Source of the DNA: Sphingomonadaceae bacterium
GTDB lineage: Bacteria > Pseudomonadota > Alphaproteobacteria > Sphingomonadales > Sphingomonadaceae
Length of the DNA stretch: 64,000 bases
NCBI GenBank assembly: GCA_947454135.1
Contig: CANGJI010000002.1
Location: 47,655-111,654 of the forward strand
Direction: 5' to 3'
Positions within the stretch are counted from its first letter, which is position 1; each line of letters opens with the position of its first letter. This document shows positions 1-64,000 of the stretch, one piece after another. The position numbers were made by a program, and so were the translations under genes. The notes under the pieces were generated by a model. The model had not been told where the DNA came from. It did not search any database and saw only the letters and a list, made by a program, of their open reading frames with translations.

Positions 1-718
1 GCACCGCGAAGCCATCGCGCAGGCCGAGCAGTGGCTGGCCGCCGCCGCCGTGCTGACCCGCAGCGAGCGCGCGCTGCGCCTGCCGCGCGCCTCGGGCGAT
101 GCCAGCGTGATCAAGCGCAGCCGGGATTGGTCGGAAACCCGCGCGGAGTGGGCGCTGGCTGGCTGCAAGGCCTTCATCGCCGCGCCGCGCATGCGCACGG
201 CAGGCCGCAGCCTCGAAGGCCGCGCGTTCCTGCACGACTATGCCTGGCAGCGCGACGAGGGCTTCGGCGTGCTCGAACTGATCATGACCGCGCCGGTCGT
301 CGTCGCGAGCTGGATCAGCCTGCAGTACTATGGCTCGAGCGTCGCGCCCGAGCTGTTCGGCGGCGGCAACAAGCTGCTCCACAACGTCGTCGGCGGGATC
401 GGCGTGATCGAAGGCAACGGCGGGCTTCTGCGCGCCGGCCTGCCGTGGCAGTCGGTCCACGACGGGCACAAGCTGATGCACGAGCCGCTGCGCCTGTCGG
501 TCTGCATCGAAGCCCCGCGCGAAGCGATGACCGCGGTGCTCGAAAAGCACGCCGGTGTGCGCGCGCTGTTCGACAACAAGTGGCTGCACCTCTTCGCCAT
601 CGACGGCGAGGGCAAGCTAGCCTGGCGCTATGCCGGCGATCTCCAGTGGGAAGCGATGGCCGAAGCGGCGACGTCCGGGGCTGGAGGGGCCACGCCGGCA
701 ACCGCAATGGCGATCTGA
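1..718 (+). CDS. dabA: DUF2309/UPF0753 protein, DabA-like inorganic carbon transporter subunit (5' truncated by window edge)
   Basis: Frame open from base 2. Family-typical C-terminal motifs [62 protein letters not shown]. Confidence 0.85.
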
Positions 719-721
719 GGC

Positions 722-1585
722 ATGGCGGGCTCACCCCCGCCCTGGCGCGGCGCAAGCGCCGTGCTTGCAACGATGCACGGCAAGGAGCGGGCGATTGCCC
801 CCCTTGCCGCGCGATTCCTCGGGCTCGATGTGCGGGTGGCGGAAGGGCTCGATACCGACCTGTTCGGCACCTTCAGCCGCGAGATCGAGCGGGCGGGCAC
901 CCCGCTCGATGCAGCGCGGGCGAAGATCGCAGCTGCCTTCACGATCGATCCGCACGCCCGTGTGGGGATCGCCAGCGAAGGCAGCTTCGGCCCGCACCCA
1001 AGCCTGCCATTTGCCGCTCTGGACCGGGAACTGCTGGTGCTGATCGACCGCGAGACCGGGCTGGAACTGGTCGGCCACCATGCCACGATGGCGACGAACT
1101 TTGCCCATCAGGTGGTGACCGACGCCAAGGCGGGCCTCGCCTTTGCCATGAAGGCGGGATTTCCGGCACATGGCGTCATCGTGATCGGGGTGCGGGATGG
1201 CCAGCCAGCCTCTCAACTTGCGCTGTTCAAGGCCATCACCACCGAAGCCGATCTGCTGGCGGCGCTCGAGCAGGCCATCGCGCTGACCGGCGCGGCGCAC
1301 GTCGAAACCGACATGCGCGCGCACCGCAATCCGCGCCGGATGCGCGCGATCAGACGTGCGATGATCGACCTCGTGCGGCGTTCACGCAGCCACTGCCCCG
1401 CCTGCGCAAGGCCCGGCTTCGCCATGACCGGACGCGCCCACGGATTGCCCTGCGCATGGTGCGCGAGCCCGACGCACCTGACGCGCGCCGAAGTCTGGAC
1501 CTGCGAAGGCTGTGGTCACCGCGAGGAGCGGCCTGTCTCTGCAACCAGCGCCGATCCGATGCACTGCGAGGACTGCAATCCCTAG
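722..1585 (+). CDS. DUF6671-like protein with four C-terminal CxxC pairs
   Basis: LATMHGKE, DTDLFGTFSREIER, IASEGSFGPHP, ETDMRAHRNPRRM; CPAC, CAWC, CEGC, CEDC. Starts 3 bp after the dabA stop. Confidence 0.75.
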   Translation: MAGSPPPWRGASAVLATMHGKERAIAPLAARFLGLDVRVAEGLDTDLFGTFSREIERAGTPLDAARAKIAAAFTIDPHARVGIASEGSFGPHPSLPFAALDRELLVLIDRETGLELVGHHATMATNFAHQVVTDAKAGLAFAMKAGFPAHGVIVIGVRDGQPASQLALFKAITTEADLLAALEQAIALTGAAHVETDMRAHRNPRRMRAIRRAMIDLVRRSRSHCPACARPGFAMTGRAHGLPCAWCASPTHLTRAEVWTCEGCGHREERPVSATSADPMHCEDCNP

Positions 1586-2422
1586 TTAAGCGCCAAGCCT
1601 GTCGAAGCCGGTGGGCGTCACGTCCTCACCGAAGCGCCATGAGGAGACGGTGATTCCGCCAAACAAATCGGCCTGCGAATAGATGCAGGTCGCCGGATCG
1701 TCGCTCGCCGCGCCGAGCGCGACCATCAGCGGAATCAGGTGATCCTCACGCGGGTGGGCCGCCCTCGCGGCGGGGGCCTGCTCCCAGCGCATGAGCTCGG
1801 CGGCGCGCGCTTCGGGCGCAAGATCGAGCAGGGTATGGCGCAGCCACGCGTCGAACCGGCTGGAAGGGTCCGCCGCCCTTGCATCGAACATGCGCAAGTT
1901 GTGGTAAGTAAGGCCCGAGCCCATGATGACCACGCCTTCCTCGCGCAGCGGCGCGAGCGCGCGGCCCAGCGCGAAGTGCGCGGCGGGATCATAGCCCTGC
2001 TTCATCGAAAGGCTGACAACGGGCAGATCCGCCTCGGGACGGATCGGCTGCATCATCGAGAACGTGCCGTGGTCGAACCCGCGCGCGGGATCATCGCCCA
2101 TGGCAATGCCCGCCGCACCCGCCAGTTCGCGCACACGTGCGGCCAGCGCCGGATCTCCGGGCGCTGTATAGCGGATGCTGTAGGTGTGTTCGGGAAAGCC
2201 GAAGTAATCGTAGACCATCCCCGGCTGCGCGGCGCTGGAAACGGTGAACTCAGGTTCCTCCCAGTGCCCCGAGACCGCGAGCACGGCGCGCGGGCGTTCG
2301 GGCAGCTGCGCCATAAGCGCCTTCAGCGAAGCCTCCAGCCACGCGAAGTTTTCGCGGAAAGCGCCATCGAGCCAGGGCCAGGGGCCACCGCCATGCGAGA
2401 GGAAGAACACGGGCTGTTTCAT
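1586..2422 (-). CDS. Class III extradiol ring-cleavage dioxygenase (YgiD/DODA, LigB family)
   Basis: SHGGGP, SGHWE, RGFDHG, GSGLTYHNL, AHPREDHLIPL motifs. Confidence 0.85.
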   Translation of the reverse strand: MKQPVFFLSHGGGPWPWLDGAFRENFAWLEASLKALMAQLPERPRAVLAVSGHWEEPEFTVSSAAQPGMVYDYFGFPEHTYSIRYTAPGDPALAARVRELAGAAGIAMGDDPARGFDHGTFSMMQPIRPEADLPVVSLSMKQGYDPAAHFALGRALAPLREEGVVIMGSGLTYHNLRMFDARAADPSSRFDAWLRHTLLDLAPEARAAELMRWEQAPAARAAHPREDHLIPLMVALGAASDDPATCIYSQADLFGGITVSSWRFGEDVTPTGFDRLGA

Positions 2423-2498
2423 GGCGCCAATCTAGGGCGCCTGACCCTTCCGCAACAGCCACAAGATGTGCGGGCCTGTGTTCGACAAAGTCGAACGA

Positions 2499-4019
2499 TC
2501 AGAGCTTGGCCAGCACCGATGCCGCGCTTTGTGCGATGCGCGCCTTCTCCGCATCGGCAAACTTGTCGTAAGTCCGCACCATCTGCGCCATGCGCGGATT
2601 GCTGCCGATCTTTGCGCGGTGCCGCGCGATGAAATCCCAGTAAAGCGGGTTGAACGGGCAGGCATCGGGGCCGGTGCGCTGCTTCACGTCATAGCGGCAA
2701 CTGCCGCAGTAGTTCGACATGCGGTTGATATAGGCCCCGCTCGCCGCATAGGGCTTGGAGGCGAGCAGGCCGCCATCGGCGAACTGGCTCATCCCCACGG
2801 TGTTGGGCAGCTCCACCCATTCATAGGCATCGGCGTAGACGCTGAGATACCATTCATGGAGTGCGTGCGGGTCGATCCCGGCGAGCAGCGCAAACGTGCC
2901 CGTCACCATCAGGCGCTGGATATGGTGGGCATAGGCATGCTGGCGCGTCTGCATGACGGCGGCGCGGACGCAGGCCATGTCCGTCTCGGCGGTCCAGTAG
3001 AAATCGGGCAGCGGGCGCGTGTGTTCGAGGAAGTTGCGCCGCTCGTAGCCGGGCGCGGTGAGCCAGTAGATCCCGCGCACATATTCGCGCCAGCCGATGA
3101 TCTGGCGGATGAACCCTTCCGCCGCATTGAGCGGCACGCGGCCCGCCTGCCATTCCGCTTCCACGGCGCGGCACACCGCCAGCGGATCGAGCAGCCCGCA
3201 GTTGAGATACTGCGCGATGACGGCGTGATAGAGGAACGGCTCGCCCTCCAGCATGGCGTCCTGATAATCCCCGAAGCGCGGCAGCGCGCGCTGCACGAAG
3301 GCGGCGAACGCGGCTTCGGCATCGGCGCGGGTCACGGCGAACTGGAAGGGTTCGAGATCACCGAAGTGATTGCCGAAGCGGCTCCCCACCAGCGCCATGA
3401 CCTCTGCCGTGACGCTATCGGGCGCAAAGACCGGGGGACGCGGCATGAACAGGTCGGGCGCGGCGGCCTTGCGGTTCTCGGCGTCGTAGTTCCACTCGCC
3501 GCCAGCAGGCTTGTCGCCTTCCATCAGCAGACCGGTGCGGCGGCGCATCTCGCGGTAGAAGTACTCCATGCGCAGCGCCTTGCGGCCTTCCGCCCATTCG
3601 CGGAACACCGGCAGCGGACACACGAAGCGCGTATCGGGGAGAACCTGCACGGGAAGGCCCAGCTGCGCTTCCCACCCCGCGATCATCTGGGCGACACGCC
3701 ATTCGCCAGCTTCGGTGATCAGGATGCAGTCGGGCCGCCCGGCCGCGACTGCGCGCGCGACTTCGCCGGTGAAGCTGCCGGTGTTGGCCGGGTCGTCGAG
3801 CGTGACATAGTCGACCGTCCAGCCGCCTGCGCGCAGTTCCTCCGCGAAGTGGCGCATCGCGCTGAAGAGGAAGGCGATCTTCTTCTTGTGATGGCGGACG
3901 TACGTGGCTTCTTCCGTCACCTCCACCATCAGCACGCGGTCGCGCGCCTTGTCTGCGGCAGCGAGCGAAGAGAGCACGGGGCTGAGCTGGTCGCCCAGCA
4001 CGAGGACGAGGCGGCTCAC
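2499..4019 (-). CDS. FeS-BCP cryptochrome/(6-4) photolyase (PhrB/CryB type)
   Basis: N-terminal LVLVLGDQL, HHKKKI, MEYFYREMR, YAHHIQRLM. Four FeS-ligand Cys (DMAC, NYCGSC, DACPF). GTG start overlaps the upstream stop. Confidence 0.9.
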   Translation of the reverse strand: MSRLVLVLGDQLSPVLSSLAAADKARDRVLMVEVTEEATYVRHHKKKIAFLFSAMRHFAEELRAGGWTVDYVTLDDPANTGSFTGEVARAVAAGRPDCILITEAGEWRVAQMIAGWEAQLGLPVQVLPDTRFVCPLPVFREWAEGRKALRMEYFYREMRRRTGLLMEGDKPAGGEWNYDAENRKAAAPDLFMPRPPVFAPDSVTAEVMALVGSRFGNHFGDLEPFQFAVTRADAEAAFAAFVQRALPRFGDYQDAMLEGEPFLYHAVIAQYLNCGLLDPLAVCRAVEAEWQAGRVPLNAAEGFIRQIIGWREYVRGIYWLTAPGYERRNFLEHTRPLPDFYWTAETDMACVRAAVMQTRQHAYAHHIQRLMVTGTFALLAGIDPHALHEWYLSVYADAYEWVELPNTVGMSQFADGGLLASKPYAASGAYINRMSNYCGSCRYDVKQRTGPDACPFNPLYWDFIARHRAKIGSNPRMAQMVRTYDKFADAEKARIAQSAASVLAKL

Positions 4020-5542
4020 AGGTCGAGCGCCAGCTGAGAGGTCGGCGCGCGGCGGCGGGACTTGCTGCCCGTCATCGGCATCCCGGCTTTCCGGCTGCCG
4101 TGCTTCTCGGCGATCCGGCTGGCGGTCGCACGGTGGCCCGATCCCTTGCGCACCGCATGCAGGGCATCACGCGCGGCGGCGGCGGCCTTTGCGTGATCGA
4201 CGATCGGCGGCGGGTAGGCGAGGCTGGCCGCCCCGTACCAGCGCCATGGTTCGTGGATCAGCGGGGTCGGAACGTCCGCTACCTCGGGCACCCAGCGGCG
4301 GACAAACACGCCCTCCGGGTCCTGATCGTGGCCTTGCTTGACCGGGTTGTAGACGCGCATCGTGTTGATCCCCGTGGTGCCCGATTGCATCTGCACCTGG
4401 CTCCAGTGAATGCCCGGCTCGTAATCGACGAATTGCCGCGCGAGATGCAGCCCGGTGGCGCGCCAGGGCAGCCAGAGCTGATAGCTGGCGAACGATACCA
4501 GCATCGCCCTCATGCGGAAATTGAGCCAGCCGTTTGCGGCCAGCGCGCGCATGCAGGCATCGACGAAGGGATAGCCCGTGCGCCCCGCTACCCAAGCCGC
4601 CAGCCGATCGGCATCAGGCACATCGGGGCGCAGGCCGTTGTAAGCGGGATGGAGATTCTCGAACTCGAGCCGGGGTTCGTCTTCCAGCTTCTGCATGAAG
4701 TGGCAGTGCCAGTGCTGGCGCCCGGTGAACGAGATCATCGAGGCACGCCAGTTGCGCGCTGGCGCGCTTTCATCGCCGCGCAGGGCGCTGAGCCGCGACT
4801 GGCTCGCCTGCGCCACTTCGCGCATCGACAAGGAGCCCAAGGCAAGGTGCGGCGAGAGGCGCGAACTTGCGTCAAACGCGGTGACAGGGCTCGACATCTG
4901 CCAGCGATAATCGCGCCCGCGCTTCTCCAGAAAGCTCGCCAGCGTGGCCAGCGCCGCCGCGCGCCCGCCGGGCTGGCGCTGCGGGCAGGGATCAGCGGCA
5001 AGGCCGAGATCGGCGGCAGTCGGAATCCGCGTCGGCCAATCACCCCGCAGCGGCTCCAGCGCGGCAGGCGGCGACGCGAGCGGTTCGGCCATCCGGCGAT
5101 CCCAGGCGCGGGCCCAGCCGTAGCGGCTCTTGAGGCGGCGGATCACCCCGGTCTGCGGCACCTCGTGCCACGGCACGCCTGCCTCGCGCGCCCACGCAGC
5201 GACAGCCTTGTCGCGCGCGTAGGTCCAGCCATTGCCGATTTCCTCATGGCTCCACAGCGCGGCGATGCCCCGGCGCTCATGGATCTTGCGCAGGATGGCC
5301 ACGGCATCCCCGCGCACCACGCAAAGCGGCTGGCCGAGCGCACCGAGCGCGTCCTGCAGCTCGCCAAGGCATTCGGCGGCAAAGGCCCATTGCCGCGCGG
5401 AGGCATCGGGCTGCGCCCAGAGTTGCGGCTCTGCGATATAGAGCGGCAGGACCGGTCCCTGCGCTGCGGCGAGTGCCAGCGGGCGATGGTCTGCAATGCG
5501 CAGGTCGCGCTTGAACCAGACCACCTGCAGCGCCGTGCTCAC
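4016..5542 (-). CDS. Cryptochrome/deoxyribodipyrimidine photolyase family protein (class uncertain)
   Basis: VVWFKRDLRIADH, SRLSPHLALG, GRTGYPFVDACMR, WLNFRMRAML, DYEPGIHW, RVYNP. GTG at 5542 overlaps the upstream TGA; the ORF track start at 6286 is an overextension. Confidence 0.88.
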   Translation of the reverse strand: MSTALQVVWFKRDLRIADHRPLALAAAQGPVLPLYIAEPQLWAQPDASARQWAFAAECLGELQDALGALGQPLCVVRGDAVAILRKIHERRGIAALWSHEEIGNGWTYARDKAVAAWAREAGVPWHEVPQTGVIRRLKSRYGWARAWDRRMAEPLASPPAALEPLRGDWPTRIPTAADLGLAADPCPQRQPGGRAAALATLASFLEKRGRDYRWQMSSPVTAFDASSRLSPHLALGSLSMREVAQASQSRLSALRGDESAPARNWRASMISFTGRQHWHCHFMQKLEDEPRLEFENLHPAYNGLRPDVPDADRLAAWVAGRTGYPFVDACMRALAANGWLNFRMRAMLVSFASYQLWLPWRATGLHLARQFVDYEPGIHWSQVQMQSGTTGINTMRVYNPVKQGHDQDPEGVFVRRWVPEVADVPTPLIHEPWRWYGAASLAYPPPIVDHAKAAAAARDALHAVRKGSGHRATASRIAEKHGSRKAGMPMTGSKSRRRAPTSQLALDL

Positions 5543-6726
5543 AACATCCCCTCGGCCCGCAAATGCCCCTCGATCTCGGCATCGAAGGCGAAAAAGCCGC
5601 GCCGCGCGTGCGGCCACAGGCCAGCATCCCAGCGGCGGCGGACAGGGCGCAGCGCAATGCCTTCGCCGGCGAGCGCAGGCTCCAGCGCAGCGAGCGCATC
5701 GGCAACCGGGCCAACCGGCGCGCAGGCCGTCAGCACCTGCCTCGCGCCTGCTGCCTGCGCAGCGGCGATCAGCGTTTCCGCATCGAGCCGGTCCGCCAGC
5801 TTCGCCCCGCAGCCCCAGTACGCCTCGGCCCGAACAGCGGCATCGGCCACCGCTTCGCCGGCATAGCGCCGTGCCGCATCGCCCCACAGCAGCGCGGCAT
5901 CGCCCACGGCCACAACGCCGCGCACCGGCGCATCGGCGGGGAACAGCGATTCGGGATGGAGATCCTCGTGATGGACCAGCAGCAGACTGGGCGCGCCGCT
6001 CTCGGGCGCATCGAGCGCGGCCAGCGGCGCCGCCGGGCCGACCGGTGCTTCGGCAAGGGCCAGCGCTTCCTGCGCAAGACCCTGCGGCGCGAAGCGTCCT
6101 TCGGTGAAGCGGGCGATGTTGTCCGCCCTTGCGAGGTAGGTCTTGCCCGCCGTCTGCAGCCCCGCCACCCAGCGCCACGAAAGCGTGTTGCTGGCCGCAT
6201 CGGCATCGATCAGGTGGCGCAGGAAGAAGTCCGCGCCCAGCGTCCACGGCAGGCGCAAGGTGAAGATCCAGATCGAGGCGAACCACATCCGCGCATGGTT
6301 GTGGAGGTATCCGGTCTCGGCGATTTCACGCGCCCAAGCGTCGAAGCAATCGATGCCGGTGCGCCCTTGTTCGGCTGCCGCAAGATCGGCACGGCCCGCG
6401 TGTCCATCGCGCGCAGCTTCCAGTTCAACCAGATAGCGCCGCCACACCGAGGGCCGCAGTTCGAGCCAGCCTTTCCAGTACGTGCGCCAGCAGACTTCCT
6501 GGATGAACTTGCCTGCCGCCGCAAAGCTGTGCCGGCTCAGAACTTCGGCGACCACATCCTGCTCGGTCACCAGCCGGTAGCGGATCGCAGGCGAAAGGTG
6601 CGAGACGGCGGCGGCCCGGCCCGGCCGCGGATCGGTGTTGCGCCCCGACGCGTAGGCCGCACCGGCGCGCGGCACGAACCGGCGCAGATGATCGAGGGCA
6701 GCGCGGCGGTTGGGGGGCGGCAGCAT
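5539..6726 (-). CDS. Short photolyase-like protein (NewPHL/SPL type, FAD domain N-terminal)
   Basis: 395 aa. FAD-domain motifs (VSHLSP, FIQEVCWRTYWKGWLE, GYLHNHARMWFASIW, DADAASNTLSWRWVAG) lie in the N-terminal half, followed by a short alpha/beta-type C-terminus. Confidence 0.8.
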   Translation of the reverse strand: MLPPPNRRAALDHLRRFVPRAGAAYASGRNTDPRPGRAAAVSHLSPAIRYRLVTEQDVVAEVLSRHSFAAAGKFIQEVCWRTYWKGWLELRPSVWRRYLVELEAARDGHAGRADLAAAEQGRTGIDCFDAWAREIAETGYLHNHARMWFASIWIFTLRLPWTLGADFFLRHLIDADAASNTLSWRWVAGLQTAGKTYLARADNIARFTEGRFAPQGLAQEALALAEAPVGPAAPLAALDAPESGAPSLLLVHHEDLHPESLFPADAPVRGVVAVGDAALLWGDAARRYAGEAVADAAVRAEAYWGCGAKLADRLDAETLIAAAQAAGARQVLTACAPVGPVADALAALEPALAGEGIALRPVRRRWDAGLWPHARRGFFAFDAEIEGHLRAEGML

Positions 6727-6884
6727 GGCCCACGCCCTTGGCCTTGGCGACTTGCGCCGCCCAGATGGTCATGCGGGCAAGTGCTTGGCGCATCGACATT
6801 TCGCGAAAATGGCCAAAGCGTAATGTTCTGCTCACACCTCGGACGGGCGCGCCGCCCTAGAAGGTCCCTCGACGATGGGCGCCT

Positions 6885-6901
6885 GTCACGGGAATCGTGA
6901 C
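6885..6901. promoter_or_regulatory. Inverted repeat GTCACG-N5-CGTGAC in divergent promoter region
   Basis: Perfect 6-5-6 palindrome between the photolyase operon and the GT2 fusion gene. Confidence 0.3.
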
Positions 6902-7038
6902 GTGACGGTCCCCTGTTCCGATTACCGGTCCGGCGTCCATCGTCACCCAGCCGGCTGCCGCAAACCCAGCCCGCGCGCGAGCACTGCCTCCTGCGCGCTG
7001 CCTTGCTGTCTCCGACGCATGCTTTGGGGAATTGTCAC

Positions 7039-10000
7039 GTGTCTCGTCCGATCTTCTTCGATCCCACCGGCCGCCGACGCCGCCTGACCCGCCGCGGCGC
7101 GTTCGTCGGGCTTATCGTGCTGCTGATGGCCGCAGTGGTTTTCGCGACCACGGTGGTGGCGGTTCCCCCCGCCGCGCCGCTCCCGCTCGGCTTCGAGCGG
7201 CAGGCCCCGTTCCCCTTGAAGACGCAGGTGAGCCGGATCTCCCACCGGATCTCGCAGCAACTGAGCCAGCTTTTCGGACGCAACATTGCCACTGCCGCCC
7301 GTGGCACCGGCAAGGGCATCAATGTCGGCTTCTACACGGCATGGACGGACGGCAGCGCGCAGACCCTCGAGCGCCATATCAGCCAGCTCGACTGGGTCGC
7401 GCCGACATTCTTCTCGCTCGGCCAGAACGGCAATCTCGTGGTCACCGACGATGCGCCGATGCGCCGCATCCTGGCCGGTGCGCTGCATCGCCCGCTCGTC
7501 GTGCCGGTCCTGCAGAACGCCGCGAACGCCAAATGGGACGGCGCCGGGGCGACGGCGATCATGCAAAACCCGGTCCGCCGCGCCGCGTTCGTCAACCAGA
7601 TCGACGCCGCGCTCGAAAAGTCGGGCGATGCCGGCGTGATGGTCGACTTCGAGAACCTGCCGAAGCCCGGCATTGCCGCGCTCCAGACGTTTGTCAGGGA
7701 TCTTCGCGCGCGGCTTGCCCAGCATCACCGGATCGTCGCGGTGACCATGCCGATCGATGATCCCGACTGGTCCGCCAAACGCCTTGCCGCAGTGGCCGAC
7801 AAGGTCGTGCTCATGGCCTATGACGAGCACTGGCAGGGCGGCGAGCCCGGCCCGATCGCCTCGAACGGCTGGTTCGCAGGCCATCTGACCGACCAGCTCA
7901 AGGGGCTTGCGACGGACAAGGTGATCGTCGCGCTCGGCAACTATGGCTACGACTGGCACGGCGGCCATGCCGATGTGCAGACCGTCGAGGAAGCCTGGCT
8001 GTCCGCGCATGACAGCGGCACCACGCCGACTTGGGACAAGACCAGCGGCAACACCGGCTTCGGCTATCTCGATGACGAGGACAGCAACGCCGCCACCCCG
8101 CCCGAGCGGCACCAGGTGTGGATGCTCGACGCGGCCGCCAGCTGGAACCAGATGCAGCTGCTCTCGCATCTCGGCGTCGGCTCGGTCGCGCTGTGGCGGC
8201 TGGGCTCGGAAGACCCGGGCTTCTGGGACGTGCTCAAGGCCTGGCGCAACGGGCGCGGCATCGCGCCGGATCTCAGCCGGGTCAAGGAAACCAACAACGT
8301 CGACGTCGAAGGCAACGGCGAGATCCTGCGCATCGACGCGACGCCGGAGGAAGGCTCGCGCAGCGTCCACTATATCGGCGCGCAGCTCGGCCGCCCCGCG
8401 CTGATCGACGACGAGCGCTATGACCGCCTGCCGACGCCCTATGTGGTGCGCCGGACCGGCGACCGCCCCAAGCTCGTCGCGCTCACCTTCGACGACGGTC
8501 CGGACCCCAAGTATACGCCCGAAGTCCTCTCGGTGCTCGAGCGCTACCACGTCCCCGCGACCTTCTTCATCATCGGCGAGAACGGCGTCGCCGGGCGCAG
8601 CCTGCTCCAGCGCATGGTCGCCGACGGCGACGAGATCGGCAACCACAGCTACACCCATCCCAACCTTGCCGAGGATTCGAGCACGGGCGTGAAGCTGGAG
8701 CTCAACGCCACGCAGCGCCTGATCGAGGCCTATACCGGCCGTTCCACCCGCCTGTTCCGCGCGCCCTACTTCGGTGACGCCGAGCCGACCACGTCGGACG
8801 AAATCGGGCCCGCGCTGATCGCGCAGAAGGAAGGCTATACGGTCGTCGGCCTGCACGCCGATCCGGGCGACTGGATGATGCGCAGCGCGGACGACATCGT
8901 CGCCCGCACGGTCTACGCGGTCGAGCATGCCACGCCGGACCGCAGCGCCAACGTGATCCTGCTGCACGACGGCGGCGGCAACCGCGAGCAGACCGTGCTC
9001 GCCCTGCCCCGCATCATCGAACGGCTCGAAGCCGACGGCTACCGCCTTGTCCCTGCCTCGACGCTCGCCGGGCTCAAGCGTGACGATGTCATGCCGCAGG
9101 TCAAGGGCTGGGATCTTGCCGCCGTGCGCATCGACGTCGCGATCTTCTCGGTGCTCGCGGTGCTGCTGGCGGCGCTCAACTGGAGCTTCTTCTTCGCGAT
9201 TGCGCTGGGCGTGATCCGCGCGCTCGGGCTGACCGGCCTCGCGCTCGTGCCCGACAGGCGGAAGGTGCCCACGCTCGACAACGGCTACAAGCCCGTCGTC
9301 AGCGTGATCATCCCCGCCTTCAACGAAGAGCGCGTGATCGAGGAATCCGTCCGGCGCATTCTGGCGAGCGACTATCCGCACATGGAAGTGATCGTGGCGG
9401 ATGACGGCTCCAAGGACCGCACCAGCGAGATCGTTGCGGCAGCATTTGGCGACAACCACCGCGTGCGGCTGATGACCCTGGTCAACGGCGGCAAGGCCTC
9501 GGCGCTCAACCGCGCGCTGGCGGCGGCTTCGGGCGAGATCGTCGTCGCGCTCGATGCCGATACCCAGTTCGAGCCGCAGACCATCGCGCGGCTGGTGCGC
9601 TGGTTCGAGAACGAGCGGGTCGGCGCGGTGGCGGGGAATGCCAAGGTCGGCAACCGGGTCAATCTCGTCACCCGCTGGCAGGCGGTGGAATACATCACCG
9701 CACAGAACATCGAACGGCGCGCGCTCACCCGCTTCGGCGCGATCATGGTCGTGCCCGGTGCGGTCGGCGCATGGCGGCGCGCGGCGCTCAATGATGTCGG
9801 CGGCTATCCGGAAGATACCCTCGCCGAGGATCAGGATCTCACCATCGCGATCCAGCGCAAGGGCTGGAAGGTGTGCTACGACGAGGACGCGGTCGCCTGG
9901 ACCGAAGCCCCCGAAACGCTGGCCGCGCTTTCCAAGCAGCGCTTCCGCTGGGCGTTCGGCACGCTGCAGTGCCTGTGGAAGCACCGCTCGGTGCTGTGGC

Positions 10001-10467
10001 AGCGCAAGCCCGCCGGTCTCGCCTTTGTCGGCATGCCGCAGGCCTGGCTGTTCCAGATCCTCTTCGCGCTGATCTCCCCGCTGATCGACCTTGCGCTCGG
10101 CGTCTCGATATTCGGCACCATCGTCCGGGTGATGCAGCATGGCTGGGCACAGACGCAGACCGACGTGCTGCGCATGGGGCTCTACTGGGCGGCGTTCACC
10201 ACGATCGACCTGCTGTGCGGCTGGGTCGCCTACCGGCTCGATGTGCGCGAGCGGCGTTTCCCGCCGATCCTCCTGCTCAGCCAGCGCTTCGTCTATCGCC
10301 AGCTGATGTACGGCGTGGTCATCCGCGCAGTGGGTGCGGCGCTGCAGGGCCTCGGCATCGGCTGGGGCAAGCTGGAGCGGACGGGCCGCGTCTCGGCAAC
10401 TCAGCTTTCAAACGGGCCGCTTTCAAACGGGCAGGCGCAAGGTGGCAACCAGGCCCTTCCCGCCTGA
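7039..10467 (+). CDS. Trifunctional GH18-like / polysaccharide deacetylase (CE4, NodB) / GT2 membrane protein
   Basis: N-terminal TM; GH18-like VDFENL, LMAYDEHW, GNYGYDW, LWRLGSED; NodB TFDDGP, HSYTHP, RAPY, LLHDGG; GT2 DDGS, LDAD, EDQDL, QRFRW; C-terminal TMs. GTG start after GGGGA SD. Confidence 0.88.
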   Translation: MSRPIFFDPTGRRRRLTRRGAFVGLIVLLMAAVVFATTVVAVPPAAPLPLGFERQAPFPLKTQVSRISHRISQQLSQLFGRNIATAARGTGKGINVGFYTAWTDGSAQTLERHISQLDWVAPTFFSLGQNGNLVVTDDAPMRRILAGALHRPLVVPVLQNAANAKWDGAGATAIMQNPVRRAAFVNQIDAALEKSGDAGVMVDFENLPKPGIAALQTFVRDLRARLAQHHRIVAVTMPIDDPDWSAKRLAAVADKVVLMAYDEHWQGGEPGPIASNGWFAGHLTDQLKGLATDKVIVALGNYGYDWHGGHADVQTVEEAWLSAHDSGTTPTWDKTSGNTGFGYLDDEDSNAATPPERHQVWMLDAAASWNQMQLLSHLGVGSVALWRLGSEDPGFWDVLKAWRNGRGIAPDLSRVKETNNVDVEGNGEILRIDATPEEGSRSVHYIGAQLGRPALIDDERYDRLPTPYVVRRTGDRPKLVALTFDDGPDPKYTPEVLSVLERYHVPATFFIIGENGVAGRSLLQRMVADGDEIGNHSYTHPNLAEDSSTGVKLELNATQRLIEAYTGRSTRLFRAPYFGDAEPTTSDEIGPALIAQKEGYTVVGLHADPGDWMMRSADDIVARTVYAVEHATPDRSANVILLHDGGGNREQTVLALPRIIERLEADGYRLVPASTLAGLKRDDVMPQVKGWDLAAVRIDVAIFSVLAVLLAALNWSFFFAIALGVIRALGLTGLALVPDRRKVPTLDNGYKPVVSVIIPAFNEERVIEESVRRILASDYPHMEVIVADDGSKDRTSEIVAAAFGDNHRVRLMTLVNGGKASALNRALAAASGEIVVALDADTQFEPQTIARLVRWFENERVGAVAGNAKVGNRVNLVTRWQAVEYITAQNIERRALTRFGAIMVVPGAVGAWRRAALNDVGGYPEDTLAEDQDLTIAIQRKGWKVCYDEDAVAWTEAPETLAALSKQRFRWAFGTLQCLWKHRSVLWQRKPAGLAFVGMPQAWLFQILFALISPLIDLALGVSIFGTIVRVMQHGWAQTQTDVLRMGLYWAAFTTIDLLCGWVAYRLDVRERRFPPILLLSQRFVYRQLMYGVVIRAVGAALQGLGIGWGKLERTGRVSATQLSNGPLSNGQAQGGNQALPA

Positions 10468-11838
10468 AGGACCGTCCGCAGCGGGATCGCCAAGCCCGAA
10501 ACTGCCGCCATGGAGCCGCGCCACCGCGGCGACCATGGCAAGGCCCAGTCCGCCGCCGGGCCGGGTGCGCGCATCGTCGAGCCGCACGAACCGTTCGACC
10601 ACCCGCGCCCGGTCGGCTGGCGGAATGCCGGGCCCGTTGTCTTCCACTGCAATCTCGGCCCAGAGCGCTCCATCGGCATCCGGCACGCAGCGCGTGGAAA
10701 CGACGACCGCATCGCCGCCGTACTTGAGCGCGTTGTCGATCAGGTTGGCGAGTGCGCGCGAGACAAGTTCGCGGTCTGCCGGTGCGGTCACCGGCTCCAG
10801 ACGCGCTTCCAGCCGCACCTCGGACTGTTCGGCGAGCGGATCGTAGAGCTCGACGAGGTCTTCTGCGACCGCCGCCAGATCGAGCGTCTGGCGGCGATCC
10901 TCGACCGCGCCGCCCTCGATCAGGCTGATCTCGAGCGCCGTCTCCAGCATGGCGCGCAAGGCATCCGCATCGGCCCGCGCGGCCTGGAGCGCCTCGATCG
11001 CACGCGGCTCATCGACCCGCGCGAGCGCGAGATCGATCGCCGCGGAAAGCCGCGTGACCGGCGAACGCAGATCATGGGCGAGTGCGCCAGAGACCGCGCT
11101 GAGCTGCCCGACGAGTTCGCCGATCCGCTCCGCCATCAGGTTGAGCTGCTGGCGCAAGTGATCGAAGCCGTCACCCGTTCCTTCGATCGGCACCCGCGCG
11201 CCGAAGTTGCCCGAGGCAAGCTCGGCGGCGGTTTCAGCGATGAGGTGCGTGCGCCGACTGATGACGAAGCCAACCACGACAGCGCTCAGCAGCGCCATCA
11301 GCACCGCAACCGCAATGGTCAGTTCGGCGGTGGAAGCGAAAGCCACGTTGATGCGCCGCTCGGTCAGGCTGACCACGCCCACAATAAGTCGCTCGCCGTC
11401 GGGCAACTGGCCGACCAGCGCCAGTCCCTCGCTCGGCGGCTGATCAGGGCCGCGCCTTACCACGACCTGCTGCGGCCGGTTCGCAGGAGCCAGGGCGGGC
11501 ACGCGCACAAGGTTGCTCAGCACCGGCGGGCCCTTGCCGATCAGCGCCACGAACACAGCAGGATCGGCCGCGCTGCCGCGGCGGGCGGTGATGAATTCCG
11601 CCAGTTCCTCACGGCCTCCGTCGTAATAGGCGGCGAGCAGGTCGTCACGTACGTCGGCGACCTGTCGTTCGCGGTCGAGCCGCACGACATCGAGCATCTG
11701 CCCGCGCAGAAACAGGATCACGAGCGCGCTCGAGACCAGTTGCAGCACGAAGATCGCCGTCACCAGCCGCAGCATCGTGGGCGAGAGACCGCGCCGTACG
11801 GTTCGGCGCCCGGATCTCAGAGCGGCGCGCGCCGACAT
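10423..11838 (-). CDS. HAMP-domain sensor histidine kinase
   Basis: Two TMs, HAMP, AHDLRSP H-box, NLIDNALKY, DNGPGI, GGGLGL. 3' end overlaps the GT2 fusion by 45 bp. Confidence 0.9.
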   Translation of the reverse strand: MSARAALRSGRRTVRRGLSPTMLRLVTAIFVLQLVSSALVILFLRGQMLDVVRLDRERQVADVRDDLLAAYYDGGREELAEFITARRGSAADPAVFVALIGKGPPVLSNLVRVPALAPANRPQQVVVRRGPDQPPSEGLALVGQLPDGERLIVGVVSLTERRINVAFASTAELTIAVAVLMALLSAVVVGFVISRRTHLIAETAAELASGNFGARVPIEGTGDGFDHLRQQLNLMAERIGELVGQLSAVSGALAHDLRSPVTRLSAAIDLALARVDEPRAIEALQAARADADALRAMLETALEISLIEGGAVEDRRQTLDLAAVAEDLVELYDPLAEQSEVRLEARLEPVTAPADRELVSRALANLIDNALKYGGDAVVVSTRCVPDADGALWAEIAVEDNGPGIPPADRARVVERFVRLDDARTRPGGGLGLAMVAAVARLHGGSFGLGDPAADGPSGGKGLVATLRLPV

Positions 11839-11846
11839 GAGCGCGG

Positions 11847-12536
11847 TCAGTCCGCCGCGAGCCGGTAACCAGCCCCGCGCACGGTGTGGAACAGGGTCTG
11901 CTCCTCGCCGTCATCGATCTTGCGGCGCAGGCGGCTGATATGGACGTCGATCACGTTGGTGCCGGGATCGAAGTGATAATCCCACACCGCCTCGAGCAGC
12001 ATGGTCCGCGTCACGACCTCACCGGCATGCATCAGCATGTATTCGAGCAGGCGGAACTCGCGCGGCTGGAGCGCGATCTTGCGCGCGCCCCGCCGGACCT
12101 GCCGGGTCAGGCGATCAAGTTCGAGATCGGCGCAGCGCAGGGTGGTTTCCTCCGCCTGTCGCACGCCGCCGGTGGAGCGGCGCAGGAGCGCCTGGATCCG
12201 CGCGAGCAACTCACCGAATGAAAACGGCTTGCCGAGGTAGTCGTCCGCCCCGGCGGTGAGCCCGGCGATGCGGTCGTCGGTGCTCGCGAGGGCGGACAGC
12301 ATGATCACAGGCGTCGTCATCTCGGCTGCGCGCATGGCCTTGAGCACCGCCAGCCCGTCCATGCCCGGCAACATGCGATCCAGCACGACGACATCGAACT
12401 GGCTGTCCGTCGCAAGGAAAAGACCGTCGCGGCCATTTCCGGCGCGGTCTACGGTGAAACCTTCCTCGGCAAGCCCGGACATGATGTAGTCCGCGATCTG
12501 GGTATCATCCTCGACGAGCAGAATGCGTCCTGCCAC
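11847..12536 (-). CDS. OmpR-family response regulator (CusR/CzcR-like)
   Basis: ILLVEDD, LDRMLP, DDYLGKPF, winged-helix TNVIDVHISRLRRK, TVRGAGY. Likely GTG start at 12536. Confidence 0.92.
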   Translation of the reverse strand: MAGRILLVEDDTQIADYIMSGLAEEGFTVDRAGNGRDGLFLATDSQFDVVVLDRMLPGMDGLAVLKAMRAAEMTTPVIMLSALASTDDRIAGLTAGADDYLGKPFSFGELLARIQALLRRSTGGVRQAEETTLRCADLELDRLTRQVRRGARKIALQPREFRLLEYMLMHAGEVVTRTMLLEAVWDYHFDPGTNVIDVHISRLRRKIDDGEEQTLFHTVRGAGYRLAAD

Positions 12537-12896
12537 TGGGCTATTTCCATCTTGAAGCAAAAGCGAAGTCCTGATCACCTACAATGGAGGCCGCCGCAAC
12601 CCCCGGCAAGAGCTTTCGCGAGCCAAGTAAAGCCCTCTGGCATCAAGCCGAATAGCCGGACCTGAACGCCGGGTTTACCGCAACGAAATGTTGCTGAAAT
12701 TTTCCGCTAAGTCATGGCGAAGAATCGCGTTAAGACGCGCGCAAATCGCAGCGGATCATCTGCCGTTAAGGGAGGCTTTCGCGCGATTTTGCTTGATCAA
12801 TGCCGGTGCGCGATGACGCGGCGCGCTGGACCTAGTACCACACGGGCGCCGTTTGCCATCGCGGCAAGGCTCCCCATGCCGGATGACGAGATACTG

Positions 12897-15800
12897 ATGG
12901 ACAGCTCAACCCCGATGGCCCGCACCTTCAAGCATGCCGCCAAGAACGTAGCAAACCTCCTTGCCACGGCCGCACCGGCTGCCCTGATGGCAGGCGCTGC
13001 CCCGGCGCTTGCCGACACCACCGTCAGCACCGCGACGACCGTTCCGCTGGTGACGTCGACAGCCGGTGCCGTGACCGTGGCGAGCGGCGGCATCATCAAG
13101 CTCGACACCGGCACTGCAGTGACGGTCGATGCCTCGAAGGATGTCACGGTGGCGAGCGGCGGCACGCTCAACATGGGCGCGGGCGACGGCGCGGCGGGCG
13201 TTGTCGTCCAGAGCGGGACCACCTCGAACGTCTCGAACGCCGGCACGATCCAGGTGCTCGAAACCTTCACCCCGCCCGATGCCGACAACAACGGCATCCC
13301 CGAAGGCCCCATCGCCCAGGCGACCGGGCGCTATGGCATTCGCGTGGCGCCGGGCGGCACGGCTACGGGCACCATTTCGAACACCGGCACGATCACCATC
13401 GACGGCCTGAACTCTGCCGGCATCTCGGTTGATTCCGCGCTGACCGGCGCGGTCACCAACACCGGGACGATCAAGGTCAAGGGCGACAACTCGGTCGGCA
13501 TCCGCACCGGTGCGGTTTCCGGCAACGTTTCGGCTGGCGGCACCATCGGCGTGGTCGGCAGCGGCGCGCAAGCGCTTGTGGTGAACGGCGATGTCGGCGG
13601 CTACGTCAAGATCAACGGCTCGCTCTCGCAGGCAGCCAGCTACACCGCCGACAGCGGCGCGACGCAGAACCTGCCGCGCAGCGCGCTGTCCACCGGCAAG
13701 GCTGCGGTCGAGATCAACGGCAACGTCGCTGGCGGCGTGATCGTGACCACGGCCTCCAGCAGCGGCTCGACCACCGAGACCACGGGTTCGATCCAGTCGA
13801 TCGGCAACAGCCCCGCGATCCAGATCGGCGGCGCGAACAACATCACCATCGGCGGCGGCGCAAGCAGCACCGGCACCTATTCGCTCGGGATCGACGGCAG
13901 CGTCACCGCCAATGCGACGTTCAGCTCGACCAATGCCTCGGGCGTGGTGATCGGCGGCAAGGGCGGCAATGTCACGCTCACCAACGGCATCGGCGTCAGC
14001 GGCAACGTGACCGCGACGACGGTGGATTCGGGTGCGGTCGGCATCCTCATCAATGCCGGCTCGACCGTCCCCTCGCTCTACAACACCGGCACGATCAGCG
14101 CGGTGATCAGCCAGCCGGGCATCGGCTCGTCGGCGGCGATCAAGGATCTTTCCGGCACGCTCACCACGATCACCAACAACAAGACGATCTCGGTGACCGG
14201 TTCGAGCGAAGACCAGCTCGCGGCGATCGACGTCTCGGCCAACACCTCGGGCGTGACGATCAAGCAGTCGCTCAACAGCACCGACGCCGCCTCGCAGACC
14301 ACCGACAAGGCGGCGACGGGCTACAACCCCGATACTGCCAAGGTCTACACCTCGATCAAGGGCAACATCTACACCGGCAGCGGCAATGATACGCTCGATA
14401 TCGGCTCGGGCACTGTCACCGGCAACACCTTCCTTGGCGCCGGGAACGATACCGTGAAGCTGGCGGATGACGCCAAGTATACCGGCAACATCGATTTCGG
14501 CACCGGCACGGCTGCGCTCTCGATGGCAGGCAATTCGCGTTTCACCGGCACGCTGATCCTGGGCGATCAGGTCGGCACGCTGACCCTTGCCGACAATGCG
14601 ATCTATCGCGGCACCGTCACCGGCGGTTCGCAGCTTGCCGTCACCGTCAATGGCGGCACGTTCGGCGCCAACTCGGCCATCACGACGACGGTCCAGTCGA
14701 TCAATGTGGGCGCGAACGGTACGCTCGGCGTCTACGTCGATGGCACGACGGGCACGTCGTCCAAGCTCGTCGCCGATACCGCGAACTTCGCCAGCGGAGC
14801 CAAGATTTCGGCGAAGGTCACCTCGCTGGCCAAGGCGGAGGGCACCTACACCGTGCTCAGCGCCGGCACGCTCACGGGCGGCGCCAATGTCGGCAGCTCG
14901 GCGCTCAATCTGCCGGTGCTGTTCAAGGGCACCGTCGCGGCAGTGGGCAACGACGTGACGCTGACCATCGCGCGCAAGTCCGCTGCTGAAATCGGGCTCA
15001 ACGTCCCGCAGTCGCAGGCCTACAGCGCGATCCTCGCCAACGCCGCGCAGGACACGCTGCTGCAATCGAGCCTGTTGCAGGCGGCTGATACCGCCACGCT
15101 GCAGACCCAGTTCAACCAGATGCTGCCTGACTATGCCGGCGGCTCGCTCGATCTGCTCACCCGCGGCACGCGCCTCGCCGCCCGCCGGATTGACGATGAT
15201 TCGAGCTGGTTCACGATCAGCGATGCCGGTGCGTGGATCGAGCCGATCTACTTCAAGGGCAAGAAGACGGCCGGCGCCACCCAGGGCTACAGCAACAGCG
15301 GCGGCGGTCTCTCGCTCGGCTTCGAAAAGGCGCTGGGCTTTGGCCACGTCGGCGGCTCGTTCACCTACTTCTCGGGCAATTCGACCACCGATGCCACGCA
15401 GAAGGTCAAGGTGAGCGATATCGAACTCGCGGCGTTCTGGCGCCTCGCCTCGGGCCCGATCTATGCTTATGCGCGCGTCGGTTATGGCCGGCCCTCGTTC
15501 ACTTCGACCCGCACCTTCACCGGCTCGGTCGACAGCCAGTCGTTCAACTACAGCGCGAGCGGCAAGTGGAAGGGCACGATGATTTCGGGCTCGGGCGGCA
15601 TTTCCTATGCGGTTCCGATCGGCGATCACTTCAAGATCAAGCCGCGTGCGACCATCGAATACTTCCGCCTGAAGGAAAACGGCTACACCGAAGCCGGTAA
15701 CGCGCCGCTGGCGCTGACGCTGGCGAGCCGCACCAGCACGGTCGCCAATGCCAACACCACGCTGGTGGCAAGCTGGAGCAGCGCTCCGGGCGACTACGAG

Positions 15801-16073
15801 AACCGCCCCTTCACCGTCGAGGTCGAGGGTGGCCGCCGCAGTCGGATTTCCGGCGAAGTCGGCAACACCATCGCCACGTTCAACCGCGGTGCGGCAAGCG
15901 GCGGCGATACCTTCACGCTCACCGGCCAGCAGCTGCCTTCGGCCTGGGTCGGCGAAGTCAGCCTGATGCAGGGCGGGCTCGACTACACGTGGAAGATCGG
16001 CTTCGGCTACGAAAAGCTGGAAGGCGGCGGCACGGGCTATTCGGGCCGCGCGTCGCTCGCCATCGCGCTGTAA
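12897..16073 (+). CDS. Autotransporter-like outer membrane protein (G/T/S-rich beta-helical passenger plus C-terminal beta-barrel)
   Basis: Signal peptide ending APALA|DT; repetitive ISNTGTI/GxI passenger; aromatic-alternating C-terminal barrel. Start 12897 or 12915. Confidence 0.8.
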   Translation: MDSSTPMARTFKHAAKNVANLLATAAPAALMAGAAPALADTTVSTATTVPLVTSTAGAVTVASGGIIKLDTGTAVTVDASKDVTVASGGTLNMGAGDGAAGVVVQSGTTSNVSNAGTIQVLETFTPPDADNNGIPEGPIAQATGRYGIRVAPGGTATGTISNTGTITIDGLNSAGISVDSALTGAVTNTGTIKVKGDNSVGIRTGAVSGNVSAGGTIGVVGSGAQALVVNGDVGGYVKINGSLSQAASYTADSGATQNLPRSALSTGKAAVEINGNVAGGVIVTTASSSGSTTETTGSIQSIGNSPAIQIGGANNITIGGGASSTGTYSLGIDGSVTANATFSSTNASGVVIGGKGGNVTLTNGIGVSGNVTATTVDSGAVGILINAGSTVPSLYNTGTISAVISQPGIGSSAAIKDLSGTLTTITNNKTISVTGSSEDQLAAIDVSANTSGVTIKQSLNSTDAASQTTDKAATGYNPDTAKVYTSIKGNIYTGSGNDTLDIGSGTVTGNTFLGAGNDTVKLADDAKYTGNIDFGTGTAALSMAGNSRFTGTLILGDQVGTLTLADNAIYRGTVTGGSQLAVTVNGGTFGANSAITTTVQSINVGANGTLGVYVDGTTGTSSKLVADTANFASGAKISAKVTSLAKAEGTYTVLSAGTLTGGANVGSSALNLPVLFKGTVAAVGNDVTLTIARKSAAEIGLNVPQSQAYSAILANAAQDTLLQSSLLQAADTATLQTQFNQMLPDYAGGSLDLLTRGTRLAARRIDDDSSWFTISDAGAWIEPIYFKGKKTAGATQGYSNSGGGLSLGFEKALGFGHVGGSFTYFSGNSTTDATQKVKVSDIELAAFWRLASGPIYAYARVGYGRPSFTSTRTFTGSVDSQSFNYSASGKWKGTMISGSGGISYAVPIGDHFKIKPRATIEYFRLKENGYTEAGNAPLALTLASRTSTVANANTTLVASWSSAPGDYENRPFTVEVEGGRRSRISGEVGNTIATFNRGAASGGDTFTLTGQQLPSAWVGEVSLMQGGLDYTWKIGFGYEKLEGGGTGYSGRASLAIAL

Positions 16074-16097
16074 GGCTGGCAGCCGCGCAAACGATCA

Positions 16098-16126
16098 GGG
16101 GGTGGCCGCAAGGCTGCCCCCTTTTT
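16098..16126 (+). terminator. Rho-independent terminator
   Basis: GGGGGTGGCC-GCAA-GGCTGCCCCC followed by TTTTT, between convergent genes. Confidence 0.8.
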
Positions 16127-16130
16127 CGTA

Positions 16131-17276
16131 TCAGGCGCCAGCCAGCACCGGCTGCGCCTGGAACCACGGCACCATGCGCGCGATCGCTTCTTCCACCAGC
16201 GGAGTGGAAACGGCGAAGCTGAAGCGGATGAAGCGGTGCCCATCGACAGGATCGAAATCGATCCCCGGCGCGGTCGCGACGCCGGTTTCCTCGAGCAGGC
16301 GGATGCAGAACGCCATCGAGTCCTGCGTCAGGTGGCCGACATCGGCATAGACGTAGAACGCGCCGTCGGGCGGAGCGATGCGGGCGAGGCCCATGGCAGG
16401 CAGCGCCGCCAGCAGCAGATCGCGGTTGCGCGCGTATGTGCGGACATGGCCGTCGAGTTCCTCGGCACAATCAAGCGCGGCGAGCCCGGCATGCTGGCTG
16501 AGCGAAGGCGGGGTCAGGAACAGGTTGCCCATCCGCGCGCGGGCCTGACCGATCAGATCTTCCGGCACGACCAGCCAACCGAGCCGCCAGCCCGGCATGC
16601 TGAAATACTTGGAGAAGCTGTTCACGACGATTGCCGCGTCGTCGAACGGCAGCATCGAACTGGCGGGAGCGCCATACGTGATGCCCTGATAGATCTCGTC
16701 CGAGACGATGCGGATCCCGCGCTCGCGGCAGACCTCGGCAATCGCCGCCATTTCTTCCGGCGCGATGACCGTGCCGGTGGGGTTGGCGGGGCTGGCGATG
16801 ATCACGCCGTCGGGCGCCGGATCGAGCGCGGCAAGCGCGGCGGCGGTGATCTGGTAGCCCACGTCGGGTCCGCAAGGCAGCTCGACCGGCTCGATCGAGA
16901 GCGCGCGCAGGGTGTTGCGATAGGCAACGTAGCCCGGCCGCGCGATGGCGACGCGCGCCCCCGGAGCAAAGCGCAGCGAAAGTGCGATCACCAGCGCGGG
17001 CGATGCGCCGCAGGTGAGCACGATCTGCTGCGGCGAAACGGCGACCCCGGTCGTCTCCTCGACATGCCGCGCCAGCCGCGCCAGCAATTCGGTGCTTTCC
17101 CAGTAGCCCTTGTCTTCCTCATCGAGCACGGCGCGGGCGCGGGCGAGCGCAGCAGCCGGCGCGCCGGTCGATGGCTGGCCATACTCCATGCGGATCACGG
17201 ATCGCCCCTCGGCGATGAGACGCTGGGCGATGGCGGAAATGGTGATGGCATGAAACGGATCGAGCTCGGGAGTCAT
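16131..17276 (-). CDS. PLP-dependent aminotransferase class I/II
   Basis: SPANPTG, SDEIY, NSFSKYFSMPGWRLGW. Start MTPELDPF at 17276. Confidence 0.9.
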   Translation of the reverse strand: MTPELDPFHAITISAIAQRLIAEGRSVIRMEYGQPSTGAPAAALARARAVLDEEDKGYWESTELLARLARHVEETTGVAVSPQQIVLTCGASPALVIALSLRFAPGARVAIARPGYVAYRNTLRALSIEPVELPCGPDVGYQITAAALAALDPAPDGVIIASPANPTGTVIAPEEMAAIAEVCRERGIRIVSDEIYQGITYGAPASSMLPFDDAAIVVNSFSKYFSMPGWRLGWLVVPEDLIGQARARMGNLFLTPPSLSQHAGLAALDCAEELDGHVRTYARNRDLLLAALPAMGLARIAPPDGAFYVYADVGHLTQDSMAFCIRLLEETGVATAPGIDFDPVDGHRFIRFSFAVSTPLVEEAIARMVPWFQAQPVLAGA

Positions 17277-17406
17277 GCGCCGTGGCCTAGCACCAGGCAG
17301 GGAGCCGCGCAAAGGCGCTAGAGTTGACAACGGCGGGTGCGCGGGCGAGCCTTGCATGCAGATCCGGGCGAACCAATCGCACCGGACGCTGCGGGAGAGC
17401 CATACC

Positions 17407-17928
17407 ATGTCCACATCCACCGGCGCAGGCGCGCCGCCACAGATGCCCCTGGGGCAGGCCGCGATCGTCACGCTTGGCGTGATCGTCCTGATCGCCGGTT
17501 TCGTCGCGCTCGGGGCATGGCTTCACGTCACGCCGCTCTATGCCGGGTTCCTGCTGCTGTGGGCGTGGTCGGCGCTGCACGAGCTGTCGATGAAGGCCTT
17601 GCCGGGCGCACTGATCGGCGCGCTGACGGGCGCTGGCATGAGCTTCCTGCTGCAGACCGGCGCCGCGACCGGCAACACGGCGCTGATCATCGCGGCGCTG
17701 CTGCTGATGGTCGTCGCGCTGTTCCTCGTCGTCGCAGGCCGCGCGGCGCTGGCGTGCAACCAGAGCACCATGCTGTTCATCACCGTGCTCAATGCCCCGG
17801 TGATCCAGGCCGGCGAGGATTTCCGCCAGGTGATCGTGGCCATTGCGCTGGGCGCGGTGTGGTTCGGCATTGTCGCCTGGGTGATCAGCCGGATCGTTCC
17901 TGCCCCGGCTGCTGCACCGGCGTCCTAG
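17407..17928 (+). CDS. Small multi-pass membrane protein (weak DUF1097-like resemblance)
   Basis: 173 aa, about 6 hydrophobic segments, YAGFLLLWAW segment. Confidence 0.6.
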   Translation: MSTSTGAGAPPQMPLGQAAIVTLGVIVLIAGFVALGAWLHVTPLYAGFLLLWAWSALHELSMKALPGALIGALTGAGMSFLLQTGAATGNTALIIAALLLMVVALFLVVAGRAALACNQSTMLFITVLNAPVIQAGEDFRQVIVAIALGAVWFGIVAWVISRIVPAPAAAPAS

Positions 17929-18602
17929 CAGCTCGCGACGGGCTGCGCGGGCGAGGGGTTGTAGATCTGCGTCAGATCGCGGTCGTCGCGCACGTAGAGC
18001 GCGGCTTCCTTGCGGATGACCTTCGAGGGCAGGACGCTGCCGAGGAAGAACGGCTTGTAGTTGTAGGCGATCTCCACGAACATGATCGCGGTGCCGGCAT
18101 CGGCGGTCATCTTCGTGTCGGTGAAGCCCATGCCCGCAAACGCGGTGCCAGTGGCCCCGGTTCCCTGCGGGCCATAGCGCGAAACCCACGAGTTCAGGCC
18201 CCAGCAGCGCTGCCAGGCAATCCACTGGCCGCCCGAACTGTTGACCTGCAGGCTGGAGAGAATGATGCGGCCACGCGTGGGGATCTGAAGATCCTCGCTC
18301 TGCAGGGCGGCGGCGCGGAACACCTGGTTGACGTCATACTCGCGGAACTGCGGCGCGCCGTTGACCTGAGTCTGCTTGGCGCGGCTGGCATTGTCCGCGA
18401 CGGTGATCGCAAGCTGGTTGAGCCGCACGTGGATCAGCGCAAGGTTGACCACCTCGACCCCAGACAGGGTCAAGCCCATGAGGAACGGCAGGGCAAGGCC
18501 AAGCTCGACCGCGCTCACCGCGCTGGTGCTCTTCGCAATGCGCCCGAGAAAGCGCCGCAGGCGCATGGCCGCCGGGGTGCCGGGATGGGAGCGGGGCATC
18601 AT
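17925..18602 (-). CDS. TadE/TadG family Flp pilus minor pilin
   Basis: SAVSAVELGLALP pilin-like N-terminal helix, ITVADNASR, VEIAYNYKP. ATGA overlap with the upstream gene. Confidence 0.8.
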   Translation of the reverse strand: MMPRSHPGTPAAMRLRRFLGRIAKSTSAVSAVELGLALPFLMGLTLSGVEVVNLALIHVRLNQLAITVADNASRAKQTQVNGAPQFREYDVNQVFRAAALQSEDLQIPTRGRIILSSLQVNSSGGQWIAWQRCWGLNSWVSRYGPQGTGATGTAFAGMGFTDTKMTADAGTAIMFVEIAYNYKPFFLGSVLPSKVIRKEAALYVRDDRDLTQIYNPSPAQPVASC

Positions 18603-19225
18603 GCTGGACATACCGAGACCCCGGTGCGGGTAGCCTGTGTGGCGAAGGGCTGGTTCCTCAGAATGGTCGTCTGCGGGACGGTCTGGTACGCGGGCAGGCC
18701 GAACATCTTGGCGAAGCCGAACCACTGCGGGTACGTCACGGTGACGGTGTAGACCACGACATCGTTCGCGCCGCCGAGGCCGGTCTTGCCCATGTCGGCA
18801 TCCCACACATTGTTGCCGTTCATGTCGACGAAGCATTCCTTGTTGTCATAGACACCGTTACCGTTGGTGTCCGTGAAGTCCTCGGGCATGCCGGCGGAGG
18901 TGAAGTCCGCATAGTTCTTGCGCGTGAAGGTGACGCTGGCGGTCGGTATCACGTAGAGAATGTTCTTCTGGACCAGCGAATCCAGTGTTGCCGAATTCGT
19001 CTGGCCGCTCTGCATCGAAGACTTGCGCGCCGCCGCATTGATCGACCCGATCAGGACAGTGCGCACGTAGTAGCCCTGCGCAACCTGGATCGATCCGAAC
19101 ACCACGAGGAAGAGGATCGGCGCCGTCAAGGCGAACTCGACCGCGCTGACCCCGCGCGCGTCGCGCAGCAGCCACCGGCCGCGCAGACGGCGCAGGGCGA
19201 GCCGCAGGGGATGACGCGCCATCAC
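18599..19225 (-). CDS. TadE family Flp pilus minor pilin
   Basis: DARGVSAVEFALTAP prepilin motif, GANDVVVYTVTVTY, TTILRNQPF. Confidence 0.85.
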   Translation of the reverse strand: MMARHPLRLALRRLRGRWLLRDARGVSAVEFALTAPILFLVVFGSIQVAQGYYVRTVLIGSINAAARKSSMQSGQTNSATLDSLVQKNILYVIPTASVTFTRKNYADFTSAGMPEDFTDTNGNGVYDNKECFVDMNGNNVWDADMGKTGLGGANDVVVYTVTVTYPQWFGFAKMFGLPAYQTVPQTTILRNQPFATQATRTGVSVCPA

Positions 19226-21213
19226 TTGTTGATCCGCAGATCGGCCACCTGGCCGGCAATGTACTTGAAGGTGTTGTTGAGCGCGGTCGTGTCGCTCGCG
19301 TAATAGGCGCGCCCGGCCGTGGCGCAGGTTGTCATCTGCGTGGTGAGCGAGGTACCGAAGCCGATGACCCAGACCGTGTAGCCAAGGTTCTTGGCCCGGG
19401 TGCAGGCCGCCAGAAAGCGGCTGTTGTGGTAATCGGCCAAGGTGGTGTCGTTGGTTCCCGAGGGCGCGACCCGGTTGTCGTAAAGCTCCAGGCCGTAAGC
19501 ACTGTAGGATACCGTGCTCGGCTGCATGATACCGTCGGTCATGAAGATGATATGCCGGCTGACCGAGGGATACTTGGTCGCATCCGCCGTCACGTTGGTC
19601 GCGAAGATTCCGGTTGGGCTGCCCAGACGCGCGCCCCAGATCATGCCGACATCATGATACGTGCTGCCATTCGCCACGAGCGTGTTGACGTAGTTGTCGA
19701 GCCACGTGGGAACCACGCCGGGATTGGTCGTATCAACCTCGGTGAACAACATGGCCTGGGGCGGGCACTGCGAGCTCACGCGGTAGGTATCGCTCTGGAG
19801 CGACGTCACCGTGCGCGAGGCGACGTTCGTGCTGCCGCGGTACCACTCGAGGTCGTTCTCGTTGAGCTTCCAGCGCGTCGCATCGCTTGAGGGAACCGAA
19901 TCGATATCGAGGTCGGTCGCACCGCTCGGCACCGGGTTCATCGCGAGGTTCTGCACCGTCTGGCGTTCCTCGACGCAGCCGCTCCACTGGACGTTGGTCG
20001 TGGTGAGGCCGGTTACGCCGGTGGTCCCGTTGAGGGCCGCCAGAGCCACCATGTCATACGTGCCGGAGTTGGGAACCGTCGCCGAAGAGGAGATGTTGGT
20101 TACCACGGGCACGGAGCCGAGCCCCTTGAACGATCGCACGTCCAGCGTCGCCGCCCGGAAGGTCCAGTTGGTGAACTGGTAGCGGGTGACATAAGTCGTG
20201 GTCGTCGTCGAAACGTTGCGCACGCAGGTGCCCAGCGCGCTGGAGCCGTTGCCGGACACCCTCGTCCACGAACGGAACGAATAGCTGGTGCTCGTCGTCG
20301 CCGCAGGCGCCGGGCCGCCGCCGGTAACCGGATTGCTGCCGGTCGTCGGGTACCTGTTCGTGCCGTAGCTGTTGCACTGGGTCTGGGTGATGTTCGAGCT
20401 GAAGGTCTGGGTGCTCGCAACCGGCGTGCCCGCCGTGCCGACGTAGACCGGCGTGGTGAAGTTCGCGAGCGCGGTCTGGAAGGGCTGGGTATCGGCGAAA
20501 TAGCTTGTCGGCATCTGCCCTGATGCAACAAGGCCGCCAACGTTGACCGAAACCGTGTAGGGCACAAAACCGAAGCGGATGCGCGTGTTGGCCTTGTCGG
20601 TCACGGCATTGGCGACAGTCGCATAGAAATTGCGGAGCGCCGTGCGCAGGCCCATGATCTTCGAGGTGCTGCTGCTGTTGCAGTTGGTACCGTCCGGATT
20701 GCAGGCCATCGAGCCGGTGGTATCGAGCACGAACATCACATCGGCGCTCGCCATCTGCAGTTCAGCGCCGCACGCCACCGTGAGCGAGATGGAATTGAAC
20801 CCGAAGGCGCCCATCATCACCGTGGGCATCACGGCGGTTGCTGTTCCGGTGATCCCGCCGGTGCCCGTCGAAGTGGTGGTGAAGGTGGCGGCAGTGGTAT
20901 TGGTGGCGAGCGGATTGAAGTTGAAGTTGAACATCTTGTTCGCCTTCGCCGTCTCCGCGGTCCCGTAGACGCCCGAAGTCGCCATGGCCTTGCGGCCCGC
21001 CAGCACGCCCGCGTCGCAGGCGTTCTGCAGGCTGGCCTTGGTCATGTAGGCGCGCGCCATGTCGGTGCCGCTGCCGGTAATGGCGAGTAGCAGAATGATC
21101 GTAGCGAGGGCGATGCCCAGCGTGGTGCCTGCCGTGTCACGCAGCAGGTTAGCGATCAGGCCGCGCATCGAGGCGCGAACCTGACCTGCCAGTGCTTTCG
21201 TTCGGCGCGACAT
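19222..21213 (-). CDS. TadG-like pilus-associated protein with split vWA domain (CpaL-like)
   Basis: DTAGTTL prepilin-like site, LQNACDAGVLAG Tad motif, MIDAS-like VLDTTGSM, IIFMTDG, VWVIGFG. Confidence 0.8.
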   Translation of the reverse strand: MSRRTKALAGQVRASMRGLIANLLRDTAGTTLGIALATIILLLAITGSGTDMARAYMTKASLQNACDAGVLAGRKAMATSGVYGTAETAKANKMFNFNFNPLATNTTAATFTTTSTGTGGITGTATAVMPTVMMGAFGFNSISLTVACGAELQMASADVMFVLDTTGSMACNPDGTNCNSSSTSKIMGLRTALRNFYATVANAVTDKANTRIRFGFVPYTVSVNVGGLVASGQMPTSYFADTQPFQTALANFTTPVYVGTAGTPVASTQTFSSNITQTQCNSYGTNRYPTTGSNPVTGGGPAPAATTSTSYSFRSWTRVSGNGSSALGTCVRNVSTTTTTYVTRYQFTNWTFRAATLDVRSFKGLGSVPVVTNISSSATVPNSGTYDMVALAALNGTTGVTGLTTTNVQWSGCVEERQTVQNLAMNPVPSGATDLDIDSVPSSDATRWKLNENDLEWYRGSTNVASRTVTSLQSDTYRVSSQCPPQAMLFTEVDTTNPGVVPTWLDNYVNTLVANGSTYHDVGMIWGARLGSPTGIFATNVTADATKYPSVSRHIIFMTDGIMQPSTVSYSAYGLELYDNRVAPSGTNDTTLADYHNSRFLAACTRAKNLGYTVWVIGFGTSLTTQMTTCATAGRAYYASDTTALNNTFKYIAGQVADLRINK

Positions 21214-21598
21214 CCCGCGACATTCCTCCAACAGCTGGGCGCCCCTTCACGCTGCGCCGCCAGACCGTCACCACGGACTGAAAGCGGGCACGAGAGTGAC
21301 CCAAGCTCCGTCCATGTAAGCAAACCGCCTTCAAAATCGTAAATTTGCGGGAAAAATTCTCTCAGTCGTTTTACCGAAGCGCGGCAAGCGCAGCGGGGCT
21401 CATGGTAAACGCCGCGCTAGGCCTGAACCGTCAACGCGCTGCCCACCGGCTTGAGCAGGTTTGACAATATCGCCAGGAACAGGGAATACCGGCGCTGCTA
21501 TCGGCCGCCGAAGCTGCGACCGGCAGCGCCCTGATCAGCGCAGGACCGTAGCGCGCGATCGAAACCCATGACGCCTTCGCTGCCAAGGGACGACGTTC

Positions 21599-22276
21599 GT
21601 GAAACTGCTCGTGGTCGAAGATGACGCTGCTCTGGCGGAGGCGCTGCTTGCCGCCTTCAACCGGGCCGATATCAATGCCGAATTCTGCGCGACCGGCAGC
21701 GGCGCGGCCGAACTGCTGTCGCTCTACGCTTTCGACGCAGCGGTGATCGATCGCGGATTGCCGGACATGGACGGGCTCGACCTCGTCCGCCTGGTGCGCC
21801 GCGGCGGGAACCGCATTCCCCTCATCATCCTCACCGCCCAATCGGATGTGGGTTCGCGGATCGACGGCCTCGACTCTGGCGCCGACGATTACCTTGGCAA
21901 GCCGTTCCTGTTTGCCGAACTGCTCTCCCGGCTCAACGCGGTCATGCGGCGGGCCGAGCAACGCCTTTCAAACACGATGGTCTGCGGCAACCTCGCCTTC
22001 GATGCGGACAGCCGGGTCGTGAGCGTCAATGCCGCCCCGATCGACCTTTCTCCGCGCGAGCGCACGCTGATCGAAATCCTGTTGCGATCACGGGGCAGGC
22101 CGCTCAACGCCGCCCAACTGGAAGACCGCCTGTGCGCGGCGAACGATGCGCTCACCGCCAACGCGCTCGAGGTGAGCATTCACCGCCTGCGCCGCAAGCT
22201 CAAGGCAGCCGGGTCCACGGCGCGGATCGCCTGGCTCCGCGGCCTCGGCTATTGCATCGAGGCTGATGCGGCATGA
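21599..22276 (+). CDS. OmpR-family response regulator (QseB/TctD-like)
   Basis: LLVVEDD, IDRGLPD, DDYLGKPF, NALEVSIHRLRRKL. GTG start. Confidence 0.9.
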   Translation: MKLLVVEDDAALAEALLAAFNRADINAEFCATGSGAAELLSLYAFDAAVIDRGLPDMDGLDLVRLVRRGGNRIPLIILTAQSDVGSRIDGLDSGADDYLGKPFLFAELLSRLNAVMRRAEQRLSNTMVCGNLAFDADSRVVSVNAAPIDLSPRERTLIEILLRSRGRPLNAAQLEDRLCAANDALTANALEVSIHRLRRKLKAAGSTARIAWLRGLGYCIEADAA

Positions 22277-23574
22277 CCCGCAGCCTGTGGTCGCGCATCG
22301 TCGCCGCGCAAGTTGCCGTGGCGCTCGCACTCGCGCTTGGTCTGCCCATCATCGTCAATCAGACCATCAACGCGGTGGGCGATGATCTGACCGAGCGCTT
22401 CATGAGCGGCGAGGCGGCGCAGTACCTCGCCATGCCCGCCAACCCGCAGGCCGACAAGGCGACAGGCGGACGGCACGGGGGCGCTGTCGCCATCTACATG
22501 GTTGCGGGCGGGAATGTCCGCCGGCTGTCCGGGCCGCAGATCGCGGACATCGCCGACCTGAGCCCCGCCCGGCTTGCGCGGCCGGCGTTCCTCCATGGCC
22601 GCTATTCGGACTTCCTGATCCGGCCGATCAAGGCGGGACAGACGCTGGTCATCGCCGAAGATCGCCGCCACCCGGCGGTGCTGCGCGACGATATCACCGA
22701 ACAGTTCCTCAGCCGCTTTGCCGTCATCGTGCTCATTGCCCTTGTCTGTTCGACCCTGGCGAGCCTTGTCGTCGTGGGGCGGGCGATGCGGCCGATCCGG
22801 CAGGCCGCGCGGGACGCGCGGGCACTCGATCCCATCCGCCCGGGCAAGGCACGCCTGCGCGAGGATGTCGTCCCGGCCGAGATCGTGCCGCTGGTCCACA
22901 CCGCCAACGATCTGCTCGACCGCGCTGTTGCCGGCTACGAACGCGAGCGCGTGTTTTCCGCCACCGTGGCGCACGAATTGCGCACGGCGCTCGCCACGAT
23001 CAGCCTCAGGGCCGAACTCGTGGCGGACGGCGAAGCCCGCATCAAGGTCGTCGAGGCAGTCGACCGCGCCAACGGGGTCGTGACCCAGATGCTGGAGCTG
23101 CATGGCCGCAATGGCGAGCCGATTGCCGGCGAACCCCGCGCGGTGTCGGAAGTGGCAGACGCGGTGATCGAGGAGCTCAAGGTGCTGATCGCCTCCTCGG
23201 GCCGCAGCGAGATCGCCGTGCGCGGATCGGGGGACGGACCGGCCCGCCTCGCCCCGGAATCACTCGTGCGGATCACCCTCGCGAACATCATCGAGAACGC
23301 CCTGCGCCATACGCCCGCAGATGCCGCGATCACGGTCATCTGCGATGATGCGGCGGCGACCGTCGTGGTTGCCGATGGCGGACCGGGCATCAGGATGCGC
23401 AGCGGATCGGATGGGCGCCGGATCTATTCGCGCGCCGATGGCGGGCAGTCCCACGGATCGGGGCTCGGCATCGCGATCGTGACGCGACTGATCGAATCGG
23501 CGGGCGGTTCGATCGGGTTCGGCGCCAGCGAAGCGGGCGGAACCGCCGTCACCCTGCGCTACCCGGCGGTCTAG
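22273..23574 (+). CDS. Sensor histidine kinase (QseC-like)
   Basis: Two TMs, AHELRT, NIIENALRH, DGGPGI, GSGLGI. ATGA overlap with the regulator. Confidence 0.88.
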   Translation: MTRSLWSRIVAAQVAVALALALGLPIIVNQTINAVGDDLTERFMSGEAAQYLAMPANPQADKATGGRHGGAVAIYMVAGGNVRRLSGPQIADIADLSPARLARPAFLHGRYSDFLIRPIKAGQTLVIAEDRRHPAVLRDDITEQFLSRFAVIVLIALVCSTLASLVVVGRAMRPIRQAARDARALDPIRPGKARLREDVVPAEIVPLVHTANDLLDRAVAGYERERVFSATVAHELRTALATISLRAELVADGEARIKVVEAVDRANGVVTQMLELHGRNGEPIAGEPRAVSEVADAVIEELKVLIASSGRSEIAVRGSGDGPARLAPESLVRITLANIIENALRHTPADAAITVICDDAAATVVVADGGPGIRMRSGSDGRRIYSRADGGQSHGSGLGIAIVTRLIESAGGSIGFGASEAGGTAVTLRYPAV

Positions 23575-23577
23575 CCC

Positions 23578-25026
23578 CTATTCGGCCTGTCCATTGGCCT
23601 GATAGAGCGCCACCGTATCAACCAGCCGTGCCGCCCACGCCGCGCTGCGCTGCAGACGGGCCTGCTGGACCGCCGCCTGCGACTGGAGCAGCATGAACGT
23701 CCCCACGTCGCCGAGCTGCTGCTGACGCTTCGTGAAGGTGTAGGACTGCTCGGCAGCCGCCAGCGCACGGACCGAAGCGTCCTCGGTCCGCGCATCGGCC
23801 TGGAGCCCGTTGATGGCATCGGACACGTCGACGAAGGCCTGCAACACGACCGTTCGGTACTGCGCCTTGCTTTGATCCAGCAGGGCCACAGCAGCCTGCT
23901 GCTGGCGGCGCAGCGCACCCGAATGGAACACCGGCGCGCTCACGCTCCCGATCAGCGACCAGAAGACATTGCCATCGGTGAACATGCTGGAAAACGCCTG
24001 CGCCGTTCCGCCGGCACTGGCGCTCAGCATCAGCGAGGGGAACCGGGCGGCCACGGCAGCGCGGGCATCCGCCGCAGCGCCTTCGACTGCGGCAGCGGCA
24101 GCCTGCACGTCGGGCCGGCCCTGCACCACGACGGCGGGAAGCGCGACAGGCACTTGCGGCGGCAGCACGAAACAGGTGCTCCCCGGCAGCGGCGGCAACG
24201 GCTCGCCCGGCGCGCGGCCAAGCAGCGCTGAGATAACCGCCCGCTGGTGGACTTCACTGCGCTGAAGCGCGGGCAGCGCGGCTTCCTGTGATGCGAGCGC
24301 GGCCTCCTGCGCGGCAACGTCGGCGTCGCCTGCTGCCCCCAGCGCGCGGCGCTGGCGGGTCAGCTCCAGCATCTGCCGTGCCGAACTGATCGATGTCTCG
24401 GTGGCGGCGATCTGGTCCTCCAGCGCCGCCCGGCTCACCGCCGCCACCACGAGATTGGCGGCCAGCGTCTGGCGCGCGGCAAGGAGATGCGCCGCCGCAA
24501 CCTTGGCCGCCGCCCGCGCCGACTGACGCCGCGCGCGCAGACCGCCGAACAGATCGAGCGGGTAGCTCACCGTTACTTGCGCGGTGTGCAGCGAGTAGAG
24601 CGTCTGCGTGGCATCGGCGAGCGGCGACTGCAGCGAATTGGGGCTTTGCGAGCGCTGGGCCGAGTACGACACGTCCACGCCCGGTGCCAGCGCCGCACCG
24701 GCAACCCCGGCCTGCGCCCGCGCCGCGCGCAAGGCGGCATCGGCGGCGGCGATGTCGTTGCTCCCGGCAAGGCCCTGATCGACGAGCTGGTCGAGAGCAT
24801 CGCAGCCGAACCGCGTCCACCATGCGCGGGGCGTCGTCTCGCCCACCGCGAAGGACTGGGCGGGAACCGCCCCGCCGCCCGCCGTGACGGTCGGTGCGGA
24901 AGCCCCGGCTACCGTTGGCAGCGGCGCAGTCGCGGCAGGATCGCCGATCCCGGCGCAACCGGCGGTCAGCGAACAGGCCGCCAAGGGCAGGGCTGCGTAC
25001 AGGACAGAGCGCAGGCGCGTGATCAT
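23578..25026 (-). CDS. RND efflux outer membrane factor (NodT/OprM lipoprotein)
   Basis: Lipobox LTAGC, WWTRFG-DALDQLV, SYPLDLFGG, YRTVVLQAFVDV. ATGA overlap with the RND gene. Confidence 0.88.
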   Translation of the reverse strand: MITRLRSVLYAALPLAACSLTAGCAGIGDPAATAPLPTVAGASAPTVTAGGGAVPAQSFAVGETTPRAWWTRFGCDALDQLVDQGLAGSNDIAAADAALRAARAQAGVAGAALAPGVDVSYSAQRSQSPNSLQSPLADATQTLYSLHTAQVTVSYPLDLFGGLRARRQSARAAAKVAAAHLLAARQTLAANLVVAAVSRAALEDQIAATETSISSARQMLELTRQRRALGAAGDADVAAQEAALASQEAALPALQRSEVHQRAVISALLGRAPGEPLPPLPGSTCFVLPPQVPVALPAVVVQGRPDVQAAAAAVEGAAADARAAVAARFPSLMLSASAGGTAQAFSSMFTDGNVFWSLIGSVSAPVFHSGALRRQQQAAVALLDQSKAQYRTVVLQAFVDVSDAINGLQADARTEDASVRALAAAEQSYTFTKRQQQLGDVGTFMLLQSQAAVQQARLQRSAAWAARLVDTVALYQANGQAE

Positions 25027-28000
25027 GCGGGCTCCCCTTCCTCGGTGTGGTGACCGATGTCGCGCCCGTGCGGCCCGCGATCTTCCGGCGGCAGGTGCAG
25101 CGAGAAGCGCTCGACCAGTGCCGGCAGCACCAGCAGGATCAGCAGGGGCGCCAGCGACATCCCGCCGACAACGACGAGGGCCAGCGGCTTCTGCACCTGG
25201 CTGCCGATGCCGTTGGACAGGGCGGCAGGAAGGAGGCCGATGGCGGCGACCAGACACGTCATCAGCACCGGCCGCATGCCGTTCGCGGTCGCGCGGCGGA
25301 CCGCCACGTGCCGCGTCGCGCCATCATCGACGACCTGGTTGAAGGTCGTGACGATCAGAATGCCGTCCATCACCGCAATGCCGAACAGCGCAACGAAACC
25401 GATCGCCGCCGAGATGCTGAACGGCGTCCCGGTCAGCGCCAGCGCCAGCACCCCGCCGACGATGGCCATGGGGATCGCGGAGAAGGCGAGGAACGTATCG
25501 CGGACCGAACCGAAGTTGGCGTAAAGCAGGATCAGGATCAGGATCAGACTGATCGGCACGACGATTTCCAGCCTCGAGATCGCGTTCTGCAGGTTGTCGA
25601 GCTCGCCGGCCCATTCGAGGTGATAGCCCGACGGGATCGTGACATGCTTGGCGATCCGCGCCTTCGCTTCACCAACGGCGCTGCCCAGATCGCGTCCGCG
25701 CACGCTGAACTTGATCGGGATGTAGCGCTCCTGATGCTCGCGGTAGATGAACGAGGCACCGGTGGTCAGGCGGATATTGGCGACTTCCGAGAGAGGCACC
25801 TGAATCTGGCCATTGCCGCCGGGTGCGGGCGCACCCACGGTGATCCGCCGAATGGCTTCGAGCGAACCGCGCTGGTCAGCCCTCAGACGGACGACGATCG
25901 GGAAGTGCCGGTCGGTCCCGGGCTCGTAGAGCTGGGCCACGCTGCTCCCGCCGATGGCGGCAGCGACAGTCTGGTTGATGTCGTCCGGCGTCAGTCCATA
26001 GCGCGAGGCGCGGGCGAGATCGACGTCGATGCGCACCGTTGGCTGGCCCAGCGACTGGAACACGCCGAGGTCCTCGATGCCGTTCACCTTGGCCATCTGC
26101 GCCTTGATCGCGTCTGCCGTCTTCTCCAGCACCGCAAGGTCGGGACCATAAAGCTTGATCGAGTTCGCGCCCTTAACGCCGGACGCGGCTTCCTCGACGT
26201 TGTCCTCGATGACCTGCGAGAACGAGAAGTCGACACCCGGATAGCGGTTACCCAGCTTACGCGACATGTCTTCGACCAGCTTGTCCTTGGTCATGCCCGC
26301 AGGCCACTCGCTGGCGGGCTTCAGCGGGACGAAATACTCCGCGTTGAAGAACCCGGTCGCGTCGGTGCCGTCATCGGGGCGGCCATGGGCGGAAAGGACC
26401 GCTTCGGTTTCCGGGTAGTTCGCCAGATCGCGCCGGATGGCATTGACGACAGGCTGGCCCGCCTCGAGGCTGATCGAAGGCGGCAGGCTGGCGCGGATGT
26501 AGAGGTTGCCTTCCTCCAGATGCGGCAGGAACTCGATGCCGAGCGAGCGCACGCCGATCCCCGCCAGCGCGAGCGCAATCGCAGCGCCGCCGAAGGTCAG
26601 CACGCGGTTGGCCTGCGCAAAGGCCGCCGCCGGTTCGTAGAGGCGGCGCAGCCACGCCACCAGCTTGGTCTCCACCTCGGAGAGACTGTCCGGCAGCAGG
26701 ATCGCCGAAAGCACCGGTGTCACCGTGAAGGTCGCGATGACGCCGCCGGTAATCGCGTAGGCATAAGTCTTCGCCATCGGACCGAAGATGTGCCCCTCGA
26801 CCCCCGTCAGCGTGAACAGCGGCAGGAAGCTGGCAATGATGATCGCAGCCGCGAAGAAGATGCCCCGGCTCACTTCGGATCCTGCATGGAGGATGGCGCT
26901 CATCCGGGTGGCCGGGCTGAAGTGGCCGTGGCCGGATTCGACCGCGACGGACCTTTCCACCATGTGCCGGAAGATGTTCTCGACCATGATCACGCTGGCA
27001 TCGACGACGAGACCGAAGTCCAGCGCGCCGACTGACAGCAGGTTGGCGCTTTCGCCCTGCGCGACGAGGATGAGGACCGCGATGGCAAGCGCAAAGGGAA
27101 TGGTCGCGGCAACGATCAGCGCGCTCCGCAGGTTGCCGAGGAAGATCCACTGCAACGCGAAGATCAGGATGATACCCGCCATCAGGTTCTCGAGCACCGT
27201 GTGCGTCGTCAGGCGGATGAGGTCCGAACGATCGTAGACGCGTTCCAGATGCACACCCGGCGGCAGCACACCCGAAGCGTTGATTTCGGCCACTTCCTTT
27301 TGCACCGCGAGGATCGTCGGCATCGACTTGGCGCCGCGCTGCATGAGGACGATGCCCTCGACGATATCATCGATGCCATTGTACCCGGCGATGCCGAGGC
27401 GCGGCATGTTGCTGATCGAAACCTTGGCGACATCCTTGAGCAGGACCGGCGTTCCGCCCGCCGTCCCGACCAGCACGTTCTCGATGGCCGAGGGCGACTG
27501 GATCAGGCCGACGCCGCGCACGATCGCCGCCTGCGAACCGAAGTTGATCGTCTGGCCGCCCACGTTGCTGTCGCTCTTCGCAAGCGACTGCATCACCTGC
27601 GCCATGGTCACCCCGTGGGCAACCAGCCGGTCGTTGTCGACCGTGACTTCATAGGCCCTGAGCTTGCCGCCCCAGCCGGTCACGTCGGCAACGCCCGGGA
27701 TGCGCTTGAACCGGCGCTGCAGGATCCAGTCCTGCAAGGTCTTGAGGTCCATAGGCGAATAGCCGTCGGGCGCGACGATGCGGTAGCGGTAGATTTCGCC
27801 GATCGGGCTCGTCGGCGAAAGGGTCGGCTGCGCACCGCCCGCCAGCGGCGGCAACTGCGACAGGCGGTTGATGACCTGCTGCTGCGCTTCCTGATAGGTC
27901 AGGTCGTAGCTGAACTGCACTTTCACGTCGGAGAGGCCGAACAGCGAGATCGCGCGCACCGTTGTCAGGTGCGGAATGCCCGCCATCGCCACCTCGATCG

Positions 28001-28199
28001 GCACGGTGACGTTGCGTTCCATCTCCTCGGCGGAGAGGCCCTGGGTCTGCGTGACGATCTCGACCATCGGCGGGACGGGATCGGGGTAGGCCTCGATATT
28101 GAGCGCCGCAAAGGCGAAGCCGCCTGCGACCAGCACCGCCGCGAAGACGGCAACGATCAGCAGCCGCTGCCGCAGCGCAAAGCGTAGCAGCCGGTTCAC
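25023..28199 (-). CDS. CusA/CzcA family (HME-type) RND efflux permease
   Basis: 1058 aa. IEAYPD, SLFGLS, SPIGEIYRY, GALDFGLVVDASVIMVENI, AAIGFVALFGIAVMDG, RPVLMT, GSQVQKPLA. Confidence 0.92.
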   Translation of the reverse strand: MNRLLRFALRQRLLIVAVFAAVLVAGGFAFAALNIEAYPDPVPPMVEIVTQTQGLSAEEMERNVTVPIEVAMAGIPHLTTVRAISLFGLSDVKVQFSYDLTYQEAQQQVINRLSQLPPLAGGAQPTLSPTSPIGEIYRYRIVAPDGYSPMDLKTLQDWILQRRFKRIPGVADVTGWGGKLRAYEVTVDNDRLVAHGVTMAQVMQSLAKSDSNVGGQTINFGSQAAIVRGVGLIQSPSAIENVLVGTAGGTPVLLKDVAKVSISNMPRLGIAGYNGIDDIVEGIVLMQRGAKSMPTILAVQKEVAEINASGVLPPGVHLERVYDRSDLIRLTTHTVLENLMAGIILIFALQWIFLGNLRSALIVAATIPFALAIAVLILVAQGESANLLSVGALDFGLVVDASVIMVENIFRHMVERSVAVESGHGHFSPATRMSAILHAGSEVSRGIFFAAAIIIASFLPLFTLTGVEGHIFGPMAKTYAYAITGGVIATFTVTPVLSAILLPDSLSEVETKLVAWLRRLYEPAAAFAQANRVLTFGGAAIALALAGIGVRSLGIEFLPHLEEGNLYIRASLPPSISLEAGQPVVNAIRRDLANYPETEAVLSAHGRPDDGTDATGFFNAEYFVPLKPASEWPAGMTKDKLVEDMSRKLGNRYPGVDFSFSQVIEDNVEEAASGVKGANSIKLYGPDLAVLEKTADAIKAQMAKVNGIEDLGVFQSLGQPTVRIDVDLARASRYGLTPDDINQTVAAAIGGSSVAQLYEPGTDRHFPIVVRLRADQRGSLEAIRRITVGAPAPGGNGQIQVPLSEVANIRLTTGASFIYREHQERYIPIKFSVRGRDLGSAVGEAKARIAKHVTIPSGYHLEWAGELDNLQNAISRLEIVVPISLILILILLYANFGSVRDTFLAFSAIPMAIVGGVLALALTGTPFSISAAIGFVALFGIAVMDGILIVTTFNQVVDDGATRHVAVRRATANGMRPVLMTCLVAAIGLLPAALSNGIGSQVQKPLALVVVGGMSLAPLLILLVLPALVERFSLHLPPEDRGPHGRDIGHHTEEGEPA

Positions 28200-29458
28200 T
28201 GGCCCAGCCCCGCCTCGTTCACGAAGAGCGCGCCGGCCGTAACGATGGTCTCACCGCCGCGCAGGCCGCTGAGGATCTCGATCCGCCCGCCCTGCTCTTC
28301 GCCGGTGCGCACCTGCCTGATGGCGAGGCGCTTGTCCGGCCGCAGGATCCACACCCGGGCGCTATCGCCTTCATGGATCACCGCCGTTGCCGGCACGAGA
28401 ATGCGCGTGCCGGGGCTGAAATGCTGGATGGAGAAGCTCGCGAACATCTGCGGCTTGAGCGCGCCATCGGGGTTCGCGATGGTCGCGCGCACCGGCAGGC
28501 GATGGGTCATCGGATCGAGCCCCGCGCCAACAAGGTCGATCACGGCGGTGAACTTGCGCCCCGGCCAGGCCGGGGTGACAACCTCGACCTTGTCGCCGAC
28601 ATGAACGCCGGACGCATCGCTTTCCGCGATCTGCGCCTGCAGCCACACGCGCGAGGCATCGGTGATCGTGAAGACGGGCTTGTCGCCGCCAACCGCCACA
28701 TACTGGCCGGGCGATACATCACGCAGCGCAACCGTGCCGCCAATGGGCGCGTGGAACGTGGTCACTTCATGCAGACCGCTGATCTCCCGCGCGCTTTCCA
28801 GCCGCTGGATCTCGCCCGCAGACTTGCCCAGAATGGCGAGCTTGTCGCGCGCGGCCCCCACCGCCGCCTCCGCGCTGCGCTCCTGCGCCTCTGCCGCGGC
28901 AAGATCGGTCAGCGCCTGCTGGTAGTCCTTGCGCGCGCCGCCGGCGGTCTCGGTCAGCGCCTTGGCCCGCTCAGCATTGCGGCGCGCATTGAGCAGGGCC
29001 GCCTGCGCGGACCGCCATGTCGCCTCGGCCGAGAACAGGGCACCGCGCGCATCGACGAAATCGGTGGTGCGGATCGTCAGCATCGGCTGGCCCGCCGTCA
29101 CCACCTGCCCCGCATCGACCAGCACCTTCATGACCTGCCCGGAATAGGGCAGCAGCACCGGCGTGCTGAGATCGCCGTCCGCCTCGATCGAACCCGAGGC
29201 CGTGGTGATCTGCTCGGCAAGGCCCGAACCCACCTTTTCGAAGGAGAGGGTCGCCAGCTGTTCCTGCGTCGGGCGGAACGTGCCCGGCGGATCGACGGGC
29301 GGCTGCTGGGGCGCGGGCTTGAGCAAGGTCAGGACGAGCCAGACGACAAGCGCCAGTGCGGCAAGGCCAGCTACCGTGAAGGCCAGCACACGCACTTGCT
29401 GCCGCGCGGGGAGCCGCGGCGCAGGAGGGGGAGTATCGTTCGAAGTAGAAGTGGTCAT
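28196..29458 (-). CDS. RND efflux periplasmic adaptor (CzcB/CusB-like MFP)
   Basis: N-terminal TM, GQVMKVLVDAGQVV, APIGGTV, NPDGALKPQMFA, GLRGGETIV. Confidence 0.88.
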   Translation of the reverse strand: MTTSTSNDTPPPAPRLPARQQVRVLAFTVAGLAALALVVWLVLTLLKPAPQQPPVDPPGTFRPTQEQLATLSFEKVGSGLAEQITTASGSIEADGDLSTPVLLPYSGQVMKVLVDAGQVVTAGQPMLTIRTTDFVDARGALFSAEATWRSAQAALLNARRNAERAKALTETAGGARKDYQQALTDLAAAEAQERSAEAAVGAARDKLAILGKSAGEIQRLESAREISGLHEVTTFHAPIGGTVALRDVSPGQYVAVGGDKPVFTITDASRVWLQAQIAESDASGVHVGDKVEVVTPAWPGRKFTAVIDLVGAGLDPMTHRLPVRATIANPDGALKPQMFASFSIQHFSPGTRILVPATAVIHEGDSARVWILRPDKRLAIRQVRTGEEQGGRIEILSGLRGGETIVTAGALFVNEAGLGQ

Positions 29459-29500
29459 CGGGGGGCACCTGATCGGGTGCGGAGCCCATAGGGCGGGTCA

Positions 29501-29517
29501 CTTACATGTGCCTTACA
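29501..29517 (-). promoter_or_regulatory. Candidate OmpR-family binding box TGTAAG-N5-TGTAAG upstream of the efflux operon
   Basis: + strand CTTACA-TGTGC-CTTACA, 11-bp period, about 43 bp upstream of the MFP start. Confidence 0.5.
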
Positions 29518-29731
29518 GCACAAGTCCGATCAACCGATAGCGTGATACCTGCCCATTTCTGTGCGCTTCAAGCGGCACATCCCGATCTCTACCGCCGCGT
29601 GGGGCTACCCGTCACGACAAGGTGGCCGGATGCTTTCTTCAAGCGGGTAGTGCCCGGGATCTGCACCGGCTCGAGACAACAATGCTCGAAGCCGCCCGCC
29701 ATTGATGATGCCTTGTGGCGGTTTGCCGGCA

Positions 29732-29757
29732 ATGGGGTCAGGCATGCCTGACCCCAT
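29732..29757 (-). terminator. Perfect 26-bp palindrome, likely terminator/stabilising hairpin of the peroxidase mRNA
   Basis: ATGGGGTCAGGCATGCCTGACCCCAT, 8 bp past the peroxidase stop; no U-tract. Confidence 0.65.
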
Positions 29758-29765
29758 CGATCAGC

Positions 29766-32700
29766 TTACAACACGAAGTCGGCTTGGGTGAGCGCGATCT
29801 GGCCTGCCAGGTCAATCTGGAATTCGATTGTCGAGGCATTGCCGTTGGTGTCACCATAGACATGCGTGAGGTTGTTTGCGGCATCGTACGACCACCAGAT
29901 GCCCCGCGCGGTCGCGGTGTTGCCGCCCCACTGGAAGGCCTGGTCACCGGCCGCAGACGAGTTCGGATCGATGGCAGAAAGCCCGATCTTGTCGGTCCCG
30001 TGCACGAAGTCGGTGATCCGGTCGAGTGCTGACGGCGTCGAGTCTGCCACGGCGCTGTACAGGAACGTGTCTGCACCTGCCCCGCCGGTCAGCACGTCCG
30101 CGCCGCTTCCGCCATTGATGGTGTCGTTGCCCGCGCCGCCATCGATGGTGTTGGCAGCCGTGCTGCCGGTCAGGGTATCATTGAACCCTGAACCGAGCAG
30201 ATTTTCGATCGTCGCGAGCGTATCGGTCCCGGCTCCGACCGTATTCTGCGCGGCGGTCAGAGCGAGGCTGACAGTCACCCCAGCAGTTGCACTGGCATAG
30301 GATGCGGTATCGGTACCGGCACCGCCTGTCAGCGTGTCATTGCCGGCTCCGCCATCGAGGACATCGTTGCCCGCGCCGCCATCGAGGACGTTGTTGCCCG
30401 CGTCTCCGCTCAGCGTATCGCCGGACCCCGAGCCCGTTACATTCTCGAAGCCCGAGAGCGTATCGGTACCGCTGCCACCCGTATTCTGCGCAGCGGTCAG
30501 CGACAGGTTCACCGTCACACCCGCATTTGCACTGGCATAGGTCAGCGTATCGGTACCGGCGCCGCCAATGAGCGTGTCGTTACCCGCGCCACCATCGATC
30601 GTGTCGTTGCCCGCGCCGCCATCGATCGTGTTCGCAGCATTGCTGCCAGTCAGGACGTCATTGAACCCTGAACCGATGAGGTTTTCGATTGTCGCGAGCG
30701 TGTCGGTCCCGGCTCCGCCCGTGTTCTGCGCGCTGGTCGTGGCAAGGCTGACAGTCACGCCAGCAGTTGCGCTGGCATAAGTTGCGGTGTCGGTACCGGC
30801 CCCGCCTGTCAGCGAGTCGTTACCGGCTCCGCCATCGAGGACATCGTTGCCCGCGCCGCCATCGAGCGTATCGTTGCCGGCGAGGCCCGAGATCACGTCA
30901 TTGCCGGACGTTCCGGTAATGGTGTCTGCGCCGGACGTGCCGGTGCGGACATCATCGACGCCATTGATCGTGATGGTGATCGCCTGTCTGGTGCCATCAG
31001 TTGCGGTAACGGTCACCGTGTCGGTCAAGGTTTGGCCGGTGCTGAGGCCATCGACAGCCGCATTGTTGTTCGCAAGGACATAAGTCCAGCTGCCGTTGGC
31101 AGCCAGCGAGAGCGAGCCGTAAGTGCTTGTCACCGACTGGGCGGCAAAGGCTGGCGAGTTATCGATGTCCGTGACGCTGAGCGTGCCGGTTACCTGCGAG
31201 GTGCCATTGAGCACGCTCGATTCCGCCACTGTTCCCGCAAGGTTGCCTGCAAAGACAGCGGCGTCGTTAACGGCTGCGAGCGTGAACGACTGCGTCCCCG
31301 CCACGCTGCCGCCCTTCCCGTCGCTGACGGTGAAGTTCAGCGTCACCGGGCCATTGTAGTTGGCGTCAGGGGTGAAGGTGAACGTGCCATTGCCGTTATC
31401 GCTGATAACGCCGTGGTTTGCGCTGAGCCCCGAAATCGAGAGCGTATCGCCCTCGGGGTCGGTATAGCCCTTCAGCAGGTTTGCCGCCGACACGGTGTAG
31501 GCAGTATCCTCGGCACCTGCAGCAAGCACAGCTTTCGCGCCCGTCAGTACCGGTGCCTCGTTCACATTGGTTACCGAGACCGCAATCGCCTGGGTGTCGG
31601 TCAGCGATCCGTCAGATACCTGGACAACGACGTCGTAGACGTTGTTGGCGCCGGCATCGGCAGGTGCCTCGTAGTTTGGCGCTGCCTTGAAGCTCAGCGC
31701 CCCAGTAGCGGCATTGATCTGGAACAGAGCCGCATCGGCGCCGCCGGAGATCGAGTAGCTCAGGGTCGCCCCGGCATCGGGATCGGTTGCGGTGACAGTC
31801 GCCACGGCCGTGCTGTTTTCGGCAATCGACGCTGTCGCTGTCGCACCGCCGCCACCGCTGGTGATGACAGGGTTTTCATTCAGGTTCGTAACGGTAACCG
31901 CAATCGCCTGAGTGTCGGTCAGCGATCCGTCAGACACCTGGACAACGACATCGTAGACGTTGTTGGCGCCGACATCGGTGGGTGCTTCGAAGTTAGGCGC
32001 AGCCTTGAAGATCAGCGCACCCGTTGCGGCATCGATCTGGAACCGGGCAGCGTCTGCACCGCCGGAGATCGAGTAGCTCAGGCTCGTCCCAGGATCGAGG
32101 TCGGTCGCTGAAACCGTGGTCACTGCCGTGCTGTTTTCGGCAATCGACACTGCCGCAGTCGCACCGCCGCCATTGCTGGTGATGACAGGCGCATGGTTGG
32201 CATAGGTGACGGTCGTGTCGGCGAACTTGAGCGTATTGATGCCGAGCACCAGATCCTGCCCGTCCCGGCCGGCCACGCTGTCGGTGACTTTCAGGACCTG
32301 GACCGTGTTGGCGTTCGCGTTTTGCACGAGCATCCGGGTCGAGAGATCATAATAGGTCACCACGATCGTATAGTCGGCCAGATTGCCGGTGAAGACCGCA
32401 AGGTCGTTACCGCTGGCAGTGCTTGCGACACCGGCGCTGGAGGAATTGCCCAGCACGATGTCCTTGAACTGATCGGAACGCAGCAATTCGGTGAAATGGT
32501 CCTGATAGGCGGACGCGCCTGTCAGACCGAACTTGGCGTTCACCTCGTCGATCAGCCCCTTGCCATCGAGCGCGGCATTCCACGCCACGCGATGGGTGGC
32601 GCCGGCGTAGCGGGCATCGAGAACGTCGAGGGATTCCGTGGAACCATGCGCCAGATCGTACTCGGCGCTGTGCACATAGGCGCTGGCATCGCCGTACTTG

Positions 32701-35700
32701 CCGATCAGCGTATCCAGCCGGACCGATCCGCCGATGAGGATGTCGTTGCCGCTACCGCCCTGGATCGTATCATCGCCGTTGCCGCCGATCAGCCAGCCAG
32801 CCGCGCCGTTGGTATTGTCACCGGTCAGGGTGTCACCGCCGGCAGAGCCGATCAAGCCTTCGATCTGCGTGCTGGGAACCTGAATGAGGTTGCCATTGAC
32901 CGCGGCGCCCGGAGTGGTCTGGTTGCCAAGGTTGAAGGTCACCCCGCCCGGACGGATCGTGTTGTCCGAGAAATCGATGATATCAAAGCCGGTGGTGCCG
33001 GGCTTGTTGCCCGAATCGTCCACGCCGTCACCGCCCAGCACTTCGTCCGAACCGATGTTCATCGCGCCGGTGGTGTCACCGGGCCGAAGGATGTCATCGC
33101 CCGCACCGCCGAACAGCTGGTCCTGATCGGCGCCGCCCGAAAGCACGTCGTCGCCGTTATCACCGTAGAGAATGTCGCCGCCGGAGCCGCCGTCGACATA
33201 GTCGTTGCCGTCATCGCCGTGGGTAAACGGATCGGTATCCTGATCGCCGTAGACCTTGTCATCGCCGCTGCCGGCCGACAGCTTGTCGATGCCGATGCCG
33301 CCAGAGATGAAGTCGTTGCCCGATCCGCCGACCACCTGGTCAGCGCCGTTGATGTCGGTGCCCGACGATTCGCCGTAGAGGAAGTCGTCGCCTGCGCCGC
33401 CGTCGATCAGGTCGGGGTTGTCACCGCCGTAGATCGTGTCGGACCCGGCATCGCCGTACAGGCGGTCGATCCCGTATCCGCCAGAGATGATGTCGTTGCC
33501 GCCTTCGCCATAGACGGTATCGTCGCCGCCGCCGGCATAGAGCATGTCGCGGAACGCGGTGCCCGCGATCACTTCGCTGGATTCAGAGCCCGAGTTCGGC
33601 GTGCCATCGAGATTGACGCCATCATTCAGCTTGTTGGCGCCGGTATCCGCGCCGTTGTCGAGCGTGCGGGTGTCGCGGATATAGGCATAGTTGTCGACCT
33701 TGATGATCGAGCCATCCAGCGCCTGCGTGCCGCCACCGTTGGAATAGATACCAACGCCTTCGCCGTTGTTGGCATAGTTGTTCGCGGCCGTGGCATTGGC
33801 CGGATTGTTGTTCCACGTCAGCGCACCGATGCCGTTATGGGCGCCAAAGGTGTTATCCGTGGTTACCAGAACGCCATTCTGATCAACGACGTCACCATAC
33901 TTGTGGTTGTTGCTGGTCGTCTGCGTTTCGGTGTTACCGCCATTGGCGGCGATGAACACTTCCCGGTGAGCGCCGAAATCATAGTACTTGTCGGCATAAC
34001 CGAAGATGTTGCCGTTCAGGTGGGTGAGCCCGGTGTTGCGCTCAACGAGATCCTTCAGCTGGCCGTTCGCCACTTCCTGGCCGAACTGCTGACCGGCAAG
34101 GCGATAGAGATAATAGAACCGGTCGCCATCCATCAGCGATTCGATCTGGGTCACGAACACCAGGTCGAAGGTTTCGCCGAGCAGGCCGCCCGGCTGATGG
34201 ACTTCCGCGAGACCGCCCAGCCAGGTATCGATCTGGTTGAAGCCCTGGTCGCCGCCGTCAAGGAAGTTGATGGCGAAGGTCAAGCCATCGGCGAGGGTCG
34301 CATTCTGGTCGCCGGTGGCGAGCTTCGCCAGAGCGTCGCCCGAGGCTGTGGCAGACGAATTGGCCTCGCTGTAGTTGCCATTGGCCAGATCGACGATCGC
34401 CTGGGCCCGCGCCAGCGCGTCGGCGTTGTTCTGGGCATTGCCCGTGCCATTGCTGAACGAATAGGCTGCAATGAAGTTCGCCAGCGATTCCGGGTGCTGC
34501 ATGTTCTGCCCGAAATTGCTCCAGCTGGTGTAGCGCGTCAGGCCGATCGCTTCGCGGAAGTCATTCAGGGTCGGGATCCCGATATCACGGCCACGGGCAA
34601 TGTTGATCGCCGCCAGATCGAGCGGTTGGCCGAGCAGACCCTGGTTCAGCGCCGGGGTGACGAATTCGTCCACCTCGTTCATCTGCTGGTGCGTCATGCC
34701 CAGCAGGATCGCCGAAGGGCCGGACAAGGCATACTGATCCGGGTTCAGAAAGGCATCGCGCAGCGCATAGCCCATGATCTTGCCGGTCAGGCCGCCATTG
34801 GGATCGATCGTGTCGATCGTTTCGCGCAAGGTGGAGTGGCCGAAGCGGAACGCCACCTGCGAATACTCCAGCGTCACACCCGGGTTCTTGTCGGGCGAAT
34901 AGCCGACGAATTCCTGGATGTTCGGCGAGACGTTGCGAGCATACTGGTCGACCGCCGAGTGCTGGTATTCCATTTCCACGATCAGCTTGACCGCGGCGAA
35001 AGTCTTGTCGGTATCCCAGTTGATCGTGCCATTGGCCGTCACATAGTCGCCGAGAGCGTTCTCGTAGTGGCCGTTCACCACATGGACGCCATTTGCCAGC
35101 GCGGCGCCATCGACCGCCGCCACGGCATTCTGGAAGCCGTGCAGGTTGTCGGTGCTGCCCGTAACGATGGCATCGCGGTGCAGCGCGTCGATGAAGTTAT
35201 CGACCTGGTAGTTGTGCTCTTCATGGAACACGTGGTGGATCGAGGTGAGGCCGAAGTTCTCGTTCACGCGGCCGTCGCCGGCGATGTAGTGATCGCCAAC
35301 CGAAGCCATCAGGATTTCGCTCACGGCATCGTGCGTGGCGGTGAAATCACCGCCCGCGCCGTGGGAGAAGTCCTTGATCGAGAAGTTGCTGAAATCGACC
35401 CAGAACGACAGCGCGCTGGCACCGGTCAGGTTGGTTCCTGCCGGAATGGACGAAGACGGCCCGGTGGGCAGCGCGGTCCCCAGATGCAGGGTCAGAACGC
35501 CGTTGACCATGCCGAACGTGTCGCCCGGGCGGGCAGGGTTGTTCGCGATCTTGTTGCCGAGGAACTGGATCGCCGCATCAACCGCAGCCTGTTCCGCCGC
35601 ATTGCCCTTGTGCAGGTGCGCCGCATCGAAGCGCGGATTGTTGTCGAGCAGCAAGGCCGAACCGGTGGTGCCGCCGGTCAGCTTGCCGCTGGCATCGCGG

Positions 35701-37118
35701 TTGCGCAGATCCAGCACGTCTTCCCAGCTCAGCGCGTCGCGGCCGGTGGCAATCACGGCGGCGCGCAGTTCGTTCAGCGTCGGCAGCGTATCGTGCGTGG
35801 TCGTCCCGTCGGGCTTGGTCCAGGCCTGCGCCAGCGTGGTGCCGTCCAGCATGCGGATGCCGGCGTGATACTTGCCGGTAACGGGATCAAGCACCCATTC
35901 GCGCAGCAGATCGGTGACCTGCTGGTGCGAGCCATAAGTCTGGCTCTGATCGATGAACGGCGAGGTGTGATCGAGATACTGCGGGCCGGTTGAGGTGACG
36001 CTGTCCACATTGGCGCGGCTGATCGTGATCGAGGTGGTCGGCCGGCCGTCCGGACCGATCATGCCATAGAGCGGATCGCTCGAATCGAGCGTGATCTTGA
36101 TCGTCTTGCCCGACGAACCCTTGCCGATGAAGTCCAGCCCGTGATCGAAGAACTGGCCGAACAGCACGAAGAAGCCGTTCGAGGGCGAAACGCCGGGATT
36201 GAGGCCGCCGATGAAGTGATCGCCCAAGTTGGCATCGGCGCCCGCAGTCACCGAACCGGTCGACGCGGCACCGGCCGAGCCGATGAAGCGAGCCTGGGTA
36301 TCCACCTGACCAAGGCCGCCATCGGCCACGGTTTTCAGCATGCCCCAGTCGAGCACCGTGGCGACACCATTGGCGTCGTAGTAGATTTCATTGGGCGCGT
36401 GGGCGGCATGCGCCGGATCGGCCTGGTGATTGGCCCAGGTGTCGTAAACCACCCCGGCGGTCGTCGTCAGCAGGCTGATCGCGCGCGGCGAGGAATCGAC
36501 AACGTTCTGGATGATGATCGGCTGCTTGGTGCCGTCGGTCAGCGTGGTGCCGGTCGGGTCCGCCAGGATCGCATACTGCGCGGTCGGTGCGGCCTTGTAG
36601 TAATTGATGAAGTACGGCTGCTGGGCGGCGGGCGAGAGGGTGTCGAAGTCGGCCGCCGTCTTGCCGGGATTTGCGGCCAGATAGACCTTCACTGCCGCAT
36701 CGTGCGCCGCAGGCAGCGTGTTGAACGCCGCCACCATGCGCGGGAAGATCTGGTCGACCGCGCCGTACTGCCACAGCAGGCCGGACAGGTTGTTGTTCTG
36801 GCCCGAGGGATTGCGGATGCCCGAGAGATCCACGTTCGTGAGGTAGGACGGGCCGAAGAGGTTCAGCGCCGTCGCGGTGTCGACGACCTGCGACGTCCCG
36901 GTCAGCCCGAGCGAGCTCAGGCCGGCCTGCGTGATCGTGCGGATGGGCGCATCATAGAGCAGCGTGCCCAGCCCGTCGTAAGCGCTGGTCGTGCCATCCC
37001 AATTCAGCAGCGCGTTGTGGTTGGCATCGAACAGGGGGCGGAACGTTACCTGAGCGAGGATGAACGCGATATCGGTTCCGTTAAGGACGAACGGCTTGAG
37101 ATAGTCATTGTAAGTCAT
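29766..37118 (-). CDS. Giant secreted animal-type heme peroxidase (peroxicin, MopA/PepA-like) with RTX, cadherin, VCBS repeats
   Basis: 2450 aa from ATG 37118 with AGGGGGA SD. FGQFFDHGLD, IDQSQTYGS, GDGRVNEN, FRFGH, NIARGRDIG, DGDRFYY; many GGxGxDxLx nonapeptides; serralysin-like C-terminus DRITDFVHGTDKIGLSAID. Confidence 0.9.
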   Translation of the reverse strand: MTYNDYLKPFVLNGTDIAFILAQVTFRPLFDANHNALLNWDGTTSAYDGLGTLLYDAPIRTITQAGLSSLGLTGTSQVVDTATALNLFGPSYLTNVDLSGIRNPSGQNNNLSGLLWQYGAVDQIFPRMVAAFNTLPAAHDAAVKVYLAANPGKTAADFDTLSPAAQQPYFINYYKAAPTAQYAILADPTGTTLTDGTKQPIIIQNVVDSSPRAISLLTTTAGVVYDTWANHQADPAHAAHAPNEIYYDANGVATVLDWGMLKTVADGGLGQVDTQARFIGSAGAASTGSVTAGADANLGDHFIGGLNPGVSPSNGFFVLFGQFFDHGLDFIGKGSSGKTIKITLDSSDPLYGMIGPDGRPTTSITISRANVDSVTSTGPQYLDHTSPFIDQSQTYGSHQQVTDLLREWVLDPVTGKYHAGIRMLDGTTLAQAWTKPDGTTTHDTLPTLNELRAAVIATGRDALSWEDVLDLRNRDASGKLTGGTTGSALLLDNNPRFDAAHLHKGNAAEQAAVDAAIQFLGNKIANNPARPGDTFGMVNGVLTLHLGTALPTGPSSSIPAGTNLTGASALSFWVDFSNFSIKDFSHGAGGDFTATHDAVSEILMASVGDHYIAGDGRVNENFGLTSIHHVFHEEHNYQVDNFIDALHRDAIVTGSTDNLHGFQNAVAAVDGAALANGVHVVNGHYENALGDYVTANGTINWDTDKTFAAVKLIVEMEYQHSAVDQYARNVSPNIQEFVGYSPDKNPGVTLEYSQVAFRFGHSTLRETIDTIDPNGGLTGKIMGYALRDAFLNPDQYALSGPSAILLGMTHQQMNEVDEFVTPALNQGLLGQPLDLAAINIARGRDIGIPTLNDFREAIGLTRYTSWSNFGQNMQHPESLANFIAAYSFSNGTGNAQNNADALARAQAIVDLANGNYSEANSSATASGDALAKLATGDQNATLADGLTFAINFLDGGDQGFNQIDTWLGGLAEVHQPGGLLGETFDLVFVTQIESLMDGDRFYYLYRLAGQQFGQEVANGQLKDLVERNTGLTHLNGNIFGYADKYYDFGAHREVFIAANGGNTETQTTSNNHKYGDVVDQNGVLVTTDNTFGAHNGIGALTWNNNPANATAANNYANNGEGVGIYSNGGGTQALDGSIIKVDNYAYIRDTRTLDNGADTGANKLNDGVNLDGTPNSGSESSEVIAGTAFRDMLYAGGGDDTVYGEGGNDIISGGYGIDRLYGDAGSDTIYGGDNPDLIDGGAGDDFLYGESSGTDINGADQVVGGSGNDFISGGIGIDKLSAGSGDDKVYGDQDTDPFTHGDDGNDYVDGGSGGDILYGDNGDDVLSGGADQDQLFGGAGDDILRPGDTTGAMNIGSDEVLGGDGVDDSGNKPGTTGFDIIDFSDNTIRPGGVTFNLGNQTTPGAAVNGNLIQVPSTQIEGLIGSAGGDTLTGDNTNGAAGWLIGGNGDDTIQGGSGNDILIGGSVRLDTLIGKYGDASAYVHSAEYDLAHGSTESLDVLDARYAGATHRVAWNAALDGKGLIDEVNAKFGLTGASAYQDHFTELLRSDQFKDIVLGNSSSAGVASTASGNDLAVFTGNLADYTIVVTYYDLSTRMLVQNANANTVQVLKVTDSVAGRDGQDLVLGINTLKFADTTVTYANHAPVITSNGGGATAAVSIAENSTAVTTVSATDLDPGTSLSYSISGGADAARFQIDAATGALIFKAAPNFEAPTDVGANNVYDVVVQVSDGSLTDTQAIAVTVTNLNENPVITSGGGGATATASIAENSTAVATVTATDPDAGATLSYSISGGADAALFQINAATGALSFKAAPNYEAPADAGANNVYDVVVQVSDGSLTDTQAIAVSVTNVNEAPVLTGAKAVLAAGAEDTAYTVSAANLLKGYTDPEGDTLSISGLSANHGVISDNGNGTFTFTPDANYNGPVTLNFTVSDGKGGSVAGTQSFTLAAVNDAAVFAGNLAGTVAESSVLNGTSQVTGTLSVTDIDNSPAFAAQSVTSTYGSLSLAANGSWTYVLANNNAAVDGLSTGQTLTDTVTVTATDGTRQAITITINGVDDVRTGTSGADTITGTSGNDVISGLAGNDTLDGGAGNDVLDGGAGNDSLTGGAGTDTATYASATAGVTVSLATTSAQNTGGAGTDTLATIENLIGSGFNDVLTGSNAANTIDGGAGNDTIDGGAGNDTLIGGAGTDTLTYASANAGVTVNLSLTAAQNTGGSGTDTLSGFENVTGSGSGDTLSGDAGNNVLDGGAGNDVLDGGAGNDTLTGGAGTDTASYASATAGVTVSLALTAAQNTVGAGTDTLATIENLLGSGFNDTLTGSTAANTIDGGAGNDTINGGSGADVLTGGAGADTFLYSAVADSTPSALDRITDFVHGTDKIGLSAIDPNSSAAGDQAFQWGGNTATARGIWWSYDAANNLTHVYGDTNGNASTIEFQIDLAGQIALTQADFVL
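30115..30870 (-). repeat. Intragenic duplication in the RTX region (about 270-bp units, 480-bp offset)
   Basis: Sequence from 30121 closely matches sequence from 30601. Confidence 0.8.
31560..32190 (-). repeat. Tandem cadherin-domain duplication (318-bp period)
   Basis: CAATCGCCTG.GTGTCGGTCAGCGATCCGTCAGA at 31583 and 31901. Confidence 0.8.
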
Positions 37119-37595
37119 GGATTTCCCCCTGTGCCGACCCGCGCGCGCCAAGATTTTGAGCAACCAAAACCTCAGGTGGAAGACCACAATCGCCGCCAGC
37201 TTGCGGAGGGCTTAACTTCCAGAAATCTGGCAGCAATAAAACTTAACGTTCGATTGGAACCATTTTTCTATTTTCTGCTGGGAAATAACTACAAGGACTT
37301 ATTACTTTGGCTTGCACTGCTCCATAATGAGACGGGTACAATGAGGATGGTGCATGTTCATGGTTAATATAAGCCGAGCTGGTCAGGATAGTCCGGCCAG
37401 TACTGCCTCATCCCCGCGCGCTCGCCCCGGTACTGGCCGCAGGGATCAGCGCGCCGGATGCGATCCTTCATCCGGAACCATCAATGGCCCCCGGATGCGG
37501 ACACATCGATCCACACCGGTGCAGGGCAGTTTATCAGGAAACCGATGAGCCAATGCCGTTTGCCGAATGAAATCGGAGCGCTTCGAACGGTGAGA

Positions 37596-37669
37596 TGGAG
37601 GCCCGAGCCGGAATCGAACCGGCGTAAACGGATTTGCAGTCCGGTGCGTAACCACTCCGCCATCGGGCC
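37596..37669 (-). tRNA. tRNA-Cys (GCA)
   Basis: GGCCCGA/TCGGGCC acceptor stem, anticodon loop CTGCAAA, GGTTCGATTCC T-arm, encoded CCA; 74 nt. Confidence 0.97.
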
Positions 37670-37756
37670 CCGATGCGCATCAGCGTGGAAGGGCGCGGTT
37701 AGCCGAGCGTCGCGGTGCCCGCAACGGGATTCTTTGTCTCAGGCGGTATCGGCGCC

Positions 37757-38557
37757 TCAGGGATCGACGAAATCGGCCGCGCGCTTCTCCATCCCGGCGC
37801 GGACCGCCTCGATCTGGTTGCGCGAATACATCAGTTCGTGCTGCGCCACACTCTCGGCCATGAGGATCTCGTCCTCGTTCATGTAAGCGGTGCGATTGGT
37901 CAGGAGCTTGGCGCCGCGCACGGCGTTCGGGCTCTTCCCGGCGATCTCGCGCGCGAGCGCCATGGCGCGGCCGAGCGGATCGGGATCGGCGTGGGTGGCA
38001 AAGCCGAAGGCCGCCGCCTCGGTGCCGTTGAACTCGCGGTGGGTATAGGTCAGCTCGCGCAGCACATCGTCGCGCACGTTGCCGCGCCACAGCGCATAGC
38101 CCGCCATGTCGGGCACGAGGCCCCACTTCACTTCCATCACCGCCAGCCGCGCATCCGGGTGGACGATGCGGATATCCGCGCCGCTCGCCACCTGCAGACC
38201 ACCGCCGAAGCAGACGCCGTGGACCGCCGCGATCACCGGCATCGGCAGCTTGCGCCAGACCATCGCCGCCTGCTGCGCGCGATTGGCATTGCCGTGGGTA
38301 CGGTCGGCCAGACTGCCCCCGCTACCCCAGCGATCGGTGTTGCCCATGCTCGAAAGATCGAGCCCGGCGCAGAACGAGCGTCCTGCGCCGGACAGAACCA
38401 CGCTGCGCACACCCTTTTCGAAGTGCAGGTGCGTGCCGGCCGCCACGATCCCTTCGAACATCGCATCGTCGAGCGCGTTCATCTTGTCCGCCCGGTCGAG
38501 CAGGACGTGTGCAACGTGATCTTCGATAGTGATGCTGACGCGGTCGTTGAACTTCAT
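37757..38557 (-). CDS. Crotonase/enoyl-CoA hydratase family protein
   Basis: DKMNALD, SFCAGLDL, CFGGGLQVA, EVKWGLVPDM. Confidence 0.9.
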   Translation of the reverse strand: MKFNDRVSITIEDHVAHVLLDRADKMNALDDAMFEGIVAAGTHLHFEKGVRSVVLSGAGRSFCAGLDLSSMGNTDRWGSGGSLADRTHGNANRAQQAAMVWRKLPMPVIAAVHGVCFGGGLQVASGADIRIVHPDARLAVMEVKWGLVPDMAGYALWRGNVRDDVLRELTYTHREFNGTEAAAFGFATHADPDPLGRAMALAREIAGKSPNAVRGAKLLTNRTAYMNEDEILMAESVAQHELMYSRNQIEAVRAGMEKRAADFVDP

Positions 38558-38604
38558 GGCCCTCTCCGGCGGATGACGGTGCTGCTTGTGCTTATGGTTG
38601 TGGT

Positions 38605-39804
38605 TCAGGCAGCGCTGGCGTTGACACCCATGCTGCTGAGGTAGCGGCGGATGTTGCGCGCGGCCTGGCGCAGGCGCTGCTCGTTCTCGACCATGGCGAT
38701 TCGCACATAGCCCTCGCCATCCTCGCCGTAACCGACGCCCGGCGCGACCGCGACTTCGGCATGGGTGAGGAGCTGCTTCGAGAACTCGAGGCTGCCCATT
38801 TCGCGCAGTGCCGGCGGAAGCGGCGCCCAGGCGAACATCGAGGCGCGCGGGCTGGGGATTTCACACCCGGCGCGGCCGAACGCCTCGACCATCACGTCGC
38901 GGCGCTTCTTGTAGAGCAGGCGGTTCTGCTCGACGATATCCTGCGGGCCATTGAGCGCAGCGCAAGTCGCCGCCTGGATCGGGGTGAACGCGCCGTAATC
39001 GAGGTAGGACTTCACGCGGGTCAGCGCCGCGATGAGCTGCTTGTTGCCCACTGCGAAGCCGACACGCCAGCCCGCCATCGAGAAGGTCTTCGACATCGAG
39101 GTGAACTCGACCGCGACGTCCTTAGCGCCCGGGACTTCAAGGATCGAGCGCGTCGGGTTGCCGTCGAAGTAGAGCTCGGAATAGGCAAGGTCGGAAAGCA
39201 CCCAGACCTTGTTCTCCTTCGCCCAGGCCACAAGCCGCTCGTAGAACGCAAGGTCCACCGTCTCGGCGGTCGGGTTCGAGGGATAGTTGACGATCACCAC
39301 CGAAGGGCGCGGCACGCTGTAGCGCATCGCGCGGTCGAGGGCTTCCCAATAGCGCTCGTCCGGCGTTGTCGGCACCGAACGGATCGTTGCCCCGGCGATG
39401 ATGAAGCCGAAGGTATGGATCGGATAGCTGGGGTTCGGCGCGAGCACGACATCGCCCGGCGCGGTGATCGCGGTGGCAAGGCTGGCGAGCCCTTCCTTCG
39501 AGCCCATCGTCATCACCACTTCGTTCTCGGGATCGAGTTCGACATTGAAGCGGCGCGCGTAATAATTGGCCTGCGCCTTGCGCACGCCGGGGATGCCCTT
39601 CGATGCCGAATAGCCATGCGCATCGGGCTTCATCGCCACTTCGCACAGCTTTTCGATGACATGCGCCGGGGGCGGGAGATCGGGGTTGCCCATGCCGAGA
39701 TCGATGATGTCTGCACCGCGGGCGCGAGCGGCGGCCCGCATCGCGTTCACTTCGGCGATGACGTAGGGCGGCAGGCGCTTCATGCGGTAGAATTCTTCGG
39801 TCAC
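38605..39804 (-). CDS. Class I/II aminotransferase (AlaC/YfdZ or LL-DAP aminotransferase-like)
   Basis: KRLPPYV, IDLGMGNPD, NYPSNPT, SDLAY, SMSKTFSMAGWRVGF. GTG start at 39804 (alternative 39819). Confidence 0.88.
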   Translation of the reverse strand: MTEEFYRMKRLPPYVIAEVNAMRAAARARGADIIDLGMGNPDLPPPAHVIEKLCEVAMKPDAHGYSASKGIPGVRKAQANYYARRFNVELDPENEVVMTMGSKEGLASLATAITAPGDVVLAPNPSYPIHTFGFIIAGATIRSVPTTPDERYWEALDRAMRYSVPRPSVVIVNYPSNPTAETVDLAFYERLVAWAKENKVWVLSDLAYSELYFDGNPTRSILEVPGAKDVAVEFTSMSKTFSMAGWRVGFAVGNKQLIAALTRVKSYLDYGAFTPIQAATCAALNGPQDIVEQNRLLYKKRRDVMVEAFGRAGCEIPSPRASMFAWAPLPPALREMGSLEFSKQLLTHAEVAVAPGVGYGEDGEGYVRIAMVENEQRLRQAARNIRRYLSSMGVNASAA

Positions 39805-39951
39805 GGTGGTTTCACTCACTCCTCTGGCTCGGCAAAAGCGCCGATCCAGCACGCCCCTTACGACAATCGTCGTCCCGTGGGAACCGGAAGGGCTCACAAC
39901 CGTCACATTCGGCGCTATAAGCAAATCAGCGCAACAGGGATCGGAACCACA

Positions 39952-41850
39952 ATGGCTGACGCCGCAACACCGCCGGACAACCTTGCCGATACCGCTGTGA
40001 TCGAGGATCTCATGCGTCAGCAGGGTGAAGCGGTGCAGGCGCTGTTCGCCCCGTTCCTCCCCACCGCCTCGACCCCGCCACTCGATCCGGCGGCAATGCA
40101 GCACTGGGCGATGTCAGCCGCGAAGCTGCAGAAGATGTGGCTCGATTTCGGCGCCGAACAGGCGGGCCAGGTCGAGCCGGTCATGGCGCGCATGGCTGAT
40201 CCCGCGCGCTGGACCTCCATGTTCAACGACTGGTACGCCGCGCTCCCCCTCTCGCAGGCTGAAACGCAGGCCAAGCTGTGGGAAGACGGACTGGAGCTCT
40301 GGACCAAGGTGCTCGGCCGCTATGGCATCGGCCCTGCCGCATCCGGAGCCGCCACGCCGGCGGAGGATGCCCAGCTGCCGCGCAATGACCGCCGCTTTGC
40401 CGATCCGCGCTGGGCCGACCAGCCGTGGTTCGCCCTGCTCCACCAGACCTACCTCCTGCTGTCGGAGAAGCTGACGGCGATGGCGGCCGACGTGAAGGGC
40501 CTGCCGCCCGAGCGCCAGCAGCAGATCCAGTTCTTCACCAAGATTGTCGTCGATGCGCTGAGCCCGGCCAACTTCCCGATGACCAATCCCATCGTGATCG
40601 AGCGCACGCTCGAAACGCATGGCGAGAACCTCGTGAAAGGTGCCGAGCACCTCCTTGCCGATATCCGCAAGGGCCAGCTCACCCATACCGATCCCGAAGC
40701 CTTCGAGCTTGGCCGCAACATCGCGATCACGCCGGGCAAGGTCGTCCACGAAACCCCGCTCTACCAGCTGATCCAGTACAGCCCGGCGACCGAGGACGTG
40801 CTCGCCGTGCCGCTGCTGATCTTCCCGCCGTGGATCAACCGTTTCTACATCCTCGATCTCAACCCCAAGAAGAGCTTCATCCGCTGGGCGGTCGAGCAGG
40901 GACTGACGGTGTTCGTGGTCTCCTGGAAATCGGCCGATGCTTCGATGGCCGAGGTGGTCTGGGACGACTACGTGATGGCGCAAGTCGAGGCGATCGACGT
41001 GGTGCGCGAGCGGCTGGGCGTGCCCCAGGTCCACACGATCGGCTATTGCGTCGCGGGCACCACGCTGGCCGCGACCCTCGCGCTGCTGGCGCGGCGCGGC
41101 GCGGCGGACAAGGTGCGCTCGGCCACCTTCTTCACCGCGCAGGTCGATTTCGAGAAGGCGGGCGACCTCAAGTCGTTCATCGACGACAAGCAGATCAAGA
41201 TGCTCGAGAGCCTAGCCACCGACGGCTACCTTGATGGGCGCTACATGGCGGCCACCTTCAACCTGCTGCGCGGGACGGACCTGATCTGGAACTACGTCGT
41301 CAGCAACTACCTGCTCGGCGAGGACTATCCGGCCTTCGATCTGCTCCACTGGAACGGCGACACGACCAACCTGCCGGCCAAGTGGCACAAGGCCTATCTG
41401 GAAGATCTCTACCGCGACAACCGGCTGGTCATGCCGGATTCGCTGGAGATCGACGGCACGCCGATCGACCTCAGGCTGATCGAGACGCCCTGCTACATCC
41501 AGGCCGGGCGCGAGGACCACATCGCGCCGCCCGAAAGCGTATGGAAGCTGACCCGGCTGCTCTCCGGCCCGTGGCGCTTCCTGCTGGCGGGTTCGGGCCA
41601 TATCGCCGGCGTCGTCAATCCACCGGACGCGGGCAAGTACCAATACTGGCTGAGCGATGGCGAGCCCACCACGCTCGCGGAATTCATCGCCGACGCGCGG
41701 GAAACCAAGGGCAGCTGGTGGCCGGACTGGATCGAGTGGATCCGCGCCTCGGACGCGGCCATGGTCCCTGCCAAAGGCAAGCGCGCACCCGGTGGCCGCG
41801 GCGACAAGGTGATCGAGGATGCACCCGGACGCTACGTAAAGGCGCGCTGA
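39952..41850 (+). CDS. phaC: Class I poly(3-hydroxyalkanoate) synthase
   Basis: PPWINRFYILDL, IGYCVAG (catalytic Cys), EDHIAP, SGHIAGVVNPP, SWWPDW. The ORF track start at 38761 is an overextension. Confidence 0.95.
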   Translation: MADAATPPDNLADTAVIEDLMRQQGEAVQALFAPFLPTASTPPLDPAAMQHWAMSAAKLQKMWLDFGAEQAGQVEPVMARMADPARWTSMFNDWYAALPLSQAETQAKLWEDGLELWTKVLGRYGIGPAASGAATPAEDAQLPRNDRRFADPRWADQPWFALLHQTYLLLSEKLTAMAADVKGLPPERQQQIQFFTKIVVDALSPANFPMTNPIVIERTLETHGENLVKGAEHLLADIRKGQLTHTDPEAFELGRNIAITPGKVVHETPLYQLIQYSPATEDVLAVPLLIFPPWINRFYILDLNPKKSFIRWAVEQGLTVFVVSWKSADASMAEVVWDDYVMAQVEAIDVVRERLGVPQVHTIGYCVAGTTLAATLALLARRGAADKVRSATFFTAQVDFEKAGDLKSFIDDKQIKMLESLATDGYLDGRYMAATFNLLRGTDLIWNYVVSNYLLGEDYPAFDLLHWNGDTTNLPAKWHKAYLEDLYRDNRLVMPDSLEIDGTPIDLRLIETPCYIQAGREDHIAPPESVWKLTRLLSGPWRFLLAGSGHIAGVVNPPDAGKYQYWLSDGEPTTLAEFIADARETKGSWWPDWIEWIRASDAAMVPAKGKRAPGGRGDKVIEDAPGRYVKAR

Positions 41851-41902
41851 GCCGCACCTGCGAAGACAGCGATAGCCCAATCATTCCGGGCGCTTCCGTT
41901 TA

Positions 41903-41965
41903 TGTTGCAGCGCACAATAGGGCTTGACGTTTCGCGTCTGCACTCTTATTTTGTGCAGTGCAACA
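41903..41965 (+). promoter_or_regulatory. Phasin promoter flanked by two inverted TGC-rich boxes (candidate PhaR/AniA operators)
   Basis: TGTTGCAGCGCACAATA (41903-41919) and TTTTGTGCAGTGCAACA (41949-41965) are 14/17 inverted copies around TTGACG-N17-TATTTT. Confidence 0.6.
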
Positions 41966-42034
41966 CGGTCCACTGCTGATCCAGCTCCTTGGATTTCGCG
42001 CGTGGGGCGTGTCCGGCGCAGGAGCAGTCAGACC

Positions 42035-42847
42035 ATGGAAGACAAAGTCAAGGACATCGCAGACGCAGCAATCGCGGCGCCGGCTGTCGCGGCTGAGCCG
42101 ACCCCGGCCGAGCTGCCCGCGCAGCCGGAAGTGCTTGAAGCGGCCGCCGCTCCGGTTGCCGCTGTCAAGCCGAAGGGCAAGCCCGGCCGTCCCCCCAAGG
42201 CGGCGGCGCCTGCTCCTGAAACGGCTGCGGATGCTCCGGTGGCTCCGGCTGTGAAGCCGGCCCGGAAGGCTCCGGCGAAAAAGGCGGCGAAGGTCGCCAA
42301 GGTCGCACCGAAGCCCGCCGCGAAGACCAGCACGCCTCCCGTCAAGACCACCAAGAAAGAAGCCGCCTCCGTGAAGAGCGTGGCTGCCAAGCAGAAGGAT
42401 ACTTTCACCATGACCGCCAAGACCGCCGATGTGACCCAGACCATCCAGACCGCCTTCAAGGACGCCACCGAAAAGGCCAAGGCCGCGTTCGAGAAGAGCC
42501 AGGCATCGCTCGCCGACGTTGGCACCTTCACCAAGGGCAATGTCGAAGCCGTCGTCGAATCGACCAAGATCCTCGCCACCGGCCTGCAGGAAATGAGCAA
42601 GAGCTACGTCGCCGAGAGCAAGACGGTCGTCGAGACGCTGACCGCCGACGTCAAGGATCTCGCTTCGGTGAAGTCGCCGACCGAGTTCTTCGAGAAGCAG
42701 AACGCGATGCTCCGCAAGCAGTTCGACGCCGCGGTCGCCGCGACCTCGAAGAACAGCGAAGCCATGCTCAAGCTCGCCAGCGAGGCTTTCCAGCCGATCT
42801 CGAACCGCGTCAGCCTCGCGGTCGAAAAGATCAAGCACGCCGCCTGA
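42035..42847 (+). CDS. phaP: Phasin with long Ala/Pro/Lys-rich N-terminal extension
   Basis: Phasin-like C-terminus KGNVEAVVES...VKSPTEFFEKQ...AFQPISNRV; AGGAG SD before ATG 42035. Confidence 0.85.
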   Translation: MEDKVKDIADAAIAAPAVAAEPTPAELPAQPEVLEAAAAPVAAVKPKGKPGRPPKAAAPAPETAADAPVAPAVKPARKAPAKKAAKVAKVAPKPAAKTSTPPVKTTKKEAASVKSVAAKQKDTFTMTAKTADVTQTIQTAFKDATEKAKAAFEKSQASLADVGTFTKGNVEAVVESTKILATGLQEMSKSYVAESKTVVETLTADVKDLASVKSPTEFFEKQNAMLRKQFDAAVAATSKNSEAMLKLASEAFQPISNRVSLAVEKIKHAA

Positions 42848-42897
42848 TCGGCACTTCCGGCACGCGCTGCGGCGCTCGCCGGACCTGAACACGAGAG

Positions 42898-42927
42898 CGG
42901 GCCGGCCGGGATTTCCTGTCCGGCCCG
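42898..42927 (+). terminator. Hairpin terminator after phaP
   Basis: CGGGCCGG...CCGGCCCG stem followed by TTCACGTTT. Confidence 0.55.
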
Positions 42928-43102
42928 TTCACGTTTATGGCCAGGAAATGCTCCCTTGATGCAGGACTTTGAGGCCAAGTGTTCACCCGCCTCTTGTACC
43001 TGCGCGCCTGCAATGCGATATTCTCCCTACGCCATGAACATGAAAGCCAACCCCGGCGCCCCTGAGGGCACTGCTGTCTGTGCTGCCGCATTCGCGGTGG
43101 AG

Positions 43103-43468
43103 ATGCCCGTACGCGCAGCCGGTGACGACGAGCCCAAGGGCCCCGGAGACGGCAGCGGTGGTGGGGACGGCGACGATCAGATCGGCATCGCCACCAAGAC
43201 CCGCACCCGACCCAAGAAGCCCAGCATGTTCAAGGTGCTGATGCTCAACGACGATTACACGCCGATGGAATTCGTCGTGATGGTGCTGAAGCGCTTCTTC
43301 CACATGGATCTGGAGCAGGCGACCCGCGTCATGCTGCACGTCCACCAGAAGGGCGTCGGCGTTTGCGGGATCTTCCCTTACGAAATCGCGGAAACCAAGG
43401 TGAACCAGGTGATGGACTTCGCCCGGCAGAACCAGCATCCGCTGCAATGCACGCTCGAGAAGGCATGA
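43103..43468 (+). CDS. clpS: ATP-dependent Clp protease adaptor ClpS (start uncertain, 43034 possible)
   Basis: [38 protein letters not shown]. Confidence 0.92.
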
Positions 43469-43592
43469 TTCGCGCCTGAGCGCCCGCCAGCATCGACGGG
43501 ACGCTTCGACACTCGCGCATTTTCGCCTTCCGCCGGCCCCTGAACCCGGCTAACCGGAAGCCGTTCATTCGGTCCAGCGAGCCCGCCCGCCC

Positions 43593-44825
43593 TTGCCTTT
43601 CCTTACCGCCACAGATCGATACATCGCCCGGCTCGTGTTTGTGCCGATGTGCGCGGTTTTCGTGATCGCGGCGTCGCTGCTCGTGCTCGACAAGATGCTC
43701 AAGCTGTTCGACTTCGTGGCGACCGAAGGCGGGCCGGTCAGCGTCGTGTTCAAGATGCTGGCCAACCTCCTGCCCGAATATGCCAGCCTCGCGATTCCGC
43801 TGGGGCTGATGCTGGGCATCCTGCTTGCGTTCCGCCGCCTTGCGACGTCGTCCGAGCTCGACGTCATGCGCGCGGTGGGCCTCTCCTACACACGGCTGCT
43901 GCGCGTGCCCTATCTCTTCACGGTGGTGCTGGCTGCGCTCAACCTCGTGATCGTCGGCTATCTCCAGCCCCTCTCACGCTACTATTACGAGCAGCTCCAG
44001 TTCGATCTGCGTTCGGGCGCACTGGGCGCCTCGATCAAGGTGGGCGAATTCAACACGCTGCAGGATCGCACCGCGCTGCGCGTCGATGCCAGCCGCGACG
44101 AGGGGCGCGACTTGCGCGGGATCTTCGCGCGGATCGCCGCCAAGGATGGCCAGGTTCTCGTGATCTCCGCGCGCGAGGGGCAGTTCTTCGCCAGCCGGGA
44201 GAATCCGGACACGGTGATCCTGCGGCTGTCCGAGGGGCAGATCGTGCAGGATGGCCCGGGCATCACGTCCCCGCGCGTCCTCACCTTCGCGACCCACGAC
44301 CTGCCGATCGACCTGCCCAAGATCGAACAGTTCCGCAGCCGCGGCGATCGTGACCGCGAGTACTTCCTGCCCGAACTGCTCCGCATCGGCTGGAGCAAGG
44401 ATTCGAGCGAGGCGGCCCGCTACCAGAGCATCGCCAGCCTCAACTACCGCCTCGTCGAAGTGGCGATGATGTTCCTCCTGCCGCTGCTCGCCGTCGCGCT
44501 GGCGGTGCCGCCCAAGCGATCGAGCTCCGCGCTCGGCGTGTTCGTCTCGATCGTGATGGTGGTCGCCTACCACAAGGTCAACGAATACGGGCAGGACGTA
44601 TCCAGCCTCGGCCGGGTCGATCCCACCCTCGCGCTGTGGGGACCGTTCATGCTGTTCGCGGCGCTCATCGTGTCGATGTACTGGCGGCTTGCCTATGTGC
44701 CCGGCGGCCAGCCGATCGGCGCGCTGGAAACGGGCTTTGCCAAGATCGCGCGCTCGGTGATGAAGCTGTTCGCCGCCCGCCAACCGCGCCAGATCGACGC
44801 TGCGGGAGCCGTCGATGCAGCTTGA
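43593..44825 (+). CDS. lptF: Lpt transporter permease LptF
   Basis: DRYIAR, LLPEYASLAIP, SELDVMRAVGLS, LAVPPKRS. TTG start; followed by an lptG paralogue. Confidence 0.85.
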   Translation: MPFLTATDRYIARLVFVPMCAVFVIAASLLVLDKMLKLFDFVATEGGPVSVVFKMLANLLPEYASLAIPLGLMLGILLAFRRLATSSELDVMRAVGLSYTRLLRVPYLFTVVLAALNLVIVGYLQPLSRYYYEQLQFDLRSGALGASIKVGEFNTLQDRTALRVDASRDEGRDLRGIFARIAAKDGQVLVISAREGQFFASRENPDTVILRLSEGQIVQDGPGITSPRVLTFATHDLPIDLPKIEQFRSRGDRDREYFLPELLRIGWSKDSSEAARYQSIASLNYRLVEVAMMFLLPLLAVALAVPPKRSSSALGVFVSIVMVVAYHKVNEYGQDVSSLGRVDPTLALWGPFMLFAALIVSMYWRLAYVPGGQPIGALETGFAKIARSVMKLFAARQPRQIDAAGAVDAA

Positions 44826-45915
44826 TTTCTTCCCCTCGCGCACGATCACGCTCTACATCGGCCGCATGTTCGCGATGCGGATCATCGCGGTGCTGCTGAT
44901 GCTCGTGCTCGTGCTGCAGATGCTCGACCTCCTGAGCGAAAGCGGGCGGATTCTGGCGGCACCCGGCAATGGTCAGGGTGAACTGCTGACGTATGTGGGC
45001 CTGCGCGCACCGCAACTTGTCAGCCGCTTCCTCCCCTATTCGGTGCTGCTGGCGACGATCATCACGCTGATGACGCTCAACCAGAACAGCGAGGTCATCG
45101 CGCTCAAGGCGGCCGGCCTCTCCGCGCATCAGGTGCTTGCGCCGCTGTTCCTCGTCGCCGCGATGACCTCGCTCGTCACCTTCGGCTTCAACGAGCGGAT
45201 CGTGGTGCGTTCGTCCGCAACGCTCAAGGCCTGGCAAGCCGTGGACTACAAGGCGATCCCGCGAGACAGCGCGGTGAAAAGCAATGTCTGGCTGCAGGAT
45301 GGCAGCAACCTGCTCTACGCGCGCGCCGTTTCGGGCCAGGGCAACCGGACCCGGATGACCGACGTCAGCTGGTATCGCCGCGATCCGGCGGGCATGGTCA
45401 CCGAGATCGTGCGCTCGCCGGAAGCGACCTTCGCGCGGCCCGGCTGGCATTTCACCAAGCCCAGCGGCTTCGATGTCCAGAGCGCGCGGCGGCTGACTTA
45501 CCCGGCGGATCAGGTCTTCGCCAAGAGCGTGGACCCGGCGCAAGTGGTGATCCGCAAGGCCGATGCCGACGGGGAATCGATCACCCAGCTCTCGCAATCG
45601 ATCGAGGCGATCCGCGGCGCGGGCTATCGCACCAGCGAGCTCGAGGGGAAGTGGTGGCACAAGTTTTCCGGCCCGCTTTCCGCGCTGCTCATGCCGCTGC
45701 TCGGTGCAGTGGCCGCGTTCGGCCTGGCACGCTCGGGCATGCTGTTCGTGCGCGCGGTGATCGGCATGGCCTTGGGCTTTGCCTACTTCGTGGTCGACAA
45801 TGCCGCGCTGGCGATGGGCAACTTCGGCGGCTACCCGCCGCTGCTCGCCGCCTGGGCGCCGTTCTTCCTGTTCCTGCTGATCGGCGAGACGGTGCTGATC
45901 AGGACAGAAGAGTAG
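44815..45915 (+). CDS. lptG: Lpt transporter permease LptG
   Basis: LYIGRMF, QNSEVIALKAAGLS, WHKFSGPL, PPLLAAWAP. Confidence 0.85.
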   Translation: MQLDFFPSRTITLYIGRMFAMRIIAVLLMLVLVLQMLDLLSESGRILAAPGNGQGELLTYVGLRAPQLVSRFLPYSVLLATIITLMTLNQNSEVIALKAAGLSAHQVLAPLFLVAAMTSLVTFGFNERIVVRSSATLKAWQAVDYKAIPRDSAVKSNVWLQDGSNLLYARAVSGQGNRTRMTDVSWYRRDPAGMVTEIVRSPEATFARPGWHFTKPSGFDVQSARRLTYPADQVFAKSVDPAQVVIRKADADGESITQLSQSIEAIRGAGYRTSELEGKWWHKFSGPLSALLMPLLGAVAAFGLARSGMLFVRAVIGMALGFAYFVVDNAALAMGNFGGYPPLLAAWAPFFLFLLIGETVLIRTEE

Positions 45916-46792
45916 CCGCACCCTCATCGCCCGCACGCAGCGGCAGGCGCAGCGCGCGCAGCCCGTGCGGATCGGCTGGCGGCAGCCGCCCGGCGCGAAT
46001 GTTCACCTGAATCGAGGGCAGCAGCAGGCGCGGCGGCGCGAGCGTGGCATCACGCGCCTGCCGCATCGCGACGAAGGCCGCTTCGTCCACGCCGTCATGC
46101 ACATGGACATTGGCGCGGCGCTGCTCGCCGACGGTCGTCTCCCACGCCAAGTTGTCGCGCCCCGGCGCCTTGTAGTCGTGGCAGAGGAACAGCCGGGTCT
46201 CTTCCGGCAGGGCAAGCAACCGGCGGATCGAGCGATAGAGCGCATGCGCATCGCCCCCGGGGAAATCCGCACGCGCGGTGCCGTAGTCGGGCATGAACAG
46301 CGTATCGCCGATGAAGACCGCATCGCCGATCCTGTAGCTGGCGCAGGCCGGCGTATGGCCCGGGGTATGCAGCACTTCGATCGCCAGACCGCCCAGCGCG
46401 ACGATCTCGCCGTCGGAAAGGAGGCGGTCGAAGTCCCCGGCGGCAGGCAGCAGGTCGTCGGCCCCGAACATCGGCGCAAAGGTCCGCTGCACCTCGTCGA
46501 TCCGCGCGCCGATGCCGATCCAGGCACCGGTTCGCGCCGCGATCAGCTTGGCCGCGCTGAGGTGATCGGCATGGGCGTGGGTTTCGAGGATCATGGCGAT
46601 CTGCCAGCCCTGCTCCGCCGCTGCGGCGAGCACCGCATCGACCGAGCCGGTGCTGATCCGTCCCGAGGCCGGATCGAAATCGAGCACCGGGTCGATCACT
46701 GCCGCGGTGCCGCTGGCGGGATCGGCGACCAGATAGGTCACGGTGAAGGTCGGTTCATCGAAGAAGGCGAGAATCGCGGGGCGGGCAGCCAT
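45899..46792 (-). CDS. MBL-fold persulfide dioxygenase (Blh/PDO type II)
   Basis: ETHAHADHLS, HTPGHT, GDTLFMPDYGTARADFPGG, LCHDY. Confidence 0.88.
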   Translation of the reverse strand: MAARPAILAFFDEPTFTVTYLVADPASGTAAVIDPVLDFDPASGRISTGSVDAVLAAAAEQGWQIAMILETHAHADHLSAAKLIAARTGAWIGIGARIDEVQRTFAPMFGADDLLPAAGDFDRLLSDGEIVALGGLAIEVLHTPGHTPACASYRIGDAVFIGDTLFMPDYGTARADFPGGDAHALYRSIRRLLALPEETRLFLCHDYKAPGRDNLAWETTVGEQRRANVHVHDGVDEAAFVAMRQARDATLAPPRLLLPSIQVNIRAGRLPPADPHGLRALRLPLRAGDEGAATLLS

Positions 46793-46815
46793 GGCATGGT
46801 CCTTTCACCGCCTCA

Positions 46816-46852
46816 TATATTAGACATTGCTAAATTAGCAAGTTCTGATATA
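46816..46852. promoter_or_regulatory. AT-rich imperfect palindrome, candidate BigR operator
   Basis: TATATTAGA-CA-TTGCTA-AAT-TAGCAA-GT-TCTGATATA in the 68-bp divergent gap. Confidence 0.7.
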
Positions 46853-46860
46853 CGGACCAT

Positions 46861-47193
46861 ATGCCGATTCACCCCCCTCTCGACACTGCCACGTTCGAGG
46901 CCAACGCCACCATGGTCGCGGCCATCCTGCGCGAGCTGGCCAATCCGCACCGCCTGATGGTGCTCTGCTCGCTCGCCGAGGCTGGCGAAATGAAGGTGGG
47001 AGACATCGCCGAGCGCGTCGGGCTCTCGCAATCGGCGCTCTCGCAGCACCTCGCCCGCCTGCGCGAGGAAGGCCTCGTCGCCTTCACGCGTGACGCGCAA
47101 GTGCTGCGGTACCGGATCGCCGATGCGCGGGTCGAAGCCCTCCTCGCCGCGCTCTACCAGCTCTACTGCGCCCCTGATTCCAGCAAGGACTGA
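46861..47193 (+). CDS. bigR: ArsR-family persulfide-sensing repressor (BigR/SqrR-like)
   Basis: LANPHRLMVLC, SQSALSQHLARLR, LYQLYC: the two-Cys pattern of BigR/SqrR. Confidence 0.75.
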   Translation: MPIHPPLDTATFEANATMVAAILRELANPHRLMVLCSLAEAGEMKVGDIAERVGLSQSALSQHLARLREEGLVAFTRDAQVLRYRIADARVEALLAALYQLYCAPDSSKD

Positions 47194-47197
47194 TGCC

Positions 47198-47722
47198 ATG
47201 ACCCTGCCCCTCATCACCCCCGCCGAAGCCCGCCAGCTGATGGCCGATGGCGCCCGGCTGATCGATATCCGCCCGGGCGACGAATTCGACCGCCTGCGCA
47301 TTCCCGGTTCGGAGAACCGCCCGATCGACCAGCTGGGCCGCGTCGGCGATGCCCCGGCGGTGGTCTATCACTGCCGCAGCGGCATGCGCACCTCGGCCAA
47401 TGCCGCAAGGCTGGCAGCGGCGAGCGATTGCCCGGCCTATCTGCTTCAAGGCGGCCTCGACGCGTGGCGCGCGGCGGGCCTGCCAGTGGCCGAAAACCGC
47501 AAGGCACCGCTGGAGATCATGCGGCAGGTCCAGATCACTGCGGGCGCGCTGGTCGTGCTGGGCGTGGTGCTGGGCGTGCTGGTCCAGCCGGCCTTCTTCG
47601 GCCTCTCCGCCTTTGTCGGTGCGGGCCTGATGTTTGCGGGCACGACCGGCTGGTGCGGCATGGCGAAGCTGCTTGCGGCCATGCCCTGGAACCGGCCGCA
47701 AGGCCCGAACATGGCGGCCTGA
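47198..47722 (+). CDS. Rhodanese plus DUF2892 membrane protein (YgaP-like)
   Basis: LIDIR, HCRSGMR active loop, RQVQITAG, GWCGMAKLLAAMPWN. Confidence 0.85.
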   Translation: MTLPLITPAEARQLMADGARLIDIRPGDEFDRLRIPGSENRPIDQLGRVGDAPAVVYHCRSGMRTSANAARLAAASDCPAYLLQGGLDAWRAAGLPVAENRKAPLEIMRQVQITAGALVVLGVVLGVLVQPAFFGLSAFVGAGLMFAGTTGWCGMAKLLAAMPWNRPQGPNMAA

Positions 47723-47726
47723 TCCC

Positions 47727-48503
47727 ATGCCGCTCGCGATGATCCTGGCAGCACTGGGCTCGGGCGCCGTGATCGGCCTGATCCTCGCCGGGCTCGGCGC
47801 GGGCGGGTCGATCCTGATGACGCCGCTGCTCGTCTATGCGGTGGGCGTGTCCTCCGCGCATGCGGCGGTCGGGACAAGCGCGGTCGCGGTCACGCTCAAC
47901 GCGCTGGTCGGCCTTGCCGGCCATGCCCGCGCGGGGACGGTGAAGTGGCGCTGCGCCGGGGTGTTTGCCGCTTCCGGCGTGATCGGCGCGACTCTCGGCG
48001 CGGAGCTGGGCAAGGCGCTCGACGGCAAGCGCCTGCTCATGCTGTTCGGCCTGCTCATGGTGGTCGTGGGCATCGCGATGCTGCGCCCGCGCCGCGGCGA
48101 GGAACGCGCCGATGTGCAGCTCACCGCCGCCAGCGCAGGCCAGTTGCTGCCGCGCCTCATCCCCATCGGGCTCGGCACGGGTCTGCTCGCCGGGTTCTTC
48201 GGGATCGGCGGCGGTTTCCTGATCGTGCCCGGCCTGATCACCGCGACCGCCATGCCGATGCGCTATGCCTCGGGCACGTCGCTGGTGATCGTCGCGGCCT
48301 TGGGCGCGACGACCGCGACGTCCTATGCGTTGTCCGGTTTCGTCGATTGGCCGCTCGTGGCCGTGCTCGCCGTGGGCGGCGCGGCGGGAGCCGCGCTTGG
48401 CATCAGGGCCGCAGCGCGCCTCGCCAGCCATCGCGGCCTTGTCGAGAAGGGCTTTGCCGCGCTGGTGATCGCGGTCGGCGTCTACGTCGCGCTGGGGCGC
48501 TGA
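47727..48503 (+). CDS. Sulfite exporter TauE/SafE family
   Basis: GLGAGGSILMTP, AVGTS, GFFGIGGGFLIVP, ASGTSL. Confidence 0.88.
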   Translation: MPLAMILAALGSGAVIGLILAGLGAGGSILMTPLLVYAVGVSSAHAAVGTSAVAVTLNALVGLAGHARAGTVKWRCAGVFAASGVIGATLGAELGKALDGKRLLMLFGLLMVVVGIAMLRPRRGEERADVQLTAASAGQLLPRLIPIGLGTGLLAGFFGIGGGFLIVPGLITATAMPMRYASGTSLVIVAALGATTATSYALSGFVDWPLVAVLAVGGAAGAALGIRAAARLASHRGLVEKGFAALVIAVGVYVALGR

Positions 48504-49603
48504 TTCCCGGAACGCTGGCCCATCGTGCTGCGCACCAGCCGGCCGACCAGCGGGAACAGCCCGGCATAGCTTGACCTCGAATAGGTCGAGCCGGTGCCCA
48601 GTTCGGCCGTCAGGCGGCGATGCGCCTCACCCAGCGCGTGATAGGGCACGCTCGGCAGCAGGTGGTGCAGCGCGTGGTAGCGCAGGCCGACCGGGGCCCA
48701 CAGCACCGTGACCAGACCCGGCGGCGGCACGTTGACCGAATCGAGGTACTGCCCCGTCACCGTCATCGTCTCGCCCTCGTTCTCCCACAGATGCGCCACC
48801 AGCGTGCGCGCCTGGTTGAGCACCGCGCCGAGTGCGATCACGGCAATGCCGATGAGGAGCGGGCGCCAACCATGCGTGGCCGACCAGCCGATGAGGAACC
48901 ACGCCCAGGCGGTCGCCCCCAGTTCCTGCCAGAACACCATCCGCGCGAAATCGCCTTCAGGCGGGCGGCGGCGGAAGGCCGGGTTGATCGCCAGCGCCGA
49001 AGCGCGTGCCCAGACCAACCGGCGCAGCGGCGGGATCACGACCCCGAGCGGCGTCAGCACGGCGCATCGCACGAGCAGCGCCACCGGCAGGAGAATCGCC
49101 GTCAGCAGGAACACCGGCAGCGACCACGGCTTCATCAGCGCGAGGGGCAGATATTCGGGGTCTTCCGCCGTCCCGTAGCGGGTGCGCGCATGGTGCAGCG
49201 GATGCACGCCTTCATACATGAACGAAGGCGTGAGCATCGGAATGCCCACCACAAGGTTCCATACGAAGCGGAACCCCGGCAGCGCATTGCGGTGGATATG
49301 CGAAAGTTCGTGGATGAACAGCAGCGCGCGGTAGAACGCGAGCGCCGATAGTACCCCGCACGCCGCCGCTGCCCAGACGTTGGCGGACAGGATCGCCCCT
49401 GCCAGCGCGGCATAGCCGGTGAAGGCGGAGAGCAGCATGTCCGGCCAGAACACGGCCGGCTTTGCCTCAGCCAGATCGCGCGTCAGCTCCACCGCCGCGC
49501 GCAGCATGGCCTTGTCGTCCGGCGTCCGCGCGAGGATCGCCGCGTCTCCGGGCGCAGCGGACAGCGGCTGCGAGGCCGTTTCGAGCGAGGGAGAGGCGAG
49601 CAT
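48482..49603 (-). CDS. Membrane fatty-acid desaturase/hydroxylase family (candidate ceramide hydroxylase)
   Basis: Three His boxes HELSH, HPLHH, HALHH; hydrophobic segments. Confidence 0.8.
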   Translation of the reverse strand: MLASPSLETASQPLSAAPGDAAILARTPDDKAMLRAAVELTRDLAEAKPAVFWPDMLLSAFTGYAALAGAILSANVWAAAACGVLSALAFYRALLFIHELSHIHRNALPGFRFVWNLVVGIPMLTPSFMYEGVHPLHHARTRYGTAEDPEYLPLALMKPWSLPVFLLTAILLPVALLVRCAVLTPLGVVIPPLRRLVWARASALAINPAFRRRPPEGDFARMVFWQELGATAWAWFLIGWSATHGWRPLLIGIAVIALGAVLNQARTLVAHLWENEGETMTVTGQYLDSVNVPPPGLVTVLWAPVGLRYHALHHLLPSVPYHALGEAHRRLTAELGTGSTYSRSSYAGLFPLVGRLVRSTMGQRSGNQRPSAT

Positions 49604-49735
49604 GCGACGTTTCCTGATTGACCCGAGACTGCTTGTCCAGAGACCCTTTGAGCCGTGTCCGCTTGACAATCCGGCCCGGGCCAACGCAGGCAAGCCCTGC
49701 ATTTTTTCCGAATACTTCCAAACAAAGGCAAGATC

Positions 49736-50908
49736 GTGGCCGGAACCCAAGCTACTAGCGGCGAACTAAGCATCACCCCGGTTTCCGGCAAGGCCGATCG
49801 CATTGCCTTTGTGGACTATGCCTACCGCATCAACGCGAACGATCCCGCCTGGGTGCCGCCGCTGCGGATGGAAGCGATCGAGCTCGTCACCCCCGGCAAG
49901 AACCCGTTCTTCGAACATGCCGACGTCCAGTTGTTCCTTGCCCGGCGCGGCGGCAAGATCGTCGGGCGCATTTCGGCGCATATCGATCACCTCGCCGTCG
50001 CGATGGACCCTGTGCAGGGCATGGGCCCGGGCACCGGCAACTGGGGCCTGCTCGAAGCGGAGGACGAGGCGACTGCTCGTGCGCTCATCGCCCGCGCCGA
50101 GGACTGGCTGCGCGAAAAGGGCATGACCCGCGTGCTCGCCCCGCTCTCGATGTCGATCTGGGAAGAACCGGGCCAGCTCGTACGCGGCTTCGAGCAACCG
50201 CCGACGGTCATGATGGGCCACCAGAGCAAGCGCTACCCCGCCTATATCGAGGGCATGGGCTACACGCCTGCCAAGTCGCTGCTCACCTACGAGCTCGACA
50301 TCACGAAGGATTTCCCGCCGCTCATCCAGCGCATCGTCTCTTCGGGCGAGAAGAACCCGCGCATCCGCATCCGCGGCGTCGACAAGAGCAAGTTCGATGC
50401 CGAAGCCAAGCTGATCCTCGATATCCTCAACGATGCCTGGTCGGACAACTGGGGCTTCGTCCCCTTCACCGACACCGAGATCGCCTACGCCGGCAAGAAG
50501 TTCAAACCGATCGTGCGCGAGGATCTCATCATGATCGCCGAGTACGACGGCGAGCCGGTGGCCTTCATGATGACGCTGCCCGATCTCAACGAAGTGCTCA
50601 AGCCGATGGGCGGTTCGCTGTTCCCGTTCAACTGGGCCAAGCTGCTGCTGTGGCTGCGCAAGCCGAAGACCACGACGATGCGCGTGCCGCTGATGGGCGT
50701 GCGCAAGCGGCTGCAGGCCTCGCGCCTTGCCAGCCAGCTCGCCTTCATGATGATCGAGTACATCCGCCGCAATTCGGTAGCGACCTATGGCGCCAGCCGC
50801 GGCGAGATCGGCTGGATCCTTGATGACAACCAGGGGATGGTCGCCATCGCCGATGCCATCGATAGCAAGGTCAACAAGGAATACGTGATCTACGGCAAGG
50901 GCCTCTAG
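49736..50908 (+). CDS. YghO-like tandem GNAT protein, candidate bacterial ceramide synthase (bCerS)
   Basis: DPAWVPPL, KNPFFEH, GKIVGRISA, NDAWSDNWGFVP, LPDLNE, EIGWILDDN. Confidence 0.7.
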   Translation: MAGTQATSGELSITPVSGKADRIAFVDYAYRINANDPAWVPPLRMEAIELVTPGKNPFFEHADVQLFLARRGGKIVGRISAHIDHLAVAMDPVQGMGPGTGNWGLLEAEDEATARALIARAEDWLREKGMTRVLAPLSMSIWEEPGQLVRGFEQPPTVMMGHQSKRYPAYIEGMGYTPAKSLLTYELDITKDFPPLIQRIVSSGEKNPRIRIRGVDKSKFDAEAKLILDILNDAWSDNWGFVPFTDTEIAYAGKKFKPIVREDLIMIAEYDGEPVAFMMTLPDLNEVLKPMGGSLFPFNWAKLLLWLRKPKTTTMRVPLMGVRKRLQASRLASQLAFMMIEYIRRNSVATYGASRGEIGWILDDNQGMVAIADAIDSKVNKEYVIYGKGL

Positions 50909-51016
50909 GGCCGGAGACGCCGCCAGCCCGCCCATTCGCGCGCTCCGCCCGAGCCTCGGCGTCGGTTCGCCGACGCGGCCTTGATCCTGCCGCATGCAAG
51001 GCGCAGAAGGCCGGGC

Positions 51017-52201
51017 ATGGCCGATATGCCCGATCCTGATCTCGAAACCGGCGCCGCCGCGCCCCGCCTTGCCGATGAATGGACGGGCGATGCGCGCGCG
51101 CGTCTGCAATCGGCGATCGTGCTGCTGCTCATGGCCGGGCTGTTCATGGCGCTGCCCTTCGTGCTCTCGATCGGTTCGGTGGTGTTTCTCCCGCCCGTCA
51201 CCGCGCTCGTCATCACGATCATCCTCGCCCCGCTGGCTGACCGGCTGAGCCGCATCGGCCTGCCGGGCATGCTCGCCTCGCTCATGGCCATCCTCATCAT
51301 GGCCGGCGTGATCGTTGCGGCGCTCGCGCTGATTCTCCGGCCGGCGTTCACGATGGTCGATCAGGTGCCCGACATGGTGGCCGTCGTCAGCCGCCGCTTT
51401 GCGGAGCTGCGCGGCAACCTCGCCTGGATCAACGATTTCAACCGCCAGCTCGCGCGCCTCATGGGCCACAGCCCGCGCGAAGTCGTGCTCGCCAGCCCTT
51501 CGGTGATCGAACAGGTTGCCTTCGCCACCCCCAGCGTCGTGCTCGAAGTGCTGGTCACCCTGCTGATGACCTTCTTCATGATCGAGACGCGCCTGCGCGT
51601 GCGCCGCCGCCTCGAGCAGAGCGCCACGAGCGCCAACGCCTCGGTGCGCATCGCCCGCGTGATGCGCGATGTGCAGGACCGGGTGGCGGGCTATCTCCTC
51701 ACCGTCGCGCTGATCAACCTCGGCGTGGGCGTCATCGTGGCGGGCGGAGCCTATGCCTTCGGGCTGAGCGCACCGATCATGTGGGGCGGCCTCGCCTTCG
51801 TGTTCAACTTCCTGCCCTATCTCGGCCCGCTGGCAATGATGGCGCTTCTCGGGCTGGTCGGCCTCGGAACCGCAAGCTCGGTGGCGGTGGGCATCGTGCC
51901 GATGCTCGCCTTCCTCGGGCTCCACGCCGTCGAGGCGAACTTCGTGACCCCGGCAATCCTCGGCGCGCGGCTGACGGTGAGCCCCGTCGCGATCCTCGTC
52001 GCGATCAGCTATTTCTCATGGATCTGGGGCGTCCCCGGCGCGCTGCTCTCGGTGCCGATCCTGCTGATCATCGAGGCCATGCTCGATAATCTTGGCCGGC
52101 CGAACGTGATCGGCTTCCTGCTCGGCGAACCGCTGTTCCGGCCTGCTCGCGCGGTAAGTCCCGCAGTAAGTCCAGCGGCCAGTCCCGCGGTCAGTCGCTA
52201 G
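51017..52201 (+). CDS. AI-2E family transporter
   Basis: FNFLPYLGP, EANFVTPAILG, LSVPILL; multi-TM. Confidence 0.85.
   Translation: MADMPDPDLETGAAAPRLADEWTGDARARLQSAIVLLLMAGLFMALPFVLSIGSVVFLPPVTALVITIILAPLADRLSRIGLPGMLASLMAILIMAGVIVAALALILRPAFTMVDQVPDMVAVVSRRFAELRGNLAWINDFNRQLARLMGHSPREVVLASPSVIEQVAFATPSVVLEVLVTLLMTFFMIETRLRVRRRLEQSATSANASVRIARVMRDVQDRVAGYLLTVALINLGVGVIVAGGAYAFGLSAPIMWGGLAFVFNFLPYLGPLAMMALLGLVGLGTASSVAVGIVPMLAFLGLHAVEANFVTPAILGARLTVSPVAILVAISYFSWIWGVPGALLSVPILLIIEAMLDNLGRPNVIGFLLGEPLFRPARAVSPAVSPAASPAVSR
52151..52198 (+). repeat. 4 x 12-bp imperfect tandem repeat (AVSP AVSP AASP AVSR)
   Basis: GCGGTAAGTCCC GCAGTAAGTCCA GCGGCCAGTCCC GCGGTCAGTCGC. Confidence 0.8.
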
Positions 52202-53516
52202 CCTTTCCCTCGTCCAGCCCCGGCATCGCGTCGACCACCGCCGTCACCGCCACGTCGAGCGTGACGTTGCCGAGCGTGCGCATGAGATCGGGCAGCATTT
52301 CCACCGCCACCAGCAGCGCCAGCGGCCCCACCGGCACGCCCATCGCCAGCGCGATCGGGCCGCACGAGGTGACGAGGCTGATCGCGCCGGGCAGGCTCAC
52401 CGCACCGAAGCTCATCACCGATGCGACGGCAAAGCCCGCCAGCATGTGCCAGCCATCGACCGGCACGCCCAGCCAGTGGGCAAGATAGATCGCGACGGCG
52501 AAGTTCATCGCCGGGCCTGTCCCGCGAAACAGCGCGACGGCGAGCGGCAGGGTAAACTCGGCCGCGCGGTCGCGGATGCCGAGCTGGCGGCAGGCGCCGA
52601 GCATGGCGGGCAGCGAAGCGAGCGAGGACTGCGTCGAGAGCGCCAGCGCCTGCGCCGGAATCACCGCGCGGGCAAAGGCGCCGAGCGGCTGGCGGCCGAA
52701 CAGCACCGCAATCGGATAGGCGCTGAGGAACATCACCGTACCCGTCAGCGTCACGATCAGCACATAGTGCGCCAGCGCGCCGATGGCCGCCGTGCCGGTA
52801 TGGGCCGCCACCGCGAAGCTCAGCGCGAAGACACCGGCGGGCGCGGTCCACAGGATCCAGCCGACGACGACCAGCGTCGCCCCGCCGATGGCCTCGAAGA
52901 AGGTCAGCAGGCTATCGCGCTGGTGGCCGGCCAGCCGGGCCGCAGCCACGGCGAAGATCGCGGTGAACAGCAGCAGCGGCAGGATCTGGTCATTGGCGGC
53001 AGCGGCAAACACGTTGGCGGGCACGAACGAGGCGACAAAATCGCCGACGCCCGGAAGCGGCCCCGTCGCCTGAGCCGTGTTCGCCGCCATGCCTGCGCGA
53101 AGGGCCTCGGCGGCACCGGGCGGGCTCGGGATCACCGCGAGGAGCGCGGGCACCACGAAAGCCGCCATCGCAGATCCGCCTGCCAGAATCAGGTAGAACC
53201 AGCCGAGCGCGCGCCGCGCCATGGCCCCGGCCCGTGCCGCCGCGACGGTCTGCACCACGCCCATGAACAGCAGCGAGACGACGAGGGGAATGATCGTCGC
53301 CCGCAGCGCGCGCAGCCACATGTCGCCCACCGGCTCCGCCACCGCGAGCAGCGGCGTGAGCGCCCCCGGCGCGCGCATCGCCACGGCTAGGCCAAGGCCG
53401 AGGCCGCCGACCAGCCCGACGAACGTCCACAGCGTGGGCACCTTGGTGATCTCGGGCAGGGGGCTCGGCGCGCGGGTGGCCTCGCCGGATGACGTATCTT
53501 TAATCGGTTGGTTCAT
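52191..53516 (-). CDS. Dicarboxylate/amino acid:cation symporter (DAACS)
   Basis: IIPLVV, FVPANVF, STQSSLASLP, FTLPL, RTLGNVTLD. Confidence 0.88.
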   Translation of the reverse strand: MNQPIKDTSSGEATRAPSPLPEITKVPTLWTFVGLVGGLGLGLAVAMRAPGALTPLLAVAEPVGDMWLRALRATIIPLVVSLLFMGVVQTVAAARAGAMARRALGWFYLILAGGSAMAAFVVPALLAVIPSPPGAAEALRAGMAANTAQATGPLPGVGDFVASFVPANVFAAAANDQILPLLLFTAIFAVAAARLAGHQRDSLLTFFEAIGGATLVVVGWILWTAPAGVFALSFAVAAHTGTAAIGALAHYVLIVTLTGTVMFLSAYPIAVLFGRQPLGAFARAVIPAQALALSTQSSLASLPAMLGACRQLGIRDRAAEFTLPLAVALFRGTGPAMNFAVAIYLAHWLGVPVDGWHMLAGFAVASVMSFGAVSLPGAISLVTSCGPIALAMGVPVGPLALLVAVEMLPDLMRTLGNVTLDVAVTAVVDAMPGLDEGKASD

Positions 53517-53612
53517 GGGGCGGTGACATTAAGCGTGTAGGGCCATATGGCAATCCGCGCTAGCAAAGCCAAATGGGGCTGGGGCGCTTCCGCAAAGGAC
53601 TTGTTTCAGGGA

Positions 53613-54950
53613 ATGGCACGCAAATTCTTCGGCACCGACGGAATCCGGGGCAGGACCAACGCCGGCGTGATGACGGCAGCAACCGCGATGAAGGTCGGTC
53701 AGGCTGCCGGCACCTACTTCCTGCGCGGCGAACATCGCCACCGCGTCGTGATCGGCAAGGACACCCGCCTCTCCGGCTACATGCTGGAAAACGCGATGAC
53801 CGCCGGCTTCACCAGCGTCGGCATGGACGTCGTTCTGCTCGGGCCGATGCCGACCCCCGCCGTCGCCCTCCTCACGCGCGAAATGCGCGCCGATGTCGGC
53901 GTGATGATCTCGGCCAGCCACAACCCGTTCGAGGACAACGGCATCAAGCTGTTCGGCCCGGACGGCTTCAAGCTTTCCGACGAGGACGAACTCGCGATCG
54001 AGGCGATGCTTGAACAGGATCTGCCGCTTGCCGATGCGAACGATGTCGGCCGCGCCCGCCGCATCGAAGACGCACGCGGCCGCTACATCCACGCGGTCAA
54101 GGCCTCGCTTCCCCACAACGTCCGGCTCGATGGCCTGCGCATCGTCGTCGATTGCGCGAATGGCGCGGCCTATCACGTCGCCCCCTCGGCCTTGTGGGAA
54201 CTGGGCGCCGAGGTCCTCGCCATCGGCGTCGAGCCCAATGGCAAGAACATCAACGCCGGTGTCGGCTCAACCCATCTCGATGCGCTGAAGGCGCGCGTGC
54301 GCGAAGTCCGCGCCGATATCGGCATCGCGCTCGATGGTGATGCCGACCGGCTGATCGTGGTCGACGAGAAGGGCCAGACGGTGGACGGCGACCAGATCAT
54401 GGCGCTGATCGGCGGGCGGCTCCATCAGGCCGGCACCCTGCGCGGCGGCGGCGTGGTCGCCACGGTCATGTCGAACCTCGGCCTTGAGCGGTACCTCAAC
54501 AGCCTCGGTCTCGAACTGGTGCGCGCCTCGGTGGGCGACCGCTACGTGCTCGAGAAGATGCGCGAAGGCGGCTACAACGTCGGCGGCGAGCAATCGGGCC
54601 ACATGATCCTGACCGACCACGGCACGACCGGCGACGGCACCGTCGCGGCCCTGCAGGTGCTTGCCGCGCTGGTCGCTTCGGGCAAGCCCGCGAGCGAGAC
54701 GCTGCACCTGTTCGATCCCGTCCCGCAGCTCCTCAAGAACGTGCGCTTTGCCGGCGGCAAGCCGCTTGAGGCCGAGAGCGTGAAGGCCGCAATCGCCGCC
54801 GCCGAGGCCCAGCTGGCCGGACGCGGACGCCTCGTCATCCGCCCCTCGGGCACCGAGCCGGTGATCCGCGTGATGGCCGAGGGCGACGATGCGCGCGAAG
54901 TGGAGCAGGTGGTCGACGCGATCTGCGACGCGGTGCGCAAGGCTGCCTGA
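53613..54950 (+). CDS. glmM: Phosphoglucosamine mutase
   Basis: [36 protein letters not shown]. Confidence 0.96.
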
Positions 54951-54962
54951 GGAAATCCGGCC

Positions 54963-55190
54963 ATGCTTGAAATGCGCCCCGATTGCGAACGCTGCGGCAC
55001 CGACCTTCCCGCCGAGGCACCGGGCGCGTTCATCTGTTCGTTCGAGTGTACCTTCTGCGCCGAGTGCGCCGAAGCGCTCGATGATCGCTGCCCCAATTGC
55101 GGCGGCGAACTGATGGACCGCCCCAGCCGCGCCAAGGCGCTCCATGCCAAGTATCCGCCATCCAGCGAGCGGAAGTTCAAGGCCAGATGA
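54963..55190 (+). CDS. DUF1272 protein
   Basis: MLEMRPDCERC, ICSFECTFCAEC, CPNCGGEL.RP.R. Confidence 0.88.
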   Translation: MLEMRPDCERCGTDLPAEAPGAFICSFECTFCAECAEALDDRCPNCGGELMDRPSRAKALHAKYPPSSERKFKAR

Positions 55191-55936
55191 CGCCGCCACC
55201 GCGTGTGCTCTCCATCGCCGGCTCGGATTCGGGCGGCGGTGCGGGCATTCAGGCCGATATCAAGACGATCACCATGCTCGGCGGCTATGCGATGACCGCC
55301 GTGACCGCGCTGACGGCACAGAACACCACCGGCGTGCGCCTGGTCGAGGCCGCGAGCCCCGCGATGGTCGCCGCGCAGATCGATGCCTGCGTCGGCGATC
55401 TCGGCGTCGATGCGGTGAAGATCGGGATGCTCGGTTCGCCCGAAATCGCCGACGTCGTGGCACAGCGGCTCGAGCAGCTCGCCGTACCCATCGTGTTCGA
55501 TCCGGTGATGATCGCCACCAGCGGCGCCGCGCTGGCCGATGCAGCCACCATCGCCGCCTTCGAACGGCTCATGGCCATCGCCACGCTCACCACCCCCAAT
55601 GTCCCCGAACTCGCCGCGCTGGGCGGCGAAGCAGCGCTCAGGGCGCGCGGCATTGCATGGCTGGGCAAGGGCGGCGATGCGGAAGGCCCCGAAGTGACCG
55701 ACCGGCTGGCCGTACCCGGTGCGGACGACGTTGTCTGGACCGCACCGCGCATCGAAACCCGCCACACCCACGGCACCGGCTGCACGCTCTCCAGCGCCAT
55801 CGCGGTGCATCTGGCGCGCGGACTGTCGCTGCCCGATGCCGTGGCGCAGGCCCGCCAGTTCGTGCGCGCCGCCCTTCTCGCCGCGCCCGGTTTCGGCGCC
55901 GGGCACGGGCCGCTGGGACACTTCGCGGTCCGCTAG
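55187..55936 (+). CDS. thiD: Hydroxymethylpyrimidine/phosphomethylpyrimidine kinase
   Basis: IAGSDSGGGAGIQADIKT, AVKIGML, DPVM, THGTGCTLSSAI. Confidence 0.93.
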   Translation: MTPPPRVLSIAGSDSGGGAGIQADIKTITMLGGYAMTAVTALTAQNTTGVRLVEAASPAMVAAQIDACVGDLGVDAVKIGMLGSPEIADVVAQRLEQLAVPIVFDPVMIATSGAALADAATIAAFERLMAIATLTTPNVPELAALGGEAALRARGIAWLGKGGDAEGPEVTDRLAVPGADDVVWTAPRIETRHTHGTGCTLSSAIAVHLARGLSLPDAVAQARQFVRAALLAAPGFGAGHGPLGHFAVR

Positions 55937-56814
55937 TCGACGTCCAGCCCGTAGAACGTGGTAATGTGGCCCCAGGCTTCCTCCGCCGTCTCCACGACTT
56001 GGAAGAGGCCGAGGTCGCCTGCGCTGATCACCCCTTCCTCGGCCAGCGCCGCGAAGTTCACCACCCGGCTCCAGAAATCCGCGCCGAACAGCAGGATCGG
56101 AATCGGCTGCATCTTGCCGGTCTGGATCAGGGTGAGCAGCTCGAACAGCTCGTCGAACGTGCCGAAGCCGCCCGGAAAAGCCGCCACCGCCCGTGCGCGC
56201 AGCAGGAAGTGCATCTTGCGCAGGGCGAAGTAGTGGAACTGGAACGAGAGGTGCGGCGTCACATAGGCATTAGGCGTGTGCTCGTGCTCCAGCACGATAT
56301 TGAGCCCGATCGATTCCGCCCCGACATCCGCCGCGCCGCGGTTGGCCGCTTCCATGATCGAAGGCCCGCCGCCTGAGCAGATCACGAAGTGGCGCTTGCC
56401 ATTCTCGACCACCGCGCTGCTGCTGGCGATCTGCGCCAGCTTGCGCGCTTCGTCATAATAGCGCGACTTGGCGATCAGTCGCTCGGCCACGGCCTTGCGC
56501 TCCGGCGTCGTCGCCGCCGCGCGGACCTTGTCCGCCTCTTCGGGGGCAGGAATGCGCGCCGAGCCATACATCACCAGCGTCGAGCCGATGCCGGCTTCAT
56601 CCAGCAGCATCTCGGGCTTGAGCAGCTCCAGCTGGAAGCGGATCGGGCGCAGTTCCTCGCGCAGCAGGAAATCGGTGTCGCGGAAGGCGAGCCGATAGGC
56701 AGGATCCCGCTGCTGCGGCGTGATGCATTCGTGCGATTCAACGAAGCCGGCTTCCTGCTCGGCCTTGTAGAATTTCCGCCGTGTCAGCTCGTGGGCAATT
56801 TCTTCCTCGGTCAT
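55933..56814 (-). CDS. LOG family (TIGR00730-like) protein
   Basis: GSARI, GGGPSIMEAANRG, FALRKMHF, PGGFGTFDE. Confidence 0.88.
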   Translation of the reverse strand: MTEEEIAHELTRRKFYKAEQEAGFVESHECITPQQRDPAYRLAFRDTDFLLREELRPIRFQLELLKPEMLLDEAGIGSTLVMYGSARIPAPEEADKVRAAATTPERKAVAERLIAKSRYYDEARKLAQIASSSAVVENGKRHFVICSGGGPSIMEAANRGAADVGAESIGLNIVLEHEHTPNAYVTPHLSFQFHYFALRKMHFLLRARAVAAFPGGFGTFDELFELLTLIQTGKMQPIPILLFGADFWSRVVNFAALAEEGVISAGDLGLFQVVETAEEAWGHITTFYGLDVD

Positions 56815-57081
56815 GGCCAGAGGATGTCGCAAGGGCTGCGGCAAATCGCAATGGGCGATGCTTTCGCCTTAACCTTTTGCCGCCACAGATTGCTCCGAAG
56901 CGGGCCTGTTAACAGCGTTTTGCAGAGGCGGCCTGCCGCAAGCGGGCCGGTCAGGGTCATTGCGCACCAGACAGCCGGAGTGCGCCTGCATGCGCCGGGA
57001 CGATTGTCGGGAACAGTGTGGGAGAGAATTCCGACAGCCACTCACAAGCGGCTGATTTTTCCGGAAAAACTTCCTGGAAAA

Positions 57082-57155
57082 TGGATGCCCCGCGAGGATT
57101 CGAACCTCGATAGACGGAATCAGAATCCGTAGTCTTGCCGTTAGACGACGGGGCA
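57082..57155 (-). tRNA. tRNA-Gln (CTG)
   Basis: TGCCCCG/CGGGGCA acceptor stem, ACGGA-TTCTGAT-TCCGT anticodon arm, GGTTCGAATCC, encoded CCA. Confidence 0.96.
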
Positions 57156-57309
57156 ATGAGGGCGCGCCTTTAAGCGCGGCTTTGGCTTGAGTCAAGGCAA
57201 CGCGCCCCTTCCCCGGGCGTGCTTGCCCCAAAGCCGCAGGAACGCTAGAGTGCGTGTCAAGTACCTGCCGGGCATCCCCTTGGCGGGAAAACATAAGCGA
57301 TTGGTAGAC

Positions 57310-58617
57310 ATGGCGGAATCAGATCCGCCGGCGCAGCAGCGCAAGACGCGGCCAGGCAAGCGGCGGGGACGCAAGTCAGCGTCCCGCGGCAAGTCGAGGG
57401 GGGCGCGTCCCGCCTCGGCAGCGTCGGCCAGCACCCCTGCCGGACCAGATACGGGGACCGCATCCGGGTCCGAAGCGCACTCCGCAGCCAGCACCGCGTC
57501 CAGTCTGGCCCTCAGTGCGGCGTCACCGGTCACTTCCGCGCCGCCCCCGCCGCTCGAAGCACCGCGCCCGCCGTGGCAGAAGTCGCCGCCGTTTCACCGT
57601 CAGGCCTATGCCGCAATCGATCTGGGCACCAACAACTGCCGCCTCCTGATCGCGCGTCCCTCGGGCGATCACTTCATGGTGATCGATGCCTTCAGCCGCG
57701 TGGTGCGGCTCGGGGAAGGGCTGGCGCAGTCGGGCCGTCTCTCCGATGCGGCGATGGACCGCGCGCTGGGTGCGCTGCACATCTGCGCCGACAAGCTGCG
57801 CAAGCGCGGTGTCCACCTCGCCCGCTCGGTCGCGACCGAGGCCTGCCGCCGCGCCACCAACGGCGAGGCCTTCATCGAGCGCGTCCACCGCGAGACGGGT
57901 ATCCGGCTCAACATCATCACGGCCGAGGAAGAGGCGCGGCTTGCCGTGCTCGGCTGCCACATCCTGCTCGAACCCGGCTGCGGCCCGGCGATGATCTTCG
58001 ACATCGGCGGCGGCTCGACCGAAATGGTGCTCGTCGATACCAGCGATGCCGTGCCGCGCATCCTCGATTGGCAATCGGTGCCGTGGGGCGTCGTCTCGCT
58101 CACCGAAAGCATCGGGGCGATCGACCTCACCGCCGAAGCGCGCGCGGCGGCCTACATGGAAATGCGCAGGCGGATCGGCGAGGGTTTCGCCCGCTTTTCC
58201 GAACGCGTGGCCCCGGCGCGGGAAACCGCCGCCGCGGAAGGGGGGCTCCGCCTCCTTGGCACCAGCGGCACTGTCACCACGCTCGCCAGCCTCCACCTTG
58301 GCCTGCCGCAATATGATCGCAGCGCGGTCGACGGGCTCATCGTGCCGACGGACTCGATGCGCGCCATCAGCCAGCGCCTTGCGCATATCTCGCCGGCAGA
58401 GCGCATCGCCGTGCCCTGCATCGGGCGCGAGCGCGCCGACCTTGTCGTGGCGGGCTGCGCGATCCTCGAATCGATTTTCGACATCTGGCCTGCCGAACGG
58501 CTCGGCATAGCCGATCGCGGCATCCGCGAGGGCATCCTGCGCAGCCTCATGGCGGCAGGCGGGCTGGGCGACCGGCGGGCAGCAGAAGCAGCACACGGAA
58601 AAGGCGAACGCACATGA
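57310..58617 (+). CDS. Ppx/GppA family phosphatase
   Basis: IDLGTNNCRL, VRLGEGL, EEEARLA, DIGGGSTE, GIREG. Confidence 0.9.
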   Translation: MAESDPPAQQRKTRPGKRRGRKSASRGKSRGARPASAASASTPAGPDTGTASGSEAHSAASTASSLALSAASPVTSAPPPPLEAPRPPWQKSPPFHRQAYAAIDLGTNNCRLLIARPSGDHFMVIDAFSRVVRLGEGLAQSGRLSDAAMDRALGALHICADKLRKRGVHLARSVATEACRRATNGEAFIERVHRETGIRLNIITAEEEARLAVLGCHILLEPGCGPAMIFDIGGGSTEMVLVDTSDAVPRILDWQSVPWGVVSLTESIGAIDLTAEARAAAYMEMRRRIGEGFARFSERVAPARETAAAEGGLRLLGTSGTVTTLASLHLGLPQYDRSAVDGLIVPTDSMRAISQRLAHISPAERIAVPCIGRERADLVVAGCAILESIFDIWPAERLGIADRGIREGILRSLMAAGGLGDRRAAEAAHGKGERT

Positions 58618-59285
58618 GCCGCAGCGGCCGTGACCCGGGCACACGGGTCAAATCGGCTCGGGGCCGCACCGCCTCGTCCAACCGCTGGCTCGCGCGCCAG
58701 CTCAACGATCCTTACGTCAAGCAGGCCAAGGCCGAAGGCTGGCGCAGCCGCGCCGCGTTCAAGCTGATCGAGCTCGATACCCGCTTCGGCCTCCTCAAGG
58801 GCGCGCGCCGCGTCGTCGATCTCGGCATCGCGCCGGGCGGCTGGGCGCAAGTCGTGCGCAAGCAGGCGCCGCAGGCCGAGATCGTCGGCATCGATCTCCT
58901 GCCCGTGGAGCCGATCGAAGGCGTGACGATCTTCCAGATGGACTTCATGGCCGACGAGGCCCCTGCCGCGCTGACCGGAGCGCTCGGCGGTCCGCCCGAT
59001 CTCGTCATCTCCGACATGGCGGCCAACACCGTGGGCCACAAGGCGACCGATCACCTGCGCACGATGGGCCTTGTCGAAACTGCGGTCGATTTCGCCATCC
59101 ACACGCTGGCCCCCGGCGGCGCCTTCGTCGCCAAGGTCTTTGCCGGCGGCACGGACGGCGAGCTCCTCACCATCCTCAAGCGCAACTTCAAGACGGTGAA
59201 GCACGCCAAGCCACCTGCCAGCCGCAAGGACTCGTCCGAGTGGTACGTGATCGCGCAAGGCTTCAAGGGGCGGGAGGAGGGCTGA
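58614..59285 (+). CDS. rlmE: 23S rRNA Um2552 methyltransferase
   Basis: RSRAAFKL, DLGIAPGGW, SDMA, KVF, KPPASRKDSSEWY. Confidence 0.94.
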   Translation: MSRSGRDPGTRVKSARGRTASSNRWLARQLNDPYVKQAKAEGWRSRAAFKLIELDTRFGLLKGARRVVDLGIAPGGWAQVVRKQAPQAEIVGIDLLPVEPIEGVTIFQMDFMADEAPAALTGALGGPPDLVISDMAANTVGHKATDHLRTMGLVETAVDFAIHTLAPGGAFVAKVFAGGTDGELLTILKRNFKTVKHAKPPASRKDSSEWYVIAQGFKGREEG

Positions 59286-59336
59286 TAATCCCTCGATCAG
59301 CGAGGTAACACGAGAGAGGCGCGCCCCTCATCGCTT

Positions 59337-59364
59337 CGTCACCCCCGCGAAGGCGGGGGTCCAG
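59337..59364. repeat. REP-like palindromic element
   Basis: CGTC-ACCCCCGC-GAAG-GCGGGGGT-CCAG, perfect 8-bp stem. Confidence 0.7.
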
Positions 59365-59494
59365 AGCCCGGCACGATGCGCTCCGGATGGCAGCTCCCCG
59401 CAGCAATAGACGACATTTCCACAGGCTGGGTTTTGCACGAATCGGCTCGCTCGCCCTAACGGTCGCAACCTTTTTTGACCGGAGACCTTACCCA

Positions 59495-59731
59495 ATGGCC
59501 GATTCCGCCGACGACCGCCTGCGCCTCCTGATCGAGCGCATCGAACGCCTCGAGGAAGAAAAGAAGGGCATCGGCGACGATATCAAGGACGTCTACGGCG
59601 AAGCCAAGGCGGTCGGCTATGATCCCAAGATCATGCGCCAGATCGTCCGCCTGCGTAAGCTCAAGCCCGATGATCGCCGCGAAATGGAAATGATTCTCGA
59701 TACCTACAAGAGCGCCCTCGGCATCGAGTAA
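59495..59731 (+). CDS. gapR: DUF2312 nucleoid-associated protein (GapR-like)
   Basis: [40 protein letters not shown]. Confidence 0.85.
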
Positions 59732-59745
59732 GGCAGGCCTTGTTG

Positions 59746-59845
59746 GCGGCACCGGCCCGCTTCCCTGCCCGGCCACCCATCCCGGGTACTCTCGTGGGTG
59801 GCCGGGCGGGGGAGCGGGCCGGTGCCGCTCTGCGCGTCAGCGCAG
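59746..59845. repeat. Long inverted repeat (34-bp arms) plus small hairpin; MITE/REPIN-like element or structured RNA
   Basis: Arms 59746-59779 and 59795-59828 pair fully allowing two G-U; then CTGCGC-GTCA-GCGCAG. Confidence 0.7.
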
Positions 59846-59919
59846 CAAAGTGGGTAGCTCTGGACGCGGGGCGGGGAGGCGCTAGGCTGCGACGAAACGT
59901 TTCTGTCGGAGCCTGCCTC

Positions 59920-61263
59920 ATGCGCCTTTCCCGCCCCGCACTGCTTGCCGGCTTTGCCGCGCTGATCGCCCTTGCCGCACCAGTCGCCGCACCAGTCATG
60001 GCAGCGGAGGCACCGGCCAAGCCCGCACCCAAGGTCGTCTACCTCCATGCCGGGCGGCTGCTCGATCAGCCTGGCAAGCCCGCCCGCGGCGCCTCGACCG
60101 TGGTCATCACCGATGGCGTGGTGACCAGCGTCAGCGATGGCACCCTGCCCGCGCCTGCCGGCGCCAGCACGGTCGAACTCGGCGATGCCTTCGTGCTCCC
60201 GGGCCTCACCGACCTCCACGTCCACTTGTTCAGCGATGGCGATCCGCTGCGCGAACGGCTCGAACAGTCCACGCGCGACCGTGAGGACGCGGCCTATCTT
60301 GCCGCAGTCCACGCCCGGCAGACGCTGGAAGCAGGCTTCACCACCGTGCGCGATCTTGGCGCCCCGCCGCGCGGCATCCGCGCGCTGCGCGATGCGATCG
60401 AGGCAGGGGAAGTGCCCGGGCCGACCATCATCAATGCGGGCCAGATGATCTCGGTCTCGGGCGGGCACGGCGATGGCGGCGGGCTCAACGAGGAAAGCTA
60501 CGGCGCCTTCGCCCCGCATGATTTCAACAACCTGTGCAACGGCGCGGATGATTGCCGCCGCGCCGTGCGCGAGCAGATTCGCCTCGGCGCGCAAGTGATC
60601 AAGTTCGCCGCGACCGGCGGCGTGCTGTCCAATGTGGCTGGCGGGCTCGGCCAGCAGATGACAAGCGAGGAAATGAAGGCGGTGATCGACACCGCGCACA
60701 GCTTTGGCCGCAAGGTCGCGGCGCACAGCCACGCGGCGGCGGGGACCATGGCGGCGGTGAACGCCGGGGTCGATACGATCGAGCACGGCACCTTCCTTGA
60801 TGAGCCCACCATCAAGGCGATGATCTCGCACGGGACCTGGCTGGTGCCGACCATGCTTGCCCCGGTCGCCGCCCTCGCGCAGGCCCGCGCCGGACTTTTG
60901 CCGCCCGCGTCGATCACGAAGGCCGAAGTGGCAGGGGCGGCAGAGCGCCAATCGCACGAGCTTGCCATCAAGATGGGCGTGAAGATCGCCTTCGGCACCG
61001 ATACCGGCGTCTCGAAGCACGGCGAAAATGCCCGCGAGTTCGCGCTGATGGTGCGCGCGGGGATGACGCCGATGGCCGCCATCGCCGCCGCCACGGTGAA
61101 CGCCGCCGATGCCCTTGGCCGCAGCGACAGCGTCGGCCGGATCGCGCCGGGCATGCCGGCCGACATCATCGCGGTCCACGGCGATCCGCTGACCGACGTG
61201 ACCCGGCTCGAACACGTCGATTTCGTGATGAAGCACGGCGCGGTTGTGAAGCAGGTGCCCTGA
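59920..61263 (+). CDS. Secreted metal-dependent amidohydrolase (Xaa-Pro dipeptidase-like)
   Basis: Signal peptide, PGLTDLHVH, IKFAATGG, AHSH, IEHG, FGTD. Confidence 0.88.
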   Translation: MRLSRPALLAGFAALIALAAPVAAPVMAAEAPAKPAPKVVYLHAGRLLDQPGKPARGASTVVITDGVVTSVSDGTLPAPAGASTVELGDAFVLPGLTDLHVHLFSDGDPLRERLEQSTRDREDAAYLAAVHARQTLEAGFTTVRDLGAPPRGIRALRDAIEAGEVPGPTIINAGQMISVSGGHGDGGGLNEESYGAFAPHDFNNLCNGADDCRRAVREQIRLGAQVIKFAATGGVLSNVAGGLGQQMTSEEMKAVIDTAHSFGRKVAAHSHAAAGTMAAVNAGVDTIEHGTFLDEPTIKAMISHGTWLVPTMLAPVAALAQARAGLLPPASITKAEVAGAAERQSHELAIKMGVKIAFGTDTGVSKHGENAREFALMVRAGMTPMAAIAAATVNAADALGRSDSVGRIAPGMPADIIAVHGDPLTDVTRLEHVDFVMKHGAVVKQVP

Positions 61264-61279
61264 GCCGATGAAGGATCGG

Positions 61280-61777
61280 ATGACGGCTACACCATCGATC
61301 CGCGATGCGCGGCCCGAAGACGCCGCAGCCTGCGCCGCAATCTACCGCCCGCATGTGACGGACAGCTGGGTCAGCTTCGAGCTCGAACCGCCGGAGCCCG
61401 AGGAAATGGCCCGCCGCATTGCGGACTACGGCGCGAGCCATGCGTGGCTTGTGGCAGAGATCGGCGGCGAGATCGCCGGGTACGCCTATGGCAGCCCGCA
61501 CCGCACCCGCGCGGCCTATGCCTCATCCTGCGATGTCGCGATCTATGTGAGCGCCGCCTTCCCGCGCCGCGGCATTGGCCGCGCGCTCTACGGCGAACTG
61601 CTCGCGCGGCTGAAGGCCCGGGGCTTCCATGCCGCCTTCGCCGGAATCGCCCAGCCCAACCCGGCCAGTGTCGCGCTGCACGAGGCCTGCGGTTTCACGC
61701 CGGTCGGCATCTACCGCGAAGTCGGCTGGAAGATGGGCGCATGGCGCGATGTCGGCTGGTGGCAGCGGGTGCTCTAG
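61280..61777 (+). CDS. GNAT N-acetyltransferase (PAT/YncA-like)
   Basis: SFELEPP, GYAYGS, RRGIGRALY, NPASVALHEACGF, VGWKMGAWRDVGWWQ. Confidence 0.88.
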   Translation: MTATPSIRDARPEDAAACAAIYRPHVTDSWVSFELEPPEPEEMARRIADYGASHAWLVAEIGGEIAGYAYGSPHRTRAAYASSCDVAIYVSAAFPRRGIGRALYGELLARLKARGFHAAFAGIAQPNPASVALHEACGFTPVGIYREVGWKMGAWRDVGWWQRVL

Positions 61778-62460
61778 ACGCCGAGCAAGGCCAGACTGAC
61801 CGAAATGCCGTTCGCGGCGGCATGCACCAGCATCGCGCCGAAGATCCCGATCCGCATCCGCGTGTAGCTCAGCGTCATCCCCGCCCAGACCTGCGGCAGC
61901 ACCATCGGCAGCAGCGCCCACGAGAGGCGCGGATAGTTGCTGAGGTGCGAGAGACCGAACACCAGAATCGAGAGCCACACCAGCGCCGGAAACGCCCGCT
62001 CGAACCCCGGTACCACGCCGCGCCGGCGCAGCCACCACCAGCCCGCCGGGGCGACAATCCCCATGCCCAGCACGGCAAAGCTCGCCGGCACTTCGTGGAA
62101 ATGGAAATTCACCATGGCAAGGAAACCGGCGGCCGCGAACCCGCAGAACACCAGCCACACCGCGCGCACCCGCCCGGTCAGCCAGCCGCGGAACGCCAGT
62201 TCCTCCGCGACCGGCGCGATCACCACCACGAAGGGCACCAGCATGACCTTGGAGACCTGATCGAACGCCTCGGGCGAAGGCAGCGCCAGCGCCTTCTGCC
62301 ACAGCCCCAGCAGCGGCAGCAGCACGAGCAGCAGGACGGCAAGGTGCAGCCCCAGCATGCGCAGCAGGATCGCCCGCGCTTCGGGTGCGCGCAGTCCCAT
62401 GGGCGCAAGCAGGCGGGGCCGGGCCAGCCAGGCGGCGAATTCTGCGAACAAGGCTCTCAT
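61774..62460 (-). CDS. CPBP (Abi/CAAX) intramembrane glutamic endopeptidase
   Basis: EELAFRG, FGLSH, HAAAN. Start MRALFAEF after a G-rich SD. Confidence 0.85.
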   Translation of the reverse strand: MRALFAEFAAWLARPRLLAPMGLRAPEARAILLRMLGLHLAVLLLVLLPLLGLWQKALALPSPEAFDQVSKVMLVPFVVVIAPVAEELAFRGWLTGRVRAVWLVFCGFAAAGFLAMVNFHFHEVPASFAVLGMGIVAPAGWWWLRRRGVVPGFERAFPALVWLSILVFGLSHLSNYPRLSWALLPMVLPQVWAGMTLSYTRMRIGIFGAMLVHAAANGISVSLALLGV

Positions 62461-62514
62461 CCTCCCCCTGATGCCGCAGCGCGGGTTAAAAGCGCGTGTC
62501 CGTTCAACAGATCG

Positions 62515-62548
62515 CCCCTCGCGCTTGCGGGAGGGACCGGGGGCGGGC
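62515..62548. repeat. CCCCTCxCGCTTGCGGGAGGG-type palindromic element
   Basis: CCCTC-GCGC-TT-GCGG-GAGGG hairpin with G-rich tail in an intergenic gap. Confidence 0.55.
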
Positions 62549-62633
62549 ATGTCGGCGCAAGCAATTGCCCAGTGCCCCTCTGTCGGCTAGGGGAACCGCC
62601 AAAGTCTCACCAGAAAGCCTCGAGCAGCACACC

Positions 62634-63398
62634 ATGGCAGGCCATTCCAAATTCAAGAACATCATGCACCGCAAGGGCGCGCAGGACAAAAAGCGCTCGG
62701 CGATGTTTTCCAAGCTGTCCCGCGAAATCACCGTCGCGGCCAAGATGGGCATGCCCGATCCGGACATGAACCCGCGCCTGCGCGCCGCCGTCAACGCGGC
62801 CAAGGCGCAGTCCATGCCCAAGGACAACATCGCCCGCGCGATCGACAAGGCCTCGAAGGGCGAAGGCGATAACTACGAGGAAGTGCGCTACGAGGGCTAT
62901 GGCCCGGGCGGCGTCGCGATCATCGTCGAAGCGCTGACCGACAACCGCAACCGCACCGCCACAAATGTGCGCACCGCCTTTGCCAAGAACGGCGGCAACC
63001 TCGGCGCCTCTGGCGCGGTGAGCCACGGGTTCGAACGGCTCGGCCTGATCGAATATCCCGGCTCGGCCGGCGATGAGGAAAAGGTTCTCGAAGCCGCCAT
63101 CGAAGCGGGCGCCGAAGACGTCGAATCCGATCTGGGCGACGGCGACGAGAACCCCGGCAGCCACCAGATCTGGGTCGCCATCGAGCAGCTCCACCCCGTC
63201 GCGCGCGAGCTCGAAAAGGTGCTGGGCGAAGCCGAGGGCGTGAAGCTCGCGTGGAAGCCCAACATGACGACCACCGTCGACGCCGATACCGCCGCGACGC
63301 TGCTCAAGCTGATCGACGTGCTCGAGGAAGACGACGACGTCCAGACGGTCTGGGGCAACTACGAGATCCCGGATGACGTGATGGAGAAGCTGGGCTGA
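62634..63398 (+). CDS. yebC: YebC/PmpR family protein
   Basis: [46 protein letters not shown]. Confidence 0.95.
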
Positions 63399-63414
63399 GC
63401 CCCGGCAACCGCAC

Positions 63415-63765
63415 ATGATGCCGCTCGCGATCAAGGCGCTCCTTTCCGGCCTGCTGATCGCGCTCATCTCGGAGATCGGGCGCAAGCTGCCAACGGTGGG
63501 TGCGCTCGTCGCCTCGCTGCCGCTGGTTTCCGTGCTCGGCATGATCCTGCTGTGGCGCGCGCGTCCCGATGCCGAGAACATGGCGATCCATGCCGAGGCG
63601 ACCTTCTGGTACGTGCTGCCCAGCCTGCCGATGTTCCTCGTGATCCCGGCGCTGCTGCGCCACGGCGTGTCGTTCTGGATCGCGCTCGTGGCGGGCTGTG
63701 CGCTCACCGTCGCGCTCTACCTCGCGATGATGCGCCTCGGCCCCCTGTTCGGGCTCAGGCTGTGA
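63415..63765 (+). CDS. DUF3147 family membrane protein
   Basis: IKALLSG, SEI, GALVASLPLVSVL, TFWYVLPSLPMF. Confidence 0.8.
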   Translation: MMPLAIKALLSGLLIALISEIGRKLPTVGALVASLPLVSVLGMILLWRARPDAENMAIHAEATFWYVLPSLPMFLVIPALLRHGVSFWIALVAGCALTVALYLAMMRLGPLFGLRL

Positions 63766-63780
63766 CACCTACAATTCCAG

Positions 63781-63814
63781 CCCCCTTCCCGTTCGTGTTG
63801 AGCGAACGGAGGGG
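63781..63814. repeat. Collapsed CCGTTCGTG.TGAGCGAA-type palindromic element
   Basis: CCGTTCG-TGTTGAG-CGAACGG stem with outer CCCC/GGGG. Confidence 0.5.
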
Positions 63815-63838
63815 CGAGCCTGAAACTGCGCGACTGAC

Positions 63839-64000
63839 ATGATCATCATCGGCATCGATCCCGGCCTCACCTGCACCGGCTGGGGCATCGTCGCCAAGGC
63901 CGGCAGCCGCCTCAGCCACGTCGCCAATGGCCAGATCCGCACCGACACCGCGCTCAGCATGGCCGAACGGCTGGTCGAACTCGACGCAGGGCTTTCCGCC
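63839..64000 (+). CDS. ruvC: Crossover junction endodeoxyribonuclease RuvC (3' truncated)
   Basis: [18 protein letters not shown]...AERL, downstream of yebC. Confidence 0.93.

Follow-up and report, generated by a model that had tools for sequence, protein, structure and literature searches.

Which genes build, hydroxylate and export the glycosphingolipids that sphingomonads carry in place of LPS, and that act as CD1d/NKT-cell antigens and underlie the outer-membrane barrier, is the question raised by the locus described here. It lies in a stretch of 64,000 nucleotides of a Sphingomonadaceae genome (hereafter the window), where lptF and lptG are followed by a Blh/BigR/rhodanese/TauE sulfur cassette, a reverse-strand gene of the desaturase family with His boxes, and a gene for a GNAT of 390 aa. 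All the genes proposed for this locus in a previous sequence-only reading were recovered at their positions by profile matches (PF03739, PF00487 and PF00583). The arrangement LptF+ LptG+ Desat- GNAT+ (the signs denoting strands) was found in 67 of 80 Sphingomonadaceae loci, S. parapaucimobilis NZ_CP155753.1 being an annotated example, and Spt was located directly upstream in 19 of these 67. The lptFG-bcerS synteny is also kept across many alphaproteobacterial families. The spt/acpR genes of this genome are on another contig (C6:36355-37909), the contig of the window carrying no spt. The locus is likely to be the form in which Sphingomonadaceae conserve the bacterial sphingolipid module (lptF-lptG / hydroxylase / bcerS); what its enzymes do, where the hydroxyl is placed and which substrate is moved are inferred.

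The GNAT gene is at 49736 to 50908 on the forward strand. Its YghO-type product scored 26.2 bits against PF00583 (cut-off 20.7) and showed no transmembrane or hydrophobic segment along its 390 aa. The Caulobacter ceramide synthase gene bcerS was placed in C. vibrioides DSM 9893 by means of the published cloning primers EK1199/EK1200, and its product (CCNA_01212) and the window GNAT were reciprocal best hits (41.7% over 386 aa; E 3.5e-100 and 1.3e-94), the 384-aa Caulobacter protein and its counterpart being mutually the sole strong matches. The orthology with bCerS, on which the sequence-only reading depended, was therefore borne out. Its description of the protein as YghO-like also stands; yghO of E. 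coli (BL21) is listed as a homologue of CC_1154, the same Caulobacter gene (PMC9386255). No paralogue of bcerS was found in this genome. In addition, Spt/AcpR and/or LptF/G flanked the bCerS homologue in 33 of 40 alphaproteobacterial loci, considering flanks of up to ~10 kb on each side. On the basis of orthology, this soluble enzyme would N-acylate the long-chain base supplied by Spt/AcpR.

The lptF (43593 to 44825) and lptG (44815 to 45915) genes, both on the forward strand and overlapping by 11 bp, code for PF03739 permeases scoring 235.4 bits on TIGR04407 (cut-off 230) and 299.9 bits on TIGR04408 (cut-off 240), respectively. A search of the whole genome gave this pair alone, and lptB was found adjoining rpoN (G000:C44:9490-10296; 351.8 bits on TIGR04406, cut-off 240). 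Among the Caulobacter proteins, the best match of the window LptF was LptF2 (137.7 bits, versus 115.7 for another paralogue and 59.9 for canonical LptF) and that of LptG was LptG2 (82 bits, versus 59.9 for canonical LptG), a preference that is modest in both cases. The window LptF, assigned to the sphingolipid-locus (LptF2) lineage, fell within the clade of LptF proteins from sphingolipid loci with a support of 97/94 and with canonical Caulobacter LptF outside it, in a tree that has long branches on the canonical proteins, a poorly separated LptG part and no broad canonical outgroup. The order lptF2-lptG2-bcerS was seen in Caulobacter, the same as in the window, which confirms the adjacency of bcerS to an lptFG pair in that organism, as given in the sequence-only reading. 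In agreement with the replacement of LPS assumed in the sequence-only reading, lpxC was not found in the genome and neither lpxD nor lpxA was present beside fabZ, the sole locus checked for them. It follows that there would be no LPS for LptFG to move and, as the organism would make no lipid A, the pair is proposed as a (glyco)sphingolipid extractor. Genetic and pull-down evidence for a participation of LptF2/G2/LptB in sphingolipid export has been presented (bioRxiv 10.64898/2026.04.12.717747), and the LptFG pair of S. wittichii, the only one in that organism, was taken as the sphingolipid transporter in the same work. From the Caulobacter genetics and pull-downs we infer that the sole LptF/LptG pair, together with LptB, would take the completed (glyco)sphingolipid out of the inner membrane and pass it on to the Lpt bridge.

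It must be considered that the adjacency of lptFG to the hydroxylase gene and bcerS could be merely historical, LptFG being an ordinary housekeeping permease of the LPS type kept for some other cargo or function. Both proteins exceed the cut-offs of the canonical TIGR04407/04408 models and the resolution of the tree is limited, as that explanation would expect. The lack of lpxC in the genome and of lpxD/lpxA beside fabZ speaks against it, as do the synteny, retained by 67 of the 80 loci of the family and by many alphaproteobacterial families, and the best Caulobacter matches being LptF2/G2. We regard it as very improbable, export of glycosphingolipids by LptFG being the preferred reading.

The gene between the permeases and bcerS (48482 to 49603, reverse strand) codes for a membrane di-iron enzyme of the FA_desaturase family (95.8 bits against PF00487). 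Its start is most likely the ATG at 49603, with an AGGAAA Shine-Dalgarno-like sequence upstream, giving a protein of 373 aa rather than the 422 aa of the full ORF (48482-49750). In the numbering of the 373-aa protein, the three His boxes are HELSH (H98/H102), HPLHH (H134/H137/H138) and HALHH (H310/H313/H314), and they were invariant in alignments of 8 and of 32 sequences, H271 and H322 being likewise invariant. Hydrophobic hairpin regions were present, and the AlphaFold2 model (mean pLDDT 85.8) resembles FADS-like and AlkB folds. In this superfamily, neither hydroxylases and desaturases nor C-2 and C-3 positions are separable by sequence.

The window enzyme had a single match in Caulobacter (G301:C4:138018-139073; 47% identity, E 7.5e-98) and the reverse search returned the window protein alone, the two being reciprocal best hits at 46-47% with E about 1e-100. 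This Caulobacter gene was taken as CC_0202/CCNA_00202 by position and not by accession, because it is the sole PF00487 member on contig C4 and its distance from fur (CCNA_00055; PMC9393093) is 130-142 crude gene calls, 146 being expected for CCNA_00202. CC_0202 is reported, as cited in PMC11324152, to place a hydroxyl on the amide-linked acyl chain of sphingolipids. The proposal that the desaturase-family protein is the orthologue of the Caulobacter acyl hydroxylase therefore holds to the extent of that citation and of the positional identification; the name CerH, which accompanied the proposal, was not found in the literature searched. In a sample of 301 Alphaproteobacteria that includes the window genome, strong homologues were detected in 10 of the other 300 genomes, all 10 of them bCerS-positive (Fisher p = 1.4e-9), and in an unrelated genome of 1.8 Mb the gene is directly beside spt. 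Within Sphingomonadaceae, it was present in 85 of 161 genomes. Given the orthology with CC_0202, this divergent four-hairpin enzyme would hydroxylate ceramide on its amide-linked acyl chain with O2 and electrons from some donor, and its product in sphingomonads would most likely be the 2-hydroxymyristoyl residue of the glycosphingolipids, with a putative placement of the hydroxyl at C-2.

Unsaturated long-chain bases occur in some glycosphingolipids of sphingomonads. Together with the membership of the Pfam FA_desaturase family and the motifs that make hydroxylases and desaturases of the superfamily indistinguishable, this would fit a genuine desaturase activity, with the double bond formed in either the acyl chain or the long-chain base of ceramide. 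We consider such an activity improbable, since the enzyme is the reciprocal best hit (46-47%) of CC_0202, whose loss is reported to remove a hydroxyl, and a d20:1 base could be explained by Spt acting with an unsaturated acyl donor. Hydroxylation of the N-acyl chain is retained as the predicted function.

With respect to the source of the hydroxyl, 2-hydroxy fatty acids count as a hallmark of the Sphingomonadaceae, and the soluble peroxygenase P450SPalpha (CYP152B1) of Sphingomonas paucimobilis has been proposed to supply the same 2-hydroxyacyl residue of the sphingolipids. This enzyme has an unrelated fold, being a heme peroxygenase with free fatty acids as substrates, whereas that of the window is a membrane di-iron protein. 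If P450SPalpha formed the hydroxyl by acting on free myristate, the enzyme of the locus would modify the sphingolipid in some other way, for instance by hydroxylation at C-4 of the long-chain base or elsewhere. P450SPalpha is the classical, cloned fatty acid 2-hydroxylase of Sphingomonas (review PMC10002949), about half of the Sphingomonadaceae genomes are devoid of the desaturase gene, and the S. paucimobilis group appears to have the desaturase locus as well; the gene is very probably present in the source of P450SPalpha too. A search of the six frames of the window genome, an assembly that is 93% complete, with one CYP152-type heme-loop motif revealed no such signature. [quoted passage not shown]

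The starts of the hydroxylase gene and bcerS are divergent and ~132 bp apart. Their common head-to-head spacer (49604 to 49735) would contain the promoters of both. For most of the related loci with both genes, 71 in number, the spacing is ~100-300 bp. As no consensus sigma-70 promoter was detected in it, a regulatory role is presumed. We tentatively suggest, while holding it for somewhat doubtful, that in the approximately half of Sphingomonadaceae carrying it the di-iron enzyme, and not P450SPalpha, could be the physiological source of the 2-hydroxyacyl group, acting at the membrane on ceramide or a precursor and co-regulated with ceramide synthase through the shared divergent promoter, the other half relying on a different hydroxylase. 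If so, two non-homologous routes would lead to one outer-membrane lipid feature in this family. If P450SPalpha is absent here and half of the family has no di-iron enzyme, the question arises of which enzyme makes the signature 2-hydroxy fatty acids.

Between lptG and the hydroxylase gene there is a 2.6-kb sulfur-detoxification cassette of four genes (45916 to 48517), which lies outside the sphingolipid module. From profile matches, it comprises a Blh-like MBL-fold persulfide dioxygenase (45899-46792, reverse strand), a BigR-like ArsR repressor (46861-47193), a rhodanese/YgaP-like protein (within 47090-47722; PF00581) and a TauE/SafE exporter (47634-48503; PF01925), the last three on the forward strand. 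The NF040642 score (79.4 bits) is under the equivalog cut-off, and the NF040641 match (347.5 bits) covers the dioxygenase half only (model positions 140-421). By these matches, the cassette is a family-level relative of the BigR/Blh system and not an equivalog. It resembles the BigR-Blh operon of the Xylella/Agrobacterium type in its ArsR-type BigR-like regulator, Blh-like MBL-fold dioxygenase, rhodanese and TauE, but full-length Blh has a fused N-terminal rhodanese that is missing from its dioxygenase, and the cassette is inside a sphingolipid locus by chance. None of the 80 related Sphingomonadaceae loci carried it; in two of them, from same-genus genomes, the lptG-desaturase gap is only 55-86 bp. 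Breakpoint mapping by blastn showed that the DNA homology to same-genus genomes stops at 45915. The same four-gene cassette occurs on Sphingomonas and Sphingobium megaplasmids with ~70% identity, and no terminal repeats were found at its ends. Its absence from the 80 loci and its presence on sphingomonad megaplasmids identify it as a passenger, that is, an unrelated recent insertion between lptG and the desaturase. It would be a portable unit for sulfide/sulfite detoxification that, in this lineage alone, came to lie in the spacer between lptG and the hydroxylase gene, with no role in the pathway.

Taken together, an LPS-free Novosphingobium has a conserved block that holds the ceramide synthase, a predicted ceramide acyl hydroxylase and the sole LptFG pair as candidate exporter, all of them matching Caulobacter parts. 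The interpretation of the sequence-only reading as a whole is supported, and extends known Caulobacter biology and the proposal of the 2026 preprint. Since the core biology was already described in Caulobacter, this is an annotation transfer with strong comparative support and not a discovery; the idea of LptFG as sphingolipid exporter had likewise been published for S. wittichii (bioRxiv 10.64898/2026.04.12.717747). In RefSeq, the counterparts of these genes carry no more specific names than 'N-acetyltransferase', 'fatty acid desaturase' and 'LPS export permease'. The locus offers single-copy gene targets in a sphingomonad for the three predicted functions, namely ceramide N-acylation, acyl hydroxylation and extraction from the inner membrane.

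Compared with known systems, the window bCerS resembles that of Caulobacter crescentus (CCNA_01212 / CC_1154) in being a GNAT-type protein of ~385-390 aa with no transmembrane segment, encoded by a gene that follows lptF-lptG on the same strand. Caulobacter bcerS abuts lptG2, whereas in the window and most Sphingomonadaceae the opposite-strand hydroxylase gene lies in between and, in the window genome, the sulfur cassette also separates lptG from bcerS. The expected acyl donor would be C14 for the window enzyme versus C16 in Caulobacter. The permeases share with Caulobacter LptF2/LptG2 (CCNA_01214/01213; PMC11324152) the PF03739 domain and the position upstream of bcerS, besides being best matched by them. 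LptF2/G2 are a second pair beside the canonical one and score below the TIGR04407/TIGR04408 equivalog cut-offs, while the window pair has no canonical partner pair in the genome and scores above them. In this respect, the window genome matches what is reported for S. wittichii, with a single LptFG pair in an LPS-free sphingomonad; LptB is present in the window genome. Finally, the hydroxylase and DesA-family CC_0202 / CCNA_00202 have the same His boxes, the sub-group motif HEL[ST]H..., NVPPP, and a distribution confined to bCerS-positive genomes in the sample of 301 Alphaproteobacteria, but the Caulobacter gene is far from the sphingolipid locus and its Sphingomonadaceae counterpart is embedded between lptG and bcerS.

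The locus comprises lptF (43593-44825, plus strand; TIGR04407, 235.4 bits) and lptG (44815-45915, plus; TIGR04408, 299.9 bits), followed by four genes assigned by profile search, which code for a Blh-like MBL-fold dioxygenase (45899-46792, minus), a BigR-like ArsR regulator (46861-47193, plus), a rhodanese/YgaP-like protein (within 47090-47722, plus) and TauE/SafE (47634-48503, plus). Beyond this sulfur cassette lie an FA_desaturase-family gene (ORF 48482-49750, minus; PF00487, 95.8 bits) and a GNAT of 390 amino acids (49736-50908, plus; PF00583, 26.2 bits). The gene list of the sequence-only reading was borne out by the ORF listing and profile searches of the window. The flanks are of housekeeping type, with PhaC, phasin and ClpS upstream and an AI-2E transporter, an SDF symporter and phosphoglucomutase downstream. 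It must be noted that the PhaC ORF (38761-41850) spans 1029 amino acids and its PhaC_N domain begins only at residue 542, which points either to a long N-terminal extension or to a start codon placed too early.

The GNAT had been proposed to be the ceramide synthase bCerS, and its orthology to bCerS was confirmed by reciprocal best hits with the primer-identified CCNA_01212. Primers for cloning bcerS (ccna_01212) from strain NA1000 are given in a supplement (JBC 2024; PMC11087976), and the Caulobacter gene was located by an exact scan with the published forward primer, which matched three records (a metagenome-assembled genome, isolate CAULO1; Caulobacter sp. BE264; C. vibrioides DSM 9893); the ORF so located codes for 384 aa, and the reverse primer matches it at its 3' end. 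Searched against the window genome, this Caulobacter protein had the window GNAT as its sole match (41.7% over 386 aa, E 3.5e-100), and the reverse search returned the bcerS ORF as the single strong match (E 1.3e-94). The label "YghO-like" was also correct, since E. coli yghO is listed among the CC_1154 homologues together with Swit_3908 and DRN02_007910 (PMC9386255). The nearest homologues of the GNAT are from Novosphingobium (83-85% identity), and a PDB sequence search with it found no relatives. In an evenly drawn class-wide sample of 301 alphaproteobacterial genomes, 44 carried a homologue, and 33 of the 40 GNAT loci fetched had Spt/AcpR and/or LptF/LptG within their flanks (up to ~10 kb per side).

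The desaturase ORF spans 422 aa; its homologues have lengths of 345-370 aa, with conservation from near residue 78 of the ORF onwards. The most likely start is the ATG at 49603, which is preceded by AGGAAA and gives a protein of 373 aa. With this start, the desaturase and GNAT genes begin head-to-head 132 bp apart, and a scan of the divergent region found no consensus promoter. The protein has hydrophobic hairpin regions and carries three His boxes, as membrane di-iron enzymes do; these boxes do not vary in alignments of the family. Its AlphaFold2 model was confident (pLDDT 85.8), and the sole meaningful PDB neighbours found by Foldseek were AlkB and a FADS-like subunit from the Ycf2/Orf2971-FtsHi complex, both generic matches. 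No relatives were found by PDB sequence search, and databases name the family just "fatty acid desaturase (family protein)". Neither the desaturase nor the GNAT has paralogues detectable by blastp within the genome.

In C. vibrioides, a single homologue of the window desaturase was found (47% identity, E 7.5e-98), and the reverse search against the window genome returned the window desaturase alone (46%, E 1.8e-102). Caulobacter has two PF00487 genes, and this homologue is the sole match on its contig (C4). At 37-43 gene calls from it lie dnaN, two small genes, recF and gyrB, a block which we take to be CC_0156-CC_0160 and which fits the position of the homologue as CC_0202. No literature support was found for gyrB as CC_0160 as a numbering anchor, and fur, which is CCNA_00055 (PMC9393093), was used instead; it lies on the same contig, 160 kb distant, at 130-142 crude gene calls vs. 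the 146 expected for CCNA_00202. According to a citing paper, CC_0202 is a DesA-family desaturase/hydroxylase that hydroxylates the amide-linked acyl residue and whose loss confers colistin resistance (PMC11324152). Taking together the reciprocal match, the CC_0202 position and this report, the window enzyme is orthologous to the Caulobacter protein reported to hydroxylate the acyl chain of sphingolipids. The earlier proposal of a ceramide 2-hydroxylase is supported as to a predicted acyl hydroxylase; we infer the C-2 position from sphingomonad lipid chemistry.

Strong desaturase homologues (33-66% identity) were present in 10 other genomes of the class-wide sample, all 10 of them bCerS-positive (Fisher p = 1.4e-9). 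In most cases outside Sphingomonadaceae, the gene lies away from the sphingolipid locus. In a 1.8-Mb non-sphingomonad alphaproteobacterium (fetched locus L081, G124:C25:5000-24999), AcpR-Spt is followed by an opposite-strand desaturase-family gene directly beside it, with LptF-LptG-GNAT 5 kb beyond, and this is an independent linkage of a desaturase-family enzyme to a sphingolipid locus. The family also occurs in Nitrosomonas/Nitrosospira, Immundisolibacter, Pirellulales/Planctomycetota, Rhodothermales and Methylomirabilales MAGs, a distribution beyond Alphaproteobacteria; these groups, too, may have hydroxylated sphingolipids.

Within Sphingomonadaceae, the desaturase gene was found in 85 of 161 genomes (61 of 112 genera). 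The order LptF+ LptG+ Desat- GNAT+ was seen in 67 of the 80 family loci fetched, and in most family loci the head-to-head gap between desaturase and GNAT is ~100-300 bp. Spt, with or without AcpR, directly precedes this gene order in 19 of the 67 loci, and ClpS lies upstream in most of the others, as in the window. Eight desaturase copies of lower identity (51-60%) stand alone, away from lptFG/bcerS; one genome (G309) has a lone copy in addition to the one at the locus. In S. parapaucimobilis (NZ_CP155753.1) the order is NAD(P)H-binding protein, ACP, class I/II aminotransferase, ATP-binding protein, lptF, lptG, an opposite-strand "fatty acid desaturase" and an "N-acetyltransferase", in agreement with the run of locus tags from DRN02_007875 to 007910 in S. 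paucimobilis (PMC9386255). From this order, Swit_3907, which sits between LptG (Swit_3906) and bCerS (Swit_3908), is predicted to be the desaturase/hydroxylase gene of the locus. In addition, this S. parapaucimobilis locus (L207, NZ_CP155753.1 67157-86161) was deposited, together with proB and obgE, as part of a 385-kb "plasmid", and its "ATP-binding protein" between spt and lptF is 653 aa long.

Of the 161 genomes sampled from the family, 76 (51 of 112 genera) have no locus hydroxylase at all. A different possible source of the 2-hydroxyacyl group is P450SPalpha (CYP152B1), the cloned Sphingomonas fatty acid 2-hydroxylase (PMC10002949). A motif search found no CYP152-like heme loop in the window genome, which is a weak negative. 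In the S. paucimobilis group P450SPalpha and the di-iron enzyme are probably both present, and half of the family is without the latter; both enzymes are thus candidates for supplying the glycosphingolipid 2-hydroxyacyl group in the family.

Around the sulfur cassette, DNA homology to two same-genus genomes, in which the lptG-desaturase gap is just 55-86 bp, breaks off at 45915 and is regained at 48518, which places the insert at 45916-48517, precisely in the lptG-hydroxylase spacer. The genes at its two ends extend over the stop codons of lptG and the desaturase gene, and the final ~12 C-terminal codons of the desaturase are newly supplied by the insert. Neither terminal repeats nor an IS element were seen flanking it. 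The same four-gene Blh/BigR/rhodanese/TauE combination is found on megaplasmids of Sphingomonas and Sphingobium at ~70% identity, and the lptG-desaturase interval of all 80 family loci lacked Blh, BigR and TauE. A functional tie of the cassette to the sphingolipid genes was rejected on the grounds of this absence and the megaplasmid occurrence, and we conclude that the cassette is a passenger, inserted by chance.

With respect to LptFG, the window LptF scored 137.7 bits against Caulobacter LptF2, 115.7 against an orphan LptF-like paralogue and 59.9 against canonical LptF, and the window LptG scored 82 bits against LptG2 and 59.9 against canonical LptG; among the Caulobacter pairs, it is the canonical one that passes the TIGR cut-offs. 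In a maximum-likelihood tree, in which the LptG half gave no resolution and the canonical proteins are on long branches, the window LptF fell within a clade of sphingolipid-locus LptFs (support 97/94), with canonical Caulobacter LptF outside. The orphan gene, a third LptF-like gene of C. vibrioides DSM 9893 with no adjoining LptG (L121, G301:C22:42895-44064), is the sister of LptF2 (100/100 support) and scores 165 bits with TIGR04407, below the cut-off; it is not mentioned in the accessible part of the LptF2/G2 preprint (bioRxiv 10.64898/2026.04.12.717747).

The assembly (3.39 Mb) has one LptF and one LptG, both inside the window. In a check for lpx genes, lpxC was not found in a six-frame search of this 93% complete genome, and neither lpxD nor lpxA lies beside fabZ, whose neighbours are bamA, a skp-like gene and L31. 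The lptB gene adjoins rpoN (TIGR04406, 351.8 bits), and spt with an upstream ACP-like gene is on a different contig (C6:36355-37909). According to the same preprint, Caulobacter LptF2/G2 bind LptB and are essential when the anionic sphingolipid is made, and S. wittichii has the locus-encoded LptFG pair alone. Viewed together with the synteny, the failure to find lipid A genes and an LptB in the genome, the LptF/G scores and the tree agree with the proposal made there, and the window LptFG is a putative sphingolipid exporter.

Orthology, synteny and phyletic coupling all support the interpretation of the window genes as a candidate sphingolipid locus. Its components have known precedents in Caulobacter, and the LptFG proposal had already been made for S. 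wittichii. What is modestly new is the placement of the predicted hydroxylase between lptG and bcerS, conserved in about half of Sphingomonadaceae, and the chance insertion of the sulfur cassette in the window genome. In Caulobacter, lptF2, lptG2 and bcerS lie on one strand, and the window keeps this lptF-lptG-GNAT order.
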